Shown piece after piece: positions 1 to 60,113 of a DNA stretch of 60,113 nucleotides. The notes beneath the pieces are model-generated. The model searched no databases. It had not been told where the DNA came from and saw only the letters and a list, made by a program, of their open reading frames with translations. This stretch comes from a virus. Lineage: Duplodnaviria; Caudoviricetes. The number at the start of each line of letters is the position of its first letter. Positions within the stretch are counted from its first letter, which is position 1. The stretch lies in the IMG/VR virus record IMGVR_UViG_3300030105_001581, positions 1 through 60,113 of that record; one strand, written 5' to 3'. Position numbers and translations under genes: made by a program.

Positions 1-22
1 TGCCTATTTTTGTTATTGCCAT
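1..22 (-). CDS. 5' fragment of a tail/fibre gene (MAITKIG...), running off the window start
   Basis: ATG at 22-20 after an A-rich leader, 9 nt downstream of the stop of 32..1192; N-terminus resembles the MATTKV starts of neighbouring genes. Confidence 0.6.
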
Positions 23-31
23 AATTTTTTA

Positions 32-1192
32 TTAAGGTGTAGTGTATGTTCCTGATTCTTTAAATATTACAGCAGTATATCCACCTCCTAAAGATACCGA
101 TGTGTTCGATGTCCCTGAAATTGTTCCTAATGTACTTGTAAAAACTTTTAATATCACAACTCCTGAGCCGCCATTACCTCCAAGTCTTTCAGTGTAGGTG
201 GGGTCTGAACCTCCGCTGCCAGCACCTCCGCCGCCTGCGCCGCCAGTGTTTGGAGAACCATCTGCTGCTGCAGTATTTTGTGTTCCAGCTTTACCGCCGC
301 CAGTGCCACCAGTGCCAAAAATAGAATTAGTAAAGCCGCCGCCGCCGCCGCCGCCTGAAAAATAAACATCTGTGCCGTCTACTTCTCCAACACTTTGTGA
401 AGTTGCAATTGCTGTTGTTATGATTGTACTAATACGTCCATCTCCCCCATTTGCGCCGCCTTTTAGAGCACCTGGTCTAGACACTCCAACTTGACTTGCG
501 CCGCCGCCGCCGCCTGAGCTATCACCGTCTGTTGATGAAGCGCCGCCTGAAAACCCTTGATTGCCGCTATTAGTGGCTGCTGCTCCAGGGATAGCAGTCG
601 AGCCTCCTCTAGACCCTCCTCCACCGGAGGCTCCCGTTCCTCCAGCGTATAGAGGGCCTGTATTGGAACCTGAGCCTCCAAATCCACCGCCATTAGCAGT
701 AATAGTAGTAATTCCTGTTCCGGCTATTGTTGTGATACCTCCAGGGCTACCATTTGTATTAAACTCAAGAGAACCTTTTGAGCCGCCTGCGCCTATAGTA
801 ATTGTATATGCTGTAACTGCGGTTAGTGTTAAAGTTGATTCTCTCGTATTTAAAGTCCCTCCGTTTGTGTCTGTAGAGACTGAAGTTAATAATCCGCCAG
901 CTCCTCCGCCGCCGCCTGTATTAAAACCACCAGCTCCGGCTCCGGCTACAGCTAAAAAATCTGTATTATAATTAAGAACTGCTTTATTAACAAAGTTTTT
1001 CCAATCAGTGCCGTTATAATGCTGCATCGTAGATGCTGAACTTTCAGAAACTTGACCCACTTGATTACGCATCATGCCTTCTGCAACCGTTGGACCTGAA
1101 TATGCTGCATTACTGCTTGGCATTCTAAGTCCACTTTCTGAATTGGCTTGATTTAATTCCGTTAAGTCTTTTATTACTTTAGTTGTTGCCAT
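32..1192 (-). CDS. Glycine-rich virion/tail-associated protein
   Basis: 386 aa ORF with VAGAGAGG...GGGGAGG...GGNGGSGVVIL glycine-rich domain and N-terminal anchor ending HYNGTDW. Confidence 0.75.
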   Translation of the reverse strand: MATTKVIKDLTELNQANSESGLRMPSSNAAYSGPTVAEGMMRNQVGQVSESSASTMQHYNGTDWKNFVNKAVLNYNTDFLAVAGAGAGGFNTGGGGGAGGLLTSVSTDTNGGTLNTRESTLTLTAVTAYTITIGAGGSKGSLEFNTNGSPGGITTIAGTGITTITANGGGFGGSGSNTGPLYAGGTGASGGGGSRGGSTAIPGAAATNSGNQGFSGGASSTDGDSSGGGGGASQVGVSRPGALKGGANGGDGRISTIITTAIATSQSVGEVDGTDVYFSGGGGGGGFTNSIFGTGGTGGGKAGTQNTAAADGSPNTGGAGGGGAGSGGSDPTYTERLGGNGGSGVVILKVFTSTLGTISGTSNTSVSLGGGYTAVIFKESGTYTTP

Positions 1193-1195
1193 AAT

Positions 1196-2095
1196 TTATC
1201 TTTCTACCCAGGTTAATGTTTCTTCATCCCACGTATATAAACCCCCTGGTTTATCAGGCATAGGTGTTGGTGCTTTCCAATTAATCCCATCATAAGTCCA
1301 GCTAGGGTAAGGTTGTTCAGAAGTAGGTGCTTGCCAATAATAGTCCACCCACTCTGTTGTGTCTTCTTTCCAATACCAATCCATCCCTTCCGGTCTAGGT
1401 GTTGGAGGCTCCCAATAACATGCGTCTTCATTTAGCGTCCAGCTTGCATAGGGCTGCTCGGTATAAAAAGCATCTCTCACAGGGTCGTAGATATACCCTA
1501 CCCCTGCATAATTTTTTCTAAAAGGTGTGCCGCCTAACTTGTGCACGCCTCCTTGTGTGTTGTATGAAGTTCTCTTGCAGCCTCCGTAAAATCCTTCCCA
1601 GTATACTGAGTTGTCAACTTCAGTTACTTCTCCATTAGAAGACACAAACTCATCTGCTCCCGTGTACATGTCTGTTACTCTGCATAGCGCATTGGCTATT
1701 GTAGTGTTTAGTGTTTCAATCTCAGTTACTAAATCTTCTGTTCCTTCGACTTCTTTAGCCTTAAGGCTATCTAGTGCTGTTTCTTGCCCTGGAATAAGCG
1801 CTGCTTTTTCAGCGTCTATTTCTTCTTGCTTGTCTGTTATTGAGTTAGTATAAGATGTCATCTCCTCCTTAGTCATATCAAACCAGTCTTGAGACTGGAA
1901 TGTAGCTAGCTCATCCTGTAGAGTTTGTAAAGTGTCTGAGGTAAATGATTCTTCGTAGGCAGTTTTGAGTGTCGCATACTCATCACTCATTGTGTTATCA
2001 TTTTCAATAACATTAATTTCCTGGCAAGCTTCCATAAGCCTAGCCCACTCACTTACTGTGAACTCCTGATTTGATATTTTTGCGTAGTATGCCAT
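1196..2095 (-). CDS. Conserved phage protein accompanying glycine-rich fibres, with a coiled-coil insertion
   Basis: MAYYAKI start, RTSYNT..G..FRKNYAGVGYIYDPVRDAF..QPYASW..WEPPTPRP motifs; acidic heptad-like segment at about aa 15-135. Confidence 0.65.
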   Translation of the reverse strand: MAYYAKISNQEFTVSEWARLMEACQEINVIENDNTMSDEYATLKTAYEESFTSDTLQTLQDELATFQSQDWFDMTKEEMTSYTNSITDKQEEIDAEKAALIPGQETALDSLKAKEVEGTEDLVTEIETLNTTIANALCRVTDMYTGADEFVSSNGEVTEVDNSVYWEGFYGGCKRTSYNTQGGVHKLGGTPFRKNYAGVGYIYDPVRDAFYTEQPYASWTLNEDACYWEPPTPRPEGMDWYWKEDTTEWVDYYWQAPTSEQPYPSWTYDGINWKAPTPMPDKPGGLYTWDEETLTWVER

Positions 2096-2096
2096 A

Positions 2097-3194
2097 TTAA
2101 CTAAATGTTATTGTTCCTGACCCTAGTGTTGCTGAATAATAATAGTCACTTGTTCCGGAGATTAATACTCCATTTACTGAGCCAGGGCCTGCTGTACTAT
2201 TAACTGTTATGCCTGAGCCTAATGTTGCTGTGGCTTTAGTGCATCTTAGTATAACTATTCCAGAACCTCCTGCTGCTCCAGCTCCGCCGCCGCCGCCAGC
2301 GTTTACAGCACCAGAGGTATTTCCTGCAATTGATGATGTTCCAGTATTCCAACTTCCCCCGTTTCCTCCAACACCAGAACCGCCACTAGATTGCGTTCCA
2401 CCAGCAATGAAAATTACTCCACCGCCGCCGCCAGAGTAAAATATTCCTGTTGCACCTGTTATTTGATTTTCCGTTCCCGTACCACCATTTCCACCAACTC
2501 CTGCTGTGGCGGTAGATCCAACAGAGCCAGCACCTCCTCCTCCTCCACCTTGATAGGTTTCAGAAGGTGTACTAGTATACATACCAGCGCCGCCATTATT
2601 GCCTTGAGATGGTGTAGTAATAGGAATATTTCCAGAACCTCCAGAAGAATCAGTTGGTCCATCAGAACCTCCTCCTCCAGAACCACCGTCTGCTGCAGCT
2701 CCTGTAAGTGCGCCTGTATCATTACCGCCATAACCGCCACCCGCCGATGTTATTGTAGTTATTCCTGAACCTGATACAGATGAAAGTAAACCTTGAGCTC
2801 CAATCCCAGTATAAACATTTCCTGAACCTGCGCCGCCAGTCCCTACTGTTAATGTGTAAGCAGTAGATGGAGATAATGGTAAAGAAGTACCACCAACGTT
2901 AGTTAAATAACCACCGGCTCCGCCGCCGCCATATGAACTGCCGCCGGCTCCGCCGGCTACTACTAAATATTCTACATTAAAGCTAGGTCCAACTACAGCC
3001 GCTTCCTTTAGATTTCTCCACTCAGTTGTGCCTGTCTCGTCTGTATATACTAGTGTGCGATTAGTGTCAGTGTCTTCACGGATTTCACCGATGACTCCTG
3101 AAGGTTGTTGAGCAGTAGTGCCCTTCACCCAGGTAAGCCCTCCAGCGTTACCACTCATGTCAATTACATCTGTAGTTACTTTGGTTGTTGCCAT
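2097..3194 (-). CDS. Glycine-rich virion/tail-associated protein
   Basis: 365 aa; VEYLVVAGGAGG...GGGGAGG...GGSGIVILR; N-terminal GTTAQQP..GEIR anchor; paralogue of 32..1192. Confidence 0.75.
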   Translation of the reverse strand: MATTKVTTDVIDMSGNAGGLTWVKGTTAQQPSGVIGEIREDTDTNRTLVYTDETGTTEWRNLKEAAVVGPSFNVEYLVVAGGAGGSSYGGGGAGGYLTNVGGTSLPLSPSTAYTLTVGTGGAGSGNVYTGIGAQGLLSSVSGSGITTITSAGGGYGGNDTGALTGAAADGGSGGGGSDGPTDSSGGSGNIPITTPSQGNNGGAGMYTSTPSETYQGGGGGGAGSVGSTATAGVGGNGGTGTENQITGATGIFYSGGGGGVIFIAGGTQSSGGSGVGGNGGSWNTGTSSIAGNTSGAVNAGGGGGAGAAGGSGIVILRCTKATATLGSGITVNSTAGPGSVNGVLISGTSDYYYSATLGSGTITFS

Positions 3195-3206
3195 TGAGCT
3201 TTATTT

Positions 3207-5390
3207 TTATGTTGTTGATACTACTTCTACAATTGCTCCATTAGGGAAGTATGCGCTACTATCTAATGTTATTGTAGATCCTGATAGACTATATACTGAT
3301 TTGTTTTGATATACACCTGAAACATACATGTCTGTATAAGCCTCGCTTGTAGGTGAAACGGTTAATGATACTGTTCCTGTAGTTGCATTTGCAATAGTAA
3401 CTTGGTCTACTGTTTTTGTAGGAGCTGCACTCGCCGGTGTTGCCCATGCACCTAAATAATTTAAAAACTGACCTGAACTACCTCCTGTAGGGGTTACAGC
3501 TAATGTTCCTGAAGATGTAATAGGACTTCCGCCTACCGCAAAAGCACTTGGCATGGTAAGAGCTACCGAAGTAACCGAACCACTTACTGAAATGTTACCA
3601 CCCATGTTTTGGTGATTGTAACACACATAGTATAAAGTAGGTGCAACCTGATTAAGAGTAACTCTTAATTGTCTTGTAGTAGCAGCATTAAATCCTGTAT
3701 TGTACGCCGCTGCATTAGCAACAGGAACATTATCTAATAAATAAACAACCCCAGTAGCATATTCTGCTTTCGTAGGAGTAGTTGTACTTAATATTAAAGG
3801 ATGACCATCATTTGAAGCATCGCTTTGATCAATTAAATAAGTTACGTCAGGCATCAATGTTATGTCCGCTTGTTGCGTGCCATCTACATAAAACAATCCA
3901 TTACCTGCTCCAACACGAGTTATAACAACTGTGTTTAGAGTTGTAGAGGTTATAAATCCATTTGCAGTTGTAGCAAACATTTGATTATCAAACCCAGCAA
4001 TTCCTTTAGCAGTAGCAGCGTCAGTTGCGCCAACTTGTGCTGTTCCTACATTATTTTGTACTGTAGTCCACTTGGTCAATGCGCTTCCACCATTAGCGGC
4101 CATGTCGTCATTAGCAATTAATAAATCACCAATACCTACAGCCTCAGTAAAAAATGTACCGGCTACAGTTACTGTATATGCGTCTCCTTTTGAAATTGCA
4201 ATATTGCTACCAGAATCTAAATCAGGGCTGTTTGATGAAGCATTATAGCCTCCTTTATAATCTAACAAACCTGCTACAGCAGAATTAATTGCTGCTTGTA
4301 TTTGAGCACCTGTAGCTAAACTAGTTGACCCAGCTCCTACACCTCCAGAAGTTACGGCAGTAATAGCAGGAGTACTTGCTCCCGAAGCTACAGTAATTGT
4401 GTTGGTGTCTGCTGAGGTTACATTGGTTACTGTTCCAGTGCCCGAAGCTGAGGTGTCTAATGTTATTACATCTCCTGACTTAGTTATTGTAAGTCCACCA
4501 GCTGGAGTTAATTTTATTGTGTCTGTTGTTCCTGTTGAAGGAACTAAGTTAACATCAACACTTGTGCCTGATGCTTGACTTGTTAAATCGTAAGTTGTAT
4601 TTGTATCTGTTGGCAGGGTACCTAAAGTACCATTACCTAAGACTACTTGACTTGCACTTCCTGCACCACTTATAGCAAACGTGCCACTAGTAGTAATAGA
4701 TGCTGGTGTTACAGCGAATGCTGCTGGAACTGTCATGCCTATACTTGTAACACCTCCACCACCACCACCTGCAGGAGTAGCCCAATTTCCTAAATAATTT
4801 AAAAATTGTCCCGCGCTTCCTCCAGTAACACCAAGCGTTACTACAGGAGTAGAAGTTGGTGAAGTAGTAACTAATGTTAAGGCAGATGCATTAGAGGCAG
4901 AGCTAACATTGGTAACAGAACCGCCGCCGCCGCCGCCAGTGCCGTTTATTGTAATTGTATTTCCACTAGATGTAATTCCGATTGTGCCTGTTCCCACTAG
5001 ACTAACAGTATCTGTTCCCGCGTCTCCACCACCCGTTCCCGTAAGAACTAAAGGTACAGTTCCCGCTGGGGAAGTGTCAGTAGAAGTTAATGCATAGGCA
5101 GTACTTGCAAAATTAATTGTTGTACTACCGTCTCCTGCCAAAAGAGTTCCGCCTGATCCCGTAAGACTAACAGTCGATGGGTTTATAACTGCCGTCTGCC
5201 CAGGTTTAGTTCCTTGAATATTTATTGTAGGTGACGCACCTGCATTCTTTGTAGATACCACGTAAGTAGTGTCAAGATTTGCAGGGGGTATCATAATATT
5301 GAGTTCTCCTGCAGCCAAGTAACCAACCATGTTAGTTACGGCAACCGATGCATCTTGTTTTTGCGTAAAATCTGAAAATTTAACTGCCAT
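3207..5390 (-). CDS. Tail fibre-like protein with internal repeats and a cupredoxin-like module
   Basis: 727 aa, T/S/G-rich; repeated G(S/T)VT(S/N)V and TGGSxGQFLNYLGxWATP; GHPL...YYVCYNHQNMG. Confidence 0.7.
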   Translation of the reverse strand: MAVKFSDFTQKQDASVAVTNMVGYLAAGELNIMIPPANLDTTYVVSTKNAGASPTINIQGTKPGQTAVINPSTVSLTGSGGTLLAGDGSTTINFASTAYALTSTDTSPAGTVPLVLTGTGGGDAGTDTVSLVGTGTIGITSSGNTITINGTGGGGGGSVTNVSSASNASALTLVTTSPTSTPVVTLGVTGGSAGQFLNYLGNWATPAGGGGGGVTSIGMTVPAAFAVTPASITTSGTFAISGAGSASQVVLGNGTLGTLPTDTNTTYDLTSQASGTSVDVNLVPSTGTTDTIKLTPAGGLTITKSGDVITLDTSASGTGTVTNVTSADTNTITVASGASTPAITAVTSGGVGAGSTSLATGAQIQAAINSAVAGLLDYKGGYNASSNSPDLDSGSNIAISKGDAYTVTVAGTFFTEAVGIGDLLIANDDMAANGGSALTKWTTVQNNVGTAQVGATDAATAKGIAGFDNQMFATTANGFITSTTLNTVVITRVGAGNGLFYVDGTQQADITLMPDVTYLIDQSDASNDGHPLILSTTTPTKAEYATGVVYLLDNVPVANAAAYNTGFNAATTRQLRVTLNQVAPTLYYVCYNHQNMGGNISVSGSVTSVALTMPSAFAVGGSPITSSGTLAVTPTGGSSGQFLNYLGAWATPASAAPTKTVDQVTIANATTGTVSLTVSPTSEAYTDMYVSGVYQNKSVYSLSGSTITLDSSAYFPNGAIVEVVSTT

Positions 5391-5391
5391 T

Positions 5392-5580
5392 TTATATTAG
5401 TTTTTCTGTTATTAAATCTGATCCTGGTAAACCTGTTCCGTCTTCGCTTACCATTTGCAACGGACCTTGACCAACCCCAGGGGTATTTATTTCTGTTATT
5501 ATATCTGAACCTCCTTGAGGTGGATTAACACCATATAAATTAGTTCCGATAAAATTTGCTATAGCAATTAAATTAGGCAT
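5392..5580 (-). CDS. Small virion protein with DIITE/DLITE motifs (putative fibre-docking peptide)
   Basis: 62 aa, tightly packed between 5582..6085 and the fibre gene; resembles a segment of the 39827..45598 product. Confidence 0.6.
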   Translation of the reverse strand: MPNLIAIANFIGTNLYGVNPPQGGSDIITEINTPGVGQGPLQMVSEDGTGLPGSDLITEKLI

Positions 5581-5581
5581 A

Positions 5582-6085
5582 TTACCAGAGCGCTATTATG
5601 TTAGAGGCCGTTGTTCCCGTTGCCCATACTTTTATTACTTGAACTGGGAAGAATGCGCCTGTGTTTATTCCTGTAAATGTTACATCATCTCCAGCAATAG
5701 TTGTTACTCTTAGATTTCCAGCCGTTCCAATATATAAAACAGCCCCCTCTTGAGTTCCGCCATATATTGCATATGCTTTAGCCGTAGTAGCAAAAATATT
5801 TTGAGCAACCAAAATTGTTGTTCCATTGACAACCTGCTTAACAGTTGTCTGCGTTCCGTCGGTAGTATTAACAATAATCATCCCAATCTGAATACCTGAC
5901 TTTGTAAAACTTAAAGTAGCTAAGTTTCCGATGTCACTGCCTGTTCTGCCTGCATCAATTAATTGAGTAGCACTACCCGCAGTAGTAGTTCCAGTTACAC
6001 CATCCAATCCCGTATTGGGAATGTCTGTGTTATCACTATTGTTTACTGCCCACGCTTTTCCAGCTTGTAGTTTTTGATATGCCAT
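5582..6085 (-). CDS. Putative virion decoration/spike-base protein
   Basis: 167 aa; C-terminal LYIGTAGNLRV...GAFFPVQVIKVWATGTTASNIIALW resembles small head-spike base proteins. Confidence 0.55.
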   Translation of the reverse strand: MAYQKLQAGKAWAVNNSDNTDIPNTGLDGVTGTTTAGSATQLIDAGRTGSDIGNLATLSFTKSGIQIGMIIVNTTDGTQTTVKQVVNGTTILVAQNIFATTAKAYAIYGGTQEGAVLYIGTAGNLRVTTIAGDDVTFTGINTGAFFPVQVIKVWATGTTASNIIALW

Positions 6086-6088
6086 GTT

Positions 6089-6244
6089 TTATTGTTTATA
6101 AGGAAATGCTCGGTTTAAAGTATCACGCCTATCGTCACACCCACAGTCGGCATCCATAGCATTAGCAACTTTATCAACCACATACTTTATTCCTGTGGCT
6201 GTAGTAAATTTTGCTACACTATCTCCGAATCCTTTTGATTTCAT
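6089..6244 (-). CDS. Microprotein, 51 aa (GFGD...TGIK...CGC..RR..LN motif)
   Basis: Hand translation MKSKGFGDSVAKFTTATGIKYVVDKVANAMDADCGCDDRRDTLNRAFPYKQ; start overlaps upstream stop (TAATG). Confidence 0.7.
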   Translation of the reverse strand: MKSKGFGDSVAKFTTATGIKYVVDKVANAMDADCGCDDRRDTLNRAFPYKQ

Positions 6245-6405
6245 TATTGATTATTTATTTTTCGCATTGTCTTGGCGAAATTGTATTTCTTTGAACCAGG
6301 AGGACAACTTGAACTTCCATACTTTCTTCCCGTGCAGTCACCTAGAGTACCTCTGCGCTTTGCTCCTTGAAAAACATTCTGTATAAAGTTCTTACTATCT
6401 GCCAT
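6244..6405 (-). CDS. Basic microprotein, 53 aa
   Basis: MADSKNFIQNVFQGAKRRGTLGDCTGRKYGSSSCPPGSKKYNFAKTMRKINNQ; TAATG coupling at both ends. Confidence 0.7.
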   Translation of the reverse strand: MADSKNFIQNVFQGAKRRGTLGDCTGRKYGSSSCPPGSKKYNFAKTMRKINNQ

Positions 6406-6560
6406 TAGTTCATGTTTGAATCGGCAGAATATGGATTCTCACCATAATGTTTCATCATTCCCTTTGATTCGTTTCGACGAGACTTCATTGACTGAGATTT
6501 TTTCCCATTACGTGCCCCTAAAGATTCATTGAGTCTTGAGTTGTAACCTTGCTTTTTCAT
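6405..6560 (-). CDS. Basic microprotein, 51 aa
   Basis: MKKQGYNSRLNESLGARNGKKSQSMKSRRNESKGMMKHYGENPYSADSNMN; TATCTTTG promoter just upstream. Confidence 0.7.
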   Translation of the reverse strand: MKKQGYNSRLNESLGARNGKKSQSMKSRRNESKGMMKHYGENPYSADSNMN

Positions 6561-6583
6561 AATAAATATTTTATTTATAAATA

Positions 6584-6591
6584 CAAAGATA
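6584..6591 (-). promoter_or_regulatory. Bacteroidota-type -7 promoter element TATCTTTG
   Basis: Matches TAnnTTTG consensus; intergenic, 23 nt before the ATG at 6560. Confidence 0.65.
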
Positions 6592-6607
6592 GTAATATTT
6601 TCGTTGT

Positions 6608-6862
6608 CTATTTTTTAGACTTAGCGCCTACACATTTCCAACGTTTTCTCGATAAATTGTTTGGGGTATTGGGATCGTTTTGTTTCTTTTTACTAAGTCG
6701 TTTTTTGATCCCTAGGCTTCTGGCGCAGTAGCTGTCGCCTTTAGAAGTGCCTGGTTTTACTCTAGGTCCTCCGCCCTTAGCTTTACCGGCTTGACCATAG
6801 CTTACTCTTTTGCCGGTTGATGTAATTTTTACTTTTGCCTTTCCTTTTCTAGGAGTTGCCAT
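6608..6862 (-). CDS. Highly basic small phage protein
   Basis: 84 aa, K/R-rich; VSYGQAG...PGTSKGDSYCARS...RKRWKC. Confidence 0.75.
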   Translation of the reverse strand: MATPRKGKAKVKITSTGKRVSYGQAGKAKGGGPRVKPGTSKGDSYCARSLGIKKRLSKKKQNDPNTPNNLSRKRWKCVGAKSKK

Positions 6863-6982
6863 TTACTGTTTTTTATGACTATAGTTTAGTTTTTTAAGAC
6901 GGTTATGATCTGCTACTGTCTTAGCAATTTTTACTATTCCCGTCTTGCTATACATTTTGTGTACCTTAAATGCTTTCGCCAT
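6863..6982 (-). CDS. Basic microprotein, 39 aa
   Basis: MAKAFKVHKMYSKTGIVKIAKTVADHNRLKKLNYSHKKQ; abuts neighbours on both sides. Confidence 0.65.
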   Translation of the reverse strand: MAKAFKVHKMYSKTGIVKIAKTVADHNRLKKLNYSHKKQ

Positions 6983-7104
6983 TATTTTTTTATTGTTTTA
7001 ATTTTTCCATTTGTAGTACGAGCGAATATCTTGTCTTTAGTTTCTCTAATAAAAGTTCCACTATAGGTTTTTCCGCCCCACTTCCAACTAACTTTTTTAG
7101 CCAT
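6982..7104 (-). CDS. Basic microprotein, 40 aa
   Basis: MAKKVSWKWGGKTYSGTFIRETKDKIFARTTNGKIKTIKK; TAATG overlap with next gene. Confidence 0.65.
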   Translation of the reverse strand: MAKKVSWKWGGKTYSGTFIRETKDKIFARTTNGKIKTIKK

Positions 7105-7105
7105 T

Positions 7106-7186
7106 TTACTTATTTAAGTGCGAGCCGTCACAGTTTCCATCTGAATTAGATGTATTACCGCATTGGCACATAGGTTGTTTTTTCAT
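7106..7186 (-). CDS. CDGSH-type iron-sulfur motif micropeptide, 26 aa
   Basis: MKKQPMCQCGNTSNSDGNCDGSHLNK; C-x-C-x9-C-D-G-S-H; in-frame stop upstream so no longer ORF. Confidence 0.65.
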   Translation of the reverse strand: MKKQPMCQCGNTSNSDGNCDGSHLNK

Positions 7187-7204
7187 CGTTCTATTTTTTA
7201 TCGA

Positions 7205-7360
7205 TTAGTATCCGGATTGAGTTTTTTTCTCCATACCGTAGTTTGGATTGTTTTTAATCTTTCCGCTATTCATGCTTGCAAAAACTGAAGCTTGAGCTTT
7301 CCCCACCGCGTTGTATGGGAATATTCTTTTTTTTCCGTTTGGTAATTTTACTGTTGGCAT
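7205..7360 (-). CDS. Basic microprotein, 51 aa
   Basis: MPTVKLPNGKKRIFPYNAVGKAQASVFASMNSGKIKNNPNYGMEKKTQSGY. Confidence 0.65.
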   Translation of the reverse strand: MPTVKLPNGKKRIFPYNAVGKAQASVFASMNSGKIKNNPNYGMEKKTQSGY

Positions 7361-7362
7361 AA

Positions 7363-7494
7363 TTAAGCTGTTGTTATAGGTTTTTTTGTTCTGAATACAG
7401 TTCCTGCTGGTCCTGTTCCGGCTATTATTCTTTTATTTCTCTTAGCTTTTCTCGCTTTCATTCGAGCTAGCATCTTACTTCCTCCGTGTGGCAT
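7363..7494 (-). CDS. Basic microprotein, 43 aa
   Basis: MPHGGSKMLARMKARKAKRNKRIIAGTGPAGTVFRTKKPITTA; 2-nt gaps to neighbours. Confidence 0.6.
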   Translation of the reverse strand: MPHGGSKMLARMKARKAKRNKRIIAGTGPAGTVFRTKKPITTA

Positions 7495-7496
7495 AA

Positions 7497-7622
7497 TTAT
7501 ATATTTACTATTACATAACTCTCACCATTCCAAACTCTTTTTGTTGTCGGAACTTCTACTTTAGGTGCATCTTCTTTTTTAGATGAAGCTTTATTTTCTG
7601 TTGTTTTCTTTTTTGTCGCCAT
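7497..7622 (-). CDS. Lys-rich microprotein, 41 aa
   Basis: MATKKKTTENKASSKKEDAPKVEVPTTKRVWNGESYVIVNI; 4 nt after the stop of 7627..7971. Confidence 0.6.
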   Translation of the reverse strand: MATKKKTTENKASSKKEDAPKVEVPTTKRVWNGESYVIVNI

Positions 7623-7626
7623 AATA

Positions 7627-7971
7627 TTACTTTTTAATAGTTTTAATGTCAGATAGCTTTTCTATTATTTGCTTCTGCATGTCAATTATCATTTGTTCTA
7701 ATTGATCATTCCTAACCTCCATCTGATGATTAGTAGAACTTAGGGATTCGTTTTTCTTTTGAAGTTTATTCACCTCATCTGGCTGTTGACCGATTATCGT
7801 ATAAACTACAACACCTAAACTAGAGACAAGTGTACCAACGATTGCTACAAATAAATCTTTGTTCACAGGTGGAACTTCGACGTAAGATAAGAATATTAAC
7901 AACATGATTATTAAAAGAAATATTCCAGCTGCTCCAGCGTAATGTCTTATGTCTTTGTGATCTGTTGTCAT
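7627..7971 (-). CDS. Two-TM membrane protein with C-terminal coiled coil
   Basis: Two hydrophobic stretches (about aa 12-31 and 40-60) followed by a heptad-like Q/E/K tail. Confidence 0.7.
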   Translation of the reverse strand: MTTDHKDIRHYAGAAGIFLLIIMLLIFLSYVEVPPVNKDLFVAIVGTLVSSLGVVVYTIIGQQPDEVNKLQKKNESLSSTNHQMEVRNDQLEQMIIDMQKQIIEKLSDIKTIKK

Positions 7972-7977
7972 AATTTA

Positions 7978-7995
7978 TATCTTTATGCAAAGTTA
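7978..7995. promoter_or_regulatory. Overlapping oppositely oriented -7 elements (TAACTTTG on - at 7988-7995; TATCTTTA variant on + at 7978-7985)
   Basis: Both lie in the 38-nt gap between divergent genes 7627..7971 and 8010..8459. Confidence 0.5.
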
Positions 7996-8009
7996 TAAAA
8001 TTAAATCTA

Positions 8010-8459
8010 ATGAAATCAAAGAGAAAAAACGACTACATGAAGCACTGGAAGATAGTGCGTAATTTAGCTAAAGCAAGATACGGACTTACCGTTCCAGACT
8101 TAGACATGATGTTCTTCATGTACAGTGAAGAATATTTTACAAAAGAAAAATATCGTGAATTTGAAAAACTACTCCGATGGGAATCAATTCGTTTCAAAAG
8201 ACTACTGAGAGATGGTTGGATAGAAAACTATAAAACTAAAAAAAAGAGTGCACGATCTATATATGGCCTATCATTCAAAGGGCAAAGAGCAATAGGCTCT
8301 CTCTATTCACAATTAAACGGAGGTTTATTCCCAGAAGATATTAGGGTAAACCCACTTATAAAAACTAAAAACGTTCCCTACATATACTACCTAAACGCTA
8401 AGTTTATAAAAAGCATAAATAGCTTTATAAAACAACAACAACATCGTTCTCCTGAATGA
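8010..8459 (+). CDS. Putative winged-helix DNA-binding protein
   Basis: 149 aa, basic; LTVPDLDMMFFM...FKRLLRDGWI...IYGLSFKG resembles a MarR-like wHTH; only + strand gene in this block. Confidence 0.5.
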   Translation: MKSKRKNDYMKHWKIVRNLAKARYGLTVPDLDMMFFMYSEEYFTKEKYREFEKLLRWESIRFKRLLRDGWIENYKTKKKSARSIYGLSFKGQRAIGSLYSQLNGGLFPEDIRVNPLIKTKNVPYIYYLNAKFIKSINSFIKQQQHRSPE

Positions 8460-8682
8460 TGGTATAGGCTATATTATCAATAAGCATCGTATAACCCGCG
8501 CGTTTGTCGTAGTATATCTCGCTGTCTTTCTCAATTGCTATTACGTCAGTGCCTATCTCAACAATCCTGCCCTTCTTATAGCGAAGTTTATTGGCATCGT
8601 CAGAAGAAAGTAACAACCCAGAGGAGGTTTTAATCTCCTCCTCAATTGTTTTTATTACTATATTTTTTCCTATTGGCTTCAT
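8425..8682 (-). CDS. groES: Co-chaperonin GroES (Cpn10)
   Basis: MKPIGKNIVIK..EEEIKTSSGLLL mobile loop, KGRIVEIG, YTIIQENDVV. Confidence 0.85.
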   Translation of the reverse strand: MKPIGKNIVIKTIEEEIKTSSGLLLSSDDANKLRYKKGRIVEIGTDVIAIEKDSEIYYDKRAGYTMLIDNIAYTIIQENDVVVVL

Positions 8683-8915
8683 TCGTTGTTTGCGTCTACA
8701 CGTCCTTTTTTAAATCCTCGGTTATAACCATCTAGGTATTCATTCTTAAACATTTCAGACATAGGACACATAGGCACAATTGGACAGAACGAAAACTCAC
8801 CCTTTACGTCTTCCCATCCCTGGCAGTATCCTAGTTCCCAACCTTCGCAGTAGTCTTCTTGAAGAGTAGTAAAGGATAATGATATTAAGCTAAGTAGTAT
8901 AATTATTTTTTTCAT
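8679..8915 (-). CDS. Small secreted Cys-rich protein
   Basis: Signal peptide MKKIIILLSLISLSF; YCEGWELGYCQGW..CPIVPMCP..GYNRGFKKG. Confidence 0.65.
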   Translation of the reverse strand: MKKIIILLSLISLSFTTLQEDYCEGWELGYCQGWEDVKGEFSFCPIVPMCPMSEMFKNEYLDGYNRGFKKGRVDANNE

Positions 8916-9112
8916 TTGCTTCTTAATTCATATGTTCTCATCATAGCTTCATATACAATTTTTTTTACATCAAGATAAACACTGTTTGCTTGCATTACTC
9001 CAATGTAGTTTTCTTTAAATAATTTGTTTGAAAATTCTTCTGTCACCTTTGAGCTTTGTATGTAAGCTTCGGAATTGGCTCTTTGTTCTTCTATGTGATT
9101 TTCTAGTTCCAT
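8912..9112 (-). CDS. Hypothetical protein
   Basis: 66 aa ORF packed between groEL and the next gene (ATGA/stop overlap). Confidence 0.55.
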   Translation of the reverse strand: MELENHIEEQRANSEAYIQSSKVTEEFSNKLFKENYIGVMQANSVYLDVKKIVYEAMMRTYELRSK

Positions 9113-9116
9113 AATT

Positions 9117-10730
9117 TTAGTTTTTAGATTCGTATGAACGGGCCATAGTAACTATGGCGTTGGTTGATAATATAGTTACTGCCACTGAGACAGCATTTTG
9201 CAGGGCTACCTTTGTAACTTTTACAGGGTCTATGATTCCCATCTTAATCATATCTCCAGTCTTACCAGTCTTAACGTCAAGTCCGAAACCTTTTTTGTCA
9301 TCACTAGAAACTTTCGTGTACTCTATACCAGCGTTTTTTAATATTTGAAGTAAAGGAGCTTTAAGCGCCGAGCTTAAAATCGCGCCAGCGATCAATTTTG
9401 AAAATTTAGCTTTGAACTTTGACTTGCCCATCTCTAGGTTAGCATCTTGTAGTGCTACCCCTCCTCCTGGAAGTATCCCCTCTGAGAGTGCGGAGCGTAC
9501 TGCACACACCGCGTCATCAACACGGTCCATCAGCTCCTTCTGCTCTAGGTCTGTAGCACCCCCGACTTTTATAACACCTACCCCCCCAGTTAGTGAGGCG
9601 ATACGAGACGCTATAAATTCCTTATCAATTTTTTTAGTGGAGCCCTTGTGCGCATCCCACAACTCTTCAACCCTCTGATCGATCATCTGGTCATCGACAT
9701 GTGTGTCGTCTTTCATCACGATGGTCTGGTCAACGCCAACAATTATTTTCTTAGCCCTACCGAGGTCACTGAAACTTATGATCGACAGATCATCTCCCGT
9801 ACTCTGTGAAAAATAAGTAGCGCCAACTGAGAGAGCAATGTCGTTCATCAGCTCGTGTTGTTTGTAACCAAAGTTGGGAGGAACGATGGTACAAAGTTTC
9901 AAATTGTTCTTCATGACATTTGCTGCCAACGTATTTATTACGTTTTGAGAACAAGGCGCTACTATTAATAATTTTTTATTGTCTGCTATGATCGGTTTTA
10001 GCACGTTCTCAATTGAAAGTATGTTATTTATCTCAGCATCAGACACTAGCACATGCACATCCTCCAGGATACACTCGTCTTTTTTGTGGTTGTTCACGAA
10101 CAGGTGTGATGAATACCCGCGGTCTATCTTAATTCCATGGGTAGTCTCGAAGGTAGTGTCAGAGGTCTGGCTCTTTTCAACGGTCACGATGCCGTTCTTA
10201 CCCACTTTTTTATAAGTATCCGCTATAATAGCACCTATCTTAGGGTCATTGTTTGATGAGATGGTTGCCACGTCCAATAACTTCTGGTCAGTTACAGGCT
10301 CCGCCCATTCTTTTAAGCACCCTATCACATCCTCAGTGTGCGACACTAACTCTCGAAGTATCTCTGTCTTGTTATCCTTGGGGGTTATAAGTTTCATGCC
10401 CTCTTTTACTATGGCCTCTGTAAGTACAATAGCCGTGGTGGTCCCATCACCAGCCTCACTGGCTGTGCGGTCTGCCGCCTCTTTCATCATCTGAACTGCT
10501 AGGTTCTCTACAGGGTCTAGTAGTTGAATGCTCTTGGCTACTGTTACCCCATCCTTTGTCACGGTGATCCCATGAGTGTGATTAGGTGACTCTATAAGCA
10601 CCGTATTACCCATTGGTCCCAATGTGCTCTTCACTGCGTTTGACAGTTTCGTTATTCCCGATATAAGTTTTGATTGTGCGTCTGCACCAAAGTGCAAATC
10701 TTTTGGTGAATACCCTCCCGATTCATTCAT
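9117..10730 (-). CDS. groEL: Chaperonin GroEL (Cpn60)
   Basis: 537 aa; AVKSTLGPMG, VTKDGVTVAKSI, AGDGTTTA, GILPGGG, GIIDPVKV; no GGM tail. Confidence 0.97.
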   Translation of the reverse strand: MNESGGYSPKDLHFGADAQSKLISGITKLSNAVKSTLGPMGNTVLIESPNHTHGITVTKDGVTVAKSIQLLDPVENLAVQMMKEAADRTASEAGDGTTTAIVLTEAIVKEGMKLITPKDNKTEILRELVSHTEDVIGCLKEWAEPVTDQKLLDVATISSNNDPKIGAIIADTYKKVGKNGIVTVEKSQTSDTTFETTHGIKIDRGYSSHLFVNNHKKDECILEDVHVLVSDAEINNILSIENVLKPIIADNKKLLIVAPCSQNVINTLAANVMKNNLKLCTIVPPNFGYKQHELMNDIALSVGATYFSQSTGDDLSIISFSDLGRAKKIIVGVDQTIVMKDDTHVDDQMIDQRVEELWDAHKGSTKKIDKEFIASRIASLTGGVGVIKVGGATDLEQKELMDRVDDAVCAVRSALSEGILPGGGVALQDANLEMGKSKFKAKFSKLIAGAILSSALKAPLLQILKNAGIEYTKVSSDDKKGFGLDVKTGKTGDMIKMGIIDPVKVTKVALQNAVSVAVTILSTNAIVTMARSYESKN

Positions 10731-10761
10731 GTAATTTGATTAGATTAAATTTGATTTATAC

Positions 10762-10769
10762 CAAAGATA
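10762..10769 (-). promoter_or_regulatory. Bacteroidota-type -7 promoter element TATCTTTG for groEL operon
   Basis: Consensus TAnnTTTG 31 nt before groEL ATG. Confidence 0.7.
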
Positions 10770-10797
10770 AAAACTTAACCTTAATTACCTAATGTCG

Positions 10798-11112
10798 TAA
10801 ATGTTATTTTTTTTTCCATACTTACCCTTTTATTATATTTATTATTACTTTACTTTCTATAAATTTTTCAGTTTAAAATCAACATTATTAACACTAGTCT
10901 TGATAGTCAGATAGTTAGCTCAAATAATTAACATTAAAATCAACATTATTTGTGTTGATTATTGAGTTTAATGCTCATTTTATGATTGCTCATACGAAAT
11001 ATAGAGGATTAGAAAAAAGGCGATAAAGAAAAATTCGAAGTTCATGGTTGAAAATCAACATAAAATGTTGAAAATGTTGATATTGGTTTTGACTAAATTT
11101 TAAAATCAACAT
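10798..11112. repeat. AT-rich iteron-like region, candidate replication origin
   Basis: AAAATCAACAT core at 10875, 10936, 11051, 11102 plus inverted TGTTGA copies near 10953 and 11066-11080; non-coding. Confidence 0.55.
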
Positions 11113-11114
11113 AC

Positions 11115-11142
11115 AAAAAAAGCTACCCGAAAGTAGCCTTTT
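11115..11142 (-). terminator. Rho-independent terminator
   Basis: GCTAC-TTTCGG-GTAGC followed by T7 on - strand, downstream of 11165..11359. Confidence 0.65.
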
Positions 11143-11164
11143 ATAGTTAGATGAAAACCAACAA

Positions 11165-11359
11165 TCATCCAAAAAAATCGTTCATCATTTTGTTACTCTC
11201 AGCTCGCTCAATTCCATCAGCAATCATCTTGATCTTGCGATCCTCATCTATGATCCTTTTCATATTAGCTGCCTTCTGTATTCCAGTCATTGAATTAGGT
11301 CTGTCGTTAATTAACCTACCGTCCTTTACATACAATCCTTTATTATCCATTCGTCTCAT
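11165..11359 (-). CDS. Hypothetical protein (start moved to ATG 11359)
   Basis: MRRMDNKGLYVKDGRLINDRP...; TATATTTG element at 11375-11382 overlaps the longer TTG start. Confidence 0.65.
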   Translation of the reverse strand: MRRMDNKGLYVKDGRLINDRPNSMTGIQKAANMKRIIDEDRKIKMIADGIERAESNKMMNDFFG

Positions 11360-11762
11360 AATACTTCGTTTGCTCAAATATACAAAATTATTAGATACAC
11401 CGGGGTGTTGGGTAATATACGCATACAGGAGCGATGGCCCTAAAATAAAAAGTCAAATTCTGAGTTCAAAACTTTTTTTAAAACTTGTTACTTTCCAGAT
11501 ATTTTAGGCTTTTACTTTTAGATGGGGGTAACCCTGGTCACCTCGTCCTCTTGCGCTCGCCTTGTTCCCTCTTATCCCTTCAACCCCTGGACACGTTAAC
11601 GCGTGAACTGCTCCGCGGTTATCTCTGCCCCTCCTGGAACAAAGATAGACCAAAGACAAACCTTTTTTTATTCTGTTGCTCTTTTGTTCTAGCCCTGGGG
11701 ACGTTGTTGAACTATGCGCGCGAACAATAGCAAAAAAATATAAAACTTTAACATTCTTATAC

Positions 11763-11794
11763 TTGTTTTTTGTTTCATTTATGGTTATATTGTG
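11763..11794 (+). promoter_or_regulatory. Candidate early promoter
   Basis: TTGTTT-17 nt-TATATT(GTG) just before the first + strand gene. Confidence 0.45.
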
Positions 11795-11816
11795 TAATAA
11801 TTAAAACCCTAATACC

Positions 11817-12002
11817 ATGAAAGCATTAAAAAAAGTTTACCCGATTGAATTTAAAACCTCTTATTTTAAACAGTACGAGAATCAAGAAAAATCCAATCTT
11901 ATGTATGTAATTTATACAACTGTTAATAATGACAAAGAGGAAAATACTTTTTACGAGGACATTTCTCACGAGTGTAATCTTAAAATTGAATCAAATTTAT
12001 AA
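11817..12002 (+). CDS. Early hypothetical protein
   Basis: 61 aa, A-rich leader, first gene of + strand block. Confidence 0.6.
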   Translation: MKALKKVYPIEFKTSYFKQYENQEKSNLMYVIYTTVNNDKEENTFYEDISHECNLKIESNL

Positions 12003-12030
12003 CACCAATTTAAACCTTAAATAAACCAAC

Positions 12031-12276
12031 ATGAAAACAATTTCAATTACTTCACCCCAGGAGCAAGTACTTTGCAAAATAGCGGAAGAGATGAATATAA
12101 GAGATCCGAGAGAATTTAAATTTGCTTTCTCTATAGTTTGTAAAGTAATGGCAATCTATGAAGCTGACAACTCCGACGAACTCCTGGAAGAAATCCAAGA
12201 TATAACAGAAACCGCTGCCGGGGACTTTAGATGCTCAACATGTGACCAGGTAAACAGTATTGCAAAGCAAAGATAA
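12031..12276 (+). CDS. Early hypothetical protein
   Basis: 81 aa acidic with C-terminal CxxC; AAACCAAC leader. Confidence 0.65.
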   Translation: MKTISITSPQEQVLCKIAEEMNIRDPREFKFAFSIVCKVMAIYEADNSDELLEEIQDITETAAGDFRCSTCDQVNSIAKQR

Positions 12277-12282
12277 AACGCT

Positions 12283-12323
12283 CCACCAGGTAAACACCTC
12301 GCCCATTGGCGGGGTTTTGGTGG
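12283..12323 (+). repeat. Early intergenic two-tier hairpin, copy 1
   Basis: CCACCA-GGTAAAC-ACCTCGCC-CATT-GGCGGGGT-TT-TGGTGG. Confidence 0.75.
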
Positions 12324-12356
12324 TAAACAAACACAATTAATTTAAATCAAACCAAC

Positions 12357-12596
12357 ATGGAAAAGTTACAAGTTTTTTTTACTTCAAAAATTGACAAAGG
12401 AAATTTAGCACTAAGCGTTTTTAGTGATCAAATTCTTATTGCTGAGGGACATTTAAACATTTGCACGAATTGGGCGCATGTAAACATCTTAAAAGGGTCT
12501 TTACAAGCTTTCGAAGATATGGAGCACGAAATCGAAAAAGCCATCGAAGATCGGCGAATAATAGATAATAGAATTGAATTAGCATTTAATGACTAA
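12357..12596 (+). CDS. Early hypothetical protein
   Basis: 79 aa; AAACCAAC leader. Confidence 0.65.
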   Translation: MEKLQVFFTSKIDKGNLALSVFSDQILIAEGHLNICTNWAHVNILKGSLQAFEDMEHEIEKAIEDRRIIDNRIELAFND

Positions 12597-12604
12597 CACC
12601 TAAC

Positions 12605-12643
12605 CCACCAATTAAACCGCTGCCTTAGGGCGGCTTTTGGTGG
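12605..12643 (+). repeat. Early intergenic two-tier hairpin, copy 2
   Basis: CCACCA-ATTAAACC-GCTGCC-TTAG-GGCGGC-TTT-TGGTGG. Confidence 0.75.
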
Positions 12644-12670
12644 TATAAATTAACACTTAAATAAATAAAC

Positions 12671-12934
12671 ATGACAACACAAGAAAGAAAAGTATTTAAC
12701 AAATTAAAAAAAATTGGCATCGCAGTACGCGAACCGATGGAGTGGGACAACAACGGGCATTACGGGGTCTTTTGGATTGACTGCGAACAAGCCGGCGAAA
12801 ACGACAAAACTTTTTTACACGCTGATTACTATGGTAAGTTTTGGGGAAGTGACATATTAAACGAAACATTAGATGAAGCTGGATTGTATTTTGAATGGGT
12901 GAACGCTGCATATGCTTCGTGTAGATTGGGGTAA
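12671..12934 (+). CDS. Early hypothetical protein
   Basis: 87 aa; ADYY...ILNETLDEAGLYFEWVNAA. Confidence 0.7.
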   Translation: MTTQERKVFNKLKKIGIAVREPMEWDNNGHYGVFWIDCEQAGENDKTFLHADYYGKFWGSDILNETLDEAGLYFEWVNAAYASCRLG

Positions 12935-12972
12935 TAAACCCGCTCCACCAAAACAAACACTAATTAAATATT

Positions 12973-13194
12973 ATGATCATGACACAAAAAGAATTTAACA
13001 ATTATTTTAAAATGGAGGTTTTGCCATTAATCGCAAAACAATATGAAACAGACGGAATACCCGACAGACCAGCAAGAAGAGGAGAATATAATAATACCCT
13101 GGACTACTTCCATAGGGGAAACCAAATAACCGACAACCAGGCGAACACCTGGAGCATTTCGGACAGCTTAGAAACTACAAAATACTGGCTATAA
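12973..13194 (+). CDS. Early hypothetical protein
   Basis: 73 aa; DRPARRGEYNNTLD...ITDNQANTW. Confidence 0.7.
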   Translation: MIMTQKEFNNYFKMEVLPLIAKQYETDGIPDRPARRGEYNNTLDYFHRGNQITDNQANTWSISDSLETTKYWL

Positions 13195-13201
13195 GCCACC
13201 A

Positions 13202-13243
13202 ACCACAGACAAACAGTCCATCAGTTGATGGGCTTTTTGTGGT
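13202..13243 (+). repeat. Early intergenic two-tier hairpin, copy 3
   Basis: ACCACA-GACAAAC-AGTCCATC-AGTT-GATGGGCT-TTT-TGTGGT; compensatory change in outer stem. Confidence 0.75.
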
Positions 13244-13264
13244 ATAAACCAACAACAAATAGCA

Positions 13265-13996
13265 ATGGAAACAAAATATAAAATACCTAAAAACCTTTTA
13301 AGTAAAGGAAATACAAACGCTAAAACTTCAAAGAATAGTTTAAAAACGTTTATACTTTACTTAGCCCCCCATAAACAAAATGCAAAAAATGTAAACATTT
13401 GCCCAATGGCTTCAAAAGGCTGTATTTCCGCGTGTCTTTATACCGCTGGACGGGGTAAGTTCTCAAACGTTCAAAATGCACGAATAAACAAAACAGATTT
13501 TTATATCTATGATAAAGAAATGTTTGTTTTAAAATTAGCTAGCGAAATAATAAAAGAAACCAACAAAGCTAAAAAGAATAAGGAAAAAATAGCATTCCGT
13601 TTGAATGGAACGAGTGATATTGATTTCATTTACTTATTACAAAAATACGCTCAATTAAACATTGAGGATTTAAAAGAGAATGCCGTTTTTTATGATTACA
13701 CAAAAATATTAGGCAAAATAAGAAAGTACAAAGATCATTCAAATTATCATTTAACTTTTTCCAGGGCGGAAGACAATAATTCTATTGCGGAAGCTGCTTT
13801 GAATGATGGTGCAAACGTTGCGATCGTTTTTCGTGATAATTTACCCAGGTTTTGGAGAGGATATAAAGTTATTGACGGGGACACCTCAGATATTTTAATG
13901 ATCTATAATAGGAATGTTGTACTAGGATTAAAAGCGAAAGGCGATGCAAAAAAGGATAAAAGCGGATTTGTAGTTGATGCAGTAAACCCAATTTAA
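13265..13996 (+). CDS. Gp88-family protein (radical-SAM-like Cys motif)
   Basis: CPMASKGCISACLYTAGRG, RLNGTSDI, FYDYTK, YHLTFS, VIDGD..D, GLKAKG..KKDKSGFV. Confidence 0.75.
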   Translation: METKYKIPKNLLSKGNTNAKTSKNSLKTFILYLAPHKQNAKNVNICPMASKGCISACLYTAGRGKFSNVQNARINKTDFYIYDKEMFVLKLASEIIKETNKAKKNKEKIAFRLNGTSDIDFIYLLQKYAQLNIEDLKENAVFYDYTKILGKIRKYKDHSNYHLTFSRAEDNNSIAEAALNDGANVAIVFRDNLPRFWRGYKVIDGDTSDILMIYNRNVVLGLKAKGDAKKDKSGFVVDAVNPI

Positions 13997-14001
13997 ACAC
14001 T

Positions 14002-14214
14002 ATGACACTATTTGAAGATATAGAGACGTACACAGAAAATAAGCCGACAAAGAAAGAAATAAAAAACTATTTGATAAACAAATATTTTGGCGGATCCTTC
14101 ATGTCAGACAAAGCAAAAGATATTGACTTTGAACTTGAAGAGGGTTTTGAATTTGGATATAAAACTTTTTTCGGAGGAAATAAAAAAGGAATAACTATAA
14201 TTAAAAAACGATGA
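14002..14214 (+). CDS. Early hypothetical protein
   Basis: 70 aa ORF in contiguous operon. Confidence 0.6.
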   Translation: MTLFEDIETYTENKPTKKEIKNYLINKYFGGSFMSDKAKDIDFELEEGFEFGYKTFFGGNKKGITIIKKR

Positions 14215-14354
14215 ACGAAATCAAAAAGATTTCCCAGGCTTTAAAAAAGCAAAAAGAAAGAACTGCGACTATCCAGGACATTAATTTTTTAATACTTAAA
14301 GAGAGCCAATATGGGACATTGGACACGCGAAGAATTAATCAACTAATAAAATAA
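14211..14354 (+). CDS. Early microprotein, 47 aa
   Basis: MNEIKKISQALKKQKERTATIQDINFLILKESQYGTLDTRRINQLIK; ATGA overlap, fills gap exactly. Confidence 0.55.
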   Translation: MNEIKKISQALKKQKERTATIQDINFLILKESQYGTLDTRRINQLIK

Positions 14355-14355
14355 T

Positions 14356-14622
14356 ATGCTACATTCAAAATTTAGTACCTCAATTAATATTGAGGATCAG
14401 TCAATAACAATTTTTATTGAACACCTGGTAAACGATGAAAAAAACTTTTTTAATCCAACTTTTTATTTTGACGAAAAAAACAAATTAAAAATTTTGGGTC
14501 ACGGAAGAAAGGAGACTTTTAAATACTTAGCCAGGCACATAAAGACCACAATTAACAATTTGACGCAGTACCTGGAAGATCAGTACCTTCATGAAAGATC
14601 GTACAAGGAATTACCTTTTTAA
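14356..14622 (+). CDS. Early hypothetical protein
   Basis: 88 aa ending ELPF. Confidence 0.6.
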   Translation: MLHSKFSTSINIEDQSITIFIEHLVNDEKNFFNPTFYFDEKNKLKILGHGRKETFKYLARHIKTTINNLTQYLEDQYLHERSYKELPF

Positions 14623-14639
14623 CTTAAAACCAACAAACA

Positions 14640-15191
14640 ATGAGAATAATAGAAATTAAGGCATATCAATTCAAGGAATTAGATGAGCAAACAAAAGAAA
14701 AAGTAATTCAAGATAATTATTATATATCAGTACTTGATGATTGGTATGATTTTACTAAGCAAGATTTGAAAGAAGTAGGTATTGAATTAGAAAGTTTTGA
14801 TATTGATAGAGGAAATTACTGTAATATTCAAATTGACTATGTGTTTAATACTTGTGAGAAAATTATCGAATCTCATGGAGAAAATTCTGAAACGTATAAA
14901 ATTGCTGAAAGATTTATTAAAAAATATAATTCTATTCAAGAGGAAATTGATTCTCTGAATGATTATGATACTGATGATAGCGATGAGGAATATCAAGATA
15001 AACTAATGCAATGCGATGAAGATTTGGATGATTTAGATGAGGAATATATAAAGGAATTCTCTCAAGAAGCCTTATCAATGTTAAAACAAGAATACGAACA
15101 CATGACTAGTGAGGAATATATCATTGATATGTTTGAGGCTAATGAATATGAATTTACTGCTGAAGGTAAAATAATTAAAAACCAACAATAA
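14640..15191 (+). CDS. Highly acidic early protein (possible DNA mimic/anti-defence)
   Basis: 183 aa, D/E-rich; YQFKELDEQTKEKVI...EYEHMTSEEYIIDMFEANEYEFTAEG. Confidence 0.6.
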   Translation: MRIIEIKAYQFKELDEQTKEKVIQDNYYISVLDDWYDFTKQDLKEVGIELESFDIDRGNYCNIQIDYVFNTCEKIIESHGENSETYKIAERFIKKYNSIQEEIDSLNDYDTDDSDEEYQDKLMQCDEDLDDLDEEYIKEFSQEALSMLKQEYEHMTSEEYIIDMFEANEYEFTAEGKIIKNQQ

Positions 15192-15192
15192 A

Positions 15193-15525
15193 ATGAAAGA
15201 CAATAAACTAATAGCAGAATTTATGAGATTTCCCCAACAATCTGATATAGTAGATGACAGAACAACCGCATACTATATTGGAGATGTAATAAAAGCAAAT
15301 AATGTAAATAATAAAAACGAAGACAATGTGTTTCATCCAGAGGATATGATGTTTCATTCCTCATGGGATTGGCTGATGCCAGTAGTGAATAAATGTTTTG
15401 ATACACATTTTGAGCATAGTGATGATGTAACTTTTGCATTAAATGATGCATTAGTTACGACCAACATTCATGCATTATATGAAGCAGTACTAGAATTTAT
15501 AAAACGTACTAAAAAAAGTACATAA
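15193..15525 (+). CDS. Hypothetical phage protein
   Basis: NKLIAEFM...FHSSWDWLMPVVNKC...YEAVLEFIK. Confidence 0.7.
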   Translation: MKDNKLIAEFMRFPQQSDIVDDRTTAYYIGDVIKANNVNNKNEDNVFHPEDMMFHSSWDWLMPVVNKCFDTHFEHSDDVTFALNDALVTTNIHALYEAVLEFIKRTKKST

Positions 15526-15543
15526 CGTACCAAAAAAAGTACA
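15503..15543 (+). repeat. Tandem repeat with 21-bp period
   Basis: AACGTACTAAAAAAAGTACA (15503-15522) and AACGTACCAAAAAAAGTACA (15524-15543). Confidence 0.8.
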
Positions 15544-15588
15544 GAGCAACATGGTGGATTGTTTAGGTTCGATTCCTAATTGCTCACA
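15544..15588 (+). ncRNA. tRNA-like mini-element, copy 1 (acceptor-like stem + T-arm, no anticodon arm)
   Basis: GAGCAA/TTGCTC stem; TTAGG-TTCGATT-CCTAA T-arm; 3' ACA. Confidence 0.55.
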
Positions 15589-15589
15589 A

Positions 15590-15603
15590 TGAGAATATTC
15601 TCA
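15590..15603. promoter_or_regulatory. Perfect palindrome TGAGAATATTCTCA, copy 1
   Basis: 14-bp inverted repeat; same sequence at 16334-16347 and 47640-47653. Confidence 0.65.
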
Positions 15604-15626
15604 GAGATTAAATAAACCAACAAACA

Positions 15627-15833
15627 ATGACAATTATATTTACAATACAAGATATCCTAGATATATCACAAAATCAAATAGATGGCAACTCAGACCTTTT
15701 CACTAAGGGACTGAGTGAAGAGGATGCAAAACAACTTTTGCAGAGCATAGAATCGACCATTAAACAAGAAGCATCAGATATGATTCACGAATTAGTGTAC
15801 GATGATTTAATGGTTATCAATGATCACAATTAA
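15627..15833 (+). CDS. Acidic hypothetical protein
   Basis: 68 aa; AAACCAACAAACA leader. Confidence 0.6.
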   Translation: MTIIFTIQDILDISQNQIDGNSDLFTKGLSEEDAKQLLQSIESTIKQEASDMIHELVYDDLMVINDHN

Positions 15834-15848
15834 TTAATTTAAACCAAC

Positions 15849-16097
15849 ATGGAATATAAAGTAATTAGAGAAACACGATTTAATTGTTTCGATAAAGAAA
15901 TTGGCAAATCAGTTTTCTTAGCTGAATGGTCAACAGAATTAGATGATATCATTTCTATTCTTGATGACACTACAATTTACCATACAGAAGAAAAAGAAAC
16001 TTCATATGGTCATGTAGAATGGGAAGCAATATTTAGAGATAAAGATTTTGCAGATACCAGTTTTCTTGATGAAAGCCAATTAATTAAAAACGATTAG
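15849..16097 (+). CDS. Acidic hypothetical protein
   Basis: 82 aa; AAACCAAC leader. Confidence 0.6.
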   Translation: MEYKVIRETRFNCFDKEIGKSVFLAEWSTELDDIISILDDTTIYHTEEKETSYGHVEWEAIFRDKDFADTSFLDESQLIKND

Positions 16098-16099
16098 CT

Positions 16100-16285
16100 A
16101 TGAAATCAGTACAAGATGATTTTTGGAATCACAGCATCAATCCTATTACTGGATATGTTGTAGAAAAGCATGAGATGAAAAATCTTGTTTCTAGTTACAA
16201 ATATATTACAACACCTTTTGTAATCCCCAAAGAAATAAAAATACGACCATATAGTATTTTATATGATATAATAATTAGTGCCTAA
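16100..16285 (+). CDS. Hypothetical protein
   Basis: 61 aa; FWNHSINPITGY. Confidence 0.55.
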   Translation: MKSVQDDFWNHSINPITGYVVEKHEMKNLVSSYKYITTPFVIPKEIKIRPYSILYDIIISA

Positions 16286-16286
16286 A

Positions 16287-16332
16287 GGATAGCATGGTTG
16301 CATGGAGGAATTCGATTTTCCTCCTATCCACA
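16287..16332 (+). ncRNA. tRNA-like mini-element, copy 2
   Basis: GGATAG/CTATCC stem; GAGGAA-TTCGATT-TTCCTC T-arm; 3' ACA. Confidence 0.55.
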
Positions 16333-16333
16333 A

Positions 16334-16347
16334 TGAGAATATTCTCA
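16334..16347. promoter_or_regulatory. Perfect palindrome TGAGAATATTCTCA, copy 2
   Basis: Inside identical block CACAATGAGAATATTCTCAGAGATTAAA shared with copy 1. Confidence 0.65.
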
Positions 16348-16365
16348 GAGATTAAACAAACAAAC

Positions 16366-16434
16366 ATGAACGCACTAATATTTTTAGCACCTAGTTTTTT
16401 ATATTTAATAGTATTAATTTTAATAAGCAAATGA
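16366..16434 (+). CDS. Hydrophobic single-TM micropeptide, 22 aa
   Basis: MNALIFLAPSFLYLIVLILISK; AAACAAAC leader; ATGA overlap with next gene. Confidence 0.45.
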   Translation: MNALIFLAPSFLYLIVLILISK

Positions 16435-16658
16435 CAAAATTAAGAGGAACATATCAGAGGGTAGAAAAAGAGTATACCCTTTCTGTTGATTACACTTACG
16501 AGTGGGAAGATGCAGAATGGGATTATCCTGGAAGTGCTGATTTGGAAGTCACTGAGGCATACCTAAATTCAGAGACTATACCTATGGCGTTTTATCACGA
16601 GTATATTCATGATAAGGTTGAAGATGATTTAAATGAACACGCAAAAGACAATATATGA
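16431..16658 (+). CDS. Acidic hypothetical protein
   Basis: 75 aa; EWDYPGSA motif. Confidence 0.65.
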   Translation: MTKLRGTYQRVEKEYTLSVDYTYEWEDAEWDYPGSADLEVTEAYLNSETIPMAFYHEYIHDKVEDDLNEHAKDNI

Positions 16659-16912
16659 AAATCTTAAAAAAATTTGGAGTAAGAAGGGGTTACCTAAAAG
16701 AAACTCATATTGCTTTTTTAATTAAGGCAATGTATAGACCCAAGTCTAGACCCAAACCGGGGAGCATGCTAGAGATATTTGTAGAAGCGAGTGTTGACGA
16801 TTATGAGGGAATAAGAGGGGTTAGCCTTCGCGAGAACGGAACTAATAAAATTCTTCTCCTGGAGAACTTAGACAAGGATGGTCTACATGAATTAATTATT
16901 AAGCAGTTATGA
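16655..16912 (+). CDS. Hypothetical protein
   Basis: 85 aa; ATGA coupling. Confidence 0.6.
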   Translation: MKILKKFGVRRGYLKETHIAFLIKAMYRPKSRPKPGSMLEIFVEASVDDYEGIRGVSLRENGTNKILLLENLDKDGLHELIIKQL

Positions 16913-17127
16913 AAAAAGCAATAACAATAATTTGTAGTATATTCATATCTGGTTTTGCTTCACAGGAGTATACAAAGGCAGAATTTAAAGCTAGGGCAAA
17001 AGCCTTAGAAATAATCCCCTCGGAATCATTAGATGGCTACCATAGTTGGGATCAAGACGTTTGCTACACATGGCAAGACATTGAATTAATTTTATTTAAC
17101 GAAATACAAAAATCATGGAGAAGATAA
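16909..17127 (+). CDS. Small protein with signal peptide-like N-terminus
   Basis: MKKAITIICSIFISGFASQ. Confidence 0.55.
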   Translation: MKKAITIICSIFISGFASQEYTKAEFKARAKALEIIPSESLDGYHSWDQDVCYTWQDIELILFNEIQKSWRR

Positions 17128-17372
17128 TTGAAAAAATTAAAGAGAGGATGAAACAGAGTAAAAAGCGAGCATTAGAGAGGAATATACTTTTTTCTAAACT
17201 CATTGACAATGATCGCAAATGCAGAGCATTAAGATTAACGATGGCCAGAAAATACATCAAGGATGGTAATCTTCTGGAAGACGAGAGATCAATGAAAAGA
17301 TTTATAAAATCTATGGATTTGACTGTGGAGCAGTTAAACATCAGAAAGCAACTTAAATATCAATCATCATGA
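17115..17372 (+). CDS. Basic hypothetical protein
   Basis: 85 aa ORF in operon. Confidence 0.55.
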   Translation: MEKIIEKIKERMKQSKKRALERNILFSKLIDNDRKCRALRLTMARKYIKDGNLLEDERSMKRFIKSMDLTVEQLNIRKQLKYQSS

Positions 17373-17485
17373 TATACGAACCAATAGTAGATGAAACCAA
17401 TATAGACTTTCTTTTAAAGAGCAATGAAGCCCTGAGAGAGGAAGTGGATAGATTAAAAAAATTAATAGCTGCCCTTAATAAGTAG
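17369..17485 (+). CDS. Coiled-coil microprotein, 38 aa
   Basis: MIYEPIVDETNIDFLLKSNEALREEVDRLKKLIAALNK; ATGA overlap, ends before terminator. Confidence 0.55.
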   Translation: MIYEPIVDETNIDFLLKSNEALREEVDRLKKLIAALNK

Positions 17486-17510
17486 CTACTGATGTTGTTT
17501 TGTTTGTTTG

Positions 17511-17540
17511 AAAGGGTAGCAGAAATGTTGCCCTTTTTTT
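17511..17540 (+). terminator. Rho-independent terminator closing the early region
   Basis: AAAGGGTAGCA-GAAA-TGTTGCCCTTT with T-run. Confidence 0.8.
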
Positions 17541-17560
17541 ATGACCTGTAAAATGGACTG

Positions 17561-17592
17561 CCCATTATGGGACAAAACTACCCCATTATGGG
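17561..17592. promoter_or_regulatory. Paired quasi-palindromes CCCATTATGGG (operator-like)
   Basis: Copies at 17561-17571 and 17582-17592, 21 bp apart, upstream of the DNA-metabolism operon. Confidence 0.5.
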
Positions 17593-17714
17593 AAAACACG
17601 TAAAAAACACGTTTTGCACACATAAAAACACAACTATATTACTTCCAAGTAAGTATTAGGATTTTAACAAATAATTGCTTAAATTTATACATAAATCAAA
17701 TCAAATCAAATTAA

Positions 17715-17897
17715 ATGCATTTAACCAACGACACAATTGACCGCTTCATTGACGATGATTATCAATGTAAAGGCTATGTTCAGGCACACGACTTTATTCT
17801 TGAACTAAGAAACACCACCTTTAAAAAACTAAACGAAAATGAGTTGTTAGAGTTTCGAAAGACTCTGGCAAACGCATTAGATTTCACACTCAAATAA
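17715..17897 (+). CDS. Hypothetical protein
   Basis: 60 aa; (AAATC)3 leader and TAAATTTA promoter-like element at 17680. Confidence 0.6.
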   Translation: MHLTNDTIDRFIDDDYQCKGYVQAHDFILELRNTTFKKLNENELLEFRKTLANALDFTLK

Positions 17898-17902
17898 TTA
17901 AA

Positions 17903-18199
17903 ATGAAAGAAAAAATATTCAATCAATTTATTGATAACATATTGGACCATACTGGTCTTACTAGAGAAGAGTTTTTCTCTAAATCTCAAAACGGTGAGAT
18001 AGTGTTAGCAAGGCAAACCTTGTTCTACTTATGCATAAAAAGAAAGTTAACCGTGGGTCAGATTATGCAGTACATGAAAAACAATGACAATCAACTTCAG
18101 AGGAGTCCAATAACACATGGAGTATCCGCAATAGAGAAGCAGCTTTTAGAAGATAGTGACTTAAATGAAATAATTAATAAGCTAAGCATTGTTTTCTAA
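17903..18199 (+). CDS. DnaA C-terminal-like helix-turn-helix protein
   Basis: LTREEFFSKSQNGEIVLARQTLFYLC...RSPITHGVSAIE resembles DnaA domain IV. Confidence 0.65.
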   Translation: MKEKIFNQFIDNILDHTGLTREEFFSKSQNGEIVLARQTLFYLCIKRKLTVGQIMQYMKNNDNQLQRSPITHGVSAIEKQLLEDSDLNEIINKLSIVF

Positions 18200-18611
18200 A
18201 CTGCGCCTTGAAGAAATATTTCAAGAGGCTAAGACAGATGGAGTCAGTAAAAATATTAGCAGTAAGCTATACGAGGCATATATGAATAAGGGAGTAAAGA
18301 TTATCAAGGATACTCACTCAACAAGAATAGAAACATCTGGAATTAATTACTATCAGGAGTTGTCTGTAGAGCAGTATAAACTATTTAATAAGGGGTGGCT
18401 TTTTGGGGTGTATACAATAGCCTTAAAAAAATATCAACTTCACTTAGAAAGGCTCGATCTAAAAGTGCGTGATGAAATGAACTCAAGTAAATCTATGAAG
18501 CTGTTAGATGGACACAAGACTCATAGACATACACTTAATAAAAAACATGAAGATGTGTCAAAAAAGTTACATGAATTAACCAAAAATAAAACCAACAATT
18601 ATGAGCAATAA
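18189..18611 (+). CDS. Hypothetical protein
   Basis: 140 aa ORF in replication operon. Confidence 0.65.
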   Translation: MFSKLRLEEIFQEAKTDGVSKNISSKLYEAYMNKGVKIIKDTHSTRIETSGINYYQELSVEQYKLFNKGWLFGVYTIALKKYQLHLERLDLKVRDEMNSSKSMKLLDGHKTHRHTLNKKHEDVSKKLHELTKNKTNNYEQ

Positions 18612-19221
18612 AAAATCAGTATATGAAGTACTATCGGCAGTAGATGTCAGTACGCACGTTAAAAGAAAAGGAAACCTATCCTATTTGTCATGGGCATGGG
18701 CATGGGGAGAAGTTGCAAAGCGATACCCTGATGCTAACTATGAAGTTTATAGAAATCCAGAAACTAATCTCCCTTACGATTATGTGGAGGGAACTGGCTA
18801 TATGTGTTACACTACTGTAACTATAGAGGGTAAGTCACTACAGATGTGGTTACCAGTAATTGACTTTAAAAATAAGTCTATACTAAGCAATGCCACCACC
18901 TTTGATATTAATAAAACACTCATGCGATGCCTGACTAAGAATGTGGCTATGCATGGTCTTGGACATTATATCTATGCGGGTGAGGATCTTCCAGAGCCTT
19001 CAAAGATAGCCAGTCCACAGAGCCTTGACTTGGGTACAATTCCTAAACCTAGAGATGTTACTTTAGACATTGGGGATGACGATATGTATGTGGTCCTTAA
19101 AAAAATGGTAGAGTATAGGGACGAAGGACATTCTTTTGATAAGATCGTAAGTGGTCTAGAGAAGAAATATAAATTTAATGAAAAAACAACTAAATACTTA
19201 AAACAAGCGTACAATGGCTAA
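18601..19221 (+). CDS. Sak/Rad52-like single-strand annealing protein (DUF1071-like)
   Basis: KGNLSYLSWAWAW, MWLPVID, DINKTLMRCLTKNVAMHGLGHYIYAGEDLP. Confidence 0.85.
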   Translation: MSNKKSVYEVLSAVDVSTHVKRKGNLSYLSWAWAWGEVAKRYPDANYEVYRNPETNLPYDYVEGTGYMCYTTVTIEGKSLQMWLPVIDFKNKSILSNATTFDINKTLMRCLTKNVAMHGLGHYIYAGEDLPEPSKIASPQSLDLGTIPKPRDVTLDIGDDDMYVVLKKMVEYRDEGHSFDKIVSGLEKKYKFNEKTTKYLKQAYNG

Positions 19222-20005
19222 ACTAAAAAAAGATAAGATTATAGAGAAACTTCGTATTGATAAGCATTACTATGGAGATTATGGTTCAAAATGGATGAGC
19301 AACTCAGACATAAAAAACCTCCAGCAGGACACCTTCAAACAATTTAAAGGTAGACCTGAAGATGGTGAGAACCTGGTGAAGGGGCGGTATTTTCATCAGA
19401 GCATTCTAGAGCCTGAACTTATAATTGACTTCCCAATATGGAAGGATACAGAGATCAGAGGCAAGGCTTATAAGGAGTACTTAGCAGAGCATGGTCTAGT
19501 GTATATGTTAAAAGAGTCTGAGGCTGAAGAGATTAAGGAGATGATCGTAAATTTCTTAAGTCGCAATGAGGAGTTAACAAAGTTAATAACACACAACAAT
19601 GCTGAATACGAAACCCCAATTGTTGGAGAAATATTCGGACATCCATTCAAGGCAAAGGCGGATATTATATCTGATGGTATAGTAATAGACTTAAAGACAA
19701 CCTCTGCAAACACAATACAAAAGTTTATCTATGATGGGCGCAACAAGTACTTCTACGATACTCAGGCTTTTATATACCAGACGTTGTTTCATAAGCCTAT
19801 GACTTTTGTGGCGGTGGATAAAAATAAAAGATACTATAATAATTCTAAGGAGTATTACTGGGAGATTTATGTATGCCCTGCATCAGAGGAAACTGTACTT
19901 CAGGGGAAACAAAAGGTAGAGATGGCTCTCCAGCTCTATGAAAAATACTATGGAGAGAACAAGATAGAGGATATAAAAAACGTAATATATAACTCTAAAT
20001 TTTAA
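19214..20005 (+). CDS. PD-(D/E)XK exonuclease (RecE/exonuclease VIII-like)
   Basis: SNSDIK, GRYFHQSILEP, FKAKADII..VIDLKTT, YDTQAFIYQ; adjacent to SSAP. Confidence 0.85.
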   Translation: MAKLKKDKIIEKLRIDKHYYGDYGSKWMSNSDIKNLQQDTFKQFKGRPEDGENLVKGRYFHQSILEPELIIDFPIWKDTEIRGKAYKEYLAEHGLVYMLKESEAEEIKEMIVNFLSRNEELTKLITHNNAEYETPIVGEIFGHPFKAKADIISDGIVIDLKTTSANTIQKFIYDGRNKYFYDTQAFIYQTLFHKPMTFVAVDKNKRYYNNSKEYYWEIYVCPASEETVLQGKQKVEMALQLYEKYYGENKIEDIKNVIYNSKF

Positions 20006-20023
20006 TCAATTAAATCAATAACT

Positions 20024-20284
20024 ATGAGTGAAAATAAAGAATACATCCATAAAGAAGGTCGTGGAAGCCTATTTAAAAACAGCTATAAGAAAAAAGATAA
20101 TGATCCTGACTTCAAAGGTACAGGGACCACATTAGATGGTAAGCAAATTCAAATTGCAATGTGGAAAGGAGAGACCCAATCTGGTCAGCCAAAACTATCT
20201 CTCACATTTTCTCCACCTTATGTTAAGAAGGAAGAAAAACCAACATCCCCTGATGGGAAACAAGATGACGGCTTAGGCTTCTAA
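20024..20284 (+). CDS. Putative single-stranded DNA-binding protein (DUF736-like)
   Basis: GSLFKN..KKDNDPDFKG..IAMW..LSL, acidic aromatic C-terminus DDGLGF. Confidence 0.6.
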   Translation: MSENKEYIHKEGRGSLFKNSYKKKDNDPDFKGTGTTLDGKQIQIAMWKGETQSGQPKLSLTFSPPYVKKEEKPTSPDGKQDDGLGF

Positions 20285-20302
20285 AACACTGGCACTTTAA
20301 AG

Positions 20303-20330
20303 AAGAGGAGGGTAGTCTTCCTCTTTTTTT
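20303..20330 (+). terminator. Rho-independent terminator
   Basis: AAGAGGAGG-GTAGT-CTTCCTCTT with T-run. Confidence 0.75.
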
Positions 20331-20337
20331 GTGTGCT

Positions 20338-20476
20338 AAATGTTAAAAATTTTTTGACTTTTTCTATATATATATTTATTATTATTTATTTTTATGACTC
20401 AGTTTTCAAAAATAAAATCAACATTTTCAACACAACTCAGATAAACAAAGGGATTAGACCTAAATAATCAACATTT
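20338..20476. repeat. Second copy of origin-like element, upstream of primase-helicase
   Basis: Colinear blocks shared with 10798-10947: AAATGTTA, TATATTTATTATTA, TCAGTTT, TAAAATCAACATT, TCAGATA, AAATAATYAACATT. Confidence 0.65.
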
Positions 20477-20477
20477 A

Positions 20478-22907
20478 ATGAACACAAACCAAGAACATAT
20501 AGTCACAATCTTTAAGAATATTAAAGAAACCGACACACCTTTCTATAGAAAAGTGGAGTCAGTACTAGAAAGAATTAAAGAAGGGGCTTCAAAAGACTTA
20601 ATTCAAAAGATTAGATCTGAATCAAATAAGTCGGCTCGAAATGAACTTAAAAAAAAATTACCATCAATATGTTTTTCAGGAGAGTTTAATAAACGTAGTG
20701 ATATTTCATTAAAAAAACACTCAGGATTAATCACTTTAGATCTAGATGGGTATTCGAGACAAAAGCTGATGCTAGATGACAAGAAAAAATTTAGCAAAAA
20801 TAAGTATGTCTTTAGTGTATTTATATCACCTTCTGGAAAAGGTTTGAAGATTCTAATTAAAATTCCTCGGGACCCTAAGAATCATGTAGGCTACTTCAAT
20901 GCACTAAAGAATCATTTTAAGTCTGAGTTCTTTGATACTACCAGCAAGAACATTAGCAGGGTATGTTATGAGTCTTTTGATCCACTAATATATATTAACT
21001 CAAGCGCAGAGGTGTGGACAGAGATAGAAGAAACTCAATATAAAGAAATAATAAAAGGCGAAGGTATCAACACTATTCCTATTAACGAAGAGGATAAAAT
21101 AACCTCTAATCTAGTGAAGTGGCACACTAAAAGCTTCCCTATGGTGGATGGCATGCGCAATAATAATGCCTTTACATTAGCTATGGCTTTTAACGAGTAT
21201 GGGGTATCTGAGACAATGGCTACTATAGTATTAAGCAAGTATGCATCCTCTAGCTTTACAGTTAGCGAGATAAACAAAACTATTAAGAATGCCTACGGAC
21301 ATAGAGAAAAATACAACACAAAATATTTTGAGGACGAGGAGAAAGTAAACGATATACAACAAAGACTACGTCGAGGGGAATCTAAAAACGAAATACGTCA
21401 ACAATTATCTGATTCAATGTTGGATGATGATTTGATTGATTCAGTTATTGAAACCGCAGAAGAGAACAACTCCGTTAAGTTCTGGAATAAAAATAGTAAG
21501 GGAATAATAAAAATGTTACCCTTAATATTTAAAAAATTCCTGGAGGCTAATGGTTTTTATAAGTTCTGCCCCGAAAATCAAAGCACCTACCTATTTGTAA
21601 AGGTTACCAACAACCTTATCTCAAATACCTCAGAGAAGGAAATAAAAGATTTTATTCTTGGACACTTGATTGAGATGGATGACATGAGTATTTATAATTA
21701 CTTTGCCGATCAAACTAGGATATTTAAGGAGGAGTTCTTGACTCTTTTAGATACCATTGATATATACTTTATTGAGGATACGGTAGACACTAGCTATCTG
21801 TACTATCAAAACTGTGCTATTAAAATTACAAAGGATAAAGTAATTCCGATAGACTACCTGGAGCTAAATGGATTTGTTTGGAAAGCTCATATTATTCCAA
21901 GGGACTATAACAAGTGTGAGTTAAGTGACGGAGACTACAGGAAATTTACGGCTAATGTATGTGATAATGATTCAACAAGAATAAAGTCAATGGAGTCTAC
22001 TACTGGTTTCTTACTTCATGGATACAAAAACATTTCTTACTGTCCAGCAGTTATACTTAATGATGAAATTATCTCAGACCAAGCAAATGGTGGAACAGGA
22101 AAGGGAATATTCTTTCAGGCGATTAATGCAATTAAAAAGTTAGCTACCATAGACGGTAAGGCCTTTGCATTTGAGAAGTCTTTTCCTTATCAGACCGTAT
22201 CTGCAGATACTCAAATAATATTATTTGATGACGTCAAACAAGGCTTTCAATTTGAAAGACTCTTTAGTGTTGTAACAGAGGGATTAACTTTGGAAAAGAA
22301 AAATAAAGATGCTATAAAAATTCCTTTTAGTAAATCACCAAAAATAGCAATAACAACTAATCACATTATTAAGGGAACTGGTAACTCCTTTATCAGAAGG
22401 AAGTGGGAGCTTGAACTTACTCAGTACTATACTGAGGTGCAAACGCCCCTGGAAGAGTTTGGGAGATATCTTTTCGGAGGCTGGGATCAAGACGAGTGGT
22501 GTCAGTTTGATAACTATATGATCTACTGTCTTCAGCTTTACTTGAGCAAAGGTCTGATTAAATCAGTACTTAAAAATCAAAAGATAAAACTATTCCAAGC
22601 GGACACGGACGAGATATTTACTGAGTGGTGTGGACTCTTAGGTGATCAGCACAACCCTTTACTTAAAATTAACGAAAAGATTTACACCAACTATCTGTAC
22701 GGTGACTTTGTTACAATGAATCCTGATTACGGACAGTTTGGTAAACGTAAGCTCTCCAGGACTGAGTTCAACAAGTGGTTAAAATCTTATGCCATGTATA
22801 CTCAAGATGTTGAACCTATTTTTGATCGAGACTCCATAGGTAAATTTATAATAATAAAAACAAAGCCTACCAAGAAGGAAGCCGAACAACCAGAACTAGA
22901 ATTTTAA
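20478..22907 (+). CDS. Primase-helicase (BT4734/VirE-N-like AEP, PriCT, P-loop helicase)
   Basis: KKKLPSICFSG, HSGLITLDLD, FISPSGKGLK, SRVCYESFDP; GMRNN; Walker A GGTGKG; ILFDD. Confidence 0.85.
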   Translation: MNTNQEHIVTIFKNIKETDTPFYRKVESVLERIKEGASKDLIQKIRSESNKSARNELKKKLPSICFSGEFNKRSDISLKKHSGLITLDLDGYSRQKLMLDDKKKFSKNKYVFSVFISPSGKGLKILIKIPRDPKNHVGYFNALKNHFKSEFFDTTSKNISRVCYESFDPLIYINSSAEVWTEIEETQYKEIIKGEGINTIPINEEDKITSNLVKWHTKSFPMVDGMRNNNAFTLAMAFNEYGVSETMATIVLSKYASSSFTVSEINKTIKNAYGHREKYNTKYFEDEEKVNDIQQRLRRGESKNEIRQQLSDSMLDDDLIDSVIETAEENNSVKFWNKNSKGIIKMLPLIFKKFLEANGFYKFCPENQSTYLFVKVTNNLISNTSEKEIKDFILGHLIEMDDMSIYNYFADQTRIFKEEFLTLLDTIDIYFIEDTVDTSYLYYQNCAIKITKDKVIPIDYLELNGFVWKAHIIPRDYNKCELSDGDYRKFTANVCDNDSTRIKSMESTTGFLLHGYKNISYCPAVILNDEIISDQANGGTGKGIFFQAINAIKKLATIDGKAFAFEKSFPYQTVSADTQIILFDDVKQGFQFERLFSVVTEGLTLEKKNKDAIKIPFSKSPKIAITTNHIIKGTGNSFIRRKWELELTQYYTEVQTPLEEFGRYLFGGWDQDEWCQFDNYMIYCLQLYLSKGLIKSVLKNQKIKLFQADTDEIFTEWCGLLGDQHNPLLKINEKIYTNYLYGDFVTMNPDYGQFGKRKLSRTEFNKWLKSYAMYTQDVEPIFDRDSIGKFIIIKTKPTKKEAEQPELEF

Positions 22908-22909
22908 TT

Positions 22910-24136
22910 ATGGAATTTAGAGATTATCAAAAAGAAATAATTGACAAAGGTATGGACGTGTTGGGTGAGCATGGCTTTGTGTATCTAGCCATGGAGGTTA
23001 GAACTGGAAAGACTCTTACCAGCATGGGTATAGCTGAAGGCATGCAGATAAAGAGTATGCTTTTTATTACGAAGAAGAAGGCTATAAGCTCTATCGAAAG
23101 TGACTATAAAATGTATGGTCCCTCGTTTGACATACAAGTAATCAACTATGAGAGCCTACACAAAATAAAAGGAACCTTCGATATAATTGTTCTTGACGAG
23201 GCTCATAATATGAGATCTTTCCCTAAGCCTAGCAAAAGATCTAAGCAAGTAAAGACGCTAATTCAAAAAAATGATCCGCTTGTTATCCTTCTCTCTGGAA
23301 CTCCAACTCCTGAGTCATATAGTGAGATCTATCATCAAGTTTATGCTATCCCAGGGAATCCATTTAAAAAATACAAAAACTTCTATAGGTTTTGCGATGA
23401 TCATGTCAATGTTACTCAACGACCTATCAATGGTATAAACATAAAAGACTACCGCAAGGGAAAGGCAACCATCATGGATGCCATGCAGCCATACTTCATT
23501 AGCTTTTCTCAAAAGGAAGCAGGATTTAAGGTTGAAACTACCGAGAATATTATGCACGTTAAAATGAGCAACATCACTCACAATATTGCTAGACAACTTA
23601 AAAAGAACTTAGTAGTTGAAGGAAAGCAAGAGGTCATACTTGCAGATAGTCCCGTAAAGCTTATGGGTAAGCTCCATCAGATTTATTCCGGGACTGTAAA
23701 GTTTGAGAGTGGAGCTTCGCAAATATTAGACTTCACCAAGGCTGAGTTTATAAAGGACCAATTTAAGGGTAAAAAAATAGGCATCTTCTATAAGTTTAAA
23801 GAAGAGTTGAATGCTTTAAAGGAAGTTTTCCAGGACAATTTAACTGCCGACCTTAAAGAATTTGTTAACACTGGCAAAAACATTGCCCTTCAGATAGTTA
23901 GCGGAAGAGAGGGCATAAGTTTACGTCAAGCTGAGTGTTTAGTTTATTACAATATTGACTTCAGTGCTACTAGTTATTGGCAGTCACGAGATAGGATGAC
24001 CACCAAAGAGCGACTAAAGAATGACGTGTACTGGATCTTCTCACAAGGGGGTATTGAAGACGATATCTACAAGGCAGTTATTAACAAGAAGGACTACACC
24101 CTTAATCACTTCAAAAAAGATTTACTAAATTTATAA
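22910..24136 (+). CDS. Superfamily 2 (SNF2-like) helicase
   Basis: FRDYQ, MEVRTGKT, INYESL, LDEAH, LSGTP, SGREGISL, QSRDR. Confidence 0.88.
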   Translation: MEFRDYQKEIIDKGMDVLGEHGFVYLAMEVRTGKTLTSMGIAEGMQIKSMLFITKKKAISSIESDYKMYGPSFDIQVINYESLHKIKGTFDIIVLDEAHNMRSFPKPSKRSKQVKTLIQKNDPLVILLSGTPTPESYSEIYHQVYAIPGNPFKKYKNFYRFCDDHVNVTQRPINGINIKDYRKGKATIMDAMQPYFISFSQKEAGFKVETTENIMHVKMSNITHNIARQLKKNLVVEGKQEVILADSPVKLMGKLHQIYSGTVKFESGASQILDFTKAEFIKDQFKGKKIGIFYKFKEELNALKEVFQDNLTADLKEFVNTGKNIALQIVSGREGISLRQAECLVYYNIDFSATSYWQSRDRMTTKERLKNDVYWIFSQGGIEDDIYKAVINKKDYTLNHFKKDLLNL

Positions 24137-24144
24137 TTAATACT

Positions 24145-24561
24145 ATGAAAACACAAAAAGAACAATCAGAATACGTAGAAACTCTTAAGACCATGGAGGA
24201 ATCCGAAATAAAGGAGTTTATTAGGGAACGCCTAACTAAAGATGGAGAAAGATTAAGGTTTGAAATGAGTGGGTACGACAGTTCTGATATTCCAAATTCA
24301 TTGTACAAAAAGGGAAGCTGTACATTACATAATCAAAAAATACTAAATGTTTTCGCATATTTAGGTCTATACGATTACACTAATTTTTTATTTTTAGATT
24401 TTTACAAAGGAGGTAGTCGTCTTTACTTTAAATATTGGCGTGATGATGAATTGTTTATTGATTCTGATTTTACAAATGGGGCTACAACCACACAAATTAT
24501 TTATGAGATTTTTAAATTAACCATTTTGTCCAACAGGTTGACGAGAAGAAGAGAATGGTAA
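24145..24561 (+). CDS. Hypothetical protein
   Basis: 138 aa ORF. Confidence 0.6.
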   Translation: MKTQKEQSEYVETLKTMEESEIKEFIRERLTKDGERLRFEMSGYDSSDIPNSLYKKGSCTLHNQKILNVFAYLGLYDYTNFLFLDFYKGGSRLYFKYWRDDELFIDSDFTNGATTTQIIYEIFKLTILSNRLTRRREW

Positions 24562-24734
24562 ACAAAGAAAGCATGATAGATTTTAGCAAGTGGCCTTTTA
24601 AAAAAGGAAGTTACGAGTACTACTTTGATATGTTTTTTGATATTCCAGAGGGCATTCATGAATACTCAGATAAAGAAGCGCATAAATATGCAATAAAACG
24701 CATCGAATATGACCGAGCAACAAGTACAATCTAA
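24555..24734 (+). CDS. Hypothetical protein, 59 aa
   Basis: MVNKESMIDFSKWPFKKGSYEYYFDMFF...; fills the gap before VRR-NUC. Confidence 0.45.
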   Translation: MVNKESMIDFSKWPFKKGSYEYYFDMFFDIPEGIHEYSDKEAHKYAIKRIEYDRATSTI

Positions 24735-24951
24735 AAAGATTAAAGAATTAGAGTCCGAGGGATATTATGTACTAAAGCTTATCAAGACAAACAAGAATGG
24801 TATACCTGACTTGTTAGCGTTGCATCCTGATAGGGATATATTATTTTTAGAAGTGAAGACACGCAAGGGTCGAGTGTCTAAGCTCCAGGAGTATAGGATT
24901 AAAGAATTAAGAGAACATGGATTTAAAGCAGACATTTACCGAGGCACTTAA
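24709..24951 (+). CDS. VRR-NUC domain nuclease
   Basis: TEQQVQ, GIPDLL, FLEVK..KGRVSKLQEYRI..L...GF. Confidence 0.85.
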   Translation: MTEQQVQSKKIKELESEGYYVLKLIKTNKNGIPDLLALHPDRDILFLEVKTRKGRVSKLQEYRIKELREHGFKADIYRGT

Positions 24952-25252
24952 AGAAACTGAAGATGGTTTCTTATACACCTTCGACAGTAATTTTGTTTTA
25001 GACTTAATGAATTTAGATTTGTTTAAGTCTGTGCAGATTGTTATGCAAATTGAAAAGTTTGTAGACAATGCATATGTTACTGCACCAGATGAAACTTTTG
25101 AGATCTGCGGCGTAACCAAGGGAGAAAATCCTTTTTATTACTTGCTGTACATAGATAACACTAATCACATGATCTTTGAATTTTTAGAACAAATAGACTC
25201 AGACACCTATCTAGACTACTATAACAAAAATATGGTAATTGGTAAAGCTTAA
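24917..25252 (+). CDS. Acidic hypothetical protein
   Basis: 111 aa; IDSDTYLD. Confidence 0.6.
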   Translation: MDLKQTFTEALKETEDGFLYTFDSNFVLDLMNLDLFKSVQIVMQIEKFVDNAYVTAPDETFEICGVTKGENPFYYLLYIDNTNHMIFEFLEQIDSDTYLDYYNKNMVIGKA

Positions 25253-25277
25253 TGAAAAAATTTATAACTTAGAAGGC

Positions 25278-25472
25278 ATGAAACTTAATGTCTCTCCCGT
25301 TGAGAAAAAAAGAATACAGAACATTAATTTTGTTATGGCTGATCTTCACACCTCATTAAACAACATTTACGAATTACTTATGGATAAAGAATATGCTCCG
25401 CTACGAGGTGAAGTTAATTTGTTGTCCAAAAAACTTAAGAACGTAAGTGAATCAGTAACAGATGAAATTTAA
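25278..25472 (+). CDS. Hypothetical protein (probable ATG start 25278)
   Basis: RIQNINFVMADLHTSLNNIYELLMD. Confidence 0.6.
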   Translation: MKLNVSPVEKKRIQNINFVMADLHTSLNNIYELLMDKEYAPLRGEVNLLSKKLKNVSESVTDEI

Positions 25473-25548
25473 TCCAGACTGGGAATATATTGTAGCAGTA
25501 ATGTTCATGATTAGTATCATGTATCTTATATACCTTGTTATGCCCTAA
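25462..25548 (+). CDS. Hydrophobic micropeptide, 28 aa
   Basis: MKFNPDWEYIVAVMFMISIMYLIYLVMP; last + strand ORF before convergence. Confidence 0.4.
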   Translation: MKFNPDWEYIVAVMFMISIMYLIYLVMP

Positions 25549-25711
25549 TCTTTCTACGTCTTCTTCGCTGAGTTAATAGGCTAGGAGGCTTAGCCTTAGG
25601 ATGTATGCGCTTAGGCAATGTCCCAGAGACAGTCTCCTTCTCCCACTTCGCCGCTATCTCCGGTAGGTTCTTATGCATGTATGCTCGCTGTGCTTGACTT
25701 CTAAAGGGCAT
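25538..25711 (-). CDS. Basic small protein, 57 aa
   Basis: MPFRSQAQRAYMHKNLPEIAAKWEKETVSGTLPKRIHPKAKPPSLLTQRRRRRKIRA; 11 nt after the large virion gene. Confidence 0.7.
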   Translation of the reverse strand: MPFRSQAQRAYMHKNLPEIAAKWEKETVSGTLPKRIHPKAKPPSLLTQRRRRRKIRA

Positions 25712-25722
25712 ATTTAATTATT

Positions 25723-28700
25723 TTAATCATCTCTTCCGAATCCTTTTGATTTCTTTTTTCTTCCTGAACTTTTTCTTCTTCCAAAACCTCCCGACGTTTT
25801 CTTAGATTTAGGAGTGTAATTATAAAGCTCATCTTTCTGTTCTTGCTTTATTTTTCTTTGAGCTTTTTTAATTTCCTTTAAAGCTTTTCTTTCGTCATAG
25901 CCTTCTGATTCAGATCCATAAGTTCTTTCCCATAAATCAAGATCATATCTTTTCATGTCAGATTCGCTATCATATCCCTGGAGCATTTCTTTTTTAACTT
26001 TTCTTTTATCTTTTGATTGTTTCTTTGCTCTACTTAAATCTCCATATAGCTGATCTAAAACAATTTTTCTAATGTCTTTATATACAGGAACAAAGCCTAG
26101 GTTACCTAGTAGCTCTAGAGGTAATCGAACATAGTTCTCCATCTGTTGTCTTTCACGAGCTGATTCTGACTTTTTCTCTCCTTCAGTTAAAGCCTGGATC
26201 AACAAGTCAGACGTTCCAAGTATAGGTCCGTAAGGACCTGCTAATCTCTTAAGCAATGCACCTAAGTCAGTTCCTTTTCCTGACTCACTTTTAGGGATAA
26301 TAGTATACTGTAAAGCATCCTTGTATGGGTCATAATCTCCGTCTCTCAGAAACTCTAGCTGTGATTCATTAAACTCTTCAACACCTAAATTTATTATACT
26401 TTTAGTCGCATTACCAAAGTCTCTGCCAAAAAGCAAGGACGTAAAACTAGAAGCAAAAGCTTGACCTAACATTTTTTCTGGTGACTTCATACCGTCTTCA
26501 TCAGGAGTCAGATTAAAGTCATCATCATCATCATCAAACAATGATGTCATTCCTTCTGCTAACATTTGTCCTATCAAGGTGTAAAGAACCATCCTTGAAG
26601 TAACTCCTCCAATCAAAGCTGCACCTTGAGTCTTCGTCAACTCTCCCTTTCCTATTAAACTCATTACTCCTGTTCTCGCAGTTATATATTCAAATATTAA
26701 AAAACGAGTCATGAAATTATTAAAAGTATTAAAAGCTTTTAAAGCAAGACTTTGATTCGGTTTTGATGTTCCCTTCAGCATGCCCATAAATGCATTATCC
26801 GTTGCCCCTGCCATTACCGATCTTCTGTCTGCTAAATCTTTAGCTTCAGCCAAGAAATCTTTATTGGCTTCCATGTATGTCTGATCATTATCAGCTATCT
26901 TATCAAAATCAGGCTTTTTTCCTGCTAATTCTTTAAACCTATTTTCAAAAGCTCCAAACCACAGAGGCCTCATCACAGCTTTGTCAGGAGTAGATATAAG
27001 ATAATCGGCAGTAGTCTCCACACCTTTAACCCATTTTTGCCCACTTTTATCCCATACTTTCAACAAGAAATTTTCTGTTTTACTCACGGCCTTACCTCCG
27101 GTAGCTCCTGTGCGTTGACTTATAATAGAGGTGTCTATATACCTAGTATTTAAACCTTCTCCAAACAATCTAGTAGTTTGCTTACTGCTTAAATTATTTA
27201 AAATGCTTGCGCCTTGATCAGATATAACGCCGCTTAGCTTTGCTCCAGCTATGAATCCATTAGGATCGACCAATAGTGCAAAACTTATATTTGACGCAGA
27301 CTCTGCCACAAACCTTCCTCCACCTGCAAGTATAGATCGATAACCTGTTTTTTGTAAATAGTTTAAAATTGCATCAGCTATTGAACTTTCACCAAAACTA
27401 TTTATAAGTAAATTTTCTACTGCTTCATTATAAGCCGATTCAATTGCATTTAATATGTCTCTTTGTTTTGAAGGCATCCTATTATCAGGACCAGATTCCT
27501 TTAAATTTTTTCTAGCTTGATTTAATGTTTTTCTTCCTGTTCTTATAGGTTCTGTTAAATGATAATCCATTAGCACATACTTAGAACCTCTAGATGCAGA
27601 TGCATATACGTCAAAGTTTAATGCACTTACGTCTCCAGTTCTTTCTATTAAAGATTTGGCTTTTGTCGAAGGCATCAACGCATTGTTATACGCATCGATA
27701 ATAGACGCGTCACCCATAACAGAGCTAGCCTTGCTATCTGGGAGGACGTTTAAATGAACATAATTATTTAATGGATTAAACTCAACACCTCTAATTATTG
27801 TAGCTGTATAAGCAGCTTTCTCTGCGTTGTCTCTGTTTATTTTGTAGATAGCATCTATAGATTCTTTTTCGGCTTTATTAAATGATTCGTATAGACCATC
27901 AAGATTAAAGTTTCCTGATGTGCTAATTCCTATTAAGATATCTCCTGGTTTATCCGTATAAGTGCTTAATATTTCTTGAAGCATGTCCGCTTCTTGATCT
28001 CCGTATCTGGTATTGCCTTCATCTATAGCGGCAATTGTTGATTTTAAAAATCCTACCACTGAGTTAACCTGAGGATTACCAGGGTTACTTCTAAATTCAT
28101 TTTCAATCATATAAACCATCTGTTTATATGTAGACATTAAAAATTTATTAGAATCACTTCCTAATGATTTAAATACTTTATTTGATGCTTTCTCTATAGC
28201 GTTCTCCACAACTTTAAAATCAAACGTAAATGAAGCTAAAGCCTCTGCTGCTTGACCAAACAACGAATCAAAAATTGTTTTAGTCTTAAAATCACCAAAC
28301 ACGTTGTCAATATAAAACAATGGATTACGCCGTATCAATTCCTGTAATCCACCCTTTCTAGTGGAGTTTCTTTTTATAATCGATTTTATCCTAGAGTACA
28401 TACCACTAAACTTTAAAGGCTTAGCTTGTTGTATAGCATCCGATAGAGATTTACCAAAATTTATAGAGTTTAATTTTTCAGAATTAATCTGAGTTAAATG
28501 AGGGAGGTATCCATTATTAATATTATCAATTAAACGTAAAACATTTTCTAGCTCTTGAACTGATAATGTTTCTATTGCTGGAGAGTTAATTAATTCTTCA
28601 AATTTATTTGCTAAATTCTGCTCATCTCTACTGGGTAATTGAGATATTTTTAAAGCCTCAGAACTTTTTATTGCTTTAACTAATTTTTTTCTATCAACCT

Positions 28701-31700
28701 CTATTTCTGCTTTAGTTTTTGGAGCTTTAACAGCTTTAGGATTTATTTGTGATCTATATCTTTTCATCACCTGATACTCATCTTCTGTTATTTGACTTGC
28801 ATCAAGCATCTTTTTTATAGTAGCACTATAATCTAATTTACCTTTCTTATCTTTAACCTTAAGATTTGTGTCATTAAATCTTTCTGTTAAATCAATTACC
28901 ATTGAAAGATCTTCGTCTAATTGTTTTAAAACCTCTTCTGTTTGCTTAGTAACTTCTGTAATAGAATCTAACGTAAGAACTGCTTTCCCTTTGCTAAACA
29001 TTTCAACTAAAGAAATGTATTTTTTAAATACAGATTCGGGAATTAAAGAAGGGTTTACCGTAAACAATCTTTTTAATTGAGGAACTAACGCATCAGCCTT
29101 CCCTATTTTTACACCAGCATTCTTCTTAGCTTTTGCTTTTTTGCTTCTAGCCATAGCAACTTGACCAGCATATTCTTTATTAGCAAAAACTCTAGACATA
29201 TAATTTAAAAAACTGTCTCTTGATGCAGGACTAAACATGGTGACATTTGAAAATCTAGACATCACATCAGTCATTTGTTTAGTCGTAACCACTCCTTTTC
29301 TTACCAAAGCTCTCACTTCTTTAGCCAGAAGCTTACTAGCTTTTTTATATGCAGACTCTGGAGTGGCAGAGGTTCTTTGAATCTCTTCTAACACCTCTGA
29401 TGATTGTCTTTTCTGTTCATTAGTTATTTGCTGAAGATCAGAAATGTTTCCTAGTATTGTTTTAGAGGTGATGGGACCTCTTGTTGGGTCTATCCCAAGC
29501 ACAGTACTTATATTCCTAGGTGTTGCTTTTAGTCCAGTAAGTTTTTCAAACTTATTCTGTAGACTAACCAAACTAATACTGTCAAGAGATGTTCTTGAGG
29601 CTAATTTTAAATCCTCTGGTGTAGGGTAATTATTAACAAACTCTATTATTTCTTCTCTTGTAAACCCAAGAGCTCCATCCGCCACATTGATGCCTCCCTT
29701 TTCTTTTGTTCGTATCCATCTGCTGCTTACGGTTTCTTCCCACGGAAGACCCGTTGCTTCCTGCCAGCTTTCAGGTGTAAATGCAAGCCCTGATATTGCA
29801 AATAATCCTTGATCTTGAGTTTCTATTTTGTCAGCAGTATCTTTAGATTCTTTTAATCTATTTTTCTCAACCTTAATAGCTTCAGCAACTTCTCTTACGT
29901 TTTCGCTTTCATCAGCTATTAAATCAGTGGCTTGTTCTGGAGTAATTCCTTCTGAAAATTCAACCACTTTCCCTTGATCAACATCTATGAATGACTCTAA
30001 GTAAATTTTTTCAGCTTTTTTACGAGCTTGAATAGACACAGGCTTTCCTGTTTTTATATTTATTACAGACTTAATCTTACCATCATCGGTAAAATTAATC
30101 TGAATATTACTAGGTTTATTTTTATTACCCGGAACTATGTATGGACTATCGGGAGAAGGCGTAAAAGCAACAATGTCAATCTCCTCTACGACCTCTTTTG
30201 TTTCTGAAACATCAGATTTCTTTTCTTCAATACTTGGCTTAGCATCAGCAGTGATTTCTTGAACACTTGATGAAGCATCATTTACTTGGTTTTTATACTT
30301 AAGAGTTACTTGCGCGCTCCCCGAAACACCAAGCCCTTTAATTTTATTTTGTTCAATAGCACTTAAATCTCTTTTTACATCTGCTATGGCAGCGACATTA
30401 AACGGAGCAGTGGGCTCTTCCATTTTTCTAGTAGCTGCAATAAGAGTGGCTTCATCTGAGCTTGGATCTGCTAATGCTTTCTCAGCGGCTTCTGTCTCAT
30501 TTATTCTAATACCTTCGCTAGTTTTAATGGTTTTATTATTGACAAATTTATTGCGCTTGGTTTCATCTTCAATTTTATTTGCTAATACTTTATCTTCTTC
30601 GCTTAGTAATTCAAATCGCTCCTTATTGTAATCACGCCCAGGAGATTCCTCGGCAATGTTGCTATCTAAAACTTCAACGCTAGCGTCTACAGAAGGCTCT
30701 TGTAAAGCTTTCATTTGTTCCTTAAGCAATGCTGATTTTTGTTTTGCTGCTTCCGTTTTGTTTCCTTCCAGATCATTTAAAGATAACTGAAGATCTGTTA
30801 AAGCTTCTAGAGTAGTTTTGTTTAAGTCAGAATCTCCTTTTAATATGTCTCTCTGAGTACTAAGTCTAATCTTTTTATCCTGAAGTCTTCCGTCTCGTCC
30901 TTCGTAGTCATTAGTTATTTTAATTTTAGATGCTACCAACTGATCAAGAGTCATTGTTTCTATGAGCTCATCTATTTTTTCCGCTGTTACTTTTTCTCCG
31001 TTAACTTTATAAGAAGGAGCGCTAAATCTTGTAGATATAATATCCTTTACTCCACCAGGCATTTCCGCTAAACCTTCAAGAACTATTTCCGAAATATCCA
31101 TTTCTTGATCTGCTGCCAATCGACCCGCTACCTCTCCTACGGATCCCCCAAATCCTTCAACCACTCCTGCTGTAGCTACAGCGCCTGTAGTTCTAGCTTG
31201 ACTTGCTGCTCGAGCAGCTTGTTTACCGCCTTTGCTTAAAACTTTACCAGCTATTTTACCTCCAAGTTTACCGGTAAACGCATCTATAGCTCCTATGGTT
31301 AAACCACGGGCTACAGCTTTATTTCTAATGTCCGCAAACTTTTCGGGATCATTTAATAGTTCTGTAATTTTTTCTGAATCTAATTCTTCACCTTCAGCAG
31401 CTTCTGTTAATAGCTCTGAAAATGTAGATCCCATTTCTAATACTGACCCTGCAGCTGCAAAAGCATAAGGAAGGGCTGATGCTCCACCAGCAATTGCGCC
31501 AGGAAGAGCTCCTATTCCTCCAGCCGCGACTCCTCCTAATGCGCCAGTTGAAGCTCCTGTTCCTAGTGTTGCTGCAGCTGCGGCAAGTGAATCGGAATTA
31601 CTAGCCATAGCTGTCATTGAGCTAACAAAAAGTTCGGGGACAATAGTAAGTCCTGACTTTAAAAGACCTAACACAACTCCTTTAAATGATTTGCCATTTT

Positions 31701-32259
31701 CTTCGTATATTTTCATATACTCTTGCATCTCTTTAGATTGGCCGTAAGTTTGAGTTTTTTTATTAGATTCTATAAAGCTCTCAATGTCTTCTTGAGTAGC
31801 CATAGATCCGGATATCAATAGATCAGAAGCATTTTCAGCAGCTACTCCTTGATAGTATCCTGAGGCTACGCTTCGCGCCATATCGTCAGCAAAGTCTCCC
31901 ATCCCTAAAGGAACTACAAAATCTAAACCTCGCAGTACATCTCCAAATGTTCCTTGAAAATAATCTTTCTCTCCAGAAGTATCATAAATTGCTCCTGAGT
32001 CTGGCGAAACCAAAGAACCATCCGCCGATACGGAATCCATATTGATTTCGTTTTTTTGATCTTTTTTTTTTAAAGGATCAGCCCATGCATTTGAAAAGTC
32101 TTCTACAGTGCTTGATTCAAAAAGTCCGTCTTCTTTCCCTAAGTCAAATAGCTGTTGTTGTTGAGATACATTCGCCGCTTTAAAAGATTCAAAAGTGGTG
32201 GCTTCGGTAATAAGACCTTGTTCTAAGTAAAGATTATATAATTGTTTTATTTTATCCAT
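25723..32259 (-). CDS. Large internal virion/ejection protein
   Basis: 2178 aa, helical; Gly/Ala-rich amphipathic segments near N-terminus; last of three genes after the GNAT-like gene as in podovirus ejection modules. Confidence 0.7.
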   Translation of the reverse strand: MDKIKQLYNLYLEQGLITEATTFESFKAANVSQQQQLFDLGKEDGLFESSTVEDFSNAWADPLKKKDQKNEINMDSVSADGSLVSPDSGAIYDTSGEKDYFQGTFGDVLRGLDFVVPLGMGDFADDMARSVASGYYQGVAAENASDLLISGSMATQEDIESFIESNKKTQTYGQSKEMQEYMKIYEENGKSFKGVVLGLLKSGLTIVPELFVSSMTAMASNSDSLAAAAATLGTGASTGALGGVAAGGIGALPGAIAGGASALPYAFAAAGSVLEMGSTFSELLTEAAEGEELDSEKITELLNDPEKFADIRNKAVARGLTIGAIDAFTGKLGGKIAGKVLSKGGKQAARAASQARTTGAVATAGVVEGFGGSVGEVAGRLAADQEMDISEIVLEGLAEMPGGVKDIISTRFSAPSYKVNGEKVTAEKIDELIETMTLDQLVASKIKITNDYEGRDGRLQDKKIRLSTQRDILKGDSDLNKTTLEALTDLQLSLNDLEGNKTEAAKQKSALLKEQMKALQEPSVDASVEVLDSNIAEESPGRDYNKERFELLSEEDKVLANKIEDETKRNKFVNNKTIKTSEGIRINETEAAEKALADPSSDEATLIAATRKMEEPTAPFNVAAIADVKRDLSAIEQNKIKGLGVSGSAQVTLKYKNQVNDASSSVQEITADAKPSIEEKKSDVSETKEVVEEIDIVAFTPSPDSPYIVPGNKNKPSNIQINFTDDGKIKSVINIKTGKPVSIQARKKAEKIYLESFIDVDQGKVVEFSEGITPEQATDLIADESENVREVAEAIKVEKNRLKESKDTADKIETQDQGLFAISGLAFTPESWQEATGLPWEETVSSRWIRTKEKGGINVADGALGFTREEIIEFVNNYPTPEDLKLASRTSLDSISLVSLQNKFEKLTGLKATPRNISTVLGIDPTRGPITSKTILGNISDLQQITNEQKRQSSEVLEEIQRTSATPESAYKKASKLLAKEVRALVRKGVVTTKQMTDVMSRFSNVTMFSPASRDSFLNYMSRVFANKEYAGQVAMARSKKAKAKKNAGVKIGKADALVPQLKRLFTVNPSLIPESVFKKYISLVEMFSKGKAVLTLDSITEVTKQTEEVLKQLDEDLSMVIDLTERFNDTNLKVKDKKGKLDYSATIKKMLDASQITEDEYQVMKRYRSQINPKAVKAPKTKAEIEVDRKKLVKAIKSSEALKISQLPSRDEQNLANKFEELINSPAIETLSVQELENVLRLIDNINNGYLPHLTQINSEKLNSINFGKSLSDAIQQAKPLKFSGMYSRIKSIIKRNSTRKGGLQELIRRNPLFYIDNVFGDFKTKTIFDSLFGQAAEALASFTFDFKVVENAIEKASNKVFKSLGSDSNKFLMSTYKQMVYMIENEFRSNPGNPQVNSVVGFLKSTIAAIDEGNTRYGDQEADMLQEILSTYTDKPGDILIGISTSGNFNLDGLYESFNKAEKESIDAIYKINRDNAEKAAYTATIIRGVEFNPLNNYVHLNVLPDSKASSVMGDASIIDAYNNALMPSTKAKSLIERTGDVSALNFDVYASASRGSKYVLMDYHLTEPIRTGRKTLNQARKNLKESGPDNRMPSKQRDILNAIESAYNEAVENLLINSFGESSIADAILNYLQKTGYRSILAGGGRFVAESASNISFALLVDPNGFIAGAKLSGVISDQGASILNNLSSKQTTRLFGEGLNTRYIDTSIISQRTGATGGKAVSKTENFLLKVWDKSGQKWVKGVETTADYLISTPDKAVMRPLWFGAFENRFKELAGKKPDFDKIADNDQTYMEANKDFLAEAKDLADRRSVMAGATDNAFMGMLKGTSKPNQSLALKAFNTFNNFMTRFLIFEYITARTGVMSLIGKGELTKTQGAALIGGVTSRMVLYTLIGQMLAEGMTSLFDDDDDDFNLTPDEDGMKSPEKMLGQAFASSFTSLLFGRDFGNATKSIINLGVEEFNESQLEFLRDGDYDPYKDALQYTIIPKSESGKGTDLGALLKRLAGPYGPILGTSDLLIQALTEGEKKSESARERQQMENYVRLPLELLGNLGFVPVYKDIRKIVLDQLYGDLSRAKKQSKDKRKVKKEMLQGYDSESDMKRYDLDLWERTYGSESEGYDERKALKEIKKAQRKIKQEQKDELYNYTPKSKKTSGGFGRRKSSGRKKKSKGFGRDD

Positions 32260-34276
32260 CGTTTAGTATATTATCTCCCCGCTTCTTTCCTTTAGATGTG
32301 CTAGGGTCAACTTCAAAATTTAATTTTTCTTGTAATTTTAATTTTCCAATACCTAATTTAAGAAAGTCTTTTAATTTTTGTTTTTCCTTTCTGCTTCCGC
32401 TAATGGTAAAATTGTTTGTGTCAATAATTATTGTTTCATTAATCCCTGGGATACGCACTAATACTCTATTATTCAAGCCATCAGTGTCTTTGGCTATTAC
32501 TCCTATATCTTTAAATTGTTCATTTATGGCTTCTGCTAATTCTTCGTCTTGAAAATTACCTGCTTCAAAATAATTTAACTTCTCACTTTCGAGAATGTTG
32601 TCAAGATATTTATTAGTCGCTATATCAAATGTTTGTTGTTTAGGTGCTTCAGTAATATCTGCAGCTGAACCAGCTGATACATTAGATAATGTTTCGTTCA
32701 ACACAAATTGTCCATCGGAATTTTTAGCGTTTACTATCTTAGTAAATTCTCGTTTTTTAGCCTCATCCGAACCAATCAATAAGTTACCAGCAGAAAGAAT
32801 GAAATCTCTTTGATTTTTAATTTCAGGAATTAATTTCTGATTATCTGGTCCTTCGGGTTGGCTCTCATCAAAGTTTGTATTTTCTATCATGCTAAACCTT
32901 GTATTATCTGGTCCTTCAGCTATAGCCGGATTAAATTTTGGATTTTCTATTCCAAATACAACAGGTCTTTTGACAGTGGTTCCATTCTCGTCCGTATAAG
33001 TTACCGAAATCCCACCCGGTATTCTCTCTACTAAAGATACTGAAGGATTAATATCTCTAAAGTATTCCGTTGCCGCCTTAACATTAACCTGATCTCCTGA
33101 ATATAGGTCAGCCATGGTGCGCACTTGCACATTCATAGCGTCTGATTTTTCATTCTGTAAATCAGCAAGTTCTTGTCTTTTTAATCCAAGCATTGCGTTT
33201 TGATACTTAGTCATTAAGTTAGGGTTAACAGTCTCTTTAATATCTAGCTTAGCTTTAATTTGAGCCAATACTCCCTTATGAGCCACATCTTTTAACTCTT
33301 CATTAATTTGAGGCGTTTGTACGCCGTTAACTGTATTAACTAAAAAAGATTTTTCAGGCTTTTTATTAATAATTTCTCCGGTTTCTAAATTAGTAAACCC
33401 TGATCCATTTTCATTTTCAGCAATTGGAACATAGCCCAAAGTATCAAAAAGCATACTTCCGTAAGCTGCATTTGAACCAAAGGAAAGTTTAATCTGAGAC
33501 ATAATTGCATTACCGTCAGCAGTCAATTCTTTACCTTCAAACATTCTTCTATAGGAATCTTCTTTTGTTCCTACATTCCCTAACATATCGGCTGTTATAA
33601 GTACACCGGCTTCATCAGCCAAAATTTTCGCATTAGAATTTGATTGATATCTAAGATCATTTTGTTCAATAATTCGTTCAGCGGCTGAAATCCCCATTAT
33701 AGAATGAGCTTGATTTCCTATCATGACAGTACCGTCTCCTTTTTTATCTGTAACTACGGCTAGAAAAGATTCTCTTGTTTCTGGATCTACATAATACTTA
33801 GTATTGCCGGGATCAGCAAACCTTTCAACCATTTGTTTGTATACGGCATTTAGTCCTGAAGCTTGAATAATCCCATTTTCATCAGGCTTCAAAGAATCTA
33901 ACTGTTGTTGACGGGTATCTTGATATTTTTTTGAAAGTTGAAACATTCTTTCAGTCCCTCCTTGCGCGGTATTAATTCTGGAAGTATATTGTTGTAGCGT
34001 AAGATCTCCACTTTTAAGCATTGCCAAATCTTCTCTTGCCATTGCTTCTTGCTGCGCTGCATAGCTTGCTATATTTTCATTTTCTAATACATCTGGACCC
34101 TGAGGCTTGTTTGATATAGCTTCTAATCTTTCTACAGCAGCATCTTCTACGTCTTTTCTTTTATCGTCCCGCTCTCCTTTAACTCTAGATATCTCATCAG
34201 TAATTCCCTTAGTTACTGTTCCCCAGTCAACCTGGTCTTGACCCTCTCGAGACTTATACTTGTAATATGTAGCCAT
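32252..34276 (-). CDS. Internal virion/ejection protein
   Basis: 674 aa; QVDWG N-terminal motif; position in ejection module. Confidence 0.65.
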   Translation of the reverse strand: MATYYKYKSREGQDQVDWGTVTKGITDEISRVKGERDDKRKDVEDAAVERLEAISNKPQGPDVLENENIASYAAQQEAMAREDLAMLKSGDLTLQQYTSRINTAQGGTERMFQLSKKYQDTRQQQLDSLKPDENGIIQASGLNAVYKQMVERFADPGNTKYYVDPETRESFLAVVTDKKGDGTVMIGNQAHSIMGISAAERIIEQNDLRYQSNSNAKILADEAGVLITADMLGNVGTKEDSYRRMFEGKELTADGNAIMSQIKLSFGSNAAYGSMLFDTLGYVPIAENENGSGFTNLETGEIINKKPEKSFLVNTVNGVQTPQINEELKDVAHKGVLAQIKAKLDIKETVNPNLMTKYQNAMLGLKRQELADLQNEKSDAMNVQVRTMADLYSGDQVNVKAATEYFRDINPSVSLVERIPGGISVTYTDENGTTVKRPVVFGIENPKFNPAIAEGPDNTRFSMIENTNFDESQPEGPDNQKLIPEIKNQRDFILSAGNLLIGSDEAKKREFTKIVNAKNSDGQFVLNETLSNVSAGSAADITEAPKQQTFDIATNKYLDNILESEKLNYFEAGNFQDEELAEAINEQFKDIGVIAKDTDGLNNRVLVRIPGINETIIIDTNNFTISGSRKEKQKLKDFLKLGIGKLKLQEKLNFEVDPSTSKGKKRGDNILNDG

Positions 34277-34298
34277 TATTTATATGCTTTTATTATAA

Positions 34299-35003
34299 TC
34301 ATCCACCAAAACCTCCCATACCACCCATTGCTTCTTCTGTGTTTGCCGTTTGAGATGGGTCATCATCAGGTGAAAATATACTTGAATATAGATCGTTAAA
34401 TTTAGCTCCTACACTCGAAAGTAAACCTCCTAATTTAGTGTCTCCTAATTTTTTAGGATCTTTTAATTTTTTCTGAGAGCTCATTAGTCCTGTAACTGCA
34501 CTTCCTATTCCTTTAACTCCTGCAGTAATTGCATTGGCTCTATTAATACCAGCCTCTTTAGCAGCTATCTGAGCTCCTGCCGACTCTTCTAAATCTAATT
34601 TTATCCTTTCTTCGCCAAGGCGTGACTCTTCTTTAGCAACAGTCTGTTCTAGCTTTTCAAGACTATTAATCTGTCTGTTAGTAATATTTTGCTCGTTTTT
34701 TTGCATTCCCAGCATAACTTGTCCAGCGATTGCTCCAGCTCCACGTTCTCCTTCTTGACCTGCCTCCACTAGCCTCTCACCTACTCCCGCCAAAGAATCA
34801 CGCTCTTGCTGAAAAGACTTAAGGTTGATGTCTAGTCCTTCATAAAAGTTCTGTTCTAACTTATCTTTAGCTGCTTTTGCTGCTTTTTCAGCATCATCTT
34901 GCGCTTTTCTTTGTAGCTCCCCTTGCTTAGCAGCTTGAGAAAAGTTCTGTACTGCGCCTGCCACCGCTAGTCCTGTTGATACAATTGCTGTTACTGCTGC
35001 CAT
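34299..35003 (-). CDS. Internal virion protein (T7 gp14-like position)
   Basis: Hydrophobic Ala/Gly N-terminus then A/Q-rich coiled coil. Confidence 0.65.
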   Translation of the reverse strand: MAAVTAIVSTGLAVAGAVQNFSQAAKQGELQRKAQDDAEKAAKAAKDKLEQNFYEGLDINLKSFQQERDSLAGVGERLVEAGQEGERGAGAIAGQVMLGMQKNEQNITNRQINSLEKLEQTVAKEESRLGEERIKLDLEESAGAQIAAKEAGINRANAITAGVKGIGSAVTGLMSSQKKLKDPKKLGDTKLGGLLSSVGAKFNDLYSSIFSPDDDPSQTANTEEAMGGMGGFGG

Positions 35004-35004
35004 A

Positions 35005-35415
35005 TTATAATTTTTTTATCATTTCTTGTGAATAACTGTCTGCTGATATATATCCAAGGTCCTCATATGTTTTAATTAGACTTTTACTTTTAAGCAGTGC
35101 ATAGCAGAACTTGTTCCCGCTAGTCTTACATGTGTCTGTTAATGTTTTAATAAGCAAACTTAAAGCTTGTTGACGCTGTGGCTTTTTACTATAATTTCTA
35201 CTAGAAATAATCCAATCCACCCAGGCAACTTTTGAATTTGTCATATATACAAAACCTGCACATACAGGTATATCATTATCTAAAACCATTATACCTCCCT
35301 TACCATTGTCAGGCAGGAAGTCTTGCAGAGGTGGATTCCATTTCCAGTCTTTCCACCAGCCCACGAGTATTGCGTCGTAGTCTGTTTCTACTAATGGTCT
35401 TATGTTAAAACTCAT
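35005..35415 (-). CDS. GNAT-like protein (T7 gp13-like position)
   Basis: IRPLVETDY, PVCAGF, LIKTYEDLGY; TATCTTTG at 35423-35430. Confidence 0.6.
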   Translation of the reverse strand: MSFNIRPLVETDYDAILVGWWKDWKWNPPLQDFLPDNGKGGIMVLDNDIPVCAGFVYMTNSKVAWVDWIISSRNYSKKPQRQQALSLLIKTLTDTCKTSGNKFCYALLKSKSLIKTYEDLGYISADSYSQEMIKKL

Positions 35416-35437
35416 TTCTAAACAAAGATACTAATTT

Positions 35438-36232
35438 TTAAGGATTGCTTTTAACTACTTGAGACTCTACAGCAAACAGCTCTGTTGCTATCGTTGCATT
35501 ATTCTGAAGTATAAATTTCATGTAGTGTCCTAAAAGTCCATGTGACTCAGCCTCTTGATTTTTAATATATAAAATAAAAGAGTCTTGAAGTGTGGGTGCT
35601 GCACCACCAGCCACTGTCGCATCTACCGTAATCCTGTTTATATTATTCACCAGATCTATTTCTATTGCTGTCACCGTTCCCACTAAGGTAGGACCCGTGT
35701 AAGGAGGGTTAACAGAGTACAGGCTGTCTCCTATACTTATTATATTTCCTATGTTTATAGTAGTAGCAAAATTTATAATAGGAGTATTAGCAGTTCCTGT
35801 TACAGACAAACTCTGTGATATACCATTCATTGATCTTAGGGCATACTCTGTAAGCGCTGCTGGATCACCTCCGGCACTTCTTATGTATGCAAACCAGTCG
35901 CCTTCTTTTTGAACAAACCACTCTAGGTCAATGAGTCCTGTGTTAGGCAAGTCAGTTTCTAAAGAAGCGGACCATGCGGCATCTGCCTCTAGGTTTATTG
36001 TCTTAAATATTTTATTAACTAAAGGATCTTCGTTAAATACACTAGTAATTCTAGAAAAACTTTGTGTACCATAATAATTGTTTCTTACCGCATTCGTATT
36101 GTGCTGGTATATGTTACCTCCTGAAAAAGAATATAAATAATTATTCATACCAGCCATGTACTCAGGAAGATAAGAATAAAATGAAGGCCACCCCTTAGAG
36201 TTTTCGCTGTATGTTAGAGTATAATCTGGCAT
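35438..36232 (-). CDS. Tail muzzle/stabilisation protein, C-terminal part
   Basis: TLTYSE..KGWPSFYSY.P...NNYLYSF..G.IYQHN...FN..P..NKIFKTINLE...KEG.WF...G.YMK...ELFAV; TAAATTTG at 36252-36259. Confidence 0.65.
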   Translation of the reverse strand: MPDYTLTYSENSKGWPSFYSYLPEYMAGMNNYLYSFSGGNIYQHNTNAVRNNYYGTQSFSRITSVFNEDPLVNKIFKTINLEADAAWSASLETDLPNTGLIDLEWFVQKEGDWFAYIRSAGGDPAALTEYALRSMNGISQSLSVTGTANTPIINFATTINIGNIISIGDSLYSVNPPYTGPTLVGTVTAIEIDLVNNINRITVDATVAGGAAPTLQDSFILYIKNQEAESHGLLGHYMKFILQNNATIATELFAVESQVVKSNP

Positions 36233-36259
36233 AATAAAAAGTTTATTTATACAAATTTA

Positions 36260-37486
36260 CTAAAAATAACTGACCACTTTATCTCCCCATCCATGCGATG
36301 CGCTATAAGGCCATACAAAGTATCTTAAAGGCTTAGTTCCCTTCATTGATCTAACCACATTAATGTATGAGCCTTCTGCTGATTTGAGGGCCACTATCTC
36401 CTCTTTATTTATGGTATCATAGTATACGACCATTCCGTTATTATCCTCAAACACAAGGGCTGCAAATACGCAATCTTCATACAAGAAGTCATGTTTATTT
36501 ATCCTAACGTGATAGTCTTTTAATTCTATATAAACTGAGTCACCCTCTAACCCTGGCGTAGGTAGATTTTGTTGACACCTATGGGTCATGGTTTGATCCC
36601 TAAACTTTAATCCTGAATATAACTCATACTCTTCTAAAGTTCTTTCATCTCCTAAGCCGTACTTTTTAAAAGTATTTTTATTACAAGGACTGCAAATCTC
36701 TCCATTAATTCCTAGCAGTTGACGAACTCTAGACTTTGACTGATTATCTCTAGCACTCCAATCAGAATTGTCATCCCAATGCCTTGCACGTTTGTCACCA
36801 GTGTAGTCATGCCAAGCAATAGGCTTGTTAGGAACAAACAGGTCATAACCATGCGTGTAAGCCCTTACGGATATTGAAATTTCTTCTCCATTAAAATACA
36901 TTAACGGATCATGAGGTACTTCTTTGCAGAACTTTCCTAGCGTAAAAGCAAAGTGACCTGAGTAAAACCTAGATGGCGTAGGCTCTTGTTGTTTGCCTGC
37001 ACTATAGAGACTAAATATAGGAACGCCTTGATCCCACTTCCTAATAGACATTGCATAACTATTTTCATCTGTACCTTGTGGGTAAGTTTCAGGACTATAC
37101 GCAGGTACACGAGAGGTTAGCAAAGGTTTTTTATGACCTTTTTTTATTAAACTATTTAAGGTATTTATACAATCTTTGTCCCATCCCTTTACAAATCTAT
37201 GATGCGAGTCTATTTGCAGGGTATAGTCCTCTCCGCTATAGTGCTGTTGAATTTCATTACGTGCCCAGCACACACCTTGAGAATCGGTATGAGGTATCTG
37301 AATTACAATAAACCTTCCGTCACTAGCAAACTGATCTAGATTGTCCCATTCATCCTCTTCAGAGTACTGATGAGCTATACATATTTTTAATCTTTCAGGG
37401 TGAGCTGTTTGTTCAATGAGGTCCTTGATGGTAGGTACAAGCTCAGGGTCACGATAGCTAGCTATCTGTACAAATATAGATTTCAT
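36260..37486 (-). CDS. GT60/GlcNAc-transferase-like glycosyltransferase
   Basis: IFVQIASYRDPEL, GVCWAR, YTLQIDSHHRFVKGWD, FYSGHFAF, EVPHDP..YFNGEE...RAYTHGYD, WHDY. Confidence 0.8.
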   Translation of the reverse strand: MKSIFVQIASYRDPELVPTIKDLIEQTAHPERLKICIAHQYSEEDEWDNLDQFASDGRFIVIQIPHTDSQGVCWARNEIQQHYSGEDYTLQIDSHHRFVKGWDKDCINTLNSLIKKGHKKPLLTSRVPAYSPETYPQGTDENSYAMSIRKWDQGVPIFSLYSAGKQQEPTPSRFYSGHFAFTLGKFCKEVPHDPLMYFNGEEISISVRAYTHGYDLFVPNKPIAWHDYTGDKRARHWDDNSDWSARDNQSKSRVRQLLGINGEICSPCNKNTFKKYGLGDERTLEEYELYSGLKFRDQTMTHRCQQNLPTPGLEGDSVYIELKDYHVRINKHDFLYEDCVFAALVFEDNNGMVVYYDTINKEEIVALKSAEGSYINVVRSMKGTKPLRYFVWPYSASHGWGDKVVSYF

Positions 37487-37520
37487 TTAATTTAATTTTA
37501 TATACGAATATACTAAATTA

Positions 37521-39803
37521 TTAACATTGAAATGAATTACAATTGTTTCCAGAAGAAACTTGATACATGAAATTTCCTGTAGGCGAAATGCTTGACGGTT
37601 GCTGTTGACCCACAATTCCACACAAAACTTGACCTCCGTTTGTGCTGAATTTTATAGTACTTCCTTGAGATAAAACTTGAGTGCTTTCTATGTTCCAAAA
37701 TGTATTGTCACATCCGGTTACCGAATAAACAAATGATGAAGCGTCTTGAGTAATTGCTCCGGTTATGGTCATTGTTACATTTTGATCAGAATTTATATCT
37801 GTTGGAGCGTAAGATATATTTATACCAGTGCCCGTAAATCCTTGAGTTACTAGAACCCTAGTATTAAAGGTCCCTGGATTAGTATCAAGGGGTGCTGTTC
37901 CGGATATGAAAGAGCTAATTATGTCTCCTGAAAGATTGTAATTAGTTCCCGCTACACCTCCTGTTAATCCAGTTGTATCTATAGCCGTTATGGTAGCCGT
38001 AACACTTTGAGGAGTAGAGCTACATGTCTGAGCTGCGCCTAGAGTAGATCCATTCCAATACCTAGAGGTTTTGATATTAGCGCTCGTAAAGGTATAGACT
38101 CCTGAAGAAGCAGCTTCCGATGTAGTACATCCTGCTTGACTTGCAAAAAGCTGTGTTGCTGTTAAAAAATTATTTGTATCTCCAAACACTACACCTTGCC
38201 CACCTGCTAAACAAACTGTAGTTCCTGAAGAATACTCTATTGAATAGCTAAAGCATGTTACTGGAGGATCACAAATATCACATCCGCTAGTTATATTAGT
38301 AGCATCTTGTGTTGTTGTTAATCCACTTCCGCCTGTAACCTTATAGCATGTTACGCCATTATTTATTCTTACAGATTGATTTGCATCTAAGGTTGTCCCT
38401 ACTGGAACTCTAACTACTGTCGCGCCGCCTCCTGAGCAAAGCTCAACATTATAGTAGTTGTATTGCGGTGTTAATGGAATGTCTGTATTACATGATCCCG
38501 TTCCAGAAGATCCTCCATTACTAGCAGCAACACTACCTGTAATAGCACATACCGCTTGAGTTATCCCTGGTGATAAATTTAAATAACTTTGTGATCCTCC
38601 AGCTCCTGCAGAACATGTAATATAGTAACCTGTTCCTGTAAACTGGTAAGTAGTACAAGAAGATACTGCTGGGCAAAAATCTTGAATAGTATTAGCGGTT
38701 GCTGTGGTGCTTGGCGAAACCAAATTCCAACATCCTGCTAATCCCGTTATTACAACTTTAGAATTTTGACCAAATCCGTTTCTTTTAGTAACTAAGTCAG
38801 TAGCTCCACTCGTAGTTTCTACAACATTAAAAGAAGGTGTAGGAACCACAGCAAGGATACATGGATTATCTCCAGTTCCTGCGCTATCACAAGCGCTATA
38901 AACAGTTCCGTCATACAGTCCTATATCATCCACTTCATCACTAGTACATAACGACAAGTTGTCTATGGTATAGCAAGTACCAGATACTTTTACGGATGAT
39001 GTTCCCTGTGTAATGCTGTCAAATACATTAGTAGGCGTTTTAATTATTACTTTAGAACCACCGCTGCAAGGAGTAGCATTCCAATAGCAAAACCTTTCAG
39101 GTGGAGGAGGGCAGCCTAAATTAACTGGATCTGAAGGAAATGATCCTTGTAAAGCTAAATTAACATTTAGATCTGTGTTGTAACGATTATTTGAACCAAT
39201 ATTAGGAATAGAACTACCTTCAGGATGAGCCGTATTAGCACTAGTATAAAACTGACCAGTTGTAGTATCTAAATACCTTCCGTTTATTGGAGGTTTGTCA
39301 GTAGCTGAATCTATAATATAAGTAAATACATATTCATTAGACGAAGGCACACTATTAGGACATGGATTTAATAAATAGTATTTCTCTATAGGAACAGTCT
39401 GAGTATTGCAAGATCCAGTTATAGTTGCGGTTACTGTATCCGTTGATCCATTATTAATTAACCAACAATTGGTGCTAAGGCTTGTTGTAATTTTTTGAGT
39501 AGGCTGATAGTCAGTTGTTATGGCTACAAATGCAATCGTACCAGTAACTACATCGGTAACCTTATAGCTAGTATTAGCAGGAATAGGAGCATCTTGAGAG
39601 GGAGGCGTACATGAGGGGCAAGTTACAGGATCTAAAAGTCTTCCACCGACACCACCGACACAGTCAACTTGCTCTCTTGCAGTCGCGCCACCCATTTGAT
39701 AAAAACCATTAGGAGCGCACGTAGTTAAAGCTTCGTCTAGAAAAACCTCATTTGCGTCTGCAAAATTTATAGTGTCAATATAGTATGTACCCGCTGCTGC
39801 CAT
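37521..39803 (-). CDS. Cys-rich, Thr/Ser-rich repeat virion protein
   Basis: 760 aa; recurring modules such as YYNVELCSGG...V.I...CY.V...CD.C; low-complexity T/S/P/G linkers. Confidence 0.65.
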   Translation of the reverse strand: MAAAGTYYIDTINFADANEVFLDEALTTCAPNGFYQMGGATAREQVDCVGGVGGRLLDPVTCPSCTPPSQDAPIPANTSYKVTDVVTGTIAFVAITTDYQPTQKITTSLSTNCWLINNGSTDTVTATITGSCNTQTVPIEKYYLLNPCPNSVPSSNEYVFTYIIDSATDKPPINGRYLDTTTGQFYTSANTAHPEGSSIPNIGSNNRYNTDLNVNLALQGSFPSDPVNLGCPPPPERFCYWNATPCSGGSKVIIKTPTNVFDSITQGTSSVKVSGTCYTIDNLSLCTSDEVDDIGLYDGTVYSACDSAGTGDNPCILAVVPTPSFNVVETTSGATDLVTKRNGFGQNSKVVITGLAGCWNLVSPSTTATANTIQDFCPAVSSCTTYQFTGTGYYITCSAGAGGSQSYLNLSPGITQAVCAITGSVAASNGGSSGTGSCNTDIPLTPQYNYYNVELCSGGGATVVRVPVGTTLDANQSVRINNGVTCYKVTGGSGLTTTQDATNITSGCDICDPPVTCFSYSIEYSSGTTVCLAGGQGVVFGDTNNFLTATQLFASQAGCTTSEAASSGVYTFTSANIKTSRYWNGSTLGAAQTCSSTPQSVTATITAIDTTGLTGGVAGTNYNLSGDIISSFISGTAPLDTNPGTFNTRVLVTQGFTGTGINISYAPTDINSDQNVTMTITGAITQDASSFVYSVTGCDNTFWNIESTQVLSQGSTIKFSTNGGQVLCGIVGQQQPSSISPTGNFMYQVSSGNNCNSFQC

Positions 39804-39826
39804 TATGTAAAATTACTTTATTTTTT

Positions 39827-42800
39827 TTAACATTCCCTAAATGATACTACCCTTCCTGTATTATCTATCTGAAGCCAGCCTTGCAAAAATCCTTGAGCTG
39901 CCTCTTGTTCTCCAGCTGCTGGAGCTTTAAATGCAAAGTACTTGTTGTTTCCTCTGAAGGGAACACTAAAGGTTGGATTCTCAAAGAACAAAGTATCAGG
40001 ATTATAAACATTGCCTATACTTGTTACTGAAGTATATACAGGAACATAGCAAAAAGTTGTATTGTCGCACAAAGGAGCTATGTCTTTTCCTTGACTTGCC
40101 TTACCGCTAAACATCCATACAAGAGGGTCAGCGACTAGAGATGGACAATAAGTTGTGTCTTGACACCCTGAGGCTCTGCCTATAATTTCTCCACTAGCAC
40201 CATTACCCCAATTTATTTTTTCAATTGTAGCACACTTACGATCACTAGTATTATTGCTTGTTAAACCTATCTCATCATAATAAATTATATCTCCAAGACT
40301 GTATAAAGCTTGAGAATCATCGGCTGATAAAAATACTCTTGTAGCATTACCGCCGCACTGTATTGCTGCGTAGTAATTCTCTGCACATGACGCTCCTTTA
40401 GTTACCGTTAAAGTAGCTCCTGAACTATGATCGCTTAAAGTTGGAATACTTTGACTGCATACTGTTTTAGGCGAGGTACTTGTGCTTATATCATCTTGAG
40501 TCTCTACGCCATTGCAAGCCGTATATAAAAATGTGTTTACAGCAGGAGCTCCACATGCTGCTCCTGCTTGAGGAGTTCCGTTATTATTATCAAAAACTGG
40601 AAGTGTAGAAGAACATACCTCAGGCTCTTGCGCCGGAAGTATATCTGGAGCTAAGTCTCTTACACGACTAGGACCAAAATCGCCACATTGAGTAAATTCA
40701 ACATCAGTAGGTGAACCGCCGCTATCATTATTTCTTAAACTATAAGTTATACATTCAGATGGAGCAGTAAGAGTATAAGTATTACATCCTGCAGGAGTAG
40801 CTTCAGGAACTAAAGTCCCTCCATTATCTGCAACATTACATCCTACACAACAAACGTCATTTAAATCAATATTAGAATAACACAATTGAATTTCAGTACT
40901 ATCTCTATAGTCGTATATCAAGTACAGGTTATCATTATTCTTACCGCTAGGCATAGTAAACTCAGCAAAATACTCCTGAGTATTTAAAACATTTCTAACT
41001 GGAGTGGCTTTAGTAGATGCAGCCAATAAACTTCTAGTATCTGACTCTAAATTTCCGTAGAAAGTAGCACTTCTTAAAAACCTAAAGTTATTTTTACCTA
41101 ATTGAAAATCGTAGTTATCATTATCTTTAATAAGTTTATTACTTATAATCCTTACAATAGCATTTTGATTTGGAATTAGACTAGCTCCTTGAGGCCCAGT
41201 AAAACTTAATCTGTCAGATACCAAGGGGTTTAATGTTCCACTTTTAAACTCCATTTGATTAGACTGTCGATCAGATCTTCTAAATAAACCATCTTGCCAA
41301 AAATATTGATTGGTAATAGTCTTCGTTAAAGTAGGAGTACTCCTATCTGCATTACTAGTTATCCCTATTTGCCAAAGTGTAATTGTATCTGCCACAGGAC
41401 AGTTAACAGTTACCTCTATAGTGTCTGCAGTTATACTATTAGAAGATACTGTAATTGTCATATCCTCAGCATATACTGAGTTTTTAGGAACTTGAAGTAT
41501 ACCATTTATAGAGCTGGTAACACTTGTGCTAGTCCCATTATAAAGTGCAGTAATCGTATAGGTATTATTGTCTGTAGAATCTTCAGTAACAATATCGCTT
41601 CCTGAGGCTGAATTTGATCCAGTTTCTGTGATCATCTTGACTAGACCTCCGCCCACATTAGGAGTGTTATCTTGAGTTACAACATTGTCGTTTCCTCCAG
41701 AAGGAATAACATACTCTATGTCAACCGTACCTACTTCTTGAGTTACGTTAACACAGTAAGTGATTGATTCACCTACAGGTATAGTAATATTACGGCTCCC
41801 TCCACATAAGTCACAATTACCCACAAAAGGTAAGGTGATGCTATTAGCAGATAAAACATATTCGTTCATATAGGGGTCAAAACCACCTAACTTTTGAGCG
41901 TCAAAATTGTCATGAAATAAATCTCTAAACCATCCACGCATCCCTGTTTCAGATATAACAGCAAGAGATTCATTATTATAAGCACCCCCTTTTAATTGAA
42001 TAACAGCTCCTCTTTGCTCATCAGTAAAGAATTTGTCAGCTCCAAAAACTGCAAAGCTTTCAGGATTTCTGCTTATACCAAACTCTTCTAGTCTAGCTAT
42101 TTGCTGACCTAGTACTTCAGGAACAGATGTTAATGTTTGTTGGCCTGCGGGAGTTGATAATAACTCTTTAGATGCTAGTACATAAGAAATCTTATCTTCT
42201 TGAAGTGTGAGTATGTCTGTTTGTCTAGCGTATAACTTTTGTATTGATCCAAAAGAATCTTCAAGTGGTTTAAAGTTTAAAAGTCCTAAGTTAAACTCAT
42301 TAAGTCTGTTTATGTTAGACTCATCGTTATATACACCACTATAAGTTAAGTCTGCAAATCTATGTGCTTCTTGATATTCACGAGCCGAAGTTGTTGTCAC
42401 CCTGTTTCCTAAAGCTAAAGCTTCTCCTTTTATAGAGTCTCTTACGGTATAACTTTCAACACCATTTCCAAAAGTGTAACAATCAAAAAATTCTGTGTCT
42501 ATAACTGCTGGTTGCTCTGTATTTATATCTTGATTACTTTGAGTTCCTTCATGCTGTCCACTATCATCTATTTGCAAAGACAAATTATTTTCATACCATA
42601 CGTCAGATAAAGCATCAGATGGAATACTTTCAAAAACAACAAGACCTCCTCCATCAGCCCTTTGAACACTTATATTAATTTGTACACTTGAAGTAAACCT
42701 AGTGCTTTGAGGGCCAGTAGCTATAATCCATAATGAATTATTCCCGCCATTATTGGGATCGCTTCTCCAAAAATTGTAAAAATTAGTAACAGGACTAGTT

Positions 42801-45598
42801 GATATATATCCTCCAATTGCACCTTGAAAAACCGATATATTTTCAGGAGGAGACAACTCACCTGCTTGCCCAACTATTGGAGGTATTCCTGTTCCTCCAA
42901 GATAAACATTTTTAGTAGTGGATGAAGATTTTGTACCAATATCTGACTTGCTATCTCGTTCTATAAAATCGCCAATATTATCACCGTTAAACCAATCAAA
43001 AAAATTGGCATAATTTATTGATGCAACAAGAGTTTCAGAGTTTTTATAAATATTTTCTCTTCTTTCATCTTCTCCCAAAAAACCCCCTTCAGGACCGTTT
43101 CTATTTTGACGAATAAAAATATTAATTATGCTGTTTACAGGCACAGTGTAGTCTACGTATGAATTTGCTAGACTTGCTGTTGTGTCTGGGTTTTCAATAT
43201 TAACTAAAAAAGAACCTACTGGAAATACAACTTGATTTGTTCTAGCTACAGATCTTGTTTCAGGTCTAGCCACAAGGCTACCGCCAATTTCTCCGCTTAC
43301 CACTAAGTTAATACCGTTAGGTATAATTTCCATGTATGGTCCCGCCGGAATATCTAGATAATATCCATTGGGGATGGGGTCTGCTATTGGAGGACCATTA
43401 GGTGCTGGAACTAAAATAAAGTCTTTAGATTTAACCGACTTGCTAATAACAACTACTTCATTACATGTGTTAAGAGCTCCACGCGCATCGGTTTTTACTA
43501 TAAGTCTCTGTCCTGATTCTATCTTAGCTGCGCTTTCTCCTTCTAATAAAAAGAAATAACTATTACTCCTAGGATCTTTATAATACACTTCACTATAAAT
43601 AGTTTCATAGGTAGACTCATTTGGTTTAATAACAAACTTGTAGAATCTAGCCCAAACAGGAGCTCTTTGTGTCCAAGGGATAGTTACTTGTATTTCATTT
43701 TGAGTAATTGAATCACCACAAGATGTTTGAATTGTATTATTAGGACTCACTAAAGCTGTAGATGATCTTAAAAATTCATCCATATAAACTATTCCTATTT
43801 CATAGCCTCTGTTGCTATGAAGACTAGTAGGAGTTATTGTGCTTCCTAATGATACAGTAGAAGAAATAATTTTATAATATTCATAAAAACCTCCTGATGG
43901 AGCAGCCGGATCAACAACAAATCTGACAGCAGGTATTTGAAGCTCTAAGGAAGTTGCTCCAGGAGCATTACCAACAATTGCTATTGGATCTCCTGCCGTA
44001 ATTATACCGCTTGAAAATTTTGTTACTGTTCCCGTTGAAGTTGTTAGTGTTATTGGAACCGAACAATTAAACTGGTCTGTTAACGTATACCCATCACATG
44101 ACGTGGCTCCAGATGCCGCGTAAACAGGTTTAATATTTGCAGTTGTACCTATTGCATTTTTAAATTCAGTTGAATCAACTAACTCATATATAGAATCATA
44201 ATTTCTAGGTAAAACAAAAGTAAATTGAAGATTTGTATTTTCAGTTTTTTGAGTTGGTTGTCCTGCGGTAGGGTCAAATATATAATGTTCGTAAGTAAAA
44301 TTAAAATTTAAAGAAGCCGATGTAATTAAATCTGTAAAAGGATTTATTTGAGATAAGTTTATATTAACTCTAGCTCCAGGCACTAATTGAATACTGCCAA
44401 AAGTATAAGCTCCAGAATTTAAAGTACTTTTTAAACTTGTATTTTTTAATTCACCAGTAATTAAATCAGCTGAATACTGTAATTGTATAGGATCATTGAA
44501 TACATCTTTTAAATCATAACCTTCAATATAGTTACCATAAACCAACCTATTACTCATAATGGTTTGAGCTTGAGCAAGTAACGGAACATTGTCAAAAAGC
44601 CTAAGAAGCTCTATCGATGGAATAACTGTAAATATTTTACTATTGTTAAATTCAAAAGAATACAATTGATTATCCGCATAACCTAAACGATCTTTATTTA
44701 ACTTGTCAATAACCTTAATTGTGCTATCAGTATTTTCTTTATATAAAATTTGTATTGATTTTACTAAAGGACCTCCAGAATTAAAATTTACGTCAACACC
44801 TATAATAGTGTTAACCATCCCTTCGTTTAAATTTGAAGCAAAATCATATCCATAAAAACCTGGAGAAAAAGCTGGAGGTGACCATTGCGAAGTAGCGGAA
44901 TACTCATCATTTGTATACTGATATCTATAAGCAAAACAAATAAATCTTGTTTTTAAAAAATCATCTGACTCACCAAACGGAGAAATTCTTAATGTAAAAG
45001 TAGGAGCAGAAGTAGGCGGCTTTTTAATAACCATCAACTCTTCAGCTGTTATACCATCAGTATTATAAAAAGGATTAGGATAGTTTTGTAATATATTAAT
45101 AACCCTTGGAGGGTTAAAGTTATCCGTAAAAAACAACAAGTCATCTACCAAGTCAACAGCTGTAATTAAATGTGTTGGATTAAAGTTTAGCGTTGTACTT
45201 CCACCAGATCCATCATCAATGCTAATAACATGATAAGTTAAATTTCCTGTAGTAGGATTAAAAGAAACAATCAAATCTATCTTCCCTGTGTTTCCGATAG
45301 TAAATGCTGGATCATGAACAAACCAGTATATACGGTTATTCTGTCCATCTTCATACGCACCCAAACACCTAGCTTGATCACTTAATAATTCTGCTCCTGA
45401 TATTGATCCTGTCTCTTCGTACTGAAGCGAGGTTAACTTGGTATTACCTTTAGAATTTTCTACTGAACCAATTTCAGATCCTTCAGTTGATCCTAGTCTT
45501 ACATTTAATGCATCCTCATATTCACCATTCGGTATAAGCCTTTCGTCAAGAGACTTATTCATTCTCCCTGCGATAAAATTTCTTTGAATATTTGCCAT
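39827..45598 (-). CDS. Tail muzzle/stabilisation protein, N-terminal part with Cys-rich C-terminal extension
   Basis: GRMNKSLDERL.PNGEY.DALN, LLFFTDN.NPPR.IN, FAYRY.Y...EYS..S, NRLVYGNY, GISRNPES, GGFDPYMNEYVLS; then about 670 aa extension. Confidence 0.75.
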   Translation of the reverse strand: MANIQRNFIAGRMNKSLDERLIPNGEYEDALNVRLGSTEGSEIGSVENSKGNTKLTSLQYEETGSISGAELLSDQARCLGAYEDGQNNRIYWFVHDPAFTIGNTGKIDLIVSFNPTTGNLTYHVISIDDGSGGSTTLNFNPTHLITAVDLVDDLLFFTDNFNPPRVINILQNYPNPFYNTDGITAEELMVIKKPPTSAPTFTLRISPFGESDDFLKTRFICFAYRYQYTNDEYSATSQWSPPAFSPGFYGYDFASNLNEGMVNTIIGVDVNFNSGGPLVKSIQILYKENTDSTIKVIDKLNKDRLGYADNQLYSFEFNNSKIFTVIPSIELLRLFDNVPLLAQAQTIMSNRLVYGNYIEGYDLKDVFNDPIQLQYSADLITGELKNTSLKSTLNSGAYTFGSIQLVPGARVNINLSQINPFTDLITSASLNFNFTYEHYIFDPTAGQPTQKTENTNLQFTFVLPRNYDSIYELVDSTEFKNAIGTTANIKPVYAASGATSCDGYTLTDQFNCSVPITLTTSTGTVTKFSSGIITAGDPIAIVGNAPGATSLELQIPAVRFVVDPAAPSGGFYEYYKIISSTVSLGSTITPTSLHSNRGYEIGIVYMDEFLRSSTALVSPNNTIQTSCGDSITQNEIQVTIPWTQRAPVWARFYKFVIKPNESTYETIYSEVYYKDPRSNSYFFLLEGESAAKIESGQRLIVKTDARGALNTCNEVVVISKSVKSKDFILVPAPNGPPIADPIPNGYYLDIPAGPYMEIIPNGINLVVSGEIGGSLVARPETRSVARTNQVVFPVGSFLVNIENPDTTASLANSYVDYTVPVNSIINIFIRQNRNGPEGGFLGEDERRENIYKNSETLVASINYANFFDWFNGDNIGDFIERDSKSDIGTKSSSTTKNVYLGGTGIPPIVGQAGELSPPENISVFQGAIGGYISTSPVTNFYNFWRSDPNNGGNNSLWIIATGPQSTRFTSSVQINISVQRADGGGLVVFESIPSDALSDVWYENNLSLQIDDSGQHEGTQSNQDINTEQPAVIDTEFFDCYTFGNGVESYTVRDSIKGEALALGNRVTTTSAREYQEAHRFADLTYSGVYNDESNINRLNEFNLGLLNFKPLEDSFGSIQKLYARQTDILTLQEDKISYVLASKELLSTPAGQQTLTSVPEVLGQQIARLEEFGISRNPESFAVFGADKFFTDEQRGAVIQLKGGAYNNESLAVISETGMRGWFRDLFHDNFDAQKLGGFDPYMNEYVLSANSITLPFVGNCDLCGGSRNITIPVGESITYCVNVTQEVGTVDIEYVIPSGGNDNVVTQDNTPNVGGGLVKMITETGSNSASGSDIVTEDSTDNNTYTITALYNGTSTSVTSSINGILQVPKNSVYAEDMTITVSSNSITADTIEVTVNCPVADTITLWQIGITSNADRSTPTLTKTITNQYFWQDGLFRRSDRQSNQMEFKSGTLNPLVSDRLSFTGPQGASLIPNQNAIVRIISNKLIKDNDNYDFQLGKNNFRFLRSATFYGNLESDTRSLLAASTKATPVRNVLNTQEYFAEFTMPSGKNNDNLYLIYDYRDSTEIQLCYSNIDLNDVCCVGCNVADNGGTLVPEATPAGCNTYTLTAPSECITYSLRNNDSGGSPTDVEFTQCGDFGPSRVRDLAPDILPAQEPEVCSSTLPVFDNNNGTPQAGAACGAPAVNTFLYTACNGVETQDDISTSTSPKTVCSQSIPTLSDHSSGATLTVTKGASCAENYYAAIQCGGNATRVFLSADDSQALYSLGDIIYYDEIGLTSNNTSDRKCATIEKINWGNGASGEIIGRASGCQDTTYCPSLVADPLVWMFSGKASQGKDIAPLCDNTTFCYVPVYTSVTSIGNVYNPDTLFFENPTFSVPFRGNNKYFAFKAPAAGEQEAAQGFLQGWLQIDNTGRVVSFREC

Positions 45599-45599
45599 T

Positions 45600-46520
45600 C
45601 TATTTAAGCCACTTGTTTTGTCCTCTCATGCTCATTAAAAGTCTTCCAGGATGAATATCACTTATTCTAATCTTTGCATTTCTTAATAAAGAACTTTTAT
45701 CTTTTCTAGCTCTGTTTATTATATACTCTTGTACTCCAAATTTATTATTTAATATTTCATATTTTACATATGCATAGAGATATTCTTCAAATAATTTATT
45801 TACACTTACCAATGAATCATTACCATTTTCCATACCATCGCATATGTACTCTAATACACACTGCTCATTAGCCATTGTAGAGTCAAAATTAATAACACCT
45901 GCCTTCTTATCTATTCTAAAGGTAGGATTAGCATTAGCGGTTTCAGTATTTAGACCATATCTAGCTCCAATATTATAATCTCTCCATGTGTCGGGATTAT
46001 CTGGTGAGACATTTGACCCATCATTAGAATTGTTTTGATTTAGGTATATGCTTTGTTGTGATCCATTAACTCTTTCAGTATCTAATGTTGATGCTGCAGT
46101 CTGAATTGTTCCGTCTGCATTAAAGCTTAGAGTACCCGTTGCGCTCTGCAAATACGATGCAGCTGAGTTTACTTGTATGTTCTCAGTAAGTGGTCTTAAA
46201 AAGCCGTTCTTGTACAAAGAGATCCTAACCCAGTTTACGTAATCAGAGGGTAGAGTAAAGGTAAGAGTATCAAATACCTTTAACTCTAACGCTTTTATTT
46301 CTTTAAAGGCATCATAGTTAAGTTCCTGTATACCACGTTTAGTGTGAAATAAAATCTTATACCTTTCCTCGTTGTTTACTAATGAGTGATTTCCATCATA
46401 CATTAATAGAAAATTATTAACTATATCAGTTAATGGAACATACTGAAAAGAACCCCAATTAGCATTAGAGGGAGTTACTCCAGCATTGTCGTAATATTGA
46501 TATTCAGATAAGTATGCCAT
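45600..46520 (-). CDS. Tail adaptor/ring structural protein
   Basis: RGIQEL, LPSDYVNWVRIS, VLEYICDG, AKIRIS; between capsid and muzzle genes. Confidence 0.65.
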   Translation of the reverse strand: MAYLSEYQYYDNAGVTPSNANWGSFQYVPLTDIVNNFLLMYDGNHSLVNNEERYKILFHTKRGIQELNYDAFKEIKALELKVFDTLTFTLPSDYVNWVRISLYKNGFLRPLTENIQVNSAASYLQSATGTLSFNADGTIQTAASTLDTERVNGSQQSIYLNQNNSNDGSNVSPDNPDTWRDYNIGARYGLNTETANANPTFRIDKKAGVINFDSTMANEQCVLEYICDGMENGNDSLVSVNKLFEEYLYAYVKYEILNNKFGVQEYIINRARKDKSSLLRNAKIRISDIHPGRLLMSMRGQNKWLK

Positions 46521-47251
46521 TAGTTTTCTTTTTGTTCTTCCATTTGTTCTTGCTCTGCCCCAAACTGTGCCTCTTGTATATCTCTAATTGACATACCAGC
46601 ATACTGTAGTATTTTAAATACAAGTGATGTTTCATCATCAGGAGATAATTCAAAATCTTGAAAATCTGCATTACTCTGATTAAACGCAGGGTCTCCATTA
46701 GCTACATTTAAATAAGTCCAGTTTGGTTCTTTTGGGTAACGTATGTATTGAGCTTGTACATCTGTAGCTCCATTAAACTGAGCAGGAAATATTGTTATAA
46801 AAGAACTCTGTAAGCTATAAGCAGGATACTCTAAAGTAGGTGATGTTAAGTTAGAAAGATTTAACATAGTAATTTTACTATTAGAAACTTTTTCTGCTTC
46901 TCCTTGATAAATACCTCCGCTAGAACACAAAACTTTATTTATTAAATAATAGTCGTCACTTGTAGTGGTTTGAGAAGGTAAAAAATATTGATTTAATAAA
47001 TTTTGAGTTAGCGTTTTTGTTTCTGAAAACATATCGATAACCTCTTCGTAGCCTTTAGTAATATTGGCATACCCCGTGCCCGAAAGGCGAGCATTTTCTT
47101 TGTTTATTAATTGATTGTATTGATAGAAATAATCATCGAATATATCTAGCTGCGCTTGTTTAGCAAACAAATTAAAATCTTGCGGTGAAATATACCCGTA
47201 ATTATTTTTATTAAGGATTGCCAAAACTGTATTTCGTACAGAATTTATCAT
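46520..47251 (-). CDS. Head-tail adaptor/ring protein (start moved to ATG 47251)
   Basis: MINSVRNTVLAILNKNNYGYISPQDFNLFAKQAQ, YIRYPKEPNW; TATCTTTG at 47267-47274 lies inside the longer ORF call. Confidence 0.65.
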   Translation of the reverse strand: MINSVRNTVLAILNKNNYGYISPQDFNLFAKQAQLDIFDDYFYQYNQLINKENARLSGTGYANITKGYEEVIDMFSETKTLTQNLLNQYFLPSQTTTSDDYYLINKVLCSSGGIYQGEAEKVSNSKITMLNLSNLTSPTLEYPAYSLQSSFITIFPAQFNGATDVQAQYIRYPKEPNWTYLNVANGDPAFNQSNADFQDFELSPDDETSLVFKILQYAGMSIRDIQEAQFGAEQEQMEEQKEN

Positions 47252-47277
47252 TGTTATTCTTTTACACAAAGATAAGC

Positions 47278-47310
47278 AAAAAAAAAAGAGGTCAATTTTT
47301 GTTGACCTCT
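47278..47310 (-). terminator. Rho-independent terminator
   Basis: AGAGGTCAA/TTGACCTCT stem followed by long T-run on - strand. Confidence 0.8.
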
Positions 47311-47336
47311 CCTTAAATAAAGTGTTGTTAGTATAA

Positions 47337-47615
47337 TTATGCGTTAACAATACTTGTAACTGCTTTTGGAAGCGCTACATTATAATAGGGATTCGTCCAA
47401 GAGGTAGTTAAAGAATTTTCAACTGCATTTTTAATAGCATCATAAACATCATGCGCAACCTGAGCTGCAGTAGTTATTGTAGTTGTAGTTCCATCAACAT
47501 AATCGACAGTCACAGTAGTTGCTGTCGCAGTAGCTGTTCCAATGTTTTTAATACCATTTACACTGATCAATTGGCCTGTAATTGGCGCGTTTGATACATA
47601 AAGAAATTTAGTCAT
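47337..47615 (-). CDS. Small Thr-rich virion protein (possible capsid decoration)
   Basis: 92 aa; own promoter (TATATTTG 47657-47664) and terminator. Confidence 0.6.
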   Translation of the reverse strand: MTKFLYVSNAPITGQLISVNGIKNIGTATATATTVTVDYVDGTTTTITTAAQVAHDVYDAIKNAVENSLTTSWTNPYYNVALPKAVTSIVNA

Positions 47616-47638
47616 CTTTCAAAAAATTTATGTTTTAT

Positions 47639-47664
47639 ATGAGAATATTCTCATCACAAATATA
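47639..47664 (-). promoter_or_regulatory. -7 promoter TATATTTG with adjacent 16-bp palindrome ATGAGAATATTCTCAT over the predicted start site
   Basis: Palindrome 47639-47654, -7 element 47657-47664. Confidence 0.65.
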
Positions 47665-47685
47665 CTAAAATTAAAAACACACTAT

Positions 47686-48438
47686 TTACATATTCTTTAT
47701 CAAGCCTGACAAGTGTTTCAGCACTTCTATACCTTCATCATTCTCAAAAAATGATGCTACCATGTGTGTAGATTCTTCACCATAAGGTACATTAAGCATC
47801 TTCTTTTTATTAGAAGGAGTATTAAACCAAACCTCTTTATCCTTATTTCTCATTTGCAATAAGTTTTTATCAAAGAAATTTTGAATAGTTGCATTCATTT
47901 TAAGCATAGGATCTTGTAACAATAACAAGAAATCTTTTGGTTGATTCTTAGCGAATACTAATATGTCTCTTCTTAATTCAGAAGTTGTAATTTTAGTAAC
48001 ATCAACTTGAAACAATACACGTCCTACATTTTCTACTTGATCAACCGTAAGCTGACGTGCTTCTATTAAAGCATCAACCTCATCGTTTAATTCTTGTACG
48101 ATTTCAGCGGCTTCTTTTGCTTTATCTACTAACACATATACCCGGCCTTTGCCAGGGTGAAAGTCTAAAAATTTTTGTAGTACTTGATTTTCTTTTCGTA
48201 CGGTTAAGAAACCGTTTTCAAATACAATAGGCTCTAGAATTGCATTATTATCTTGCTCCTCCTGAAAGGGAGAGTTCTGATTTCTAGCATATCGTAAAGC
48301 TTTATTAGTTCCTGTCTCTTCATCAAACCATAACAATGGAAATCTTTGAGTGTGTCGTGATGCTAAGATTAAGGAAAGTGGCGCAGTTTCGCGCGTAAGT
48401 TTGTAGATCTTGTCTACATATTTTGAAGTAGTTTTCAT
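47686..48438 (-). CDS. Conserved protein downstream of major capsid
   Basis: 250 aa; LRYARNQNSPF..EQ..IVFENGFL..LQKFLDFHP. Confidence 0.7.
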   Translation of the reverse strand: MKTTSKYVDKIYKLTRETAPLSLILASRHTQRFPLLWFDEETGTNKALRYARNQNSPFQEEQDNNAILEPIVFENGFLTVRKENQVLQKFLDFHPGKGRVYVLVDKAKEAAEIVQELNDEVDALIEARQLTVDQVENVGRVLFQVDVTKITTSELRRDILVFAKNQPKDFLLLLQDPMLKMNATIQNFFDKNLLQMRNKDKEVWFNTPSNKKKMLNVPYGEESTHMVASFFENDEGIEVLKHLSGLIKNM

Positions 48439-48465
48439 TTGATTAGATTTAAAATTTATAACAAT

Positions 48466-48491
48466 AAAAAAGGGGGCGATTAAACCCCCTT
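48466..48491 (-). terminator. Terminator after major capsid gene
   Basis: AAGGGGG/CCCCCTT stem with T-run on - strand. Confidence 0.7.
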
Positions 48492-48505
48492 ATTAATTTA
48501 CCCTA

Positions 48506-49975
48506 TTACTCTTGGAAGATAAAGAAGTTGTTAGCACCTAAAGTACAAACAGCTCTCTCTGACAAGAAGTTTACTTGCATGTTATCCACATCACTAGTAG
48601 CTGCACCACCGGCTGAACCAGTAATCCAAGTTTTGTAACGACGATCTTCTGTTTCAGAAGCTCTGTAACGTACATGTAAGAAAGGACGTTTAGCATTTTT
48701 ACCAAGTATTTGGTCATAAACACTAGTTGATCCAGCTGGTACAAGTAGTCCGTTTACACGTCCTGATCCTGCTCCTGTTGGAAGTCCACCTCTCATTGTT
48801 GGGTCATTTAAGTATTTCCAGTCACTCTTATAGAAGTCATAACCTCTACGGAATCCTGTAAATCCTAAGTTTAACGCCATCTCTTGATCATTGTCAAAAA
48901 GACCATATGAAGTACCACCTGCTCCGTAAGAGTTTTGTGCTGCTAACATATCATCGATATCAAAAGCAAACTGACGATCAACGAATAATACGTTTTCTTC
49001 AATTGCCCCTTGCTTGTCAAGACGACTAATTACATTGTCAAAGTCAGCTAATACTGTTGGGTTTCCACCGTCCCAGATATTACCTCTTTGTTGTACAGCA
49101 TAGAAAATACCATCTGATCCTGCTCCAGTTTCACCAGCTCCAGCGTTAGAACCACCTAAGATAAGATCTGCTCCTGAACCTTGTTCTGCAGGTACAGCCT
49201 CAATCATTGCTGTCTCTAAGAAATCATCAAAACGTAGTCTTGTTTCATGCTCAGACTTAAGATACCATAAGTATCCACTTGCTCCGTCTTCAGTTGTAAT
49301 TTCAATCCATCCAATCTGAGCCATGTCAGATCCAGATACGTTATAAGTATCTTTAATGATAATAGGCTTGTTGTCAAAAATGAAATCATTTGATTCAAGA
49401 GAACCTTGCATTCCTGCTGTTCCTTTTCTAAATTCAGATCCGTAGATAAATACAGTAACATCTGCATTAGCTAATCCTGTTCCTCCAGTAAATCCAGCTG
49501 CTTCATAAAAATCTGCTGTGAATTGACCTTGACCATTACCAGCTGCTCTTGCAGTTACTGCACTAACAACCGCTTTGTTTGATCCTGATCCGTCATTTTT
49601 TACGACAACAAGAGTTTGACCAACTCTAATAACTTGATTAGCTGCAGCTGGGTCTAGTACGTCATTTACTTGAAATACAACTTGATTAGCACCTGCTATA
49701 ACTCCACAACCTACTTGAGTATATTTAGTATGTAATCTACCTTGCTCAGCCCATTTGATAAGGTCAGAGTTAGTAGGCATCTCAGCACCTACCATACGGA
49801 GGAATGAAGAGATTGTTCTGTTACCATAACGCTCGAATTCTTTTTCGTAAGTGTCTGGTAAATATTGATTTAACCAATTGAAATCTGCATTGGTTAGATA
49901 ATTTTGTGCTGTTGGAGTTCTCTCTGAACTCGGGGTTAGCGCAAACGTTGGTGCGGCTTTTACTTGTCCTGCCAT
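48506..49975 (-). CDS. Major capsid protein
   Basis: 489 aa; IKWAEQGRLH, NKPIIIKD, LGFTGFRRG, FLSERAVCTLGANNF; portal-scaffold-MCP order and terminator. Confidence 0.8.
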   Translation of the reverse strand: MAGQVKAAPTFALTPSSERTPTAQNYLTNADFNWLNQYLPDTYEKEFERYGNRTISSFLRMVGAEMPTNSDLIKWAEQGRLHTKYTQVGCGVIAGANQVVFQVNDVLDPAAANQVIRVGQTLVVVKNDGSGSNKAVVSAVTARAAGNGQGQFTADFYEAAGFTGGTGLANADVTVFIYGSEFRKGTAGMQGSLESNDFIFDNKPIIIKDTYNVSGSDMAQIGWIEITTEDGASGYLWYLKSEHETRLRFDDFLETAMIEAVPAEQGSGADLILGGSNAGAGETGAGSDGIFYAVQQRGNIWDGGNPTVLADFDNVISRLDKQGAIEENVLFVDRQFAFDIDDMLAAQNSYGAGGTSYGLFDNDQEMALNLGFTGFRRGYDFYKSDWKYLNDPTMRGGLPTGAGSGRVNGLLVPAGSTSVYDQILGKNAKRPFLHVRYRASETEDRRYKTWITGSAGGAATSDVDNMQVNFLSERAVCTLGANNFFIFQE

Positions 49976-49997
49976 GATTATAAGTTTTTAATTAATA

Positions 49998-51131
49998 TTA
50001 AGTTCTTTTTATACTTCTAATTTTTAGTCCATTGCTTGAAGGCGTTGAAACTGATTTAACTTGCATTCCTCCTTGTGTTGAAACTTCTGGTGCACTACGC
50101 TCACTCATATTTATATTTTTTGTTTTGCGTATCACATCTTCCGTTGCATTTGATTGACCCTGTTCGTAAAAGAACTGAGCAAATTTTTCCGGATTCATTG
50201 CTATAGCTAAAGAGCGATGGTATCCCTCTGCGTCTTTAAGCATACCCGATTCATCTAAGAATTTATTTACAAAATTCATAGGCGTTTCTTGAGCTTTTCT
50301 TAACTCAGAAGCATTGCCTGGAGAAAAAGTTATATCGGACTCGTCAACTTTAAATTTAAAACCTTTAAATTCAGTGCTAAAGACTTCGTCACTTTTCTTC
50401 GCAAACCAATCAGATTTACGATCACTTTCTTCTTTCTGCGTTTTAGCTTCATTCACATATTGCTTGTAAGCTTTAAATTCTTCATTCTGAGAGGCTGAAC
50501 TTTCTCTTGACTCAAGAGGCTGTTTATACACTTCCTGTTGTTCTCTGAAGAACTTTTTTGCTTTAGCAATAATTTTTTTCTTTGCTAACCTTGTTTTTTT
50601 AACATCTGCAGGATCATCCAGTTCCTCATCAAACTCATAATCTTCCATTATGGATTCGATATCTTCAGGATCTAAACCTTCCTCAGTTATAGTTAAATAC
50701 TCTTTTAGCAAAGAGTCAGGATTCATTTGAGAAAAGTCTTGCTGTAGCTTAACATATTCTTCCAAACTTCTTCCTGTTTCTTTTTTGTACTTAAAGTAAG
50801 CAGCCACATCTTCAGGAAGGGTCTCTGACTCTTCTCTTTCAGCTGTCAATTCTTCTAAAGAATTTATTTGCTTACCATATCTTTTTTCAATAAACGAAAG
50901 AACTTGTTCTTCATTTAATTCTGAAAGCTCAGGATCTTTTTTAAGTTCCTCTACAATACTTTCTTCGGATTTTATTTCAGGCTCCGAAACTTCAACAGAA
51001 TCTACCTGTTCTTTTTTGTCATCATCAAACTCAAGTTTTTGTTGAGCCTCATGCTTGTCTAATAATTCTTGCTCTATCTGTTGTTTAGACTTTTCTACAA
51101 CGTCAGTAACTTCTCTTACTTGCATTTCCAT
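49998..51131 (-). CDS. Capsid scaffolding protein
   Basis: 377 aa very acidic and helical, between portal and MCP; TAATTTTG at 51153-51160. Confidence 0.7.
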   Translation of the reverse strand: MEMQVREVTDVVEKSKQQIEQELLDKHEAQQKLEFDDDKKEQVDSVEVSEPEIKSEESIVEELKKDPELSELNEEQVLSFIEKRYGKQINSLEELTAEREESETLPEDVAAYFKYKKETGRSLEEYVKLQQDFSQMNPDSLLKEYLTITEEGLDPEDIESIMEDYEFDEELDDPADVKKTRLAKKKIIAKAKKFFREQQEVYKQPLESRESSASQNEEFKAYKQYVNEAKTQKEESDRKSDWFAKKSDEVFSTEFKGFKFKVDESDITFSPGNASELRKAQETPMNFVNKFLDESGMLKDAEGYHRSLAIAMNPEKFAQFFYEQGQSNATEDVIRKTKNINMSERSAPEVSTQGGMQVKSVSTPSSNGLKIRSIKRT

Positions 51132-51184
51132 TTGATTTGATTTGATTTATTACAAAATTACTAAAAAAACAAATACGTTTTTAC

Positions 51185-53620
51185 CTACCTAGGATTGAAC
51201 TCCGCTAAGTCAAACCCATCCATTGAGTCTTCATTAGATTCAAATCTTTTAGGTGGTAAATTATTTTTTCTTTGATTAATTAGCTGTGATTGTTCTGTGT
51301 TTTGCTGACTAATTCTATTATTTTTAGCCTCTTCTCTTGCCCCTTCTCTTGATGACAATGCGGTTTCAGTAATATTGTTAAGTTGCTGATTATAAGCAAA
51401 CTCCTGCTTCATAAGCATAGCCTTTAGATTAGCTTCATTATTTTGCTTTTCAATTTCAAAAGCTATTTCAGCTTGTCTTATCTTTATTTGAGCTTGAGCT
51501 TCAAGTTCTATTTTTTGAACCGCAACTTGCGCTGCCATTTCTTGTGATTTTAATTGTTGCTGAGAAACCATTGCTTGCTGCTGCATCTGCATCTTCTCTT
51601 CTTGCTCTTGCTTAGACTTACGCTTAACCTTTAATAATTGATTAGCAAGTTTAAGGTTTTTAATTTCACGTATGTCTATAGCGTCTTCAAGATTTATACT
51701 ACTCTTAGATAATGCCATCTGAATATTTTGCTCTAGCATTGCCTTCTGTTCCTCGTCTGGTGATAGCTCTATAAATACTCCAAAGTCATAAATATATAAT
51801 TGTGATATTTCACCTAGTATACTCACATTATACTTACCTATTTTATTAATAAAGTCTTCTTTAAAATCGGCATACTCTAAAATATCAGCCACCCTATACG
51901 TTAACGCTTCAGCTAACGCTCGATATATGTAAAGACTTCCGTCTAATATATGTCGGGTAGCTGTATTTGAGCTTAAAGCTGCTAATTTCTGAACACCTAC
52001 TAAAGCATCAGGATTAGGGCTTGACCCATCTCTCGCTTCATTAAGACCAGTTACTGAACGTATCATGTCTAAGTAATGATTGTAATTTGCTAACAGCATC
52101 TGTGTTTTAGAAGCTCCTGAATTACCTGTAAGCTGTTGAATCGGAACTCTTCCCTGATTGTACTCACCGTCTTGAGTATAGCTACGACCTATAACACTAC
52201 CTGTTTGAAAATACAAACGCAATGCGTCTTCTGGATTATATGCTGCCCCTGTTCCTAAGTCAACCTCATTTAAACCATCTGCATCAATATAAACCCCGTC
52301 AGGAACTACTTTAGCAATTACTTGCTGTAGCTTTAAATGTGTTATTTGTATAAGATCTGCAAAAGGAATCATTCGTCGAACTAAAGATTCAATAACACCC
52401 TTGTACATTCTTGGTGCTACTGCTACATAATTAGGTAATGCATGCTGCGATGAAGACTTAGGTCTAACCATATTCCTTGCAAGTTCCCACTTAAGTATAA
52501 TGTTAGTTCCCATAACCATTACACCGTCATACCACACATCGATAGTCTTTTCAATCTTTTCAAAGTTTCCTTCTTCAAGCATTTCTTCTGGAGGATTAAA
52601 AGTATCATCCTTTTCTATCATTTTAGTTGCACCACCTTCACCTATTTTTTTCTTATAAACTATTTTTTTTGTTGTCTTGTAGTTGAAATACATTAACGTA
52701 CAAGTGTCGCGATAAAATATATCGTTTTCAGAATATTGTGCAGTATTAAAATAATCATACCAGCTTTGACCGTATCTAGATATTTCTTCTAACTGTTCAT
52801 TAGTTAAGGTTGGATCAATTTTTACTAGTTCACTTATACTCACTGTTTTTATTTCACCCCAGTAGAAACAATCTTTAAAAAATGGATCTTCAGTATAACT
52901 ATATATAACATTAGCAGGATCTACATACGATACTTGAACTCCAGAACCTGGGAGAAACTCGTGCTTAGCCATACCAACTCCTATAACCATCTGATCATAG
53001 TCTATTCTTTTTCTAGTATCTTGATAATGATTTTCAGCAAACATGGTATCGATTGCTTCTTCTTCTGCAATTTCTATTGCTGGTTTATAGTTAAGATTCA
53101 TGTACAATGAAAGTTCTTCGTCAGTTGCCGGAAGATCATCAGGATTCATAACAAAAGGATCAAATCCAGTTTCTTTTTGTATAGTTTTTAAAATAGGTTT
53201 AGCTGCCATCTGACCTTCAATCATCTCTTGATACTTACTTCTTTTTGATTGAGACAAAGCATCTTGAGCATAAGCCTTAACCTTAAAAAGCCTATCCTGC
53301 ATACCATTAACAACAATGTCTACAAACTTTGGAAGTATAGGAACCGGAGTCCAGTCAAGGTTTAAATAAGACAGATCACCATCTATAGATAATTCATTCT
53401 TATATTTAGCAACCGACTGTTCACCCCTAGCATATAGACGCAATCTATTAAAATCTCTCCACTGACTGTGGTATCTAGATCCGCTAGAATCTTTTCTGAA
53501 CCACTCGTACTGTATCGCTTGACCTATCTGTAGACCGAATTGATCGGAGGCTTTTTCTGAGTCTGATACAAACTGACTAGGAAAACCTACAGATGAAATA
53601 TTTATATTAACGTCTTTCAT
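51185..53620 (-). CDS. Portal protein
   Basis: 811 aa after TerL; LNLDWTPVPILPKFVDIVVNGM, TGLNEARDGS, Q-rich C-terminal coiled coil. Confidence 0.85.
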   Translation of the reverse strand: MKDVNINISSVGFPSQFVSDSEKASDQFGLQIGQAIQYEWFRKDSSGSRYHSQWRDFNRLRLYARGEQSVAKYKNELSIDGDLSYLNLDWTPVPILPKFVDIVVNGMQDRLFKVKAYAQDALSQSKRSKYQEMIEGQMAAKPILKTIQKETGFDPFVMNPDDLPATDEELSLYMNLNYKPAIEIAEEEAIDTMFAENHYQDTRKRIDYDQMVIGVGMAKHEFLPGSGVQVSYVDPANVIYSYTEDPFFKDCFYWGEIKTVSISELVKIDPTLTNEQLEEISRYGQSWYDYFNTAQYSENDIFYRDTCTLMYFNYKTTKKIVYKKKIGEGGATKMIEKDDTFNPPEEMLEEGNFEKIEKTIDVWYDGVMVMGTNIILKWELARNMVRPKSSSQHALPNYVAVAPRMYKGVIESLVRRMIPFADLIQITHLKLQQVIAKVVPDGVYIDADGLNEVDLGTGAAYNPEDALRLYFQTGSVIGRSYTQDGEYNQGRVPIQQLTGNSGASKTQMLLANYNHYLDMIRSVTGLNEARDGSSPNPDALVGVQKLAALSSNTATRHILDGSLYIYRALAEALTYRVADILEYADFKEDFINKIGKYNVSILGEISQLYIYDFGVFIELSPDEEQKAMLEQNIQMALSKSSINLEDAIDIREIKNLKLANQLLKVKRKSKQEQEEKMQMQQQAMVSQQQLKSQEMAAQVAVQKIELEAQAQIKIRQAEIAFEIEKQNNEANLKAMLMKQEFAYNQQLNNITETALSSREGAREEAKNNRISQQNTEQSQLINQRKNNLPPKRFESNEDSMDGFDLAEFNPR

Positions 53621-55867
53621 CTATTTTATTAATTCACTATAAACTCCATTATTAGTATATCTTGCAAAGTTAAGATTTATTTTGGTTTGTTTTTGATCAG
53701 GCAAATACAGATTCTTTTGATTAGCCATAACCGCTAAACCTGAGCTAATACTAGCATCAAACTTTGTTCTATTATTAATATCAAACCTTGACCACTCCTC
53801 CAAGGTACGCATAAAATACATGGTTCCCATTTCAGAAACATCTCGGTAAGCCCCATCTAAATCTAGGCCTACATATTTTTCTATATACGACTCAATAGCT
53901 GCTGCATGTGACTGCTTAACATCCTCTGATGTATTCGGTATACCTCCTAATTCTTTTTCTGTTTTAGATAGTTTGTTGAAATGACGATCAGGTCTATTCA
54001 CACTATAGCCCCTATACCCTCTGTTTTTAAAGTGATACAAAAGCCTTGGCTTATTGTTCTCTACAAGTATCGGCATACTATAAAAAATACACGCCATTAA
54101 TACTTCTTCAAAAAATATCTCTGCCGTCTGTGGTCTAGCAACGTACTCTAGAAAAAACTCATTACTCGGAGCTTGCTCCATATTAAATTTAGTCAGTCCA
54201 TGCAACGCACCGTTAGATCCTCTTCCTCCTACCGTTCCAGATATATCATAAGAGTCACAGCCAAACGCACCAATATGTTCATTTAGAGGATAAAAGACTC
54301 CATTTTTAGTCTGCTTTCTATTTGTCAAAGATTTATTAGGAGTCCACGATACCTTAAATCTACCGTTAGGATCAGGAGTGAATATAACTTCAGTATCTTT
54401 TACTCCGTCTTTCCAATAAAACTTACCTGTAGTTACGTGCTGATTTATGATAAGCGAATCATTATAATCTATCTGTTGATATATTTTACTTAAATTAAAT
54501 AAAGAAGATTTGCTTTCATCTCTAAACGCATGCGATACACTTCTAGGAAACTGACGGTAAAATTCATTCAATGCATCTGGATCTTTTTTAAGCGAATCAA
54601 CTTCAGCTTGCCAGTAATCAATTGCACCATTAAGGATCATTTCTCCATCAACTCCAAGCACAGGTTCCTCAGGCTTGTAAAATACAGGCATCCCATACTT
54701 ATCTATAAAACCTTCCATGTTCCACTCCATAGGAATAAACAAAGAATACATACCACTTTTAGTTTGACCATTTGAATTACGTGTAGATAAATCAGAGTCT
54801 TCAAACAATTTTTTAAAATTAGATCCTCCTTTATTTAAAGCATTAGAAGTAGAACCCATCATACACTTGCCTATTATCTTGCTACCTAACCTCAAGCAAG
54901 TCTTAGTTACGCGCCAATTATTTAATATGTTATTAGGCTTTAGCCATTTTCCACTCTCATCATGAACTAATAAAAGTAATTTTTCACCATCATAGGAGTT
55001 TTCATCTGTATTCTTCCAGTCAATAGTGGTATCTAAACCATAGAGCTCATCATCCACAGTATCATACATATTTTTTTTAGTAATCTTAGAGGCAGGTATA
55101 CGAAATGCTAATTCTGTTTTTGGCTTATCCATACCATCCTGAATAGGTTTAAAAAAGAATGGCAACCTATTCGCAATAGGAACTACCTTATCGGTAAACA
55201 TTTTCTTAGCATCAGACCCAGTCTTAGATAGTATGCCTACCCTAGAGTCTTTTACTAAAGTGCCCGTGTTAACACATTCTGACGACCCCATAAATGAAAA
55301 TCCAGAACGTCTTATTTTTAAATAGTCCATTCCAAAACATCTCTTGTCAGCCTTACAAGCTTCCCAGTAAATAAAAAATATTCTATTAGCCTCTCTAAAG
55401 TCTGGATATCCAATATCAATACTTGTCCACTGTAAATACATGTAGTGAGATCCAGTCATATAAGTTCGAATACCGTTGTTATAAAACCAAAAGCCTAGCT
55501 CTCTCCTGTCAAATTCTTTTTCTATGTAGTCAACCCACTTATCTTTAAACAAAGATGACATTTCATTCCATTGAAATATAGAATTAATTCGTGATAGCTG
55601 CTTTGGTATAGATTCTCTTTCCCAATACTGATCAACTTTAGAATCAGATCGTTTATGTATTTCCTTGGGTTGCATCGGTAGACCGATATATAAACCATTA
55701 ACTTCTATTACCTGATCAATTTGACCTGTTTTAGAAATAACAACTAGCTTATACTTTTCATTATATCCGTAAAGCCATGATCGATTATTATTCTTATTCT
55801 TTAGAACTCCAGAAGGAATAAAATCTTTTACATTACTATATATTTTATTTTGATCTTCTTTCTGCAA
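53621..55867 (-). CDS. terL: Terminase large subunit
   Basis: KIRRSGFS (Walker A-like), LLVHDESGKW (Walker B), GSTSN, GCDSYD nuclease motif, LVENN, FDASISSG. Confidence 0.88.
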   Translation of the reverse strand: MQKEDQNKIYSNVKDFIPSGVLKNKNNNRSWLYGYNEKYKLVVISKTGQIDQVIEVNGLYIGLPMQPKEIHKRSDSKVDQYWERESIPKQLSRINSIFQWNEMSSLFKDKWVDYIEKEFDRRELGFWFYNNGIRTYMTGSHYMYLQWTSIDIGYPDFREANRIFFIYWEACKADKRCFGMDYLKIRRSGFSFMGSSECVNTGTLVKDSRVGILSKTGSDAKKMFTDKVVPIANRLPFFFKPIQDGMDKPKTELAFRIPASKITKKNMYDTVDDELYGLDTTIDWKNTDENSYDGEKLLLLVHDESGKWLKPNNILNNWRVTKTCLRLGSKIIGKCMMGSTSNALNKGGSNFKKLFEDSDLSTRNSNGQTKSGMYSLFIPMEWNMEGFIDKYGMPVFYKPEEPVLGVDGEMILNGAIDYWQAEVDSLKKDPDALNEFYRQFPRSVSHAFRDESKSSLFNLSKIYQQIDYNDSLIINQHVTTGKFYWKDGVKDTEVIFTPDPNGRFKVSWTPNKSLTNRKQTKNGVFYPLNEHIGAFGCDSYDISGTVGGRGSNGALHGLTKFNMEQAPSNEFFLEYVARPQTAEIFFEEVLMACIFYSMPILVENNKPRLLYHFKNRGYRGYSVNRPDRHFNKLSKTEKELGGIPNTSEDVKQSHAAAIESYIEKYVGLDLDGAYRDVSEMGTMYFMRTLEEWSRFDINNRTKFDASISSGLAVMANQKNLYLPDQKQTKINLNFARYTNNGVYSELIK

Positions 55868-56123
55868 AGCCTTGTTTTGTTTGAGGTTTATCTTTATTAA
55901 CTGACATATTTATATTCTCTTGCTCTGTATCAATCTTATTAAGAATCTCAAACGCATCGAATATAGCTAATTTTTTAGTGGCTGCCGCATTCTTCAATCT
56001 ATCTGCAGCTAGCTCATCTTCCGGATCATGCTTTATTATATCCTCCTTTGCAACTTTTATTAATTGCTCAACAGCTTTTTTACCTGCCTGTATTATTTGT
56101 AGTTTTAATAAATCTGAACTCAT
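55845..56123 (-). CDS. Putative terminase small subunit
   Basis: 92 aa helical, overlaps TerL start; RLKNAAATKKLAIFDAFEIL. Confidence 0.45.
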   Translation of the reverse strand: MSSDLLKLQIIQAGKKAVEQLIKVAKEDIIKHDPEDELAADRLKNAAATKKLAIFDAFEILNKIDTEQENINMSVNKDKPQTKQGFAERRSK

Positions 56124-56683
56124 AGCATCATTGTTATTTGATGATCAAACATTCTATATAGCTTCTCACCATCTACTTCAAATTCATACTCACTATCTGG
56201 TTTAAAAACTATTTTTTGTCCACGCTCCACTCCCTTAGATAATAAATATTTATTTGGATAAGCCATCTCTCCCATAAGAGGCTCTTCATTTCCTCTTTTA
56301 AATATAGAAGACTCTTGTTTTTTCATGGGTTTAACAAAGCAATAACGGTCATGGCTATGCCACTCACCATCTTGATTGTACATATAGAATTGATCATTGT
56401 CTATAAAAAACAAATCATCTTTAAAATAACTTTTACCACTCTGCTGCCTACCCTTCATGTCATTATAAAACTTAAACACATTGTGATGTACCAACAGAGT
56501 ATCATCTATTTTAATAGGTCCATTATAATTAAGAGGTAACTCTTGTACTATTCCTTTTCTGTTTGAAAACTTATAGTCTTCTTCTGAGGAACTCGTTATA
56601 ACATCTAAACCTCCTATATTTTTTGTGTTATTATATCGCTTTCCTTCTAAAGGCTTAACGATAAAGTAAAAGGGAGATCTCAT
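56120..56683 (-). CDS. Tandem GroES-like co-chaperonin
   Basis: Two halves each with FIVKP/FVKP..G..P..G(D/Q).(L/I).(V/F); C-terminal EFEVDGEKLYRM resembles GroES. Confidence 0.55.
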   Translation of the reverse strand: MRSPFYFIVKPLEGKRYNNTKNIGGLDVITSSSEEDYKFSNRKGIVQELPLNYNGPIKIDDTLLVHHNVFKFYNDMKGRQQSGKSYFKDDLFFIDNDQFYMYNQDGEWHSHDRYCFVKPMKKQESSIFKRGNEEPLMGEMAYPNKYLLSKGVERGQKIVFKPDSEYEFEVDGEKLYRMFDHQITMML

Positions 56684-56907
56684 TAAAAATTAATGTTATA
56701 CTCTATTGACACGGGCATCTTAGAGCCAAACTCTTTCCATAACAATATCTCGTCACTTCTTTGAATCCATATTTTAAAAGAGTTATTTCCAGGGTCGTGT
56801 TGTATGAGATGTATAAAATACTGACCGTTTAAAATTTCCTGACCCACTAAGTAGTGCATCGCTCCAGACTTAAAATCTGGTCCAACAGAAATTTTCCTTA
56901 TATCCAT
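56683..56907 (-). CDS. Hypothetical protein (start moved to ATG 56907)
   Basis: MDIRKISVGPDFKSGAMHYLVGQ...WKEF..MPVSIEYNINF; AAATCAAATCAA leader. Confidence 0.7.
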   Translation of the reverse strand: MDIRKISVGPDFKSGAMHYLVGQEILNGQYFIHLIQHDPGNNSFKIWIQRSDEILLWKEFGSKMPVSIEYNINF

Positions 56908-56962
56908 TTGATTTGATTTAATTTGAATATAAAGATACAAATATTTTTACGCCTCTATTTGA

Positions 56963-57391
56963 TTAGCTGTTTTTGGAGGGGAATTTGACTCCTATTTTAT
57001 CTGCCGTTCTCGCTCCGAAGTATCCGCAAAGCACCCACGTAACTAGACTTGCCGTATCCTCAGTATCTAAGCCCATGAACCATCCGCCCACATATGCCAT
57101 TACTAATACCGCAAGAGTTAGAGGTCTAATATTACGAGCTAACCAACTCTGGCTATTTGAATCTGCCACCCATCTTTGAGTGACTCCATCTATTTCTGCT
57201 CGTTCTATTTTTAATTTTTCTAAAGCAATCTTCTTATCCCCTTCAGAGAGTTCGGTGTTACCACTAATAAGTTCTGAAATAACATTGCCGGGAAGTATAG
57301 CATCCCCTACAATTCCTAGAATCGATGGCGCTTTCTCAATAAGAAATTTGCCTACTCTTGTTTCTTTAAAAGGTTTTTTTGTTTTGCTCAT
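56963..57391 (-). CDS. Holin-like membrane protein (3TM/GTA-holin-like)
   Basis: RWVADSNSQSWLARNIRPLTL, GYFGAR; next to endolysin. Confidence 0.7.
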   Translation of the reverse strand: MSKTKKPFKETRVGKFLIEKAPSILGIVGDAILPGNVISELISGNTELSEGDKKIALEKLKIERAEIDGVTQRWVADSNSQSWLARNIRPLTLAVLVMAYVGGWFMGLDTEDTASLVTWVLCGYFGARTADKIGVKFPSKNS

Positions 57392-57849
57392 GCCACTCTG
57401 TATGATGTGCGTCCTTTAATCTTTTCAGCGATCAAAATTCTTTTTCTATTCTCTTCTTGCGACACGTAGCTAACGTGTACCCAGTTGGGATTAGTAGAGT
57501 CTCCAAATTCCCATATAAGCTGGTCGAAGCTTAAATTGTTTTTTATGTAATTAAACATTTCCGCGTTGGTCTTATGACCAAAAGTATCGTCCAGGTCAAT
57601 GGCTCTACCCTGACAGTGCTGGCTTGATTTGCTTCCACCTATAGCGGTATTCAAATCTTCAGACCTAAACATGCTATTAATTTTTATGGGTCCACATACA
57701 TATTCTCTAAGAGGCTCGAAAATATGAGTAGCAATACCAACCATATTAGAAACTTGATAATCATTCGGATTGTTTTTTAGATTCAACCGAAGGGCTGTAT
57801 TAGAGTATACAGCTTCTTTGTGTGTTATATGTTTACTTATTCTTTCCAT
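57388..57849 (-). CDS. Endolysin, peptidase M15 family
   Basis: SMFRS..LN.AIGGSKSSQHCQGRAID, FDQLIWE, WVHVSY (Zn ligands H, D, H). Confidence 0.88.
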   Translation of the reverse strand: MERISKHITHKEAVYSNTALRLNLKNNPNDYQVSNMVGIATHIFEPLREYVCGPIKINSMFRSEDLNTAIGGSKSSQHCQGRAIDLDDTFGHKTNAEMFNYIKNNLSFDQLIWEFGDSTNPNWVHVSYVSQEENRKRILIAEKIKGRTSYRVA

Positions 57850-58006
57850 ACATTATATACCATTTGTGCAGAGTATATCCTATTGCGATAATGGTAGCAA
57901 TAATCTTTAGGGCCACATCTAAATTTGTCATTGATGTAGCTACAGCTCCTATGTTTAGAGCATAGATTTTTAAGTCAGTCAATGTTTCTGTTTTTAGATT
58001 TAACAT
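57833..58006 (-). CDS. Small holin-like membrane protein (ATG 58006 or TTG 57982)
   Basis: TDLKIYALNIGAVATSMTNLDVALKIIATIIAIGYTLHKWYIMYGKNK; hydrophobic, directly upstream of endolysin. Confidence 0.6.
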   Translation of the reverse strand: MLNLKTETLTDLKIYALNIGAVATSMTNLDVALKIIATIIAIGYTLHKWYIMYGKNK

Positions 58007-58054
58007 ATATATAGTTTACTTGAATGTCACCTACTGTGGTGTCTTGCACGTAAT

Positions 58055-58348
58055 TCATTTCTTGTTTGGTTTTTTGCCTGATCTATTCTGCCCTTTCATT
58101 GCACCGGGGACATCTCCGATTTGATTGCCTACTTCCTTAATAGCCTTAGTAACGTCTCTAAGCTCTTCTCCGACACGATCAACTCTTTTTGATACATCAG
58201 CCTTCATCTTATCAAACTTCTTCTCTAGGATGTCTGGAATCATATTGTTGTTTGTGTCTTTAGTAAGACCTTTTTTTGTAAGCCATATAGCGGCTATGTT
58301 TATTAAGATCAGTAAAACTATTAGTCCGATTAAAATTGTTATTGTCAT
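58055..58348 (-). CDS. Membrane-anchored coiled-coil protein (lysis-associated, possible spanin)
   Basis: N-terminal TM then DTNNNMIPD and coiled coil. Confidence 0.5.
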   Translation of the reverse strand: MTITILIGLIVLLILINIAAIWLTKKGLTKDTNNNMIPDILEKKFDKMKADVSKRVDRVGEELRDVTKAIKEVGNQIGDVPGAMKGQNRSGKKPNKK

Positions 58349-58373
58349 AGTATTGTTATTTGTATATATTCCA

Positions 58374-60113
58374 TTATGCTATTGCTAAATATAAGTAGGT
58401 TACTCCACTCTCATTTACAGATTGTGCAGACCCTGTAAGTGTAAAACCATCAGAATTAAAATTTATATTCTCATTAGTTGAACCATTTTCAGCGTTATCA
58501 AGATTTGGTAAAACGTAGGGTCTTGCATTTAATGTACCTGCATTTGAACCTACCGAAACTAATCGTAGATTATCGTATAATTGCCAACCATAACCATTTG
58601 CTAAAGATTTAATCAATAAAAATCTTGGACTAAAACCATTTGCACCACTAGAAGAATCATCGTCTGTTGTGTAACGCCTGTTAGTGGTTTCATTTCCGAG
58701 ATAGGTGCCGACACGTTGATAGCCAGACATATTCGCAAAACAATAAGCAATATAAGATAAACTAGCGCTAGTTACGTTGGTAGTAAATGATGTTGAACTA
58801 ACTGTGCTAAAAGACGCTGCTCTGGTTTGTATTCCGTCATTGCCCTTTCCGTTTCCTGTATCATTTCTAGTAAAAGATAAATATTTTCCTGTACCACTTA
58901 TGGAATTATATACGTACCAATCTTCCGTAGCGCTATATCCTTTTGCGATAATAAGATTTGGTGGTACATCTAGTCCATGCCCAGGATTTAATACACCAGG
59001 ACCTGTATACTTAACCATACTAAAACCAGCAGCTTTATTTGCCCTAACTATACTTGTATCGTTGCCCTCATTATTTGTTGCATTACTTGCTGCTGCTTTC
59101 CAACACCAAGCGACAAATGATTGACCACTTTGATTACCATCTAAATCACTTCCTAAAGTAAATCCATTTGTGTTAAAATTAGTTAAACTTGTATTAGCAC
59201 TTGTTTCTGGGTCAGTTTCGTTTGAATTTATTCTGTTTGTTGTACCCCTAATAGAATCAAATAATTGGTGCCATCTCGAACCACTTCTTTGTTTTATCCA
59301 AACTAAATCTGGTTGGAATTCTAAGCCTGTGTATCCGATATCTGTTGTTGTGCCGTTATAATTTGTAGAAATATCATTACCATTACCATCTAACTGGTAA
59401 GCAGCGATACATCCTGCTCCCGCTGGGAAGTTTAATGTAGCGGCTGTTGTTGTTGTTTCGTCTGTATATAAATCTTCAGCCTGATCAGCTGTAAGCGCTG
59501 TATTAAATACTCTTACTTGATCAATTTTTCCGTTAAAATAAGTACCAGATGCTCCGCTTTGTTTTCCTATATGAAAATTCAAAGTGTTAGGGATTGTACC
59601 AATAGAAGAAACAGTATATTCTGCAGCACCATTCTTATAAACTATAGCTGTAGACCCACTTATAGTAAATCCTATTTGTGTCCAAGTTTCTTTAGGCAAT
59701 AAAATGGTATTAGAATCAGAGTTTCCGCTACCGCTTGGGGTTGTAAATCTTGAATATATCTTTCCATCACTAGTTATTCCAAAATCAATTCCATAATAAT
59801 TAGTAGGACCCGCTCTATTACTAAAAACTGCGCCGTAAACATTATCAACACTTGGATTTACCCACGCAGAAAATGACATTAATTGAGGAGTAAATTTTGT
59901 GTTAGTGTCTATGTAACTACTAGTCCCATTAAAATTCGCAGCCTCATTAAACTTAGCGTCTATTTTTTGAGTACCCCCATTACCGAAATAGGTGTTAGTG
60001 TTGAAGTTTTCCGCAGCTTTAAATGTTGGTGCAACAGCCTCAGTGTCTATCTGTCTCCATGCTCCGCCATCATAATACTCAACGTATTTCAATTCACTGT
60101 TAAAACGCCACTC
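58374..60113 (-). CDS. LamG/concanavalin-like tail protein, 5' truncated by window end
   Basis: FNGTSSYI, FSAWVNP, FNGKIDQVRVFNTAL; FQPDLVWIK domain; frame stays open to 60113 (EWRFNSELKYVEYYDGG). Confidence 0.75.
   Translation of the reverse strand, partial: EWRFNSELKYVEYYDGGAWRQIDTEAVAPTFKAAENFNTNTYFGNGGTQKIDAKFNEAANFNGTSSYIDTNTKFTPQLMSFSAWVNPSVDNVYGAVFSNRAGPTNYYGIDFGITSDGKIYSRFTTPSGSGNSDSNTILLPKETWTQIGFTISGSTAIVYKNGAAEYTVSSIGTIPNTLNFHIGKQSGASGTYFNGKIDQVRVFNTALTADQAEDLYTDETTTTAATLNFPAGAGCIAAYQLDGNGNDISTNYNGTTTDIGYTGLEFQPDLVWIKQRSGSRWHQLFDSIRGTTNRINSNETDPETSANTSLTNFNTNGFTLGSDLDGNQSGQSFVAWCWKAAASNATNNEGNDTSIVRANKAAGFSMVKYTGPGVLNPGHGLDVPPNLIIAKGYSATEDWYVYNSISGTGKYLSFTRNDTGNGKGNDGIQTRAASFSTVSSTSFTTNVTSASLSYIAYCFANMSGYQRVGTYLGNETTNRRYTTDDDSSSGANGFSPRFLLIKSLANGYGWQLYDNLRLVSVGSNAGTLNARPYVLPNLDNAENGSTNENINFNSDGFTLTGSAQSVNESGVTYLYLAIA

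Follow-up and report, generated by a model that had tools for sequence, protein, structure and literature searches.

The window analysed here, meaning the whole stretch of 60,113 bases, is a complete IMG/VR virus record rated 100% complete. On its minus strand, a 26-codon ORF with an ATG start and a TAA stop lies within a co-oriented block of small genes (Table 1). Minus-strand ORFs encoding 51, 53, 51, 84, 39, 40, 26, 51, 43, 41 and 114 aa are packed into positions 6089-7971, and ten of the 11 junctions in 5582-7971 lie between a 1-nt overlap and an 18-nt gap, the remaining gap being 47 nt. The 26-aa gene is itself separated by 18 nt from the gene before it and by 1 nt from the gene after it. 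The TAA of the preceding 51-aa gene is an in-frame stop seven codons 5' of the ATG, and the segment from stop to stop begins SIKNRTMKKQ. The placement of the ORF in a microprotein block and the upstream in-frame stop, both described in an earlier note made from the letters of this DNA, are thus correct.

Table 1. Coordinates of the 26-aa gene, its parts and its surroundings in the window.
Feature	Positions	Strand	Details and basis
26-aa gene	7106..7186	-	ATG 7186-7184, TAA 7108-7106; encodes MKKQPMCQCGNTSNSDGNCDGSHLNK; basis: ORF calling and pN/pS
17-residue Cys3His module, C7 to H23 (C-Q-C-G-N-T-S-N-S-D-G-N-C-D-G-S-H)	7118..7168	-	invariant residues and synonymous ligand codons
Ligand codons of the 26-aa gene	C7 7166-7168, C9 7160-7162, C19 7130-7132, H23 7118-7120	-	
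18-nt A-rich spacer and in-frame TAA (7205-7207) of the preceding 51-aa gene	7187..7207	-	
Co-oriented small-gene block holding the 26-aa gene	5582..7971	-	between tail-fibre-like genes and GroES/GroEL
40-aa gene directly downstream of the 26-aa gene	6982-7104	-	weak Hva1_TUDOR-like match, 12.9 bits, E 0.12
84-aa gene, very basic product	6608-6862	-	DUF6321 match below threshold, 17.1 bits against a cut-off of 28.5
Phage-encoded GroES	8425-8682	-	46.6 bits
Phage-encoded GroEL	9117-10730	-	445.5 bits

Around the block, PHROG matches are to tail fibre, GroES and GroEL proteins, the chaperonin pair lying just upstream of it. The remaining block genes at 6089-7622 on the minus strand encode conserved microproteins of 39-53 aa, mostly rich in Lys/Arg, and no PHROG match of known function was found among them. 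One of the 51-aa products (MPTVKLPNG...) has 211 confirmed relatives in IMG/VR, and another contains a D-C-G-C-D motif. The 84-aa protein has at least 593 confirmed relatives in IMG/VR, with identities up to 95% and on contigs of 5-60 kb; this small gene is thus very widespread among phages. When positions 6000-8000 were compared with GenBank phages by blastn, the sole match, 141 nt in a Roseobacter phage, fell inside this DUF6321-like gene, which has one 72% DNA match, in Roseobacter phage CRP-7. A different 40-aa microprotein with four Cys (W-I-C-G-C-G ... C-G-E-C), resembling a small zinc ribbon, is encoded on a related phage contig (L003:637-756, plus strand). No iron-sulfur-related family was matched by the 10 further window ORFs that were scanned.

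A 26-codon ORF by itself is within chance expectation; the conservation of this one, however, is not. Relatives were gathered from IMG/VR through the neighbouring 51-aa gene, and among the best 80 of 211 confirmed places, nine encode the peptide with all four ligands in the same small-gene block. Since only these 9 of 80 related phage loci carry it, the peptide is evidently dispensable; it was found in none of the 80 loci gathered through the 84-aa neighbour (the best 80 of at least 593). In several relatives there is a 4-nt overlap between the ATG of the peptide and the stop before it, and 2-3 nt separate the peptide stop from the start of the gene that follows.

Selection was estimated by Nei-Gojobori counting on the window and 12 loci, giving 13 sequences with 11 distinct DNAs; L174, L175 and L177, which have a one-residue length difference or a different start, were left out. 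Across the 11 distinct DNAs, pN/pS is 0.139 over codons 2-26 and 0.09 when only codons 5-26 are counted; the two remaining frames of the coding strand give 2.47 and 2.38. Variable sites are spread over the three codon positions as 3/3/18, placing 18 of 24 at the third. The Cys codons vary between TGC and TGT and the His codons between CAC and CAT, with synonymous changes only, at every ligand. A selection analysis and the survival of the Cys and His residues in related phages were among the checks on which the earlier note had made its proposal depend, and both speak for a genuine gene, the ligands being kept in the nine neighbour-derived loci and in 69 IMG/VR loci described below.

The alternative that we are dealing with a chance ORF, or with a non-coding stretch conserved for some other reason, draws on the expected occurrence of 26-codon frames and on the finding that the peptide matches no family in NCBIfam or PHROGs. 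It has to contend with a pN/pS of 0.09 in frame and about 2.4 out of frame, with the dominance of third-position variation, with ligand codons that change only synonymously and with hundreds of homologues, and no Rfam family or tRNA was matched in the window. We consider it scarcely credible, and the least probable of the explanations weighed here. Judged by these coding statistics, the 26-aa ORF is a real gene under purifying selection. Its transcription is hinted at by a 151-nt contig from an RNA library (X18, record 19), which matches positions 7125-7261 without mismatch, and contigs from RNA libraries of three studies match other parts of the block 5582..7971. This is a hint only, as such contigs may derive from contaminating DNA.

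The earlier note had called the product a stand-alone CDGSH iron-sulfur micropeptide. According to Lin et al. 2011 (PMC3174974), CDGSH domains have the consensus PhiCXCXX(S/T)XXXPPhiCDG(S/T/A)H, with eight residues between the second and third Cys and a Pro before the hydrophobic residue. The same paper holds that the Fe-S binding module needs a beta-sandwich dimerization module, with an N-strand and a lid-proline P motif [GP-Phi-X-Phi], to form an integral domain. The 26-aa peptide has the ligands of these domains, three Cys followed by one His, arranged as C7-x-C9-x9-C19-D-G-S-H23. Its loop (C-Q-C-GNTSNSDGN-C-DGSH) spans nine residues rather than eight and contains no Pro; against the published consensus, the note had both points right. 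Because only six residues precede Cys7 and three follow His23, the peptide cannot hold an N-strand, a P motif or a beta-sandwich.

In a Pfam hmmscan at E<=10, zf-CDGSH (PF09360) was the sole match of the peptide, and no other zinc-finger, knuckle or ribbon family with Cys/His ligands was matched at that threshold. The profile search that the earlier note had proposed thus singles out the expected family, but with a score of 11.2 bits (E 0.47), below the gathering cut-off of 29.5; other members with x9 spacing only that were scanned gave either no match or 12.6-25.1 bits. The alignment covers the 17 positions at the end of the 48-position profile (31-47), in line with the view that the peptide is essentially only the cluster-binding loop. 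Its membership of the CDGSH domain family, on the other hand, has to be given up, in view of the x9 spacing, the score of 11.2 bits and the missing N-strand, P motif and beta-sandwich.

Homology to that family is a separate matter. The best PDB match of the module is a 3tbm chain (E 2.5e-4), aligned with a one-residue deletion in the loop, and no PDB chain with x9 spacing was found. With CDGSH domains (CISD/NEET, PF09360), as represented by the prokaryotic type 4 with its single motif and by 3tbm, the peptide shares the ligand set and order, and its loop likewise opens with C-x-C-G-x-[ST] and closes with C-D-G-S-H. It differs from type 4 in having x9 instead of x8 and in lacking the Pro, which in many relatives sits one position earlier and is followed by x-Gly, and it differs from the 69-aa chain of 3tbm in its 26-aa length and in having neither N-strand, lid-proline P motif nor beta-sandwich. 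Full-size tandem CDGSH proteins with one x8 and one x9 loop exist (P0088, P0141, P0320, P0370, P0389); P0088 scores 62.1 bits against PF09360, and P0141, whose x9 loop falls within the stretch that matches best, 46.5 bits. As these tandem proteins mix x8 and x9 loops, the homology of the module to the CDGSH loop is well supported, and the comparison of motifs and profiles indicates that the peptide descends from a CDGSH cluster loop, yet stands outside the domain family as defined.

The peptide belongs to a family defined by an invariant 17-residue module, C-x-C-G-x-[TS]-x3-x-G-x-C-D-G-S-H, with nine residues between the second and third Cys. It aligns with other members gaplessly across the module in three family alignments and has no flanking elements of the CDGSH fold; P0111 and L163-L176 are closely homologous to it. 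When IMG/VR was scanned with eight aligned peptides, 114 pattern matches were obtained, 69 of them confirmed, and all 69 loci have x9 spacing. In 21 of these loci the protein is short (<=47 aa); in 32 the module is N-terminal (proteins of 81-110 aa), in 11 it is C-terminal (54-222 aa) and in five internal. Phage proteins of 108-110 aa (L178, L187-L189, L196-L221), found in 31 of the 69 viral loci, begin with the module and continue into a conserved C-terminal domain of some 85 aa without a Pfam match.

In 25 module segments chosen as diverse, one per distinct form, the two first Cys, the Gly after them, the Gly before the third Cys and the whole C-D-G-S-H are invariant (25/25), and in an alignment of 73 short proteins the same nine positions are unchanged in all 73. 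The family is also large in wider protein collections. In a collection of 5.8 billion proteins, queried with an alignment whose first row is a 41-aa member, 517 proteins of 13-79 aa with the module were found at E<=0.01 among 1020 candidates, and 341 longer proteins among 5521 candidates. With a profile of 73 short members, 299 cluster representatives were found at E<=0.001 among 1.84 billion; the best 150 of these 299 comprise 131 with x9 only, three with x9 plus x8, four with x8 only and 12 with a damaged motif.

The module also occurs in repeated and fused forms. Some members contain two modules (44-72 aa), others three, and there are fusions to YceI via a hydrophobic segment (P0223, P0230, P0353, P0369), to the C-terminus of MarR (P0175), to FKBP (P0166), to dUTPase (P0240) and to PAP_fibrillin (P0121). 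Three alga-like proteins (P0121, P0122, P0312) carry three x9 modules in a row, P0121 being the one fused to PAP_fibrillin and P0122 having a transit-peptide-like N-terminus, while P0314 and P0364 consist of repeats of loop-only modules with ordinary x8 spacing. In P0172 and at L285:4890-5081, the miniprotein ORF continues from a CobS_N-like N-terminal piece (44.2 bits), which suggests that in some contigs the miniprotein gene lies directly behind a cobS-like gene. With two cluster loops per chain, the tandem miniproteins (P0001-P0024) resemble tandem CDGSH proteins of types 5 and 6 (Lin et al. 2011; PDB 3tbn). They differ in their linkers, which are short and made of Pro/Ala/Lys, in contrast to the structured spacer of about 20 residues plus strands given for types 5 and 6 in PMC3174974; unlike either, the phage peptide has a single module.

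Searches by tblastn against GenBank phages gave no match for the peptide at E<=1 or E<=10, nor for a 109-aa module protein. We found no paper describing such miniproteins, although the supplementary alignments or the "orphan group" of Lin et al. 2011 may already list x9 or loop-only sequences. In relation to the known CDGSH domain, the peptide is a loop-only, x9-spaced derivative.

The family is not peculiar to phages, as the note's picture of a phage iron-sulfur carrier might have led one to expect. Cells encode the module as proteins of 27-30 aa, and the 30-aa forms are found on contigs of up to 1.69 Mb, one of which bears the NCBI name of a Formosa MAG; for a tandem 57-aa form, the source name points to an Opitutaceae MAG. 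The cellular context was read from source names and from metagenome contigs, using the best 80 of the 522 places that were confirmed in a scan with 15 sequences. For the 27-30-aa forms in these 80 loci (52 distinct), pN/pS is 0.13. Of the 64 loci with at least 700 nt upstream, 45 have a YceI-like gene (PF04264, 91.6 bits) immediately 5' of the miniprotein gene and co-oriented with it, as do 50 of the 80 overall; the two genes are -4 to 57 nt apart, and the contigs are marine and Flavobacteriia-like. Among the same best 80 of 522, YceI is adjoined by a divergent HxlR-type regulator gene in 29 loci and by a co-directional MarR-type gene in 11. The arrangement of HxlR (or MarR), YceI-like gene and miniprotein gene is conserved among L232-L311 (for example L280:904-1906), with a rhodanese gene nearby in nine loci. 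Downstream of the cellular miniprotein gene, trpE, trpG and trpD are found in 12, 9 and 8 loci. No YceI gene was found in the phage window or in 229 viral loci.

The primase/helicase of the phage has its closest cultured relatives in phages of Flavobacterium, Maribacter, Polaribacter, Cellulophaga and Tenacibaculum, besides an uncultured record at 59% identity, and because these are phages of Flavobacteriia, a flavobacterial host is likely.

The trp genes bear on the idea that the product is a leader or regulatory peptide, or a precursor resembling those of RiPPs, that is, not a folded protein at all. A very short, Cys-rich peptide encoded upstream of trpE/G/D in host-like contigs would suit such a role. 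A leader would not be expected to conserve its whole core as amino acids, however, or to have the same core fused into larger proteins; moreover, the peptide has no Trp codons, and no modification enzymes were found in the conserved neighbourhood or among the window ORFs scanned. We therefore hold this explanation to be very improbable.

The cellular copies also weigh against a further suggestion of the earlier note, that the peptide competes with host CDGSH proteins. As a decoy, it would take clusters from full-size CDGSH proteins of the host or block their partners. Its loop is homologous to the CDGSH cluster loop, and CDGSH domains of type 4 and type 7 are reported in Bacteroidetes by Lin et al. 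2011 (PMC3174974). Yet host-like bacteria encode a similar miniprotein under purifying selection and in a conserved operon, and since they encode the same kind of miniprotein, a normal function shared by phage and host is a simpler account than an anti-host device. A decoy thus appears improbable to us, if less so than a leader peptide.

As to what that shared function is, on balance we favour, with a little more confidence than doubt, the view that the gene encodes a translated phage miniprotein of the loop-only x9 family, a CDGSH-homologous metal knuckle that likely holds a [2Fe-2S] cluster and adds to or replaces the YceI-linked miniprotein of the host. C7, C9, C19 and H23 would bind the metal center through the 17-residue loop, and this center would be a labile, redox-active [2Fe-2S] cluster in preference to structural zinc.

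Zinc is nevertheless the alternative that deserves the most attention. The peptide could be a structural zinc knuckle, in which Cys3His binds one Zn(II) and the 17 residues form a rigid adaptor for protein or nucleic acid with no redox role. Small zinc-binding modules typically occur as add-ons to unrelated proteins or free, and the present module is found both free, as a miniprotein, and attached to one or the other terminus of many unrelated proteins. Retroviral-type zinc knuckles, rubredoxin and desulforedoxin are very short folds set by one metal site; the module is likewise short and an add-on in many proteins, although its ligand spacing is different. Some members bear the automatic JGI name "CDGSH-type Zn-finger protein", and the small proteins encoded next to the gene in the window are very basic. 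The peptide also has none of the elements that are reported in PMC3174974 as required to hold the cluster.

Other observations speak against zinc. The D, G and S of CDGSH are as invariant as the ligands, a signature that also surrounds the [2Fe-2S] ligands in CDGSH domains, and the x9 loop replaces an x8 loop within full-size tandem CDGSH proteins that score above the Pfam threshold. Besides, YceI, PAP_fibrillin, MarR and HxlR, which are partners of the module, are proteins that bind quinones or isoprenoids, or sense redox state. It is because of the invariance of the whole C-D-G-S-H signature, beyond the ligands alone, because x9 loops stand in for x8 loops in true tandem CDGSH proteins, and because of the nature of several of the partners that we rank a [2Fe-2S] cluster first. 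A zinc knuckle is the main rival, and a live one, though we think it less likely than not.

The [2Fe-2S] reading has difficulties of its own. The beta-sandwich requirement set out in PMC3174974 would count against cluster binding by a bare loop, and every solved CDGSH structure that we found has a loop shorter by one residue, so that the geometry of a cluster is not guaranteed. To our knowledge, there is no natural [2Fe-2S] protein of 25-30 residues. Without a beta-sandwich for shielding, two modules would be expected to pair, or one to dock to a partner; the shielding that full domains receive from the beta-sandwich would then probably come from a second copy of the module or from a partner protein, and the existence of natural tandem forms is in keeping with pairing. 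An AlphaFold2 model of a 30-aa member, made with 73 aligned rows, is of moderate confidence (mean pLDDT 65.8, pTM 0.24) and contains no strands of three or more residues, and a complex modelled from two 30-aa copies and two 2Fe-2S clusters reached 0.12 and 0.10, where the mark is 0.42; these scores count neither for nor against such a complex.

In an infected cell, the copy carried by the phage could supplement the host's YceI-linked miniprotein or stand in for it, which we offer as a conjecture. The iron or redox sensing suggested in the earlier note is likewise conjectural. A bolder version, which we put forward tentatively and think doubtful as a whole, is that proteins of 25-30 residues from this family are the smallest known natural [2Fe-2S] proteins, their bare 17-residue loop pairing with itself or docking on a partner; that in marine Flavobacteriia they serve as the redox-active partner of a YceI/HxlR/MarR stress locus with ties to quinones or isoprenoids; and that phages carry a copy, or graft the loop onto proteins of their own, in order to tap or reset this circuit during infection.

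If the loop alone binds a cluster, the miniprotein would rank as a natural, minimal Fe-S protein whose size allows chemical synthesis and NMR, and would provide a direct test of what the beta-sandwich contributes to CDGSH domains; a [2Fe-2S] cluster in a bare loop would, if true, overturn the view that the CDGSH loop needs a beta-sandwich. Whichever metal is bound, this is a conserved miniprotein family that lies below most annotation cut-offs, with no Pfam match above threshold and none in NCBIfam or PHROGs, and that is common to abundant marine bacteria, algae-like sequences and phages. It comes with a testable set of genomic partners: the YceI operon, the HxlR and MarR regulators, and the fusions to YceI, MarR, FKBP, dUTPase and fibrillin. 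For phage genomes more generally, it means that tiny ORFs in "microprotein" blocks can be real, selected genes.
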